NCBI GenBank assembly: GCA_035650735.1
Contig: DASRGZ010000152.1
Location: 1-38,255, forward strand
Source of the DNA: Chthonomonadaceae bacterium
GTDB lineage: Bacteria; Armatimonadota; Chthonomonadetes; Chthonomonadales; Chthonomonadaceae
Length of the DNA: 38,255 nt
Reading direction: 5' to 3'
How positions within the stretch are numbered: position 1 is the stretch's first letter; each line of letters begins with the position of its first letter. The translations under genes and the position numbers were made by a program. This document shows positions 1 through 38,255 of this stretch, in pieces. A model generated the notes under the pieces. It made no database searches, was not told the DNA's origin, and was given only the letters and a program-made list of their open reading frames with translations.

Positions 1-2412
1 TACTTGAGGGCGACGATGTCGTTGGTGCCGCTGCCGAACGACTGGCCGGCGACGATGGCAAAGTCTCGCCGGTCGATGGCCAGCGCGTGGGCCGCGTCAC
101 GCTCGGAAAGAGGGCTGCCATAGTCACCGGCCCAGAAGACCTGCCCCGCCGGAGTATATCGGACGCAGTGAATATCCCGCTGTACGCTGTCCGGGGCCAC
201 GCCAGGACGGTTAACAGTCCACGTCAGCGTGGGATAGCCTTCGGCCGGGTGGCTGAGGACCAGGCATTTCCTCAGGCTCGCGCCCTCTAGAGCCATCTGC
301 TCCTCCATGCGCGCCCAGAGCTGGGTGCCGTGCCGGTCGTACTTGAGGAGCGCCACGTTCGGCGTCCGCCTGCCCTCGATCTCGTCCGACCGATCCCGCG
401 ACATAGACGCTGCCGATCCCGTCCACGTTGATGCTGCGCCCCTCATCCTGCGTGTGCGCTGGGCCGTCGAAGCGGCGTACCCAGAGCTCGCGGCCCGATT
501 TATCGTACTTGATGGTTAGGATGTCCGACCGGTCCCTGAGGTGCCGGTCGCCGGGAGCGTGGGCACAGCCCGTAACGTAGACCGCGCCCTCCGAGTCCAC
601 CGCGATTCCTGCTGGCGTCGCATCGGCATGGTCGCCCCCGCCCCACCGGCGCAGCCAGCGCACCGAGCCGTCGGGCCTATACCGCACCGTGAGGATGTCC
701 AGCTCTGCATCGGGCGCGGCTGAGCCGCGTGCCTCCAGGGTGACGCACAGGTCGCCGTCCGGTGCAAGCTCCATGTCGATCCGATCCGTCAGCGGCCCGG
801 CCCCATGCGGCTGGCGGTGCGCCCACTTCAGATCGCCGGCGGCGTCGTACTTGAGGATCACGAACTCGGATGCGGGACCAGAGCGGGCATCGCGGCTCCA
901 GCTTACGCCGGCCACATACACGTTGTCCGCTCGGTCTATACGAATCTGCCGAGCGCGGTCCTCTCCCTGTGCCGGCCCATCGTAGGGACGGACCCAGATG
1001 CGATGACCGTCGTGCGGATCAAGCTTTATCGTGACAAGGTCCAGGCCGCTCAGGCGCGTCGCGCCATTGCCCCCCCCGGTGAGCGAATCGCCCGTGACGT
1101 ACACGCTGCCGTCCGATCCGAGCGTGATGCCGCGCGCCCGATCCACATCATCGGCCAGCCCGTTGTAGCGCGCCTCCCAGATCTGTCTTCCGTTGGGGTC
1201 CAGCTTTAAGACCAGGTAGTCTACATCGTGCTCGGCGGTCTTCAAGAAACCGGCGATGTAGATGCAGCCGGCAGTGTCGGTCACGATGCTGGACGGCTCG
1301 CTGTCGCGGTCTCCGCCCTGCGGCGTATAGCGCCAGGCCCAGAGCCGCTGCGCCTCGGGCGCAACCCGACTCAAGCGCGCAGGGTTCGTTTGCGGCTTGC
1401 GCGCGCCGCGGCGCCAGGTCCCTGAGTACCGGATCAGCACGACCAGAAGCACGAGGAGCGCCAGGGCGGCAGCCGCGACCAGGGGCTGCGCGCGGCCACG
1501 GAGATGCCGGGACCTAGCGGGACCGGGGGCGAAGCGCCCTCTTGCGGGCGGGGGTTCCGGTACCGTGATCGGCGGGAGAGCGGCCGCAGCCGCCTCTGGT
1601 TCGCGATAGGAAGATTGTCGCGGGACCGGTTTCGGTCCTTTGAGCGGCGGGAGGTCAACAACGGCCGGGCTCTGTCGGATGGTATCGCGGAGCTGGCGCA
1701 CCGCAGCCGACGGCTTTTCGTCTAGCTCCTCCTTAAGGAGCCGCTCCAGCTCGGCATATTGGCGCATGGCAGCAGCGGGCTGCCCGCTCGCCGCGTAGGC
1801 GCGCATGAGCACGCAATGGGCCTCTTCGAGCAGCGGCTCTTTGGCGACCAGCCTGCGAGCCGTCTCAATAGCGCGATCCCACTCGGCGGCCTCCTCATAC
1901 GCACGGGCAAGCTTGAGAAGCAGGGCGCCGTGCGCCTCCGCTAACTGCTGACGCTCCAGCAGGATGAACTCCTCATAGAATCCGGGGAGCAGCGGCCCAC
2001 GGTAAATTGCATCGGCGCGCAATAGCGCTTCGATCCGTCCCTTCCAATCAGACGAGGCGCCAGCATCCGCAAGGGCTTGACGGAATTCCGACACGTCGGT
2101 CGTGATCCTGCCTGCGGCCAGCTGGATCGTCGCTCGGGTGGCGACAAGCAGCTCTTCGCCCGTAGCTTGCTTGAGAAGCCGACGGAGAGCGAAGAGTGCC
2201 TGCCGCAGCTTGGGGCGCGATTCGGCAGGATCTTCGTCCGGCCAGAGCAGCTCCAGAAGCGCTTCGCGAGCGTGCTGGCGCGTCGGATCGAGCAACAGAT
2301 AGGCCAGAAGGAGCGTGGTTCGGTTTGGCGGGACCTCGGAGGGCGGCCGGTTTGGCGCTGTGATTGCAATCCCACCGAGCAGCTGGAAGTAGACGAGAGG
2401 CGCATTTCCCAT
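1..2412 (-). pseudogene. SARP-type regulator (wHTH + BTAD) with a TM helix and C-terminal SBBP-like beta-propeller; frameshifted near 386-393; runs off the window start
   Basis: BTAD motifs (YRGPLLPGFYEEFILLERQQL, EPLLEEAHCVLMRAY), hydrophobic helix (LVAAAALALLVLLVVLI), repeats D..G.VYVTG / KYD..G...W. The repeats continue in another frame after a CCGA-CCGA duplication (NVALLKYDRHGTQLW...DIVALKY). Confidence 0.8.
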
Positions 2413-2589
2413 CGCAGTGCGGACGTTTGATCAGACAACCAGCGAACGTGGTTTCCATTGTTGCCTGGGCGTCTGCGCGAACTCCACAGGCGGCGTATGC
2501 CCTGAAGCCGAGCGCAGCCGCTTGTGGTTATAGACCCTTCCATTATACATCCTAATCTTTAGCTATATCAAGGAGAACGGAAGGTCTTT

Positions 2590-2618
2590 CCCCAATCCCA
2601 GGTCAGGCAGGGTTGGGG
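2590..2618 (-). terminator. GC-rich hairpin downstream of the deacetylase gene
   Basis: CCCCAATCC/GGGTTGGGG imperfect inverted repeat just past the stop; no clear U-tract. Confidence 0.3.
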
Positions 2619-2622
2619 GCGC

Positions 2623-3534
2623 TCAGCGGCCTCTTGCCGCCTTGATGGGGAGAGTAGGCGGCTGGCTCAGAAGCAGTTCGCTGACCGGCACGACCTGCGC
2701 GCCGATTTTGTCCAGATACTCAAAAATGCGCGGCAGGGCCTCCGCTGACCCCACGCAGGAGACGTGCATGAGCGTGATGTAGCCCGGCTTGACTTTGCGG
2801 CAGATGCGCTCGGCCACGAACGCCGCCGATTTGGGCTGGCCTACGCTATCGAGCGAGTCGAGCGTCCAGGCAATCGGCTGATAGCCCGCCTGTGCGACGA
2901 CGGCGCGGGTGCGCCTATCGCTGTCGCCGTAGGGAAACCGGAAGAGCGGCTTTGCGCCCCGTCCACACGCCTTGATAATGGCGGCCTCAGCCCGCTCCAG
3001 TTGGCTGCGTATTTCGGCGTCGCTCAGCCGGGTGAAATGCGGATGCGAATAGGAGTGGTTGCCCAGCTCCATGCCGGCGGCGGCGATGGCCTGGCACTCT
3101 TGCGGGAAGGTGGCGCAGAATTTGCCGGTGAGGAAGAAGGTCGCATGCGCCTTATGCTCGGCCAGTATCTTGAGGATGATCGGGACGGCCTTGGCGTCGC
3201 TGCCCGCATCAAACGTCAGCGCCACGCGCGGCGGCGCGCTCTGGCCTTCATAGAACTGGACTGGCGATGGCTTCCATTGCGCTAGAGGCGCGTTCGTGGG
3301 ATCAGGAGGCGCACTGCGGGGCGAATTCCGGGCGGAAACCTGCGGAGGGAACCGGGGCATAGCCTCTTTGTGGCCGCCCTGGCAGCCTGAGAGCGCCGCC
3401 AGAAGACCCAGCGACATTACGCAGGCGGCAATCCGCCGAACGCGAGCAAAGAAAGGGAGTCTGGCCGGCGCCAGGCTCCCCCTGTATGTGGCACGAATCA
3501 ACGCTGTCTTCCTGGTTATCAATTGCAATTCCAC
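2623..3534 (-). CDS. NodB-family polysaccharide deacetylase, probable lipoprotein; true start likely downstream of 3534
   Basis: ALTFDAG, ATFFLTG, GNHSYSHP, FRFPYG, LMH motifs; lipobox-like LAALSGC. Confidence 0.9.
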   Translation of the reverse strand: MELQLITRKTALIRATYRGSLAPARLPFFARVRRIAACVMSLGLLAALSGCQGGHKEAMPRFPPQVSARNSPRSAPPDPTNAPLAQWKPSPVQFYEGQSAPPRVALTFDAGSDAKAVPIILKILAEHKAHATFFLTGKFCATFPQECQAIAAAGMELGNHSYSHPHFTRLSDAEIRSQLERAEAAIIKACGRGAKPLFRFPYGDSDRRTRAVVAQAGYQPIAWTLDSLDSVGQPKSAAFVAERICRKVKPGYITLMHVSCVGSAEALPRIFEYLDKIGAQVVPVSELLLSQPPTLPIKAARGR

Positions 3535-3609
3535 GCTAGATTCGGTTAAAAGGGCAGTACCAAGCCAGCTTCCGCGTTAGTTTCAATTCCACGCTGGTTC
3601 GATCCAAAG
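3522..3609 (-). CRISPR. Orphan two-repeat CRISPR-like unit with a 27-nt spacer
   Basis: Minus strand: CTTTGGATCGAACCAGCGTGGAATTGAAAC (3609-3580), spacer TAACGCGGAAGCTGGCTTGGTACTGCC, degenerate copy CTTTTAACCGAATCTAGCGTGGAATTGCAAT (3552-3522). 30-nt length and ATTGAAAC 3' end are typical of Cas6-processed class 1 repeats. No cas genes in the window. Confidence 0.6.
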
Positions 3610-3625
3610 ATGGAAGGGCACTGTG

Positions 3626-5044
3626 CTACGGAGTCTGCGTTACTTCCTGCGCGGCCTGGGCGATGGTCTTGCCGTTCAGGCGGGCGCGCAGGAACTGGAG
3701 GGCTTTCTGCAACTGGACATCGTTGGTCTTGTCCTTGAAATCCTCCTCTTTCCAGTTCTTCGATTGCTTGACCTCGATATCGGGCACGATGCCGCCGGAG
3801 CCAGGGATCGGATCGCCATCCTCGTCGCGCTTGCGGTTGATGTCGGTATGCTTGGGCGTATAGTACTTGGCCGTCGTCAGGCGCAGGGCCGAGTGATCTC
3901 CCAATTGGAACAGCGATTGCACCAGCCCCTTGCCGAAGGTGCGCTCGCCCATGAGCGTGCCCACGCCATAGTCCTTGATGGCCCCGGCGACGATCTCGGA
4001 AGCGGAGGCGCTCATGCCGTTGGTCAGGACCACCATCGGCACCTGCCGATGGGTAAATTGCGCCTCCTTCAGCCGCATCGCCTGCTCCTTGCCTGTGCCC
4101 TCCTTGATGTAGACGACCGCGTTATCCAGGTCTTTGTTCTGGTCAGGCGGAATGAAGAGGCTGGCGACATCAATGGCGACGGTCAGCAGCCCGCCGGGAT
4201 TGTAGCGCAGGTCGAAGACCAGCGCGCGCATTCCCTGGCTCTCCAGGCTGGCAAACGCCCGCTCCATCTGCTCAATGCTTTTCTCGTTAAAATCGGTCAG
4301 GACGATATGGCCGATCTTATTCTCTTTATCCTCCATCCAGTACTTTACGACGGGCGGTTCGACCAGGGCACGCCGGATGGTGAAGTCCAACGGCGTCTTG
4401 CCGCGCATCACGCCAAGCCGGACGTAGGTGCCGCTCTTGCCCTTGATCAGGTTGACGACCTCGTTGAGGTCCTTGCCGAGGATGGGCTTGCCGTTGACGC
4501 GCACGATCACGTCGTCGGCTTTGAGGCCCGCCTTTTCCGCCGGGCCGGTTTCGATGGGTCGGACGACCTTGATGGCGCCGTTATTCGGCGGTTCCTGTTG
4601 CAGCAGCGCGCCGATGCCTTCAAAATCACCGCGCGTCGTCGCCTGCATCTGGGACCAATCGTCGGGGTTGAGGAAGCTGGTGAACTGATCTTTGAGGGTA
4701 TCCAGCATCCCCTGGATCGCCTCGTAGGTAAGCTGGCGCGTCTTCTTGGCATCAACGGGCGGGCCGTAATAGTCCTTTTTGAGCAGGTTTAGCGCGGTTT
4801 TGTAATCTTCCAGCGGATCGCTATTCTGCCCAGTATAGTCGCTGCCTTTCTCGTCGCCCTCCTGCGGCGCGAGCCAGGCAGTGAGAACGCGCCGCGCCAT
4901 GCGGGCGCGTTCCAGGCTGTGATGGCCCCAGATCTCATCGCCCGCGTAGCCTACCAGCACCGAGGCGAGAACCAGCCCGACGACGGCAGGCACGACCAGC
5001 AGACGCGAGAGAAGCGACCGAAACCCTCTTGATGATAGACGCAT
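3626..5044 (-). CDS. ctpA: Carboxyl-terminal processing protease, S41A family with PDZ domain
   Basis: GIGA PDZ loop, DLRYNPGG, catalytic SASASE and TFGKG; N-terminal hydrophobic anchor. Confidence 0.93.
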   Translation of the reverse strand: MRLSSRGFRSLLSRLLVVPAVVGLVLASVLVGYAGDEIWGHHSLERARMARRVLTAWLAPQEGDEKGSDYTGQNSDPLEDYKTALNLLKKDYYGPPVDAKKTRQLTYEAIQGMLDTLKDQFTSFLNPDDWSQMQATTRGDFEGIGALLQQEPPNNGAIKVVRPIETGPAEKAGLKADDVIVRVNGKPILGKDLNEVVNLIKGKSGTYVRLGVMRGKTPLDFTIRRALVEPPVVKYWMEDKENKIGHIVLTDFNEKSIEQMERAFASLESQGMRALVFDLRYNPGGLLTVAIDVASLFIPPDQNKDLDNAVVYIKEGTGKEQAMRLKEAQFTHRQVPMVVLTNGMSASASEIVAGAIKDYGVGTLMGERTFGKGLVQSLFQLGDHSALRLTTAKYYTPKHTDINRKRDEDGDPIPGSGGIVPDIEVKQSKNWKEEDFKDKTNDVQLQKALQFLRARLNGKTIAQAAQEVTQTP

Positions 5045-5118
5045 AGATTTCCTGACCCTATTTCCCACTCAAGTCCGGCCTGAGTCCCCCAGAATCGGAC
5101 AATATAGATTTATAGATT

Positions 5119-6501
5119 TCACGCTGAAACGTTCAGGGCCGCCAGGGCACGCTCCAGGGCGGCATCGGTACCGGAGGCGCCCGACGTCACGGCAATATCC
5201 GGCGTGACCCCTTGCGACAGGTCGGCGCCCTCGGTAGTGAGCAGCCTGGCGGTCGCCATCTCTACGCCGGAACCGTCCCGCAAGACCGTGAAAAGCTGGA
5301 GGATCGCATCCCCGAACGTGCGCGTGCCGATCACCTTCGCCCGGCCCGCGTCGCGCAGCGCCGCCGCCACCAGTTCGGAGAGGTTCGCCGTTCCTGAATC
5401 GACCAGCACCGCCAGCGGCACCTCCAGCGGCGACTTGGCGGGCGTGACCGTCAGCGGCTCGCGCCGGTTGGGTTTGCGCTCGATGGCGGCGACCTCGCCG
5501 CCGCGCGTCAGGCGCGCGATGAGCTTGAGCGCCGAGTCATAGCCGTTGGCGTCGGCATCCGCGGCGGCGCGCACCCCGCCCGGATTATCCCGCAGATCCA
5601 CGATCAGGCCCTTTAGTTGGCCCTGCGCCTTGTCCAGCGCGCGCTGGAATTCCTCCGTCGCCTTCGCGTTAAACAGGCGCACGCGCAGGTAGCCGACCCG
5701 GTTTGCCAGCGTCCGAAACTCGACCGGATGGACCTCCGTGAGAGCGGTCGTCAGGTCTAGCTTGAGGGGCGCAGGCTGACCGGCGCGCTCCACGGTCAGT
5801 TGCAGCGGCTTGCCTTCGCCGGCGCTAAGCAGCGTGAGGGCCTTGATAAGGCTATACCCCTTCTTGAACTTATCGCGTGCCTGTTTGAACTGCTCCTGCT
5901 TGGCTGTATCGTCCTGATTTGACGCTCGGATTCGGCCTGCATCCACCGCAATAGAATAGGCGATAATCCAGTGCCCATTGATTTCGGTGATATGATCTCC
6001 CGGCTGCAAACCGGCCTTTTCCGCCGGGCTGCTCGGCATGGTATCTACAACAGTCAGGTAGCGGTATTCTACATCGTCTTTTTTCGTTCTGGTAACGGTC
6101 AGCGCCGCGCCGATACCGTGGAAGTGCCCCGCCAGCGCCTCCTGCCGCGCCTGCCGCAGGGGCGGCTCCAGGAAGTTCGTCTTCGGGTCGTCCAGCGAGG
6201 CGAACATGCGGGCCAGCGCGCCGTGGCTCAACTGGGACTCGTTATTGATGCCCTCGACGTAGTCGCGCTGCACGTAGTCGAGCACGGTGGCGAAGACCTC
6301 GGAGGGGGAAGCGTCGGCGTCCTGGCCGTCGTCATCCGAGCTGCCGATGGCTCCGCCGCTGGAAGAGGCCGAAAGCAGGAAGGGCCGGATATGCTTATGT
6401 AAAGGCAGTGCATGACGCAGTTGACGCCCCCCATAAAAGCCGAGGGACACCGCCCCGCCCAGAAACATCACTATCAACAGTTGCTTGGCAGACCGAATCA
6501 C
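5119..6501 (-). CDS. S41/CtpA-like PDZ protein lacking the catalytic Ser/Lys
   Basis: GIGA and DLRDNPGG are present, but TANLSE replaces SASASE and TFGDA replaces TFGKG. GTG at 6501 is preceded by GGAGGA. Confidence 0.88.
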   Translation of the reverse strand: MIRSAKQLLIVMFLGGAVSLGFYGGRQLRHALPLHKHIRPFLLSASSSGGAIGSSDDDGQDADASPSEVFATVLDYVQRDYVEGINNESQLSHGALARMFASLDDPKTNFLEPPLRQARQEALAGHFHGIGAALTVTRTKKDDVEYRYLTVVDTMPSSPAEKAGLQPGDHITEINGHWIIAYSIAVDAGRIRASNQDDTAKQEQFKQARDKFKKGYSLIKALTLLSAGEGKPLQLTVERAGQPAPLKLDLTTALTEVHPVEFRTLANRVGYLRVRLFNAKATEEFQRALDKAQGQLKGLIVDLRDNPGGVRAAADADANGYDSALKLIARLTRGGEVAAIERKPNRREPLTVTPAKSPLEVPLAVLVDSGTANLSELVAAALRDAGRAKVIGTRTFGDAILQLFTVLRDGSGVEMATARLLTTEGADLSQGVTPDIAVTSGASGTDAALERALAALNVSA

Positions 6502-6944
6502 CGTTCTCCTCCACACCGGACACGCCCTATCAACGACGACAGCCGGCCCAGCGCTCGGTGCGCCCGCCGGAAAGCCGCCACTTGTCTCTATGTTTAAGTG
6601 GTTGGGACTAAGGAATAGTTCCCGATTTTGCGGCCCGCTGTGAGATTTCCTGTAGAGGGTGGGGCCTGGCCGCGAAACTTCTTCCAGTAAACAGGATAAC
6701 ACAACGCCCCGCAAAAGTCAACGCAGTCGGCAGCAGGAGTATCCTAACGGTAGCCGGGTACGGCTGTATGCATCCCTCATGAGAGGACAGGGAGTTGGAC
6801 TACCAGGCGATGTGCCTCGCGGCGTTCCCACGCAGCGAGACGGGCCAGCAGCCTCCTCACGCGGCCCGTGACGTCCCCTGGCTGCTGGCCCAGAGCAGAG
6901 GAGAGAATGGCAAGCGGGGATTTAGCGGGCAAATCGAGAAGATA

Positions 6945-8375
6945 TTAGAGGGCCTTCAGGAACGCCACGAGGTCCTGCTTCTCTTCCGCCGTTAAGCCGA
7001 TATGGAACCGCGTGTCGTAGAACTCGACGACCTCCTCCAGCGCGGCCGCAGAGCCGTTGTGGAAGTAGGGCGCCCGCGCGGTCAGCCCACGCAGCGCCGG
7101 GCCTTTGAACTTACCGATGTCGGCCCATTTGCCGGTAAGAAGCGCGCGGCCCGGATCGGTGGTGTAGATGAGCGCGCCGGTGGTACGGTTGCGCAGGGTA
7201 TAGAGCGGCAGGTCCGGCGTGCGCCGGCTCGCGTCCGATATGCCGATGTCCAGCGGTATGGACAGGGAATGGTTGCCGATGTTGGGCGTGTTGTGACAGG
7301 TGGTGCAGGTTCCTACTACCTCTTGTGGGCTGCCGAAGTAGGGATTGTCGTTGAGGCCCTTAACGCCGGTAATGCGAATGGGCTTGCTGATAAATAGCTG
7401 CTCGCCCCGCGCAATCGCCCGCCGGTGGGGATTGCGGGAGTTCGCCCACGCGGCATAAAGCTGCATGGAGTTGGGGTCGAACGGGCCATTCGGGTCGGCC
7501 ACGTTGTCATTGATGCCAATGTAGAACGGGAAGCTCGCCAGCGTTTCGGGACCGCCCAGCGCCCCCCGCGCCGCCAGATTGCCGGCCTTCCGATCCTCAC
7601 TCTGGGCCGTGTAAAGCCCCGTCTCGAACGCGACGATCTGCTCTTTTTGCGCCTCCGTGAGGTCCTGAGCCGCCTGCGCGTGGCCGGTCGTGGCGCCGTT
7701 GGCCTGGTGCATCAGATCGAAGAGCAGCGCAGCGACGTTGGGCGCCTCGCTTCCGCCGAGGGGCTGGATGCTCATCGGCTGAACGGTCTCACGGCCATCC
7801 CACATCACCGCGCTGAGGAACCGCAGGTTGGTGGCGGGAAGCGGCCTGCGGAACAGGGAGAGTTCCTTGGCGCTGGCGTAGCCGTATGGGTCGTCTACGG
7901 CGACCAGCTCAAACTCCGCATTGTCCGGGATGCCTATGCCGACGCGGATAAGGCCCTTGGTCAGCAGCATACTGTACGCCTTTCGCCGCGCCTCCACCGT
8001 AGAAACATCGGCGTTGGGGGAGTTGGAGCCGTCGTTGGTGCGGAAGAGCGGGTCGCGCCCTCTGGTGGCCTCAAACCGCTCCCGGACGTGCTCCGGCGTG
8101 ATGGACCAGCCGAAGGCGGGCTGGTGGCAGGTGACGCAGGCTCGTCCGTTGGTCCCTAGCACCTGAAAGAAGGGATTGCGGAGATCGATGGGGCCGTTCA
8201 CGCTGATGGTTCGTACCCCGCCGGCGTCGTCGGGGAACTCGCCCCGGGGCGGGCGCTGACCGGCATAGGATGCGGCCATACCAAGCTCTCCCAGTGTCAG
8301 GAGAGTAGCGATGGCGACCGCGGGACGGAACCTGGAAACGCGGGGTCGAGGCGTCCAGAAGAACGTAAGCTTCAT
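6945..8375 (-). CDS. Exported di-haem cytochrome c, MauG/bCCP superfamily-like
   Basis: CVTCH and CTTCH; GKFKGPALRGL..RAPYFHNGSA motif; signal peptide; AAGGAGG RBS. Confidence 0.85.
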   Translation of the reverse strand: MKLTFFWTPRPRVSRFRPAVAIATLLTLGELGMAASYAGQRPPRGEFPDDAGGVRTISVNGPIDLRNPFFQVLGTNGRACVTCHQPAFGWSITPEHVRERFEATRGRDPLFRTNDGSNSPNADVSTVEARRKAYSMLLTKGLIRVGIGIPDNAEFELVAVDDPYGYASAKELSLFRRPLPATNLRFLSAVMWDGRETVQPMSIQPLGGSEAPNVAALLFDLMHQANGATTGHAQAAQDLTEAQKEQIVAFETGLYTAQSEDRKAGNLAARGALGGPETLASFPFYIGINDNVADPNGPFDPNSMQLYAAWANSRNPHRRAIARGEQLFISKPIRITGVKGLNDNPYFGSPQEVVGTCTTCHNTPNIGNHSLSIPLDIGISDASRRTPDLPLYTLRNRTTGALIYTTDPGRALLTGKWADIGKFKGPALRGLTARAPYFHNGSAAALEEVVEFYDTRFHIGLTAEEKQDLVAFLKAL

Positions 8376-8694
8376 GGTGTCCTCCTTGCAGCCGAATAAG
8401 CCGCTCCACTACGGATGCGTCACTATCCTTCGAGAGTTGAAGTGGCTTGGGCCGCGTTACCATATCGCTCTGCGACGAAGGCGTGACGCAGGAAGAGTGT
8501 ATGGCGTCGCCGTAGAGCAAACGCAAAGGTGGCGTAATCTGCGCGACAAATGTGTGTAACAGGATGATAGAGCGATGAGAGCGCATCCGGTAGGGCGAAA
8601 GGTAGCAGATGGTTATCTTATTGGCTGCGGGAGGGAAAATATCATGCTAATTTTGCATGTTTCTTGCGATATTTTTATACTGCCCCCGTATACT

Positions 8695-9010
8695 CTTCTC
8701 GCAATCGGGCGCTGTGGACGGCGCCCGCTGCTCCTGGGCTGGTATGACGCGTGGATCGTGCGGGAGCGGGAACGGCTGGCGTGGGAGTGGGGGAATGCCT
8801 CGCTGCGGTTGGGCACGCTGTTGGCGGAGGGCAGCAAACTGGAGCGCGCCACGGAGTTGGCCCGGCAGGTGTTGGAGGAAGAGCCGCTGCGCGAGGACGC
8901 CTGTCTCCTCTTGCGTAGAGGGTGGCGCCTCTCTTCGTCTGTGGGACCTGCGCCTGCTGCGCTGCTGGCTGGCAGCCATCGGACTCGACTGGAATCTACC
9001 CCGTCCGCTA
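8695..9010 (+). pseudogene. Degraded BTAD (SARP activator) fragment
   Basis: PLLLGWYDAWIVRERERL...ELARQVLEEEPLREDAC parallels the BTAD of the 2412 gene; no DNA-binding domain and no credible start. Confidence 0.6.
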
Positions 9011-9025
9011 TTCTAAAGGACACTT

Positions 9026-9967
9026 TCAGTTGCCGGAGACCGAGTCCACGCGACGGAACAGACGCCTGAGCTTTTCGATATGCCCCGGCGGCAGAGGGGG
9101 ACGGGTCAGCGACGCCGCATTGGCTTCCAGGTGTTCCAGGCTGCCTGTCCCGGACAGCACGACATGGATGCCCGGCTCGTGCCGGCAGAAGCGATAGGCG
9201 GCATCCGGCAGGCTTGCCGCCGAGCCGTCCCGCACGAGGAAACCGAGTGGGTCTTCGGGATCGTAGGTGCCTACCTCCACCAGCCCTTGCGCGGCCAGAT
9301 CGCCCATCAGCGCGCGCAGCGCCTCCGGGCGGCTTAAGGCGCGGCGGACCGCGAACATGCAGAGCACGCCGATATTGTTCTGCTGAGTCCGCACGAACAG
9401 GCGCTCCCGCGCCGACTGGTTGATGAGGTTGAAGCCGGCCATGATCACGTCCCAGCACGCATCGTCGAGGGCGCGGTTCAGCATACGGTGCGAAGGATCG
9501 GAAGCAAACGCCTCGGTAATCCCGAGGAAGCGGACTTTGCCCGCCGTGCGCAGCTCCTGCAGGGCCGGAAGAAGCTCGGAGAGGGCATAGGCGTAATCGT
9601 CTGCCGCTACGCCGTGTAGGTGCAGGACGTCCACATAGTCGGTACGCAGCCGCTGCAAGCACGCCTCCGCCCGCTCCTTGATCTCCGCCGCGGTCGCCAA
9701 TGCTCCCTCGCGCCGGGGAGAGACCTTCGTGGAGAGCACAACCGCCTCCCGCCGCTTCCCTGCAAGCGCCTGTCCCACGACCGTCTCGGTGCCGTAGGAT
9801 TCGGCGGTGTCCAGGAAGTTGACGCCGAGGTCGAGGGCCTTTTGGACCACCGCGATAGCTTCGGCCTGCGTGTGGCCGGTCGCCAGCCCCAGGCGGCTGT
9901 GCCCGCCGCACCCCAGCCCCATCACGCTCACCGCAAGGCCTGTCCGGCCCAGGATCGTGTAGTCCAT
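9026..9967 (-). CDS. Aldo/keto reductase
   Basis: LGRTGLAVSVMGLG, FLDTAESYG, STK, LRTDYVDVLHLH. Confidence 0.93.
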   Translation of the reverse strand: MDYTILGRTGLAVSVMGLGCGGHSRLGLATGHTQAEAIAVVQKALDLGVNFLDTAESYGTETVVGQALAGKRREAVVLSTKVSPRREGALATAAEIKERAEACLQRLRTDYVDVLHLHGVAADDYAYALSELLPALQELRTAGKVRFLGITEAFASDPSHRMLNRALDDACWDVIMAGFNLINQSARERLFVRTQQNNIGVLCMFAVRRALSRPEALRALMGDLAAQGLVEVGTYDPEDPLGFLVRDGSAASLPDAAYRFCRHEPGIHVVLSGTGSLEHLEANAASLTRPPLPPGHIEKLRRLFRRVDSVSGN

Positions 9968-9997
9968 TCCCCCGCCCACCTCACTTCAGAAGAATAG

Positions 9998-10111
9998 ATG
10001 CAGCCCTCACTCCCGACCCCTATCCCACGCTGAGGGAGAGGGGAGAATCCGAGCTTCTCGGTTCCTCCCCTCCTAAGTTTTGGGAGAGGGGACAGGGAAT
10101 GAGGGCTACAT
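9998..10111. repeat. REP-like inverted doublet
   Basis: 17-bp outer inverted repeat (ATGCAGCCCTCACTCCC / GGGAATGAGGGCTACAT, 2 mismatches) enclosing two CCCCT...GGGAGAGGGG hairpins. Confidence 0.7.
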
Positions 10112-10145
10112 TAGGAAAATAGAAGGACTTTGCTAGCAGACCGGC

Positions 10146-11330
10146 TTAGTAGATCAGCACAAAGCTGCCGTCCGGGCGGGTGTAGGCCGTCAGCAGGCTC
10201 CAGGCAGGAACGCCTTCCGCCGCGCCCCGACTGCCGACCGGCCTGCCCTCCCGATCATACACCTGCCAGGCAAGCGAACCGCCCCGGTTCCAGCCCGTTC
10301 CTTCCGTCCAGGCGAATAGGGTCTGTCCCTGCGCGTTGGCGAGGATGACCGGATGCTTGCTCTGAACTGCCCCCGGAGCGACAATGGGTTTCGAGATGCT
10401 TCCGCTGGCAGGGCTGATCTGGCCGTAGTAGACCCGATTCTGCGTCTCCCAGGCCGCCAGGATACTCCCCTCGCCCTCAGAGAGCGCAAAGCTGCTCATC
10501 GGGCAGGCGTTGAGGTTCCACCTATCTACCAGCCGCTCCTGAAAAGTCGCGCCCCTATCGCGGGACAGCAGCAGCATCGTGTCCCGCCGGACGTTCTCCC
10601 CCGCCGCGCGATAGAGAATAGAGAGCACGCCGTTGTGATCCACGAAGGCGCGCATCCCGCAGCAACCGCAGGCTCCGGTCGGCTGTGGGTTGATCTGCCG
10701 CTCGCGGGGGAACGTCTTGCCGTTGTCGCGGGAGTGGGTCAGGAAGACAGCGCGTCCTGCCTCTCCGGCCTTGCTGCCGGGCGGTCCCGCGTGCCAGACG
10801 ACATAGACGTTTCCTGCTTTGTCTGCCGCCACCGAGCCGCCGCCATCCAGCCCGCCCGCCCAGGTGCTGAGGTTGCGCTGCGGTTCAAAAGCCGTTCCCT
10901 GGTCATTCAGGCGCGTATAGGCCATATAGAGACCGGGATAGCCGTTCGCGCCGGCCTTCCCCACGCCGTTCCACACCACATGGATGCGATCTCCCTGCCC
11001 AATCGCTATCTGCTCGCAGCGAATCGTGCCGATGGCGGTCACGCTGCCGGGCTGGCTGTTGACACGGATCGGCGCCGAGAGGGCTTTCTGCCCCGGCGTC
11101 ATGCGCAGATAGTACAGGTCTCCGGCTTCCGGTTTGCCTCTGAAGTAGACGAGATGGACCACGCCCCGGGAGTCCACCGCCGCCTGGGGCTGAATTCCCT
11201 TCTCCGGGACGCGCCATAGCGTTACCAGGTCGGCCTTCGCCTCGGCGCGTGCGGCAGGCAGCGCGCCTACTTTGATCCACAGGCTCAGAAGCGCCAGGCC
11301 GATGATCCCGTGCCATGCACGCATCCTCAT
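10146..11330 (-). CDS. Secreted BNR/Asp-box repeat (sialidase-fold) protein
   Basis: Signal peptide; SRDNGKTF and SRDRGATF Asp-boxes; ACGCCG and ACP motifs. Confidence 0.8.
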   Translation of the reverse strand: MRMRAWHGIIGLALLSLWIKVGALPAARAEAKADLVTLWRVPEKGIQPQAAVDSRGVVHLVYFRGKPEAGDLYYLRMTPGQKALSAPIRVNSQPGSVTAIGTIRCEQIAIGQGDRIHVVWNGVGKAGANGYPGLYMAYTRLNDQGTAFEPQRNLSTWAGGLDGGGSVAADKAGNVYVVWHAGPPGSKAGEAGRAVFLTHSRDNGKTFPRERQINPQPTGACGCCGMRAFVDHNGVLSILYRAAGENVRRDTMLLLSRDRGATFQERLVDRWNLNACPMSSFALSEGEGSILAAWETQNRVYYGQISPASGSISKPIVAPGAVQSKHPVILANAQGQTLFAWTEGTGWNRGGSLAWQVYDREGRPVGSRGAAEGVPAWSLLTAYTRPDGSFVLIY

Positions 11331-11379
11331 CTTACCTTTCTCCTTCGGTTCTCATTCCACAGTCCCGGTCTGCTCCGGT

Positions 11380-13926
11380 TCATAGGGCAGCCTGCGCGAT
11401 AACGAACGTCTTGATCTCAAAGGGGCCGAGATCGAAAGTAAAGGAGCGGCCCTCTGTACCCACCGGGAGAGGGCGTCCCTCCTTCTCAATCAAATTGGTC
11501 TCCTCCACGCTCTCGAGCCGTGCCCAGGAGCGCAGAACGACATTGGAGGCGGCGCGGCCTTCTGCCTCGTAGACGCGGACGACCGTTCCTGCCGGGCTGG
11601 CCCGGACCGCCGAAATCACCACGTTATCCGCCGAAACCGAGAACAGGCTCATCCGCTGCGGCAGCCGACCCGGCGCTGGCTTCACCTTGCGGGCCAGTAA
11701 GGGCCGGTTGAACTCCATTCCCTGCCGGTATATCTTTGCATCGCGCCAATCGCCGGCGTGCGGCACCAGCGCGTACTCAAAGGTGTGCTCCACGCCGATC
11801 TCGTAGCCATCCGTCGTCTTCGTGCTCTTGCGGAACCCGCCGACCTCGCCGTACCCTTCCTTGAGCGCGGTACACTTCAGCAGGGAGAGCAGCAGAACGC
11901 CGTCGTCAACGTTATTGCCCGGCAGCCCCTTATTCAGCAGCGCAATGCCTTTCCCCTCCCCGCTATAGTCTACCCAGTTCTGCGCCGGAAACTCTCCCTG
12001 GGGCCGCTCAATGGCGCCAAAGGGAATCTCCTGCGTGATGATGCCGTTTGCAAGGGTGGTCGGACAGGCGGCGCGATAGCGCACGCGCTCATCCTCATTG
12101 ACCAGCGTGGTCTGTATCTCCACGCGCGGGATGCCGGCGTAGAGGCGCACGCGCGTAGCGAAAAACCCCTTCCCGAAGGCGAAGCTGACGTTGTATTCTA
12201 CCCGCGCCCGCCCGTTGGTGACGCGCCCATCGCCGCCGTAGTGGTGGGAGAAGGCGGCGCGGCCCGAGTCCTCGTTGGGCAGCGGGTGGTCGCGGTTCAT
12301 GGGCAGGAAGGCGTCTCCCTTGCAGTGGCCGTTGTACTCCCAGAAGTTGCCGTTGTCCAGCTCCTTGACGACGGTGTTGCCGAACCGCCGGTCTTCCGGG
12401 ATGACCTCCCAACCGTTCCCCTTCGCAACCAGGCTGCGGATCGCCCCATTCCAGGCATCAATTTCCAGGCGGCAGAACTCATTTTCGATCACGTCCCGAT
12501 CAATCTCGGCCATGAAGACGTCCGGCTGGTTCGAATGTAGGGACGTTTCGGCCTGCTCCGCGCCTTTGCGCCGGATGCGGAAGACCTCATAGCCAAGCGA
12601 CGGCACCTGCTTTGCGACAAAGAGCACGGTGGCGCGCTTGATGCCGCCCGTCTCATAGCGCTCTGCGGAGATCAGGTCACTGACCATCAGCCTGCCGGAA
12701 GAGTCGCGAACCTCGACCTCAAACACATCCTTCTCGGAGAAGCCGACGGCGCACTCCGCTACGTCGTCTCGATCCCAGCTCAGCGGGTTGAAGACGACAA
12801 CGGGAACGCCGTCGCCGGTGGTGTCTATCTGCGCGGCGATCCCTTCCAGAGACGCTTCCAGGCAGCGGCTCGCCATCGCGTGCGAAGCCTTGTAGCGGTC
12901 TATGGTGTTGGCGTAGACTTTATCCACATGGGAGCCGCAGATGATGTCGTGGAATTGATTGAACAGCACGCCCTCCCAGGCTTGTGTTATCTGTTCGCCC
13001 TGAGACGCCTGGCCGAGCAGCGCGGCAAAGGCGTCGGCAAATTCGGCGTTTCCAAGTAACGTTTCCAGGCGGCGGTTCCATTGCTTGACGGCGATGCGCG
13101 CGCTGTAGCAGCCCTGAAAGACGGGGTTCAGGTCGCCCTCTAGCGTGGGGAAGTCGGCTAGGCCCTTGACGAGATCGAAATACTCGCGCGGCGTAGAGAC
13201 TACAAGTTTCACATCGTCATACGTCCGGTTGTATTCCTCAAACAGCCGTGTCACGTGCGGCTGAATAGGCGCAAGGTCGGCTCCGCTGAGGGCAAGCAGG
13301 TGGGGCGTCAGGGCGTGCTGTTTCAGGTACTTGAGGCGGGTATCGGCAAACTTCTTGAATTCGTGCAGATTGCCGGGCGCCGGATAGAGGATCGCGTAGC
13401 TGCTGCGCATCCAGTGGCAGAAGAGCTTCGAGCCGTCCAGTCCCTGCCACCAGTACTCGGTCGGGCCGTCGAAGGTGCCGATGCGCTGGAACACGTTGTG
13501 GTCGAAGCCGCACTTGCGCATAAGCTGCGGTATCTGCGGGTGCTGCCCAAAGGTGTCCAGCAGCCATCCGCAGCGCACATCCAGCCCTAATTCCCGCTCG
13601 CACCAGAATTTGCCCGCCATTACCTGCCGGATAAACGACTCGCCGGAGGGAATGTTGACATCCGGCATGGCGTGCATCCCGCAGGTGATCTCCAGCCGTC
13701 CCTCGGCGATCATCTGCTCGAAGAAGGCGCGCTCCTCCGGGTAGGTCTTCAGGAAGGGTTCGATGTAGCAGGTCTGGTCCAGCACGAACTTGAACTGCGG
13801 GTCCTGACGCATCGCGGCCAGCGCCCCCAACAGGACGGAGTAGCCGATCTCAAAGGTCTCCTCTCGCGTCAGGAAGACCTCCGCATCGTAGTGCGTGTGC
13901 GGCACATAGTGAACGGTGAATTTCAT
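11380..13926 (-). CDS. Glycoside hydrolase family 38 (alpha-mannosidase-like)
   Basis: HTHYD, GWLLDTFG nucleophile region, NQFHDIICGS, QEIPFGAIER; ATG at 13926. Confidence 0.92.
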   Translation of the reverse strand: MKFTVHYVPHTHYDAEVFLTREETFEIGYSVLLGALAAMRQDPQFKFVLDQTCYIEPFLKTYPEERAFFEQMIAEGRLEITCGMHAMPDVNIPSGESFIRQVMAGKFWCERELGLDVRCGWLLDTFGQHPQIPQLMRKCGFDHNVFQRIGTFDGPTEYWWQGLDGSKLFCHWMRSSYAILYPAPGNLHEFKKFADTRLKYLKQHALTPHLLALSGADLAPIQPHVTRLFEEYNRTYDDVKLVVSTPREYFDLVKGLADFPTLEGDLNPVFQGCYSARIAVKQWNRRLETLLGNAEFADAFAALLGQASQGEQITQAWEGVLFNQFHDIICGSHVDKVYANTIDRYKASHAMASRCLEASLEGIAAQIDTTGDGVPVVVFNPLSWDRDDVAECAVGFSEKDVFEVEVRDSSGRLMVSDLISAERYETGGIKRATVLFVAKQVPSLGYEVFRIRRKGAEQAETSLHSNQPDVFMAEIDRDVIENEFCRLEIDAWNGAIRSLVAKGNGWEVIPEDRRFGNTVVKELDNGNFWEYNGHCKGDAFLPMNRDHPLPNEDSGRAAFSHHYGGDGRVTNGRARVEYNVSFAFGKGFFATRVRLYAGIPRVEIQTTLVNEDERVRYRAACPTTLANGIITQEIPFGAIERPQGEFPAQNWVDYSGEGKGIALLNKGLPGNNVDDGVLLLSLLKCTALKEGYGEVGGFRKSTKTTDGYEIGVEHTFEYALVPHAGDWRDAKIYRQGMEFNRPLLARKVKPAPGRLPQRMSLFSVSADNVVISAVRASPAGTVVRVYEAEGRAASNVVLRSWARLESVEETNLIEKEGRPLPVGTEGRSFTFDLGPFEIKTFVIAQAAL

Positions 13927-13979
13927 AGCGCTTATCCTGCCTCTCCGGTCTTCCATGCACTCTGCTCTGTATGTGGCTG

Positions 13980-15308
13980 TCATGAGAGCAGCAGGTGCGG
14001 CTTTGCGATAAGCTGAGATACGCGCTGGAGGAACCGCGCCGCCGGCCCGCCGTCCACCAGGCGATGGTCGAAGGTGAGGCTGAGCCAGACGCATTGACGC
14101 ACCGCGATCTGATCCCCAACGACGGTCGGCTGCGGGCGGATTCGTCCTACGCCGAGGATGGCGCACTCCGGCAGGTTGATGATCGGCGTGAAGGCGTCAA
14201 TCGCGTACATGCCCAGGTTGGTCAGCGTAAACGTGCTGCCGCGCAGAGCCTCCGGCGGAATTTTGCCCTCGCGCGCCGCCTCGATCAGCGCGGCGGTTTC
14301 GCGGGCGATCTCTGCCAGCCCTTTGCGGTCCACATCCCGCACGACCGGCACGAGGAGTCCGCGCTCACTATCTACCGCCAGCCCGATATGCACGCGCTTC
14401 CAGACGGCAATGGTCTCTGCTTGCAAGGAAGCGTTCATGCGGGGGTGCTCGCGCAGGGCGCGGGCCAGGATGTACAGAAACAGATCGTTGTAGGAGACGG
14501 GGACGCCATCGGCTTTCAGGCTGACGCGCAGATCCACCAGCGCGGTCGCATCTATCTCGGAAGTCAGCGTGACCGGCGCCGTTTCTGTCGCACTCCGTAC
14601 CATCCGATCCGCGATCAGCCCGCGCACGCCGGCCAGAGGTATCTTCTCGGCCACATCCTCTTCCGCAGGGACCGCCGCACTCTCTTCAGTCGGCGGCCCG
14701 AGGGCACGGAGAATATCTTCCCGAACCACCTTCCCTCCCGCGCCCGTGCCGGTCAGTTGGGTCCAATCCACGTCCTTCTCCGCCGCGATGCGCCGCGCGA
14801 GCGGTGTGATGGCCGGAGGGGACGCCGAGTCCAGCGCGGCGTGCACATCCCGCTCCACGATGGCTCCTTCGGGTCCGGTGCCGCGTAGCGTGCGCCAGGC
14901 GACGCCTTGCTCCTCAGCCAGCCGCTTGGCACGGGGCGAGATGAAGATGCGCTCTCCTGCGCTTCCAGAAGGCGCACGCTGGAAATCCGGCTGACCTCTC
15001 TCCGCCTGCTCCGAACGGTTCGCGGGCCGCGCAGCGGCAGGGCCGGCGGCAGGCATCGTCCTGGACTCCTCGGACGTCGCGATAACGGCGATCCGGGTCA
15101 GGCAGGTGACTTCCGTTCCAGGCAGGCAGGCGACCTGGCGCAGCACGCCCGTCTCCGGAGCCTCGACATCCAGGACCGCCTTATCGGTCTCCACCGCAAA
15201 CAGTGGTTCGCCCTTCTGGACTGTCTCGCCCTCCTGCCTGTACCAGGAGACCAGTGTTAGCGTATCTACGTTGGTGCCCAGCGGCGGCACCAGCACATCT
15301 ACCGGCAT
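13980..15308 (-). CDS. Dihydrolipoamide acyltransferase (E2) of a 2-oxoacid/acetoin dehydrogenase complex
   Basis: Lipoyl motif VETDKA, two peripheral-subunit-binding repeats (SPRAKRLA..GTGPEG; TPLARRIA..GTGAGG), catalytic FDHRLVDG. Confidence 0.92.
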   Translation of the reverse strand: MPVDVLVPPLGTNVDTLTLVSWYRQEGETVQKGEPLFAVETDKAVLDVEAPETGVLRQVACLPGTEVTCLTRIAVIATSEESRTMPAAGPAAARPANRSEQAERGQPDFQRAPSGSAGERIFISPRAKRLAEEQGVAWRTLRGTGPEGAIVERDVHAALDSASPPAITPLARRIAAEKDVDWTQLTGTGAGGKVVREDILRALGPPTEESAAVPAEEDVAEKIPLAGVRGLIADRMVRSATETAPVTLTSEIDATALVDLRVSLKADGVPVSYNDLFLYILARALREHPRMNASLQAETIAVWKRVHIGLAVDSERGLLVPVVRDVDRKGLAEIARETAALIEAAREGKIPPEALRGSTFTLTNLGMYAIDAFTPIINLPECAILGVGRIRPQPTVVGDQIAVRQCVWLSLTFDHRLVDGGPAARFLQRVSQLIAKPHLLLS

Positions 15309-15789
15309 CTTCACCCCACGCGACCCCGAATGGGGATCGTAACTATTCCGCCTGCCCAGACGGGCGCTCTCTATACGCAGAAGGTCGCAAGCCCCAGCTA
15401 ATGCAAAACCAGCTTGTGTATAAGGCACGACCAACGCATATGCGCGGATACCTGCGTCGTTGTCTTTATGAGCCGTATACACGCGAGAGCCTGAAACTAT
15501 GGTTGCGTTCAGGGGCGGGGCGCAAAAAATCCAACCATTAGACTCAAGAACCGCCTCAAAGTTTCTCCTTATGTGATAAGACGCACACAAATGAGGGAAC
15601 AAAAGCCACACGGAAACCTATCCTAACCACGCTAAGCGAGTATACAGCGCTCCTGGCAGCCCGCCCCGCATGACCTTGCATTTCTATTTGGGTAATGGCC
15701 TGGCTTATTCGGCAGGCTAAACTCTGCCTATCCGGCCTCGCGCAAGGCGGAATGGCTGCTTTTGCGTACCAGATCATAAGGAGAATAGT

Positions 15790-16254
15790 ATGAAGAGCCT
15801 CAAAACGCTTCTGTACGTTGGTTTGCCTTCGGCCGCGCTGACGCTCTCCCTCTGGACGGCGGTGGCTCTCCAGAAGCCCAAAGCGCCCCCGCCCATGGGC
15901 CATCCGCACATGCAGGTTGCCCCCGGCGCTAGAAGGCTGCACAGTGAGCTGGAGCGCGTCAGCCAGGCTGCTGCCAGGAAGGGCCAGTATACCTGCTGCA
16001 TCAATCCGCCCTGCGAGTTCTGCGCCGTCCACATGGCCATGTGCCCCTGCGGGAAAAACCTCGCGGCGGGCAAGGCCGTCTGCCGCGAGTGTAAGGGCGG
16101 CTGGGACGTGGGCGAGGGCCGCATTCCGGGCGTGAACGCCGCCGAGGTGAAGGGCATGTCCGCCCAGCAGGTGGCGAGCATGATGAAGGGCCATATGGGC
16201 GGCGGCCATCGCGCCCCGCACCGCGCCGCCGGCCCTGGCGGAAGACACAGGTAA
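15790..16254 (+). CDS. Exported Cys-rich protein with His/Met-rich flanks, putative metal binder
   Basis: AAGGAG RBS, N-terminal hydrophobic segment, CC-x4-CxxC-x6-CxC-x10-CxxC (8 Cys), MGHPHM and MMKGHMGGGH. Confidence 0.85.
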   Translation: MKSLKTLLYVGLPSAALTLSLWTAVALQKPKAPPPMGHPHMQVAPGARRLHSELERVSQAAARKGQYTCCINPPCEFCAVHMAMCPCGKNLAAGKAVCRECKGGWDVGEGRIPGVNAAEVKGMSAQQVASMMKGHMGGGHRAPHRAAGPGGRHR

Positions 16255-16274
16255 CAGTAAACCGTCAAGCCATC

Positions 16275-16301
16275 GGGCCGGGCTGGCAAACGGCCCGGCC
16301 C
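16275..16301 (+). other. Strong intergenic hairpin without a U-tract
   Basis: GGGCCGGGCTG-GCAAA-CGGCCCGGCCC. Confidence 0.5.
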
Positions 16302-16341
16302 TGAGCTGCTCTGCGATCCAACCTTGCCGAGGGAGCCGCTT

Positions 16342-17115
16342 ATGTCCGCGTTCTCCTGGCCGGAAGTCCATGGCGCGCTGACCCATTTTCCGGTAGCCCT
16401 GCTGATCACCGCCTGCGTCTTCGAAATCGGGGCCGTCGTTTCTCAGAGACCGGCTTGGCGCACGGTGAGCTTCTGGCTGCTGGCAGCGGCAGTAGTGATG
16501 GCTTTGCCCACGCTGGCGGTCGGCTGGGTGGCCGGCGATACCCTTTTCGGCAAGACGCCGCGCCCGCCGGATATCTTCGTGCGGCACCGGGCCACTGCCT
16601 TTGCTACCTCGGGCCTGGCCCTGGCCTTACTTCTCTGGCGCATCGTCTCGAAGGATCGCCTGGAGGGATCGGCGCGGTGGGGTGCGGTGCTGCTGGCGCT
16701 GCTCGCCGCCGGAGGCGTGGGCTATACAGGCTACCTGGGGGGTCGGATGTTGTTTGGCAGCCAGAGCCAGGAGCAAGAGCACGCCGAGGAGCATGCCGAG
16801 GGGCACCGGGGCGCGCACGGGGAGGAACCTGCGGCCCCAGGCCAGCCACGCCCGGTAAGTCCCCAGTTGGCGGCAACTGGGCAGAAGCTCTTCCAGAGCC
16901 GCAACTGCCTCTCCTGCCATAAAATGAACGGCCAGGGCGGCACGCTCGGCCCGGATCTGACCCATGAGGGCCAGGCGCACCCGGATATGGGCTGGCAGAT
17001 CGCGCACTTAAAGCATCCCGACCAGGTACATCCCGGCTCGGTGATGCCCAGTTTCGCCTATCTTAAGCCCGAGGAGCTACAGGCATTGGCCGCTTTCCTG
17101 GTTACACGCAGGTAG
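16342..17115 (+). CDS. DUF2231-like four-TM protein fused to a class I cytochrome c
   Basis: HGALTHFP, TGYLGGRM, His/Glu-rich linker, CLSCH, GPDL, distal Met in SVMPSF. Confidence 0.85.
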   Translation: MSAFSWPEVHGALTHFPVALLITACVFEIGAVVSQRPAWRTVSFWLLAAAVVMALPTLAVGWVAGDTLFGKTPRPPDIFVRHRATAFATSGLALALLLWRIVSKDRLEGSARWGAVLLALLAAGGVGYTGYLGGRMLFGSQSQEQEHAEEHAEGHRGAHGEEPAAPGQPRPVSPQLAATGQKLFQSRNCLSCHKMNGQGGTLGPDLTHEGQAHPDMGWQIAHLKHPDQVHPGSVMPSFAYLKPEELQALAAFLVTRR

Positions 17116-17143
17116 CGTCACTCTCCTGATCAGGAGCGAGACG

Positions 17144-17701
17144 ATGAGCGATATCACGGCACGGGAACAGAGCCAGACCTCCCCGCAGGAAACCCATCAG
17201 AGCCGGCCCGCACAGCCCTCTCTTTTCGCCGGTTATGGCGGCGGCAAAGAGATGCCGCTAGGCGGTTACGCGGTCATTGCCGGGCTCTACGGCGCGGCGT
17301 TTGCAGGCTTCCTGCTGACAGCAAAGAAGGCGGATCGCCCTCTCCCGGAGCGGATAGGCCTCAAGGACATTCTGCTCCTAGGCGTGGCGACCCACAAGGT
17401 AAGCCGACTGATCACCAAAGACTGGGTCACCAGTCCCCTGCGCGCCCCTTTCACCGAGTACCAGGGCACTGCGGGAGCTGGCGAGGTCAAGGAGAAAGCG
17501 CGCGGCCAGGGGTTGCAGCGCGCGCTGGGCGATCTCTTCACCTGACCGTGGTGCATGGGGGCCTGGGTGGCCTCCCTGTTTAGCTACGGCCTGGTGCTCA
17601 AGCCGCGTCTGACGCGCCTGCTGGGCACGATGTTTACGGTAGAGGCGATCTCCGATTATCTCCAATTGGCCTACGAGGCCGCCAAAAAGCAGGAGAAGTA
17701 G
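17144..17701 (+). CDS. DUF1360 membrane protein with in-frame TGA (17543-17545); candidate selenoprotein with UxxC
   Basis: ATHKVSRLITKDWVTSPLRAPFT is DUF1360-like. The frame continues GDLFT*PWCMGAWVA... for 51 more codons with normal codon usage to TAG at 17699-17701 (185 aa). Confidence 0.8.
17546..17589 (+). promoter_or_regulatory. Bacterial SECIS-like hairpin
   Basis: Lower stem CCGTGG/CTACGG, upper stem GCA-T-GGGGGCC/GGCCTCC-C-TGT, apical loop TGGGT beginning 18 nt after the TGA. Confidence 0.65.
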
Positions 17702-17744
17702 CCGCGCGTCTCCCGCTCCCGGTTAACCTAACCCCGCGTCCCCT

Positions 17745-20462
17745 TTATGCCGCCAGTCGTACCGGGGCGGGCGCGGCGGCGGGTTGCGGCGCTCCTGCCG
17801 GACGGCGCTTCTCCGCCGCGCGCAGAAACGCCTGCGCAATGGCCGGGTCGAATTGCGTGCCGATGTTGGCTTTGATCTCCCCGAGGGCCGTGTCCCAATC
17901 CATTCCCCGGCGGTAGGGCCGGTCGGTGGTCATGGCGCTGAAGGCGTCGGCGACGGCCAGCAGCCGCCCCAGGAAGGGCGTATCCTCGCCTTTGGTCCCA
18001 TCCGGGTAGCCCTGCCCGTCCCAGCGCTCGTGATGCGAGCGGACGGCATCCACGATCTCCTCCATGCCCGGCACCGCCCCGACAATGAGCGCGCCCAGGC
18101 GCGGGTGCCGCTTCATCACCTCGTACTCTTCCGGCGTGAGCCGACCGGGCTTGTGCAGGATCTCGTCCGGCACGCCGATCTTGCCGACGTCGTGCAGCAG
18201 CCCGCCGATGCGGATAAGCCGCAGCGTCTCCTCCGAGACGCCCAGTTCCTCCGCCGTCCAGAGCGCATATTCGGTCACGTCCTCGGAGTGTCGGCGCGTA
18301 TAGCGATCTTTGTTGTCTACTGCCGTCACCATTGCGTCCAAAACATTGAAGGAGCCGGAAGCGGCGCGCAGCCGGCGGTTGGCACGCTGCATTTCCGTCG
18401 TGCCGTGGATGCCACTTTCCGATTGCTTGGCCGTGTAGAGGTTGTTGTCGGCGATAGTCAGCAGCTCGTGCCGATTGACGCTATCCTCCGGGAAGGCGGC
18501 AATGCCGAAGCTGAGGGAAACCGGAATGGTGCGCCCCTCCCCGGAACGCCGGTAGCCCTGCTGGAGCATTCGTGCTTGAAGCCGTTCGGCCACGGTCACG
18601 GCCCCTTCCGCGCCGGTGTCCGGCAAAATCAGGAGGAACTCATCCCCGCCGTAGCGGCCCGCATAATCGGTCTCCCGACAGGTCTCGCGCAGCGCCTGCG
18701 CCACCCCTCTGAGCACCTGATCGCCGACCGGGTGCCCATAGGTGTCGTTAAACATCTTAAAGTTGTTCAGGTCCATCATGACGACGGCTAACGGGCGCTC
18801 CAGCTGATACGCGCGCGCTAGCTCCCGATCCAGATGCTGATGGATGGCCCGGTGGTTATAGAGGTTCGTGACCGGGTCCTTGTCGGCGGCTTCCAGGGCG
18901 GCGCGGTGGCGGTAGGCGTTCTCCAGGGCGGTGCCCACTTCCAGGCCGATGCTCTGCAGCAGCCCCCACTCGGTGGGGTCTATGCTGGCCTCCCACCGGA
19001 CGATGCCGATCATTCCCAGCGCCTTCTGCTGCCAGATCAGGGGCGCGCGCAGGCAGACGCCCGGCTGCGTTTCGGTCGCGGTCGGCAGGGGCAGCAACTC
19101 CACCTGATCGCGCACGGCCTGCCGGGCCAGAAAGGCCAATATGCTGGTATGTTCCTCCAGCCCTTTATGCAGTGGGAGGGTAGTGACCTTACTGCTCCCT
19201 GCCGACTCATCGGAGAGCCAGACGGCCACCGCCTCCGCCTGAAACGCCCGCTGCGTATGCTCCAGGGCGGCGGCGAGAACATCTTTGACCTGGAGCGTGT
19301 TGTTGACCGCCTGGGTCAGCCCCAGCAGCGCGCCTAACTGCTGCGTTCGCTGTTCCACGCGCTGCTCCAGCCCCTCGTTCAGGGCGCGCAACTGCGCCGC
19401 CAGCTCCTGGTTCTGCTGCAACTGGTCGCTCAATTGCCGCGTTAGATCGCGATTCTCCAGCAGCGTAAATACCTGCCGCAGCAGCACCAGCGCCATCATT
19501 CCCAGGCCCACAAAGAACATTGCCGCACTGATACCGCCCCCGTCCAGAGAATCCGCCGTAATGACCACGGTCAGCGAAATGCCTGCGGCGGCGTAGGGCG
19601 CGAACAGGCGCACCAGGCTGCGCGCCTGGGCGCTCTGGACGTGCAGCGCGTTGGCCTGCGGCTGAATGCCGCGGTGCCGGGCCCAGAGGAGCGATAGGCT
19701 CGCATAGGCAATGAGCAGCGCCCCGAAGGGCCATCCCCAATCGTACCAGGAGCCCATGTGGTAGCGGCTGAGGAAGCGGTAGTAGGTATAGGGCGTATCG
19801 GCAAAGGCCCAGGAGATGATCCCGCAGGCCAAAAGCCCCAGCGAGCGGCGCAGGTGCCGGTCATCCGACATACTGTTGAGCAGGACGAGGGCGCTAAACA
19901 GCGAGGCCACATCGCCAAGCGGGTAGCTGACGCTGACGATCTTGCCCAGCAGCGCCAGGCCGGAATGCCGCCACAGCTGGCGCAGCAGGAAGTGCCAGAC
20001 CAGCACGCCGATGCTGCTGGTGAGGATGGCGCTGTCGAAGAGCAGGCGCGCGCGCCCGGCGCGCGGCATACTGCGGAAGAGCAGCAGCACGCCGCCGATA
20101 ATGAAGGGAAAGACGCTGACCCAGGCCACATCCGCCCAGCTAGGGCAGGGCACCGGGCCGCCGCACACGTTGGCATAGTAATAGTAAGCGAAATCGCCTG
20201 CCAGATAGGCGAAGCAGGCCATGCCGATCAGCAACCAGGCTAACCCTTGGGCGCGCGTGGAATGCCGCCCACGCCGGGCATAGACGAGGCAGCAGACCCC
20301 CGCAAAGGTATGGGGCGAGAGATGCAAGAGCGAAAAGATGGTCTCAAAGGTGTCCTTGCTGCCCGGACGAACCAGCAGCATGAACAGAAATCCAGCAACA
20401 TAGGCTATGGAACAGAGGATGCAGACGCGCTGGAACAGAGAGCGCCCCTTCAGCAAAAACAT
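17745..20462 (-). CDS. Multi-TM sensor with GAF, GGDEF and HD-GYP domains
   Basis: RETD...RYGGDEF, LLHDVGK, HHERWDGQGYP; many N-terminal TM helices. Confidence 0.92.
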   Translation of the reverse strand: MFLLKGRSLFQRVCILCSIAYVAGFLFMLLVRPGSKDTFETIFSLLHLSPHTFAGVCCLVYARRGRHSTRAQGLAWLLIGMACFAYLAGDFAYYYYANVCGGPVPCPSWADVAWVSVFPFIIGGVLLLFRSMPRAGRARLLFDSAILTSSIGVLVWHFLLRQLWRHSGLALLGKIVSVSYPLGDVASLFSALVLLNSMSDDRHLRRSLGLLACGIISWAFADTPYTYYRFLSRYHMGSWYDWGWPFGALLIAYASLSLLWARHRGIQPQANALHVQSAQARSLVRLFAPYAAAGISLTVVITADSLDGGGISAAMFFVGLGMMALVLLRQVFTLLENRDLTRQLSDQLQQNQELAAQLRALNEGLEQRVEQRTQQLGALLGLTQAVNNTLQVKDVLAAALEHTQRAFQAEAVAVWLSDESAGSSKVTTLPLHKGLEEHTSILAFLARQAVRDQVELLPLPTATETQPGVCLRAPLIWQQKALGMIGIVRWEASIDPTEWGLLQSIGLEVGTALENAYRHRAALEAADKDPVTNLYNHRAIHQHLDRELARAYQLERPLAVVMMDLNNFKMFNDTYGHPVGDQVLRGVAQALRETCRETDYAGRYGGDEFLLILPDTGAEGAVTVAERLQARMLQQGYRRSGEGRTIPVSLSFGIAAFPEDSVNRHELLTIADNNLYTAKQSESGIHGTTEMQRANRRLRAASGSFNVLDAMVTAVDNKDRYTRRHSEDVTEYALWTAEELGVSEETLRLIRIGGLLHDVGKIGVPDEILHKPGRLTPEEYEVMKRHPRLGALIVGAVPGMEEIVDAVRSHHERWDGQGYPDGTKGEDTPFLGRLLAVADAFSAMTTDRPYRRGMDWDTALGEIKANIGTQFDPAIAQAFLRAAEKRRPAGAPQPAAAPAPVRLAA

Positions 20463-20816
20463 TATCTCAAGCTCCGTCAGGCATTTCGTAAAGGCCAACC
20501 GTCTTCCGTGGTCGTTGGCACAACTCCGTGAACGTGTTTCCACAGATCCCGGCAATATTACACTGGTTTCAGCCTTTAGGAAGGAACCGGACAGGAATCC
20601 CATTTCATTGCCGCGCCTGGAAGAGGTCGGCGCGAGGAGGCGATGGATGAGGGAGCCTTAGGGAGTGGTTTCCTTAAATCAGAGCGTAGTGGAGTGGGAA
20701 TAACGAGCGTAACCGTGGGAGAGGCAGGGCAGAAATCGAATTAGAGCGCCGAAGAGAGCGCTGTTGCAGGTTCCAGGGGAGAGGTTTTCGTGGCTAGAAG
20801 AAGGGCAGAAATCGTA

Positions 20817-20842
20817 TCGGGGCGCTAGCGCTAGCGCCCCGA
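20817..20842. terminator. Perfect 26-bp palindrome, probable terminator of the small-protein pair
   Basis: TCGGGGCGCTAGCGCTAGCGCCCCGA, about 35 bp past the 20877 stop. Confidence 0.5.
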
Positions 20843-20876
20843 GTTCAGATCGTGAGAACCAGAGGAACCCTAAAGC

Positions 20877-21125
20877 TCAGGTTTCAGAAGTGGCGGGCTC
20901 GGCGGCGAGGGTGCTGCGCGCCGCGGCGGTTGCCACCGAATCCCAGCCGCCGAGACGGTACATAGACTTGCCACACACGGCGCAATGGCCTTTTAAATCC
21001 CGGCCACCGCGCCGGTTGCACACCTGGATCGCCCCGTGCATGGGCCGCCGGCTGCGGCAGTGAACGCAATACCCCACCACCTGCACGTCGGGTTGCGGGG
21101 ATTTGCCATTCTGCGCGGAATCCAT
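20877..21125 (-). CDS. Small zinc-ribbon protein (DUF5679-like)
   Basis: GYCVHCRSRRPM...KGHCAVCGKSMYRLG. Confidence 0.75.
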   Translation of the reverse strand: MDSAQNGKSPQPDVQVVGYCVHCRSRRPMHGAIQVCNRRGGRDLKGHCAVCGKSMYRLGGWDSVATAAARSTLAAEPATSET

Positions 21126-21126
21126 G

Positions 21127-21327
21127 TCAGCTTACTCGCTTCAGCAGAGGCAGCCCCGTCTGCGCGCTCTCGGTCACCGTGTAGCCTTCGGGAAGCTGAT
21201 CGATAGCGCCATCCTTGATCTCTTTGCTGAAGAAGTAGAGGCGGCGTTTGCCTCCCCGTGAGTCGGTCTCTTTGGAATGCAGGTAGTAGGTCGTGCCAGT
21301 CTTCTTACTTTTGACGGAATAGGGCAT
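21127..21327 (-). CDS. Small basic hypothetical protein (66 aa)
   Basis: AAGGAG RBS; YYLHSK..RGG...YFFSK...LPEGY.V.E...TGLPLLK; ends 1 bp from the next start. Confidence 0.8.
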   Translation of the reverse strand: MPYSVKSKKTGTTYYLHSKETDSRGGKRRLYFFSKEIKDGAIDQLPEGYTVTESAQTGLPLLKRVS

Positions 21328-21770
21328 GGTGATCTCCTTTTCTCGAAATCCAGTTCGATCGTCGCGTCCGTGCCTGTAGAGCGCCCGCAAAAATTGGCTC
21401 GCCTGGTCGAGCGGCGCTTTTCTGGCCCTGTTAATTTTCTCCTACGTGCTTGGTGGCTCTCTGCCTGGCCCTAAAGAACCGGGCTGCCAAGAGGTTTCGT
21501 ACCCCTCTCAGGCATCGCTACACCTGACAGACAGACGATCACTTAACGCAGAGTCCCCACAAAAATGCTGCAAACTATGAAGGATATAAAGCGCTCACGG
21601 AAGTTTGGACCGGTGCAGCGGAGGCTTCCGCAGGGGAAGGGAGTGCGCACCTCCGCTGCCGGAATTCAGCGGCCCCTGCCGATGATGGGCTATGATAGCA
21701 TACACGGCGGCTAAAGCGCAAGTCCCTTTTGGCGCTTTCCCGGCCCATTTTGCGCTCGCGCAGCCCCCGC

Positions 21771-21799
21771 TTGACAACAGGGCGACCGGGTGCTAGACT
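21771..21799 (+). promoter_or_regulatory. Sigma70-type promoter
   Basis: TTGACA-17 bp-TAGACT with extended -10 TG. Confidence 0.7.
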
Positions 21800-21817
21800 G
21801 GCCCCAAAGCATAATTA

Positions 21818-21920
21818 ACTCAAGTTGCTACCTTGCCTCTTCGAGAAGGCAAACGGTGATGCAAAAGCCGGTTTCCAGAGCGATTCTCTCTCAAACGTGT
21901 TCCTAGGTAGCAACTTGGGT
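21818..21920 (+). mobile_element. 103-bp MITE, copy 1
   Basis: TIRs ACTCAAGTTGCTACC / GGTAGCAACTTGGGT; flanking direct repeat TAATTA; exact reverse complement of 37875-37977. Confidence 0.9.
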
Positions 21921-22019
21921 TAATTATCCTTGTAGGGGAGATGCGCACGTAGTGGCCAGTGACGAGCGGCCAGAAAAGCGGCCCCAAAGCGTAAATTATC
22001 ATTGCAGAGGAGAGGATCC

Positions 22020-22712
22020 GTGAAACCCACCGTACAGATCTCGCTTGACGTGACCAGCAAGGAAGAGGCGTTGGAGACGGCGGCGATTGCCCTGCGCGCC
22101 GGCGTGGACTGGCTGGAAGCGGGAACGCCGCTCATTCTGGCCGAGGGCCTGCACGGCGTTCGGGCGCTGCGCGCCGCCTTTCCCGAAACGCCCATTGTCG
22201 CCGACCTCAAGACCATGGACGGCGGCTATCTGGAAGCCGAGATGATGGCCAGGGCGGGCGCGACGCATGTGGTCGTGATGGCGCGGGCGCATTCGGCGAC
22301 CATCAAGCAGGTGGTTCAGGCAGGCCGGGATTACGGCCTCAAGGTGATGGGCGATAATCTGGCCTGCGAGGATATGGTGGCCGGCGCCCAGAGGCTCGAA
22401 GACCTGGGCTGCGATTACGTGATCCACCACATCGGCTACGACGAACGGCGCGATCCGGAGGTGCAGGCCCGGCATGGGGGACGGATGCCTAGCCCGCTGG
22501 ATCAGTTGGCGGAAGTTGTACGGGCAGTTTCCGTGCCGGTACAGGCGGTCGGCGGCCTGAGCATCGAGCAGGCCATCGCCTGCCCACAGTACGGCGCGCC
22601 GCTGGTGGTGCTGGGCGCGCCACTGACGGTGGATGCGGAGGCGTTTAAGACGGCGGCAGGCGATCTGGAGGGCCTTCTGCGTGAAATCTGCCGCCGCATT
22701 CATGCCGAATAG
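22020..22712 (+). CDS. 3-hexulose-6-phosphate synthase-like enzyme (OMPDC/HPS family)
   Basis: QISLD, WLEAGTPLI, VADLKTMDGG, HIGYD, AVGG; GTG preceded by GAGGAG. Confidence 0.85.
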   Translation: MKPTVQISLDVTSKEEALETAAIALRAGVDWLEAGTPLILAEGLHGVRALRAAFPETPIVADLKTMDGGYLEAEMMARAGATHVVVMARAHSATIKQVVQAGRDYGLKVMGDNLACEDMVAGAQRLEDLGCDYVIHHIGYDERRDPEVQARHGGRMPSPLDQLAEVVRAVSVPVQAVGGLSIEQAIACPQYGAPLVVLGAPLTVDAEAFKTAAGDLEGLLREICRRIHAE

Positions 22713-22789
22713 CCCTCGGCGCTCTCCAAAACCTCGCCCCGGCCCTGGTAGCCCTCACTCCCCAGCAGGCCTCACCCCCTGCCTTCCTG

Positions 22790-23117
22790 ACCTAACCCCC
22801 GTCCCCCACTGCCAGGGTCGGCAGGGTTACGGCCCCTGCCTCCGCCTTGCGACACCTGGCGACCCTACGAGAGAAGGGGGTGACCCAGGTTTGTGCGATC
22901 TCGTTAGACTCTTAAGTCTCGTGGGTGGAGACGACCTCACCCCCGGCCCCTCTCCTTCGTAAGGAGAGGGGCCGGGGGTGAGGTCTGGAGGAGAGCAGAA
23001 GTCGGGTCCCCCCCTTCCCTGTGAGCGAAGCGAACGCAGTAGGGCCGCAAGGTGTCGCAAGGCGGAGGGCCGAATTATTGCAGGCCCGACCCTGGCAGTG
23101 GGGGACGGGGGTTAGGT
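22790..23117. repeat. 328-bp nested foldback element
   Basis: Perfect 32-bp outer IR (22790-22821/23086-23117), perfect 19-bp inner IR (22839-22857/23050-23068), perfect 25-bp central stem with 3-nt loop (22933-22985). Confidence 0.9.
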
Positions 23118-23219
23118 GAATCTATCTCAGAAAATCTTTTCACTGCCAGCACAGGAGTTCCCAACCAACCCGTAGAATCAGACGTAAAGATAAGGAAAAG
23201 GAAGCTGTGAAGAGTTAGC

Positions 23220-23720
23220 ATGGCATCGAATCTACCGCCAAATATGCCGCCCTCCGCCGGTTCCAAGCCGCCGACGGCGACGGCCTTTCGCCGCTTCCTG
23301 ACGCGCGGCGAAGCGGCGACGCTCATCGGCATGCTGATGGTCATTTTCAGCCTCTACCTGATATGGGAGTATCATGCGGTGGAGGCCGGCCCGTTGCCCG
23401 CCGTTTCTGGCCTGTTTGCCGAGCTCAAACCCATTCCGCGCACCGGCCAGGCATTGCCTAAATCGATTCGCTGGACGCTCATAGGCAGCGCGCTGCTCTG
23501 CGGGGCACTGCTGCTCTGGCCCCCCAACGAGAAGACACGACTGCCGCTGGCCGTCCTGAACGGCGCGTGCGGGCTGGCCTGCGTGATTATTCCGCTCTCC
23601 TGGCTGGCGCGGTTCGGGCTCCAGCCGGGCATTGCGGTGGCGCTCCTCGGAGGCATCCTGCTGGTGTTCGGCGCGCTGGAACGTCTCAACGCGCTCAGCA
23701 AGCCGGCCTCCGCGCCCTGA
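23220..23720 (+). CDS. Hypothetical membrane protein (about 4 TM)
   Basis: Four hydrophobic segments, GC3-biased codons. Confidence 0.75.
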   Translation: MASNLPPNMPPSAGSKPPTATAFRRFLTRGEAATLIGMLMVIFSLYLIWEYHAVEAGPLPAVSGLFAELKPIPRTGQALPKSIRWTLIGSALLCGALLLWPPNEKTRLPLAVLNGACGLACVIIPLSWLARFGLQPGIAVALLGGILLVFGALERLNALSKPASAP

Positions 23721-23817
23721 ATTGGGGTAGCGGGCGGATAAATTCGCAGCAACAAGAGCACGCAGTCGGCCTACGCCGACTCCATCCTCCCCTCTGCCGC
23801 AGCGCCGGGGGTCGCCA

Positions 23818-23948
23818 GGCGGAGGCGCGAACCATTGCAGCGCCGACCCTAGCAGGGGCCCAACCATGGCAGGCGCGACCCTGGCAGTAGGGGAAGGGGG
23901 TGAGGGCAGAACCCGCGCAGGCGGGTTTTGTGCCTTGGTTGCTGCGGC
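23818..23948. repeat. Partial copies of the foldback right arm plus a REP-like hairpin
   Basis: GGCGGAGGCGCGAACCATTGCAGCGCCGACCCTAGCAG and CGACCCTGGCAGTAGGGGAAGGGGGTGAGG resemble 23061-23117; followed by AACCCGC-GCAG-GCGGGTT. Confidence 0.7.
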
Positions 23949-24218
23949 TGATGACCTTTGACAATCTAACCGGATAGTGTTGAGTTAGAAAAACTGCCCC
24001 CTTAGACAATCCAAGGTCCTGAGCCGCCCGTAAACAAAATGGCACGAACCTGGGTGAGCGTATGGATCGTAGGGGCTTGTCCCTTCCTTTCACAGCCCAT
24101 TTAACAGATTTCTGAAACCTGGAAGCGGCGTCCTACTTCTTTATAGCATCTTGCATTCATCACGAGGCAGCGCGCCCATGCCTGAACCCGTCGCGCCGCC
24201 TGAAACGGGGGTGTCTTT

Positions 24219-26753
24219 ATGAAAGCCGTGATCATGGCAGGTGGAGAAGGAACCCGACTCCGTCCCCTGACCTCCCATCGTCCCAAGCCGCTGGTTCCAG
24301 CGCTGAATAAGCCCATCATGGAGCATATCGTGCTGCTGCTCAAACAGCACGGCATCACGGACATCGTCGTTACCCTGCACTACCTGGCTGACGAGATTGA
24401 AGGCTACTTTGGCGATGGCTCGGAGTGGGGAGTCAATATGGTCTACTCCGTCGAAGACACCCCGCTAGGCACGGCCGGCAGCGTCAAGAAGGCCGAAGAG
24501 TACCTCAAAGACGATACCTTCCTGATTATTAGCGGCGACGCCCTGACCGATATTGACCTGGATAAAGCCATCGCCTACCACCGGGAGAAGGGCAGCCAGG
24601 CAACTATCGTGCTCTCGCATGTGCCTAACCCCCTGGAATTCGGCGTGGTCATTACCGACGATGAGGGCCACATACGCCGCTTCCTCGAAAAGCCCTCCTG
24701 GGGCGAAGTCTTCTCCGACACGGTCAATACCGGCATGTATCTGCTGGAGCCCTCCATCCTCGACTATATGGAGCCGGAGGGCAACTACGACTGGAGCCAG
24801 GACATCTTCCCGCGCATGCTGGCCGAGGAGAAGCCGCTCTACGGCTTCGTGATGGAGGACTACTGGTGCGACGTAGGCAACCTCCAGCAGTATAGGGAGG
24901 CGCAATACACGGTGATGGACGGGCAGACCCGCGTGCGCATCGGCGAGACCGCCTCCGAGACGCACAACGGCGTCTGGCTCGGCGAGGGCTACGAGATCGA
25001 TCCGACCGCCCAGATCCTGCCGCCCGTCGTCCTCGGGCGCAACTGCCGAATCAAAGCCGGGGCGGTCGTCGGGCCCTACTCGGTGCTCGGGGATAATACC
25101 ATCGTCGAAGAGAGGGCCACCGTTCACCGCAGCGTCCTCTGGGATAACGTCTACGTCGGCGTCGATTCACGCCTGAGCGCCTGCACGGTCTGCTCCCACG
25201 TCACCATCAAGCACAACTGCACTATTCAGGAGGGCGCCGTCATCGGCGACCGCTGCCGTATCGAGAACGATTCGACCGTCCGCACCCAGATCAAGCTCTG
25301 GCCGGATAAGGTCATCGAGGCGGGCAGCACCGTCACCATGAGTCTGATCTGGGGTCAGAAGTGGGCCGGGTCGCTGTTTCGCAACCTGGGCGTGACGGGG
25401 ATAGCCAACATCGAGCTCACTCCCGATTTTGCCTGCAAGCTCGGCGCTTCCTTCGGCGGCTATCTGCGGCGGGGCGCCACGGTCGTCACCAGCCGCGACT
25501 CCGGCCCGGTCGCCCGCATGATGAAGCGCGCCATGATCTCCGGGCTACTCTCGGTGGGCGTGAACGTCCTGGATATGCGCTCCATGCCCTTGCCCATCGC
25601 CCGGCACGGCATCCTGGGCGCGCAGGCGGGCGGTGGCGTGCATGTCCGCCTGGCTCCCAACAACCCGAAGATGGCCCTGATCGAGTTTTTTGATAATCAG
25701 GGCATCTATCTGTCCAAAAACGCCGAGCGCAAAGTGGAGACGATCTTCTTCCGGGAGGATTTCCGCCGCGTAGACGCCGATCAGGTGGGGCAGTTGGAGT
25801 TTGCCGGGCGCAGCGTAGAGCAGTATGCCGAGGACTTCTATCATCATCTCAAGGTAGATAAGATTCGGACGCGCAATATTAAGGTGGTAGCAGACTTCGC
25901 GTTCGGGCGTCTGGCGGGCGTCTACCCTTCCATGCTAGGGCGGATGGGCTGCGACCTGATCGCTCTCAACGCCTACCCGGACGTGCAGAAGACGCCCAAG
26001 ACGCGCGAGGCGCGCGCGGCTCTGCTGCCCAACCTGGCCCAGATCGTCCAGACGCTCCAGGCCGACCTGGGCGTACTCTTCGAGGCCGACGGCGAGCGCA
26101 TGACGCTGGTGGACGAGAACGGGGTCGTCATCGAGGGCGATAACCTGCTGGCGCTGATGGCCGTACTGGTGTCGCGGACGCGGGAGCGCGCCCGCATCGC
26201 CGTGCCAGTGACGGCCCCGCGCATGATCGAGCCGCTGGTGGGCCTGCACGGCGGCCTCGTCCTGCGCACCAAGACCGATGTGCGTGACCTAATGGAAGTC
26301 TCTGCCGGTGGGCCGGAGCGCATCGGTCGGGCGGATTTTGCCGGCGACGACGCTGGCGGGTTTATTTTCTCGGAGTTTCAGCCCAGCTTTGATGCCATGT
26401 ACGCCTTCGGCAAGCTGTTGGAGCTTCTGGCAATCACCGACCTGCGCATCTCGGAGCTTGCGGCGGAGCTGCCGCCGGCGCACGTGGTTCAGACCTCCGT
26501 GCGCTGCCCGTGGGAGATCAAGGGCCGCATCATGCGCGTGCTGACCAAGGAGGCCGACGCGATTGAGCGGAACAACGGCAACCAGGTCGAACTGATTGAC
26601 GGCATCAAGTTTATCCAGGGCGATAAGTGGGCGCTGGTGGTGCCGGATGCCTCCGAGCCTTACTTCCATGTCTACGCGGAGGCGAACACGCCCGAGGAGG
26701 CCAACAAGCTGCTCTGCCAGTACGTTGAGAAGCTTGAGGCGCTGCGCGGGTAA
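24219..26753 (+). CDS. Mannose-1-phosphate guanylyltransferase / phosphomannomutase-like fusion
   Basis: [18 protein letters not shown], hexapeptide (LbH) repeats, C-terminal phosphohexomutase fold. Confidence 0.92.
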
Positions 26754-26789
26754 GCGGCAGGGTTTAGCCTGCCGGACGGAGGTTGGCGC

Positions 26790-29345
26790 TTAGGCGGCCT
26801 GACGCAGGTTGGGCAGGCTCTCGTCGGCGCTATGCACCCGGTTCCGGGCTGCCATGACGCCCAGCTTCCGGTCGGTTTTGTCGCTGTACATTTTGCTGTC
26901 CGCCGCCGAGAGCAGCGTGGCGCAATCCTGCCCCTCCTCCGGGAAGCAGGCGAATCCGATGCTGACGCCAAGCCGCAGAGCGCCCAGCTTGGCATGATGC
27001 AGGCCCGGATCGTAGCTTTCGACCGCCTGCTTGAGACGCCCTGCCATGCGCTCGGCCTCAACCGATCCGACGCTGTTGAGCACGATCAGGAACTCATCGC
27101 CTCCATAGCGGGCCACGATGTCCCCCTCGCGGACGGTCGCCAGAAAGATGCGGCTCAGGTCTCGCAGCACCTGATCACCCTTCTGGTGGCCAAAGTTATC
27201 GTTAATGGGCTTGAAGCTATCCAGGTCCAGGCAGAGCAGGGCAAAGGCATCCTCGGCTCGCTGCGGCTCAACGGAGAACGTGATGGCGTCCTCTTCCGCT
27301 GCGGCTTCGCGGGCCGACTCGCCTCCCCGAGCTTCTCGCTCCTTGAGGGCTTTGCTGCACCGCTCCTCCACGTACTCGGTCAGATAGCGCACATTGTACA
27401 GGCCCGTGAGCGGGTCCGTGAAGGCATGGCTGCGCGTGCGGTCGTAGAGCAGGCCGTTGTAGAGCGCCATGGCCGCGCGCTCGGCGATCATCTCCAGCAG
27501 CTGCTGGTCGTGCGGGCCGAACGCCTCCGGCTGCGGGTGGTACAGGTTGATGGTTCCCAGCACCTCGCCCTGATGGACTATCGGCACGATCAGCGCCGTC
27601 CGCAGCGGAGTCCAGGTCGCGATCTGGGAGCTGGTCAGGAGCAGGTCGTCGGCATCGTACTCGCCCAGGTAGGTCTGGCGGCTGCGCGCGACGGCCAGGG
27701 ATCGGCTCTCATTATTGAGGGTGCGCGACCCGGCAAAAAACTCTTGATTGATCCCCACGACGGCCTGCGCGATCAGCGTATCGCTCACCTCGTCTTTTAG
27801 CAGAAAGAGGCAGGCCGTGCCGGGCAGAATCGCTTCCAGCTTGCGCGCCAGAATATCGAGCGTCTCCTGCAGGCCCAGGCTCGATGAGAGCGTCTGTGCT
27901 ACCTCATAGAGCGCCCAGAGCTCCGAGGAGGCGCGCTGAATATCGCGCGCCGCCTGATCGGCCTTGCTGGCGGGCGCTTTGCTCGAGGCGACCGCGGCCA
28001 GCGGCCCGGTACCCTCCTGCGCCATCTCGGCGACCACGTCATCAATGACTTCCAGGAACGCTTCGACCACCTTCGGGTCGAAGTGCGAGCCGGAATCCTT
28101 CTTGATGGTCTCGATGGTGCGCTCGTGGCTCCAGGCGTTGCGGTAGGATCGGGAGGAGGTCAGCGCGTCGTAGACATCCGCGACGGCCAGAATGCGCGCG
28201 ATCAGCGGTATCTCCTCGCCTTTGAGCCCTTCCGGGTAGCCCGTGCCGTTCCATTTCTCGTGATGATACTTAACCACGGGCAGCACCGGCCAGGGGAAAT
28301 GGACGGGGTCGAGAATAGCGGCGCCAATCTCCGGATGCTTTTTAATCTTGGCGAACTCTTCGTCGGTCAGGCGCCCCGGCTTGAGCAAAACGTACTCGGG
28401 AACGCCGAGCTTGCCGATGTCGTGCAGCAGCGCGCCGGTATTGAGTCCCTCCAGCTCATCCCCCGAAAGGCCCATATGCCTGGCGGTCGCCATGGCGTAA
28501 CGCTGGACACGCAGGATATGTTGGTGGGTATACTGATCTTTGGCATCAATGGCCAGCGCCAGGCTCTTGATCGTGGCCAGGTAGAGCTCGGCCAACTGCT
28601 GCTGGCTGCTGTTGAGCTCCTCAATATGCTTTTGCTTCTCTTCGGCCCGGGCCGTATAGACCGCGTAGGATTGATAGGTCAGGTAGGCCACTGGGGCAAT
28701 GAAGAGAAGGATGATCCCGGCGTTGCGATTGAGGAGCATCATCGCCAGCGTGCTGATGGAAGCGCCGGCGAAGTAGCTGGGGGCAGTCCAGAGGAAGGTC
28801 TCTTTCCAGACCCCCCAGGCTCTCTTGCCGGTGCAGCAGCTAATGATGATGGCGACCCCACCGGTGTTGATGGCGTAGTAGACCAGAACGGAGCCGATGA
28901 CGGCGCGGAAGGTCTCCACCGGGGCCATAGCCAGCATATCGCCCTTGAGGGCAAACAGCACGACGCCGGCCGCCCAGGCGTCACAGGCGGCCAGGGCCAC
29001 GTTGAACGCGAGTTGATGCCAGGGCTTGCGCTGGGGATACAGGCAGCTTGCCAGGCAGCCAGTGGCGCCAAGCAGCACGCCCGCCGCCGGCCCAAAGTGC
29101 AGGATGCCGGCAAACGTGATCGTGAAGCCCAGCGACATTGATCCGGCGTCTTCGTCTTTGAGGGTCGGAACCAGGCGTACCCGCTTGCTGCCCGCCAGGC
29201 AGGTTAATATCAGAAAAAGAATAACCTCCCAGCGCTGTGACTGGAGATCGGGGCCGGGCATGAGGATCGCCCCCAGGGTAGCCCCGGTGCCGAGCAAACA
29301 AACGGCTATGAGAAAAAGCTGTGCGCTGCGTGGCAGATTCCGCAT
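26790..29345 (-). CDS. Multi-TM protein with HD-GYP, GAF and GGDEF domains
   Basis: LLHDIGK, HHEKWNGTGYP, REGD...RYGGDEF; GGAGG RBS. Confidence 0.92.
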   Translation of the reverse strand: MRNLPRSAQLFLIAVCLLGTGATLGAILMPGPDLQSQRWEVILFLILTCLAGSKRVRLVPTLKDEDAGSMSLGFTITFAGILHFGPAAGVLLGATGCLASCLYPQRKPWHQLAFNVALAACDAWAAGVVLFALKGDMLAMAPVETFRAVIGSVLVYYAINTGGVAIIISCCTGKRAWGVWKETFLWTAPSYFAGASISTLAMMLLNRNAGIILLFIAPVAYLTYQSYAVYTARAEEKQKHIEELNSSQQQLAELYLATIKSLALAIDAKDQYTHQHILRVQRYAMATARHMGLSGDELEGLNTGALLHDIGKLGVPEYVLLKPGRLTDEEFAKIKKHPEIGAAILDPVHFPWPVLPVVKYHHEKWNGTGYPEGLKGEEIPLIARILAVADVYDALTSSRSYRNAWSHERTIETIKKDSGSHFDPKVVEAFLEVIDDVVAEMAQEGTGPLAAVASSKAPASKADQAARDIQRASSELWALYEVAQTLSSSLGLQETLDILARKLEAILPGTACLFLLKDEVSDTLIAQAVVGINQEFFAGSRTLNNESRSLAVARSRQTYLGEYDADDLLLTSSQIATWTPLRTALIVPIVHQGEVLGTINLYHPQPEAFGPHDQQLLEMIAERAAMALYNGLLYDRTRSHAFTDPLTGLYNVRYLTEYVEERCSKALKEREARGGESAREAAAEEDAITFSVEPQRAEDAFALLCLDLDSFKPINDNFGHQKGDQVLRDLSRIFLATVREGDIVARYGGDEFLIVLNSVGSVEAERMAGRLKQAVESYDPGLHHAKLGALRLGVSIGFACFPEEGQDCATLLSAADSKMYSDKTDRKLGVMAARNRVHSADESLPNLRQAA

Positions 29346-29640
29346 TCTGCTGCCTCCATACGGCGTGCCCTATCGGAAAACATCCGACGGGTTATTCCAT
29401 ATGGAGGCCCGGATTCATAAGTAAAACCTCCGTGTTTTCTCTGGCCTAACGCGCGGGATTAAAGGAGCCAGGCCGGCGCTGCCGCAGGGCGAGGGAGCCG
29501 TCTGGCCTCGCGCAGGAAACCAAAGAGATGGCACGGCCTCCATGCCGGAGACGATTCGGATTCGCGCAGGGAATCAAAGGACACGGGCAGCCGCAAAGAT
29601 TTAGGTGTCGTCGCGGACACGGGCATAATGGAGGATGGAG

Positions 29641-32529
29641 ATGCATAACCTTTTTAATACCCTTCAGCATTTTACGTTTGGCGGCGGGCGCACAGGCCAG
29701 TACTACTCCCTGCCGCAGCTTGAGAAGGAGGGCGTCGGCCCTATCTCCCGGCTGCCGATCAGCATTCGCGTGCTCTTAGAGTCGGTGCTGCGCAATGTGG
29801 ACGGCACGCGCATTCAAGAGTCGGACGTGCGGGCGCTGGCCAACTGGGAGCCCAACGCCGAGCGCACCGCCGAGATCCCCTTTATGGTGGCGCGCATTCT
29901 CCTGCAAGACTTCACGGGCGTTCCGCTGCTGGTGGACCTGGCGGCGATGCGCTCAACGGCAGCCCGCATGGGCAAGGAGCCGGGGATCATCGAGCCGCTG
30001 GTGCCGGTGGATCTCGTCATTGACCACTCCGTGCAGGTAGACTACGCCGAGGTGCCCGATGCGCTGCAGCGCAACATGGAGATCGAGTTCAAGCGCAACC
30101 GGGCGCGCTACCAGTTCCTCAAATGGGGCATGCAGGCGTTCAACGGCTTCCGCGTCGTGCCGCCCGGCATCGGCATTGTCCATCAGGTCAACCTGGAGTA
30201 TCTGGCGCGCGGCGTGCTGGAAAAAGACGGCGTCTACTACCCAGATACGCTGGTGGGCACCGACTCGCATACGACGATGGTTAACGGCCTGGGAATCGTG
30301 GGGTGGGGCGTCGGCGGCATTGAGGCCGAGGCCGGGATGCTGGGCCAGCCCGTCTACTTCCTCACGCCCGACGTGGTCGGGGTGCATCTTTCCGGCCAGC
30401 TCCCGCCCGGCGTCACCGCTACCGACCTGGTGCTGACCATCACGGAGATGCTGCGCCGGGCCAGAGTGGTCGGCAAGTTTGTGGAGTTTCACGGCGAGGG
30501 AGCGGCGTCGCTTTCGGTGACGGACCGGGCCACTATCGGCAACATGGCTCCCGAATACGGCGCGACGATGGGTTACTTCCCGATGGATGAGCAGACCTGC
30601 CGCTACTTCGCCGCCACGGGCCGCAGCGAGGAGCAGGTAGATACCATCCGCCAGTACTACCAGGCACAGGGGATGTTCGGGATGCCGCGCCAGGGCGAGA
30701 TCGCCTATAGCCAGGTGCTCGATCTCGACCTGGGCACGGTACGGCCGAGCGTGTCCGGCCCCAAGCGCCCGCAGGATCGCATTGACCTGCCCCAGATCAA
30801 GTCCCGGTTCCGCGATCTGCTGCTCAAGCCGCTGAGCGAAAACGGCTACGCCAAAACGGAGGCCGAAATCGGGAAGCGGTACATGGTGCGCACGGGCATG
30901 AACGGCGCGAGCAAGCCGGTAGAGATGCCGCTGGCCGGTGGCGGCGAGCAGGACCCCGCAACCGCCCCGGAAGCGGTAGATAAGCACGTCAGCGAGAAGA
31001 ACACCAGCACCGATACCGAGGTCGAGATGATGCAGAACCGCCCCACGCCCGACCGCGTGGAAGAGGTGCTCGTCGGGGAGTATCCGAAGGCGCTGGTGGA
31101 TCTGGGACACGGGGACGTGGTGATCGCGGCCATCACCTCCTGTACCAATACCTCCAACCCGGCAGTGATGTTGGGCGCGGGGCTGCTGGCGAAGAAGGCG
31201 GTGGAGAAGGGCCTCACCGTGCGCCCGTCGGTCAAGACCTCGCTGGCGCCCGGATCGCGCGTGGTGACGGAGTATCTGCAAAAGACGGGCTTACAGCACT
31301 ATCTCGACGAATTGGGTTTCCAGACCGTTGGCTACGGCTGCACGACCTGCATCGGCAACTCCGGCCCGCTGGAGCCGCATCTGGAGGAGGCCATCACGAA
31401 CAACGACCTGGTGGTTGCCAGCGTGCTCTCCGGCAATCGCAACTTTGAGGCGCGCGTGCACCAGAGCGTGAAGGCCAACTTCCTGATGAGTCCGCCCTTA
31501 GTGGTCGCCTTCGCGCTGGCCGGGCGCGTGGATATTGATATGTCCTCCGAGCCGTTGGGGAAGGGGAAAGACGGGCAGGAGGTCTATCTGCGCGACATCT
31601 GGCCCAGCATGGAGGAGATCCGGGCGCTCCTGGAGACCGCAAGCGACCCCGCAACCTACCGGCGCATCTACCAGAGCCTCGAGCGGCTCAACCCGCTGTG
31701 GGACGAGGTGCCCAGCAGCACAGGCAAGGTCTATGAATGGGATCCCGAGTCGACCTACATCCAGGAGCCGCCGTATTTTGATAGGTTCGGCATGGAGCCG
31801 GGGGCCGTCAAGGACATCAGGAAAGCCCGCGCGCTGGCGATCCTGGGCGACTCGGTGACCACCGACCACATCAGCCCGGCAGGGTCCATCAAGCCGAGCT
31901 CGCCGGCGGGCCTCTATCTGCAAGCGCGAGGCGTGGCGGTGGAGGACTTCAACAGCTACGGATCGCGCCGGGGCAACGATAAGGTCATGGTGCGCGGCAC
32001 CTTCGCCAACGTGCGCATCAAGAACCTGATGGTTCCCGGCGTGGAGGGCGGCGTCACCGTGCACCAGCCGGACGGCGAGCAGATGAGCATCTACGATGCC
32101 GCCGTCAAGTACCAGGCGGAGGGCATTCCGCTGCTGGTATTTGCCGGGCAGGAGTACGGAACAGGCAGCTCCCGCGACTGGGCAGCCAAAGGCACGATGC
32201 TGCTGGGCGTGCGCGCCGTGATCGCGCAGTCTTTCGAGCGCATCCACCGCAGCAATCTGGTGGGCATGGGCGTGCTGCCCTGCCAGTTCAAGGAGGGCGA
32301 TAGCGCCCAATCGCTCCATCTGGACGGCTCGGAGACTTTCGACCTGCTGGGCCTGGAGGAAGGCATCCGGCCGCGTCAGGATGTGACGCTGGTCATTCAC
32401 CGGGTGGACGGCTCGGAGCAGGAGGTTCCGCTGACGCTGCGGATAGACACGCCCGTCGAGGTGGAATACTATCAGCACGGCGGCATTCTGCCCTACGTGC
32501 TGCGCCAGCTTATCCGCCAGGCGGAATAG
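29641..32529 (+). CDS. acnA: Aconitate hydratase AcnA
   Basis: [46 protein letters not shown]. Confidence 0.97.
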
Positions 32530-32553
32530 GCCCCTCACCCCCAGGAACGACAT

Positions 32554-32589
32554 GGGAGGTCATGGGAAAAACCATGACCTCCCTTTTTT
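32554..32589 (+). terminator. Rho-independent terminator of acnA
   Basis: GGGAGGTCATGG-GAAAAA-CCATGACCTCCC-TTTTTT. Confidence 0.9.
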
Positions 32590-32653
32590 GTGCGTGCGCC
32601 CCAGAAACTTTGCAGCGGCCCAGCTATCTTCCTATCCACTGACTTGAAAATAG

Positions 32654-32692
32654 GCCCCCACCCCCAACCCCTCCCCAAGAACAGGGGAGGGG
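32654..32692. repeat. REP-like unit
   Basis: GCCCCCACCCCCAACCCCTCCCC-AAGAACA-GGGGAGGGG, same pattern as 10004-10043 and 22934-22970. Confidence 0.6.
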
Positions 32693-32888
32693 AAAGGCAT
32701 TTCATGCGCCCGCGTGAATGGTGATTCATGGAGGCTCTCTGCCGCGACTCGAACTTGTTCTGTAGAGGCTTTCCAGGTTGTTCGGCAGCCTGAGAGTGAG
32801 AGAAGGGGAGGACGGCTTTTCTGATTGGGCATGTTCGCACAGCACCAATTGGCGCTGCGGTCAACGTCCGGGCGAGCACGCCAACTCT

Positions 32889-33266
32889 ATGCTGGAGGCG
32901 AAAAGAGAAATACACGACGACGATCTTGAAAACTTCGAGGCAAACGGTGCAGCACCCTTACCGGCCGCAACGGAGGAAGGCTATGTGGAGAATGACGGCG
33001 CTCGCATCTGGTATGCTTCCTACGGGGCCGGCCCGCCCGTCCTCCTACTCCATGGCGGCCTCGGCCATAGCGGTAATTGGGGCTATCAGGTCCCGGCACT
33101 TGTCCATGCTGGCTATTGCGCCGTGCTTATTGACAGTCGCGGCCACGGCCGCAGCACGCGCGACGCGCGGCCGTTTACTTATGAGCTGATGGCCTCCGAC
33201 GTTCTGGCTGTGATGGATCGGTTAAGCCTGGAAAAAGTGGCCGTTGTCGGGTGGAGCGACGGGGCG
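32889..33266 (+). pseudogene. Alpha/beta hydrolase, N-terminal half only
   Basis: LLHGGLG, IDSRGHGRS, GWSDGA; similarity then stops, with no acid/His catalytic region. Confidence 0.8.
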
Positions 33267-33625
33267 TGGAGACTTCCGGGCCGCCGTTCCTGCGCTATCA
33301 TGTGATAGATATGGCCGGGGACATGGATATCGAAGTGGGCTTTCCGGTGGCGACGCCGCACGCGGGCGAGGGGCGCGTTTCCGCCGGAGTTCTGCCCGCT
33401 GGTCGCTATGCGAACCTCATCTACATCGGGTCCGGGTTGGCCGGCAATAAGGCCCTTATCGAATGGGCGAGGGCCAACAATCTTGCGTTTGATCGGTGGG
33501 ACGATGAGAAAGGCGATGCGTTTCGCAGCCGCTATGAAGCCTATCTCACCGATCCCAGGGTTGGGCCGCGAAAGACAAAATGGGAGGTTGAGGTTGCCAT
33601 CAAGTTGGCGGACAGCCAGCCATGA
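33251..33625 (+). pseudogene. GyrI-like small-molecule-binding protein lacking its N-terminus
   Basis: GPPFLRYHVID..DIEVGFPV...GVLPAGRYA...YEAYLTDP...WEVEVAIKL; no RBS at the apparent start. Confidence 0.75.
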
Positions 33626-33840
33626 CCTCCCTCGTCAGGCCGTGCGGCTCTGCCTGAGCTTTCATAAGGGTGGGGCCATGTGGCTCTTCACGCCGCTGCC
33701 AGCGAGCTAGAGCAGGGTAAATCAGGCAGAGCATTCTCTTTAGCAAGGACGCCCTGGCAGGAGATAGAGAAGGTGTGTCGGTCGCAGGCGCAGGATTCGC
33801 CTGGCGGCCTGCCCTACCCTTTTGCTCTGGAGGTTACTGT

Positions 33841-33918
33841 ATGTCGTTGCGAGTTGCAAGTGAAGTGTGGTCTGGCAGCGCAAACCGTTTGGCGCGTTTC
33901 CGAGCTATAGATACCTGA
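33841..33918 (+). CDS. Putative 25-aa leader peptide MSLRVASEVWSGSANRLARFRAIDT
   Basis: GGAGG 7 nt before ATG; followed by competing stems and then the RNHCP gene. Confidence 0.5.
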   Translation: MSLRVASEVWSGSANRLARFRAIDT

Positions 33919-34124
33919 AATCGGGCGGTCGAACACAGAATTCGGCTCACCCGGCACCTGGTCTCGGTCACGCTATCGGGCCGCAAGCCCTTCTGCCTGC
34001 GGCCCCGGTCGGCTTGCGCTTAGGGAAAGGTTTCGCAGGCGGCGCTAACGCTGCCCGTGTAGAAATACGCGCGGAACCAGACAGCCCCCTTCTTAATCTG
34101 CATCTACGACTACAGGAGACTGCA

Positions 34125-34523
34125 TTGAGACCGAAAGCGCAAACACGAACCCGCCGGCCTGCCGATGCCGATAAATGGTTCCATTGTATTCGCTGCGCGC
34201 AGCCCGTCGTGCCGGAAGCCTGCGGCACGGCGCACCGCAACCACTGCCCATGGTGCCTGTGGAGCCGGCATATAGATGATACGCCTGGCGACCGAGCCGC
34301 CGACTGTGGCGGGGCGATGGAGCCTATCGCCGTGTGGGTGCGTCCCGGCGGCGACTGGTCCCTCATTCACCGCTGCCGCAAGTGCGGAGAGATACATTCC
34401 AACCGCATCGCGGGCGATGACAACGAGCTGGCGCTGTTATCGCTGGCCGTCCGACCGATCTCGCAGCCGCCGTTTCCCCTGGAGCGACTGCAATCCGTCG
34501 GCACTCCATTAGAGACAGCTTAA
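34125..34523 (+). CDS. RNHCP domain protein
   Basis: FHCIRC...HRNHCPWCLWSRHID..PGDRAADCGGAMEP...HRCRKCG...NRIAGDDN; AGGAG then TTG. Confidence 0.9.
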   Translation: MRPKAQTRTRRPADADKWFHCIRCAQPVVPEACGTAHRNHCPWCLWSRHIDDTPGDRAADCGGAMEPIAVWVRPGGDWSLIHRCRKCGEIHSNRIAGDDNELALLSLAVRPISQPPFPLERLQSVGTPLETA

Positions 34524-34629
34524 TTGCGTTCAAAAGCCAGGGGGAATTTGTCCCGTCCCCTCTTGGCGCAGGCCGGGCGCTCTGATTGGCGTTCCAGGCC
34601 GGGCACAGAACGTACCCGGCCTGGTTTGC

Positions 34630-35445
34630 TTACAGCGGCTTTTCAAATGCCTCCTCAATCACGCGGCCTTCCCACTCCCGCGCTGGCGGCAGGCCCAGGA
34701 GCGCGGCCAGAGTAGGGCAGGTATCGTAGATGCGTACCGGCGTGTCCAGCCTAAGTCCGGCGCGTATCCCCGGCCCGGACAGAACCCAGGGGATCGTCAT
34801 GTCCTCCGGGCCGTCCGTGCCATGCGAACGGCCATGCCCGCCGTGATCGCTCTGCACCAGCACAATCGGTTCCTGCCCCGCGCGCTCGCACGCCTCCAGG
34901 ACATGCCCGATGCAGCGGTCGGCGTTGGCAATGGCCTGGAGGTAGGGGCGGCTCATCCATCCCTCCCGGTGGCCGCACTCGTCCGTATACCCCAGGTAGA
35001 CGAATAGAAAGTCAAAGCCCTGATCCGCAACATGCTCTGCCGCCGCTTGCGCCACCCGCCAGTCGCCTTCCAGAGAGTAGCAGTCCCGCCGGCAGTAGGA
35101 GACATCCAGGCTGGCCGGTTCGCACAGGTCGCGTAGCTGGCCCCAGTTATAGAAGAACCCGCAGCGCTTGTCCGCTGCGTGCGCCGCATCTATCAGGCTG
35201 GGGACCGGTCGCGCTAACGGCTGGAAGGTATTGGTGGTGATGCCGTGCCGGGGCGTATCCACCCCACGCAGCATGGAGGTATGGCAGGGCAGCGTCACCG
35301 ACGGCATGACGGCCTGCGCCGTCAGCGAGACGGCCCCGCGCGCCATCAGGCGATCCATCGTCGGCGTATCGGCCTCTAACAGCGCATCCGGGCGCATTCC
35401 ATCTATCGAGACGAGCACAACGGTGGTATCCGAGAAGGAGGGCAT
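34630..35445 (-). CDS. Alkaline phosphatase superfamily / type I phosphodiesterase
   Basis: VSIDGMRPD, PSVTLPCH, DECGH, SDHGGH. Confidence 0.88.
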   Translation of the reverse strand: MPSFSDTTVVLVSIDGMRPDALLEADTPTMDRLMARGAVSLTAQAVMPSVTLPCHTSMLRGVDTPRHGITTNTFQPLARPVPSLIDAAHAADKRCGFFYNWGQLRDLCEPASLDVSYCRRDCYSLEGDWRVAQAAAEHVADQGFDFLFVYLGYTDECGHREGWMSRPYLQAIANADRCIGHVLEACERAGQEPIVLVQSDHGGHGRSHGTDGPEDMTIPWVLSGPGIRAGLRLDTPVRIYDTCPTLAALLGLPPAREWEGRVIEEAFEKPL

Positions 35446-35499
35446 AAGGTTCTCCTGAGGTGAAATTGGCCCCATTATAGCGACCGGCCCCGCCGCGCG

Positions 35500-37455
35500 T
35501 CAACGTATTTTCTCTCGGCCCGCCAGCCGCGCGATAATCGCCTCTACGTCATAGACGCAGCCGCCCCACGTGCCGCCGCCGACCGATTGCAGCGCGGCCC
35601 AGAGGCGCGTGTCGTCGGGCAGGTTAGGGTCGGGCGCAAGGTCGGGACGCGGCGGACGGGACGCCAGCACGCGCGTTCCCTCCTCCACGCCGAAAACGGT
35701 ATCGCCGTGCCCGATCAGGTTCACGCTGCCTTCCAGCCGGTTGCGGTCAATGGTGATCTCGATGAGGTCGTCGTCCAGCACTTTGCCGATGGGACCGCCT
35801 GCCAGTGCCTCCGGCCCGATATGCCCGATACAGGCCCCGGTGGAGACGCCGGAAAAGCGCGCGTCGGTCAGCACGGCAACCTGCTTACCCCAGGGCAGAT
35901 GCTTGAGCGCGGAGGTGATCTGATAGATCTCCTCCATGCCCGCACCCATCGGCCCGCGACAGATCAGCACCAGCACGTCGCCCGCCTGTACCTTCTTCTC
36001 TCCCAGTCCCTTGATGGCGGCGACGGCGGCCCGCTCGGTCGTGAAGACCCGCGCCGGACCGACCTTGCGATAGACGCCATCGGCGTCCACCACGCTCGGA
36101 TCAATCGCTGTGCTCTTGATAACCGAACCCTCCGGCGCCAGGTTGCCGCGCGGGAAGGTGGCGGTGCTGGTCAGGCCGCATGCCCGCGCCCGGTCGGGCG
36201 AAAGGATCACGTCGTCGGGGTCCACGCCGTCCTGCTCTCGCAGGCGTTCCCGCAGGCGCGTCCGCCGCTCGGAACGCTCCCATGCTTCCAGAGTCTCCCC
36301 CAGCGGCTTGCCCGCGACCGTTAGGCAGTCGAGGTCGAGCAGGCCCAGCGCGCGCAGGTGCAGCATCACCTCCGGCACGCCGCCCGCCAGGAAGAACCGC
36401 ACCGTCGGATGGTCGGTGGGGCCGTTGGGCAGCACGTCCACGAGGCGCGGCACGGCGCGGTTGACCGCGATCCAGTCCTCCACCCTGGGGCGGGGCAGCC
36501 CGGCAGCATAGGCGATGGCCGGAATATGGAGCAGCAGATTGGTCGAGCCGCCGCACGCCGCATGCACCGCCATCGCGTTCTTAACGGCGGCTTCCGTGAG
36601 GATGTCGCGCGTTCGCAGCCCTTTCTCCTCCATCGCCACCAGGGCGCGCGCCGAGCGGCGGGCCATGTCCAGCCAGATCGCCTGGCCGGAGGGAGCCAGC
36701 GCGGAGTGGGGCAGCGACAGCCCCAGCGCCTCCCCGATGACCTGCGAGGTCGCCGCCGTCCCGAAGAACTGGCAGCCGCCGCCGGGCGTGGCGCAGGCGC
36801 GGCAGCCTAGCTCCGCCGCCTCTTTGAGCGTGATCTGTCCGTGCGCGAATCGCGCCCCGATGGTCTGTATCTTGCCCGCATCCTCACCGTTCTCGGCAGG
36901 CAGTGTCACGCCGCCCGGCACCAGCACGCAGGGCAGGTCGTGCATGGAAGCCAGCGCGATCATCATGGCGGGCAGGCCCTTGTCGCAGGTCGCCACGCCG
37001 AGGACGCCCTTGCGGGTGGGCAGGCTCCGGATCAGGCGGCGGAACACGGTGGCCGCGTCGTTGCGATAGGGCAGGCTGTCCATCATGCCGGTCGTGCCCT
37101 GGCTGCGCCCGTCGCAGGGGTCGGAGCAGTACCCGGCAAACGGAATGCAGCCGAGCGCGCTCAACTCCTCCGCCGCCGCTCGCATCAACAGGCCGACCTC
37201 CCAGTGGCCCGTGTGATAGCCGAGCGCGACGGGCGTGCCGTCCGGGTTGCGAATGCCGCCCTGGGTGCTCAGCAGCAGGAACTCGCGGCGGTTGAGCTTT
37301 CTGGGGTCCCAGCCCATGCCCGCGTTCTGCGATAGGGCAAACACGTCGCCGCTGGGCCGCTCCAGCAGCATCTCCGGGGTCAGCGGCAGTTCCCCGCCAG
37401 GCCCTCTTGCCTTCGTCTGCACGGCATACAGGTCATTGGGGTTGGGATCGCTCAT
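35500..37455 (-). CDS. YjhG/YagF-family sugar-acid (D-xylonate-type) dehydratase, IlvD/Edd family
   Basis: [47 protein letters not shown]. Confidence 0.92.
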
Positions 37456-37627
37456 GGCAGGGTATTTCTCCTTGTAGTGGTAACATCCATTGGGCGAGGA
37501 TGGCGCTCTGGAGGCAAGGGTAGGCAGTCGCGCACAGTCTCAAGCGGCCTGTGTGTGGTTGTTCTCGCGCCTGGGTTTGGGCCGCAGCATCTCACGGATT
37601 GCGCCGCCTGATTTCAGAGCGTGCGTA

Positions 37628-37656
37628 TTGACAGTCCGGCGTATCTTGGCTAGAAT
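37628..37656 (+). promoter_or_regulatory. Sigma70-type promoter
   Basis: TTGACA-17 bp-TAGAAT. Confidence 0.7.
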
Positions 37657-37808
37657 GAACTGGATGGCACGCTTTGCAAGCAGCAGCCAAGTATATCTCA
37701 TTCTACCCGATTTTCGGTCTGTCCTGCTCTGCCCAACTTCTACCGAACGTTGAGCGGCATTGCAGATTTGAGCCTTATGTCCCAAGGCAGAGAGAGCTTT
37801 GTCAGAAA

Positions 37809-38138
37809 ATGCGCCTCCTACTCGCAGGGCTTTTTGTATGGATATGCATGGCGCTTCTCGCCACATTCCTATTAACCCAAGTTGCTACCTAGGAACACGT
37901 TTGAGAGAGAATCGCTCTGGAAACCGGCTTTTGCATCACCGTTTGCCTTCTCGAAGAGGCAAGGTAGCAACTTGAGTTATTAGGAATTATTCCCGAGGGC
38001 TTTCCGCCCATTCTCGTCGGATTGGGACTGGGAGTGGTACTCCTTCTGCTGTGCCATATTGCGCTGGTTCTCTTAAATCATCCTGGGGCGCACCCTTTGG
38101 AATTTGGTAGACACGGTAGTGTACACTTCTTTCTGTAG
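37809..38138 (+). pseudogene. Small two-TM protein (73 aa when restored) interrupted by MITE copy 2
   Basis: Removing the MITE and one TATTA gives MRLLLAGLFVWICMALLATFLLGIIPEGFPPILVGLGLGVVLLLLCHIALVLLNHPGAHPLEFGRHGSVHFFL*. Confidence 0.6.
37875..37977 (-). mobile_element. 103-bp MITE, copy 2
   Basis: Exact reverse complement of 21818-21920; flanking direct repeat TATTA. Confidence 0.9.
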
Positions 38139-38221
38139 AATTGGTCTGGCCTGCTGAGCGGGTAAGCGGCAGGTCATGGGGTATCCTTTCGGTTGCCAAG
38201 ACCAGAAAAGGAGCCAATCCC

Positions 38222-38255
38222 ATGACCGACCAACTTGATTCTACTCTACCCGAAA
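38222..38255 (+). CDS. Start of an unidentified gene cut by the window edge
   Basis: AAGGAG followed by ATG ACC GAC CAA..., open to the end. Confidence 0.4.
   Translation, partial: MTDQLDSTLPE

Follow-up and report, generated by a model that had tools for sequence, protein, structure and literature searches.

The window analysed here, i.e., the whole stretch of 38,255 nt, is contig C152 of a 6.5-Mb assembly with 63% GC, hereafter the host genome. On its minus strand ctpA, which encodes an S41 peptidase with a PDZ domain (3626-5068), lies between a second S41 peptidase gene (5119-6714), probably the first gene of the operon, and a downstream polysaccharide deacetylase gene (2623-3501); ctpA and the deacetylase were assigned by Pfam. 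The gap between these two genes holds, on the same strand, a small CRISPR-like unit consisting of a near-intact repeat of 30 nt ending ATTGAAAC (R1, 3580-3609), a 27-nt insert in the place of a spacer (3553-3579) and a degenerate repeat of 31 nt (R2, 3522-3552). R1 is separated from the ctpA stop (3626-3628) by 16 nt. A sequence-only reading of the window had described a repeat, a 27-nt insert and a degenerate second repeat on the ctpA strand at this distance from the stop, and all of its coordinates hold. It had also reported no cas gene in the window, in agreement with a Pfam comparison that returned no cas family in 24 of the 138 listed open reading frames; nor did the window have any Rfam match.

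A consensus scan found no minus-strand promoter-like site between 2571 and 6066 and, because none lies near the unit, the unit would be transcribed together with the rest of the ctpA operon. A weak promoter-like site (6693-6721) precedes the second S41 peptidase gene. The deacetylase likely starts at a TTG at 3501, 20 nt past R2 and behind an AGGAAG motif at 3508-3513; the GTG start given by the ORF finder (3534) falls within R2. A 13-bp hairpin with a U-rich tail (3452-3483, minus strand) may act as a terminator, or may belong to the coding sequence should the TTG start be correct, and was not listed by the terminator scan. Further downstream, a strong minus-strand promoter-like site (11/12) at 2542-2571 precedes a BTAD regulator gene (211-2412). 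The order of ctpA and the deacetylase gene is kept in the five relatives whose compared locus had both genes. The ctpA identity used here is 83%.

A separate 86-kb metagenome contig matches the region with 4372 of 4372 nt identical, and the unit is covered without differences by contigs from three runs (X6, X7 and X10), where X6 is possibly the source of the window and the pieces from X7 and X10 are 151 nt each. Since the identical 86-kb contig and the matching contigs of three runs agree, an assembly artefact is unlikely. Across the four DNA runs compared over the region the pieces were identical, with no contig joining across the unit.

CRISPR repeats of the unit and the locus on contig C93

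The host genome has a type I-B/III-A cas locus on contig C93, next to an array in which a 29-nt repeat occurs 80 times and the 79 spacers measure 32-41 nt, most of them 36-38 nt. The operon preceding the array comprises WYL, cas6b, cas8b, cas7 (Cst2/DevR), cas5, cas3, cas4, cas10, csm2, csm3, csm4, a CARF effector gene, cas1 and cas2. Cas6b has an open full-length frame of 257 aa and is the sole Cas6 C-terminal match in the assembly. The sequence-only reading had hinged on a related array or a cas6 gene in the genome, and both a cognate array and cas6b are present; the comparison with full-array repeats that it had called for identifies the repeat of the unit as that of the 80-repeat array.

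The III-A module (L001:9435-14258, G000:C93) lies inside the I-B operon, between cas4 and cas1. Its Cas10, of 532 aa, covers profile positions 231-753 only, and csm5 was not found among the scanned open reading frames of the module. Just beyond the trailer end of the array lies a transposase and ATPase gene pair that we take to be IS21-like (L001:337-2393, G000:C93).

The similarity of R1 and R2 to the array repeat exceeds chance: in local alignments to it R1 scored 50 and R2 38, and the reversed-genome control did not exceed 28. R1 and the host array repeat differ at 3 of 29 positions, and the final 24 nt of R1, including the 8-nt handle, are exactly those of the array repeat. The arrays of relatives carry a 30-nt form of the repeat. 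Relative to this form, R1 is changed at 2 of 30 positions (nt 5-6), and R2 has four substitutions and an insertion. The opening 7 nt of R2 are unchanged, two changes fall within its final 8 nt, and its small stem is preserved through a G-U pair. The two repeats have no derived change in common. With no change in the final 24 nt of R1 versus five in the 31 nt of R2 (p ~0.015), the conservation of R1 against the decay of R2 hints at selection rather than mere tolerance. Folding gave no stable structure for R1, R2, the whole unit or the array repeat (z -0.7 to 0.8), and the small stem is not predicted to form in its sequence context, as is also the case for the array repeats.

The insert and the array leader

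That the insert is a diverged copy of the end of the host array leader is well supported. Positions 3553-3575 match the final 23 nt of the leader at 18 of 23 positions in an ungapped alignment, and all five differences are transitions; the first four of the 27 insert bases match at one position. The copy and the true leader end both directly abut a repeat, i.e., R2 stands in the same register to the copy as the first array repeat does to the leader. Besides the leader itself, the insert end is the sole 23-mer in the genome that matches the leader end at 18 or more positions (24 others reach 17), none of 100,000 shuffles reached 17, and the 79 array spacers gave at most 11 matches in the same leader comparison. 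The likeness first arose from a control alignment of the insert to gaps of the cas locus. The leader motif is exact at both host sites, and the 67 relatives gave 7 three-mismatch matches versus 14 in the control; since the motif is private to the host genome, the piece of leader with R2 was likely copied within the host lineage. Across the genome contig collection, a 24-nt leader pattern had no exact match, and a 19-nt pattern had 16 matches, none of them adjoining a repeat.

The insert of 27 nt falls outside the range of the host array spacers, and the unit departs from a canonical array in having 16 nt to the ctpA stop in place of a leader, a short insert, and an insert of non-foreign origin. 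The sequence-only reading had stated that there is no leader, which is right for the DNA upstream of R1 and wrong for the insert, which itself copies the leader 3' end. Its interpretation is partly supported. The branch of an array relic requires revision, since what lies between the repeats is leader DNA rather than foreign sequence taken up as a spacer. With a leader end in register with a repeat outside the array, the unit can be placed in a less strictly defined class, that of ectopic leader-repeat copies. A literature search over the titles and abstract openings of mainly open-access papers turned up no account of an ectopic mini-array with a leader-derived insert.

Another branch, a regulatory guide, is weakened. 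The longest seed run of the insert in the genome is 13, which is at the level of shuffles (12-18 in 30 shuffles; 12-19 for 40 array spacers), and the leader, the sole real homolog, is mismatched at seed positions 1, 3 and 4. The proposed search of the insert against the genome revealed no promoter target with both seed and PAM, and the proposed search of phages, extended to plasmids, gave best BLAST E values of 0.9 and 3. One viral contig has 21 contiguous insert bases (22/27 overall). We judged it a chance match and rejected it as the source of the insert: it misses five of the first six insert positions, its DNA has 51% GC versus 63% in the host, none of 79 host spacers hits this virus (best E 0.85), and by a rough estimate a single 20-mer match is close to what two scans of 2.9 million contigs would give by chance. 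A self-targeting origin was likewise rejected, the flanks of nine candidate sites matching no array spacer. No array spacer had a full genomic target; a search of array spacers for a PAM gave one spacer overlap, and two array spacers had no match in viral contigs.

Two classes of known element invite comparison. The crlRNA mini-arrays CreA/CreR, as the accessible parts of the sources describe them, lie in or beside cas loci and act by seed pairing with a PAM-flanked promoter (10.1101/2023.03.03.530964; 10.1101/2023.03.10.532045; PMC9458426). On that description the unit resembles them in having two degenerate repeats of the host system, the upstream one near-intact and the downstream one degraded, with a short insert within 20-60 bp, the same asymmetry of handle conservation and a type I-B host. 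Unlike CreA/CreR, it lies on C152 among housekeeping-type genes with the cas locus on C93, its insert is leader DNA with a mismatched seed, and no seed-contiguous match to a PAM-flanked promoter was found. Racrs are single repeats on phages and plasmids, often with their own promoter, according to the accessible text of PMC10651486. As with these solitary repeat units, the unit is a repeat copy away from cas genes that matches the CRISPR subtype of the host. An inhibitory Racr, which the sequence-only reading had also considered, is nevertheless unlikely: unlike the Racrs of that text, the unit is chromosomal and flanked by housekeeping-type genes, its two repeats would lead SRUFinder to discard it, and it shows no match to a promoter of its own.

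Ectopic repeats in the host genome and its relatives

The unit is one of eight ectopic sites of the I-B repeat in the host genome, none of which falls in a gene called by a simple codon-based caller. Five lie in co-directional gaps, all in the sense orientation, two in divergent gaps pointing at the nearer gene, and one at a contig edge. The neighbours of the other sites are unrelated (mtnP-mtnA, an RraA-like gene, an ABC permease gene and a DNA methyltransferase gene). A second repeat family of 37 nt, presumably I-C-like and recognised from the array of a relative, has 19 matches (reversed control, 0), 16 of them intergenic: 10 co-directional and sense, none antisense, 3 convergent and 3 divergent. 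One further host candidate, on C182, and the three weakest matches of the second family lie in called genes and were dropped as chance. Pooled over both families, all 15 co-directional sites are sense (p = 3e-5), with one gap holding repeats of both. As no array of the 37-nt family was found in the assembly, the sense bias needs no matching array.

At the seven other I-B sites there is neither a leader copy nor a target-site duplication, and the upstream leader-likeness of 25 lone repeats is not significantly higher than that of array spacers (p = 0.07). The absence of leader copies at these seven sites, together with this comparison, argues against junction copying as the general source of lone repeats. 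Among minor features, many of the lone 37-nt repeats (16 intergenic sites, G000) are followed by runs of CAAA units. The gap holding both families (L009:5762-5892, G000:C89) has a near-perfect promoter before and a terminator-like hairpin after the I-B and 37-nt repeats, and behind one lone repeat (L007:5183-5226, G000:C19) the last 15 nt of this repeat are duplicated in tandem, with a similar partial duplication in G019 (L054).

The repeat family is present in 30 of 68 genomes of the order, and lone repeats and two-repeat units in gaps away from cas genes recur among the relatives. Read by eye, 5 of 7 callable co-directional sites in relatives are sense and 2 antisense. Dropped before this count were array edges (G024, G009, G063:C55), a site within a gene (G006), sites linked to cas or WYL genes (G015, G051, G005), divergent, convergent, contig-edge or unclear sites (G010, G014, two in G019, G020, G025:C34, G030:C36, G064 and two of G052) and orthologous duplicates (G030:C12, G001); 185 matches of G012 and the site G025:C51:9281 are also outside it. 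In two relatives a leader of about 160-170 nt lies with its first repeat at an ectopic position (187 of 202 nt in G020, 169 of 193 nt in G030), from which it follows that copies of the junction spread among these relatives.

A decayed repeat also occupies the ctpA-deacetylase gap of the sister species G001, on the same strand and 21/30 identical to the 30-nt form, with the 8-nt handle lost and the stem kept. It scores 19.6 bits, a score that a reversed 13-Mb control reaches about twice, and it is the only one of 29 loci of relatives to exceed 12 bits in the gap. Orthology of the flanks of this repeat and the unit was not significant (p = 0.10). The G001 genome (89% complete) has no array of the I-B repeat family and no Cas6 match, and its orthologous mtnP-mtnA and ABC-permease gaps are without a repeat. 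For the remaining sites of the host genome, G001 offered no syntenic match for C89 and C166 and a contig end at C19, with C121 and C17 outside the comparison.

Several loci in the relatives show related arrangements. At the galT junction, G030 has a leader, repeat, spacer and decayed repeat (G030:C12, L071:3000-3400), and G037 a repeat, spacer, decayed repeat, methyltransferase gene and further repeat (G037:C76, L069:2184-3240). The latter is a gene cassette between CRISPR repeats, and G037 and G030 are congeneric species. Both also have two-repeat units whose inserts (L070:3014-3120, L071:2990-3046) contain tandem CTTTGCGT units, like host REP-type repeats, which suggests spacers taken from self DNA. 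In G052:C289 three lone repeats on one strand lie 1404 and 516 nt apart (L068:3007-4960), and the 409-aa gene between the first two has no Pfam match. An identical two-repeat unit in G051 and G005 (L066:3050-3150, L067:1667-1765) overlaps the stop of a shortened WYL gene, and the array of G025:C51 (L040) has inserts of about 870, 1750 and 1770 nt between repeats.

Origin and activity of the unit

The comparisons above establish the repeat family of the unit, the leader origin of its insert, its orientation and the presence of a cognate cas locus. Our preferred reading, which we hold with about even confidence, is that the unit is a misplaced fragment of the host CRISPR locus and that a predicted Cas6b cut at R1 is a probable tolerated by-product, the unit being no working guide. 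In the sequence of events that we envisage, a lone repeat would first have lain in the ctpA-deacetylase gap, and DNA of a leader-repeat junction would later have joined it. This might have happened by recombination between homologous repeats, with most of the leader being lost later. Alternatively, Cas1-Cas2 may have integrated a piece of 36-38 nt reaching from 27 nt before the junction to 9-11 nt into the first repeat, and slippage between two tandem repeat starts would then have removed 9-11 nt to leave a repeat, 27 nt and a repeat. The CCA that precedes the start point of such a piece in the leader would fit published I-B PAMs. A spacer gained in this way would target the chromosome, and its three seed mismatches could represent its escape.

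Two known processes come close to such an origin. Isolated or satellite arrays can arise by leader duplication, and the unit shares with the leader-duplication arrays of G020 and G030 an ectopic leader end joined in register to a repeat. Unlike these, it keeps 23-27 nt of leader, has its second repeat upstream of the leader piece, and no promoter-like site was found in that piece. In the neo-CRISPRs reportedly described by Nivala et al. in 2018, which are said to arise by off-target Cas1-Cas2 integration, the "repeats" arise by duplication of local DNA and are identical when formed. The unit is similar in being a repeat-insert-repeat structure away from the array in a genome with Cas1-Cas2, and differs in that its repeats are true array repeats without a common derived change and its insert is shorter than any array spacer.

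Read-through from ctpA would transcribe the unit. Cas6 leaves an 8-nt handle, according to the accessible text of PMC9458426, and on this basis Cas6b is predicted to cut R1 between 3588 and 3587, which would separate the two cistrons, and R2, more weakly, between 3530 and 3529, which would free a crRNA-like RNA of 58 nt. With its mismatched seed, this RNA is not expected to load onto the leader. Cutting of R1 itself could be weak, since Cas6 of the Pyrococcus type binds repeat nt 2-8 (same text) and the changes at nt 5-6 of R1 fall in this region. Cas6 cutting of the operon mRNA, which the sequence-only reading had proposed as well, is thus far plausible and would fit the genome-wide sense orientation.

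The misplaced-fragment reading has consequences for surveys of mini-arrays and crlRNAs, which would class the unit as a regulatory or relic mini-CRISPR despite its insert of leader DNA. The unit records the spread of leader-repeat junction pieces through the chromosome and, with a Cas6 gene of the I-B repeat family in the same genome, natural Cas6 processing of host mRNAs is testable at eight sites.

Alternatively, selection may have maintained the repeats in host mRNAs as sites of Cas6 processing, which we consider unlikely. A cut in R1 or R2 would give the deacetylase mRNA a 5'-OH end 28-86 nt before its start and uncouple it from ctpA; engineered Csy4 insulators uncouple cistrons by such cuts. 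The sense orientation of all 15 co-directional sites is consistent with selection, as are the unchanged core and handle of R1, the preserved stem of R2 and of the G001 repeat, and the presence of a cognate Cas6b, and a repeat is present in the ctpA-deacetylase gap of two congeneric species, as it is at the galT junction of two species from another genus. However, the host sites adjoin unrelated genes, the mtnP-mtnA and ABC-permease gaps of G001 are without the repeat, no array of the second sense-facing family was found in the assembly, and the purging of antisense copies or an insertion bias would explain the orientation equally well.

It is rather improbable, in our estimation, that the 58-nt product acts in trans like a crRNA, directing Cascade (or Csm, on antisense RNA) to the array leader and so dampening array transcription or spacer uptake. 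The asymmetry is CreA-like, with R1 keeping the 8-nt handle and R2 its own 5' part (PMC9458426, accessible text), the guide is short, and its best genomic match is the leader, after a CCA fitting the I-B PAMs published in the accessible text of PMC13199841 (YYD, YCN and CCN, which may differ from those of the host system). Such PAMs nevertheless make up 22% of host trinucleotides, and three seed positions are mismatched where, according to the same text, one mismatch at positions 1-5 or 7 leaves little or no binding in Thermotoga I-B; moreover, the unit is distant from the cas locus, and the 67 relatives show no conservation of it. Were such a leader-directed RNA active, it would be a case of CRISPR self-control aimed at the array leader, not at a cas promoter. 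We give similarly little credence to a broader version, in which repeats of this lineage would have spread into host mRNAs, where they serve as natural sites of Cas6 cleavage, and each ctpA-deacetylase transcript would release the leader-copied RNA, tying an envelope operon to the control of array expression or spacer uptake.

Very improbable is a unit that represents the last remnant of an ordinary satellite array with a shortened viral spacer as its insert: satellite arrays decaying in place do occur in relatives and the viral contig holds 21 contiguous insert bases, but its misses in the first insert positions and the lack of host spacers against the virus speak against it, and the leader comparison largely refutes a reading that leaves the in-register leader match unexplained.

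We consider it just as improbable that R1 is a "spacer" inserted by off-target Cas1-Cas2, with the ctpA 3' end and the insert as the duplicated target site: the 40 nt on either side of R1 share a 6-mer and a 7-mer (8/1000 shuffles) and R1 with 4 upstream bases makes 34 nt, within the spacer size range, but the middle of the supposed duplication is mismatched, the signal is marginal after testing eight sites, the other seven show no duplication, and R2 with the leader copy would need a separate origin. The misplaced-fragment model does not account for the likeness of the insert to the ctpA 3' end, in which the shared 6-mer and 7-mer are nearly equally spaced, nor for its likeness to the gap between cas1 and cas2. 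The start of this gap (L001:8225-8252, G000:C93), which is not significantly like the leader end itself, resembles the insert with 21 matches and two gaps, a likeness reached by 7 of 5000 shuffles against four gaps and by 28 of 400 against the whole locus.

Follow-up and report, generated by a model that had tools for sequence, protein, structure and literature searches.

Among predicted and verified bacterial selenoproteins, those most like the one considered here carry a UxxC motif, in which selenocysteine (Sec) stands where CxxC has its N-terminal Cys, and have their SECIS element within the open reading frame; thioredoxin, glutaredoxin, DsbA-like and DsbG-like forms are entered in Table 1 of a 2026 review (PMC13188914). 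In those families, as at the present locus, homologues with Cys are far more numerous, and a stem-loop that fits the consensus SECIS lies directly 3' of the UGA (PMC13188914). The bacterial SECIS model given there asks for a loop of 3-9 nt with a G in one of its first two positions and an upper stem of 4-16 bp, placed 16-37 nt from the UGA, with a minimum free energy (MFE) of -7.5 kcal/mol or lower (PMC13188914). Unlike the UxxC selenoproteins tabulated in that source, the protein described here, a member of the DUF1360 family, is without a thioredoxin-fold domain and is a mostly helical membrane protein that matches no solved structure. A further point of comparison is provided by selenoproteins that handle soft metals, in which, according to the same review, one member of a short Cys pair located at or inside a membrane helix is replaced by Sec (PMC13188914). 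They have no sequence relationship to the DUF1360 protein, and a metal-related role for the latter is speculative.

VKOR and DsbB are membrane thiol oxidoreductases with a CxxC motif at the end of a helix, and they resemble the DUF1360 protein in being small, helical and membrane-embedded and in having a conserved CxxC where a hydrophobic helix begins; no similarity in sequence or structure was detected, however, and DUF1360 has only one CxxC pair. The closest relatives of all are the Cys-containing members of DUF1360 (PF07098, function unknown), a family that includes a Bacillus subtilis protein. These match the protein considered here over the whole domain, in length and in their invariant residues, the C-P-x-C site among them. 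They differ in that the first Cys of the motif is here encoded by TGA, and in that most of them are without the SECIS-like hairpin that stands at a fixed distance from the TGA in this gene.

The window, by which we mean the whole 38,255-nucleotide stretch that was analysed, corresponds to contig C152 of genome G000, an assembly of 224 contigs and 6.52 Mb that is 97.6% complete. Conventional gene calling with table 11 closes an open reading frame (17144-17545) at a TGA at 17543-17545 after 133 codons, but when that TGA is read through the same frame continues as ...GDLFT-U-PWCMGAWVASLFSYGLVLKPRLTRLLGTMFTVEAISDYLQLAYEAAKKQEK up to a TAG at 17699-17701, and the full gene (17144-17701, + strand) then has 185 codons with the putative Sec codon at position 134. 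A Shine-Dalgarno-like AGGAG (17132-17136, + strand) lies 7 nt 5' of the ATG at 17144. The 185-residue product has a single Pfam match, to DUF1360, which covers residues 78-177 and all 102 profile positions (E 5.4e-34; score 116.7 bits, cut-off 21), so that the domain spans the TGA. The original prediction, that the called frame stops early and that its continuation completes a membrane domain with a T-U-P-W-C motif, is thus borne out in its coordinates and its motif alike. The TGA (+ strand) occupies the first position of that motif, and the TGC at 17552-17554 (+ strand) encodes Cys137, which is invariant in the homologue alignment and is the likely resolving partner in the U-x-x-C pair.

A search of a collection of 5.8 billion proteins returned 1,512 matches at E <= 0.001, and the best 120 of these all carry PF07098 and are mostly 170-185 residues long. 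Among the matches listed, the closest full-length homologues have the same length and are 50-65% identical, the best being 62-65%; the sole 100% match among them is the 133-residue open reading frame of this very locus (P0002), recorded on five contigs. When the read-through product was aligned with 28 proteins taken from these 120 (29 rows in all, U being scored as C), every one of the 28 homologues had Cys at the TGA column (C134); P135 and C137 are likewise invariant, and T133 is conserved in at least 90%. This agrees with what is expected of DUF1360 proteins, a conserved C-x-x-C, mostly T-C-P-x-C, where the third helix begins. C-P-x-C is also carried by all 35 Cys forms, more distant and drawn from two phyla, that a motif-based regular expression retrieved; an exception to the motif is the homologue L019, with C-S-D-C.

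TGA occupies this column in six more DUF1360 genes, all of them distinct: three lie in genomes that encode SelA and SelB (G053, G466 and G645) and three on metagenome contigs (L126, L099 and L123). Together the Sec forms span two phyla and at least four lineages of the tree described below. Among the genomes of 61 relatives, a homologue is present only in G000 and G053, each with one TGA; the G053 protein has T-U-P-W-C and is 59% identical to that of the window. A 401-genome sample of the window's phylum gave 19 matches, with TGA at the site only in these same two genomes. Candidates set aside there include G118, whose one TGA lies upstream of the gene and whose protein reads I-C-P-W-C, and G218, a match with three TAG codons at E 4.6e-4 that we treated as spurious. 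Of the 20 matches in an equivalent sample of 401 genomes from the second phylum, two (G466 and G645) have TGA in that position; their motif is T-U-P-S-C, and the proteins are 33-36% identical to that of the window; the Pfam model found the same two TGA forms among 25 matches in this sample.

A DNA pattern aimed at the motif occurs at six places in the genomes of 185,579 species, one of which is real (the G053 contig) while the other five are not DUF1360, and a pattern of the same kind occurs at 94 places in metagenome contigs. When all 100 candidates (94 metagenomic, six genomic) were scored with a hidden Markov model of the homologue alignment, five true DUF1360 genes were left: L084, which is identical to the window, L028, which is the G053 contig, L126, L099 and L123. 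The remaining 95 are not DUF1360, and 19 of these matched the model in the motif only, at less than 15 bits. Because the pattern required P-W-C it was blind to T-U-P-S-C, and the seven distinct Sec forms are accordingly a lower bound.

We built a tree of 68 DUF1360 sequences, masking the column that distinguishes Sec from Cys. It takes in the seven Sec forms, 35 locus-derived Cys forms and 26 proteins from the database; L019 and L025, which the motif expression had missed, were left out. Sec forms fall beside Cys forms: L028 groups with P0034 (support 100), L123 with P0080 (97) and L099 with P0007 (93), and L136 and L139 make up a clade of their own (support 100). Parsimony counts six changes between Cys and Sec, and well-supported branches alone force at least four. 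Decay would not be expected to produce such repeated switching at one column; it is the pattern to be looked for when a selenoprotein family is genuine. Alternation between Cys and TGA at this position had been put forward as a check on the original prediction, and it is found, with the nearest relatives in the tree carrying Cys; the opposite outcome, a TGA unique to this assembly, is not what we see.

Sec decoding depends on a dedicated machinery, and G000 encodes it: SelA (453 bits), SelB (recognized by its wing-3 domain, 67.8 bits), a tRNA-Sec with anticodon tca at C198:18921-19018 and, about 1.5 kb from this tRNA, SelD. All four genes on whose presence the original prediction was staked, selA, selB, selC and selD, are therefore accounted for. 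The selD frame itself holds one in-frame TGA, at G-U-A-S-K, which we take to be the usual Sec/Cys position of SelD; this enzyme would thus be a selenoprotein in its own right, which argues that the Sec pathway is in use. SelA and SelB are also found in G053, G466 and G645, that is, counting G000, in four of the four TGA-bearing genomes that could be searched.

Immediately after the TGA, and within coding sequence, the RNA can form a SECIS-like stem-loop in two tiers (17546-17589, + strand), identified both by folding and by a scan with the bacterial SECIS model. Its lower stem pairs 17546-17555 with 17577-17589, its upper stem of 7 bp pairs 17557-17563 with 17569-17575, and its loop, UGGGU (17564-17568), begins 18 nt after the UGA and has G in its second position, just as had been predicted. 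The scan was an exhaustive local search by our own script applying the constraints in the legend of Fig. 2 of the review (PMC13188914), and the hairpin of the window falls within them, with its UGGGU loop, 7-bp upper stem, spacing of 18 nt and energy of -26.0 kcal/mol. A 71-nt stretch folds at -31.1 kcal/mol, only z = -0.73 against dinucleotide shuffles, so the energy of the hairpin alone is unexceptional for a sequence this rich in G+C; against codon shuffles, the 45 nt after the TGA score z = -3.2 to -3.8. The evidential weight of the hairpin comes not from its energy but from the comparison of Sec with Cys forms.

In that comparison, all seven Sec forms pass the SECIS scan, at -12.6 to -26.0 kcal/mol and with a spacing that is always 18-20 nt, whereas 13 of the 35 Cys forms pass, with spacings scattered over 16-36 nt (one-sided Mann-Whitney p = 2.6e-5, not corrected for relatedness, so that the value overstates the evidence). 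The Cys controls are mostly more distant than the closest Cys homologues. Folding of 45 nt yields, in all seven Sec forms, a stem-loop whose loop sits on the codon of the invariant Trp141; the loops read UGGGU, GGGU, UGGAU, GGU, UGGAUC and UGGAUU. Since the UGG of the loop is fixed by that codon, the position of the hairpin is set in part by the protein. The mean MFE over these 45 nt is -18.5 kcal/mol for the seven Sec forms and -12.8 for the 35 Cys forms (one-sided p = 0.011, which likewise overstates the evidence). A hairpin that fits the model appears in the global MFE structure of 60 nt in only four of the seven Sec forms, against three of the 35 Cys forms.

Different lineages build the stem from different codon pairs, GGG-GCC/GCC-UCC in the window, GGA-CCC/GGU-GCC in L099 and GCC-CCG/GCG-GGG in L123. 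Of the covarying hairpin that had been expected in relatives, the hairpin itself is clear and the covariation less so: all seven Sec forms have a model-conforming hairpin at a matching distance from the UGA, but covariation in a fixed register is weak. The RNAalifold consensus of the seven Sec forms reaches only -5.79 kcal/mol with a covariation term of +0.55, and 6 of 12 pairs have a compensatory change. This weakness arises because the stems shift register between sequences, and for that reason we relied on scans of the individual sequences instead. A search of 17300-17800 with cmscan (E up to 10) gave no match to an Rfam bacterial SECIS; bacterial SECIS elements are too varied for a missing Rfam match to count against Sec decoding. 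Two other Rfam matches, to SNORA77 (26.2 bits against a gathering score of 42, minus strand) and to P31 (13.5 bits), fall below threshold and are unrelated chance matches.

Taken with the Cys alignment, the machinery, the other TGA genes and the intact 3' coding sequence described below, the recurrent hairpin supports the original proposal that T-U-P-W-C is decoded with Sec. On these sequence grounds the UGA at 17543-17545 is almost certainly read as selenocysteine, and the decoding very probably yields a functional, full-length DUF1360 membrane protein of 185 residues. By what is the standard bacterial route, SelB carrying Sec-tRNA(Sec) would bind the stem-loop right after the UGA (upper stem 17557-17575, loop UGGGU) and deliver Sec to the ribosome in place of release factor, and the product would have T-U-P-W-C where relatives have T-C-P-W-C.

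A full-length protein could also arise by read-through that inserts something other than Sec, through a near-cognate Trp- or Cys-tRNA or some other form of suppression, and would then be free of selenium. Sequence by itself does not tell which residue is inserted, and the weak fixed-register consensus of the hairpin leans the same way. What is recoded, however, is precisely the position held by the first Cys in an invariant CxxC, as in known Cys/Sec pairs; SelA and SelB accompany the TGA in every genome where they could be sought; and the hairpin lies within the published SECIS constraints in all seven Sec forms. Nor is TGA generally reassigned, as the G053 homologue uses it as an ordinary stop. 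We give this alternative only a slight chance.

Slighter still is the chance that the gene is truncated, a pseudogene in which the TGA is a nonsense mutation and from which a 133-residue fragment, or nothing, is made. Table-11 calling does stop at the TGA, and the protein collection holds only the 133-residue form (P0002). Yet the frame stays open for 50-86 codons past the TGA in the five loci that hold the 3' end of the gene, and in L126 up to the end of the fragment; the frames of the Sec forms end where those of the Cys homologues end; and the ratio pN/pS downstream is 0.30-0.72 in five of five pairs, which indicates that the part after the TGA is under purifying selection. The decayed sequence that would have spoken for a dead gene is thus found in none of the Sec forms. 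A nonsense mutation also sits poorly with a TGA at the same column in seven distinct genes of at least four lineages, with Sec machinery in all four of the Sec-form genomes searched and with a hairpin that recurs at a fixed distance, and a product of 133 residues would lose both invariant residues of the CxxC as well as two conserved helices.

That the locus encodes two polypeptides, an N-terminal one of 133 residues and a C-terminal one of 48 restarting at the ATG at 17555, has a negligible probability: such an ATG (Met138) does stand 9 nt after the TGA and an ORF is called at 17555-17701, but the equivalent codon is ACC in L028, ACA in L126, ATT in L123 and CTG in L099, so that no start is conserved, no Shine-Dalgarno motif is evident within the 9 nt, and the split would delete P-W-C although every Sec form conserves its codons. 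That TGC or TGT was misread or misassembled as TGA, for which one base would suffice, can be set aside with equal ease. Across 17100-17760, contigs assembled from sequencing runs of three studies, two on soil from 2017 and one on a mine from 2024, are identical at a depth of 11.1-13.5; one of these contigs may be the source of this assembly, and run X7 covers the stretch only in part. A metagenome contig of 86 kb is likewise identical, and independent genomes carry the same TGA.

Read as a selenoprotein, then, the DUF1360 protein would represent a further bacterial UxxC family, new to the selenoprotein lists searched, and an unusual one, since it is an integral membrane protein with no known function. 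The NCBIfam models, those for selenoproteins included, give no match to it (E up to 0.1), and DUF1360 is not among the nine new families of deep-Sep. Neither DUF1360 nor PF07098 appears in the text of the review, its table of prokaryotic selenoprotein families, known or predicted, included (PMC13188914), or in the BSepDB paper (111 families) and one of its supplements; other supplements may still list the family. The papers found to mention DUF1360 do not deal with selenoproteins of this family. Within the selenoprotein literature so covered, the original statement that the family had not been characterised as a selenoprotein stands.

New bacterial selenoprotein families are reported regularly, and the kind of finding is no surprise; its use lies in annotation and in what it may say about the function of DUF1360. 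The family has at least 1,512 members in the collection searched and no known function, and its Sec forms make a role testable. Annotation pipelines cut such genes at 133 residues, as in P0002, and a model that flags Sec would correct records in at least two phyla. An integral-membrane family would also be added to the bacterial selenoproteome, where most of the families in Table 1 of the review appear to be soluble, and Sec use would be documented in a soil and mine lineage, probably of the Armatimonadota.

Natural replacement of Cys by Sec is a strong sign of a catalytic, redox-active cysteine, and its occurrence in DUF1360 marks C134 and C137 as the likely active site. An AF2 model of the protein (pLDDT 82.4, pTM 0.68) has helices at residues 39-63 and 73-92, a beta-hairpin at 104-119, and further helices at 124-133, 135-152 and 154-184. 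In this predicted structure U134 caps the N-terminus of the hydrophobic helix 135-152. Reactive residues in redox CxxC motifs typically occupy such a position, and on account of that placement U134 and C137 may be read as a selenenylsulfide/selenol-thiol redox pair at a membrane interface, or possibly as a pair that binds a metal or metalloid. Going by sequence and model, we consider a redox role for the motif about as probable as its absence. A sequence-profile search of the PDB found no match, and neither did Foldseek against the PDB at E <= 0.001; the best wide Z in VIA-align was 4.9, too low to carry meaning for helical proteins, with no VKOR or DsbB chain listed. Counts of charged residues give an ambiguous membrane topology.

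The DUF1360 gene is the third of three close-packed genes on the + strand. The first of this putative operon (15790-16254, + strand) encodes a Cys-rich protein of 154 residues with a hydrophobic N-terminus and no family match, and a 76% identical homologue heads the cluster in G053. The second (16324-17115, + strand), which ends 28 nt upstream of the DUF1360 gene and is its likely operon partner, encodes a fusion protein that joins a DUF2231 membrane domain to a c-type cytochrome (PF09990 and PF00034). G053 keeps these two genes, the fusion at 56% identity, and has between them and DUF1360 a VKOR gene and a gene of the FAD-dependent disulfide reductase type. VKOR genes adjoin DUF1360 in three of 38 loci, namely L099 (a Sec form), L022 (a Cys form) and G053.

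A neighbourhood that includes VKOR fits an extracytoplasmic or membrane redox role, as far as gene order can indicate one. It is possible that the protein works with extracytoplasmic redox proteins, which here could be the cytochrome c-DUF2231 fusion and the Cys-rich protein, and in related loci VKOR and the FAD disulfide reductase; judged on gene order, a partnership with VKOR or the cytochrome is nevertheless doubtful. More tentative again, and rather unlikely, is a broader idea: DUF1360 proteins may form a class of membrane thiol/selenol oxidoreductases that has yet to be described, or may carry soft metals or metalloids. In either case their helix-capping CxxC or UxxC would exchange electrons or ligands with partners outside the cytoplasm, for example VKOR, the exported Cys-rich protein and the fusion of DUF2231 with cytochrome c. 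DUF1360 might even be tied to the handling of selenium or another chalcogen itself. In the window's phylum SelA is present in 16 of 18 DUF1360 carriers against 108 of 201 sampled genomes. In G053 the DUF1360 gene is followed by a distant GH1-like gene and then, two genes downstream, by the gene for an ArsS-type radical SAM (seleno)protein. A GH1-like gene adjoins DUF1360 in three of the 38 loci, L009, L022 and G053.

The genome that holds the window carries, on contig C198 (18921-21512) and thus outside the window, both a tRNA-Sec gene (anticodon tca) and selD, which lie about 1.5 kb apart. The selD gene has an in-frame TGA of its own, at G-U-A-S-K, so that the selenophosphate synthetase of this genome is itself a selenoprotein. 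SelA nearly always accompanies DUF1360 in the sampled genomes, being found in 32 of the 34 that carry the Cys form and in all four (4/4) with the Sec form. Within the window's phylum it is present in 16 of 18 DUF1360 carriers against a background of 108 of 201 genomes (Fisher p = 0.002, relatedness uncorrected). The link is not universal, as B. subtilis carries DUF1360 and is not known to have a Sec system. The second phylum sample was reached from genomes labelled Sulfomarinibacteraceae and Chloroflexota alike; as Sulfomarinibacteraceae belong to the Acidobacteriota according to the NCBI taxonomy, at least one of these labels conflicts with the GTDB placement.

The distribution of DUF1360 is patchy: a search of 36 further genomes from the window's own family did not detect it, and among 22 from the sister family only one gave a match. 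Its closest relative comes from a metagenome (L126, 74% identity). A distribution this uneven suggests horizontal acquisition.

Two genes lie upstream of DUF1360 on the same strand (window 15790-17115). One encodes a Cys-rich protein of 154 aa with a hydrophobic N-terminus and the motifs CC..PPC.FC and MCPCG, for which a search of Pfam and NCBIfam returned no match; the other encodes a DUF2231-cytochrome c fusion. Both have counterparts in G053, another genome with a Sec-form DUF1360 (76% identity for the Cys-rich protein and 56% for the fusion), where they head the cluster that contains it. That cluster (2333-8595 of locus L127, G053:C162:3000-14000) continues from the Cys-rich protein and the DUF2231-cytochrome c fusion through VKOR, an FAD-dependent disulfide oxidoreductase, the Sec-form DUF1360 and a distant GH1-like protein to the arsenosugar radical SAM (seleno)protein ArsS, which scores 450 bits vs a cut-off of 300. 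The best models for the oxidoreductase are PRK06370, lipoamide dehydrogenase and MerA, each scoring below its own cut-off.

The distant GH1-like gene directly adjoins DUF1360 in three loci, each from a different family (L009:163-1470, L022:3-998 and L127:6350-7606), with weak Glyco_hydro_1 matches that fall near or under the cut-off. The T-U-P-S-C Sec form of G466 has, immediately upstream and in the opposite orientation, a gene whose product contains tandem MerR-type HTH domains (L136:715-1467); this neighbour might point to regulation by metals or redox state. In the window itself, DUF1360 is convergent with a gene for a 952-aa membrane protein with GAF, GGDEF and HD-GYP-type (HD_5) domains (17745-20603, minus strand), the two stops being 44 nt apart.
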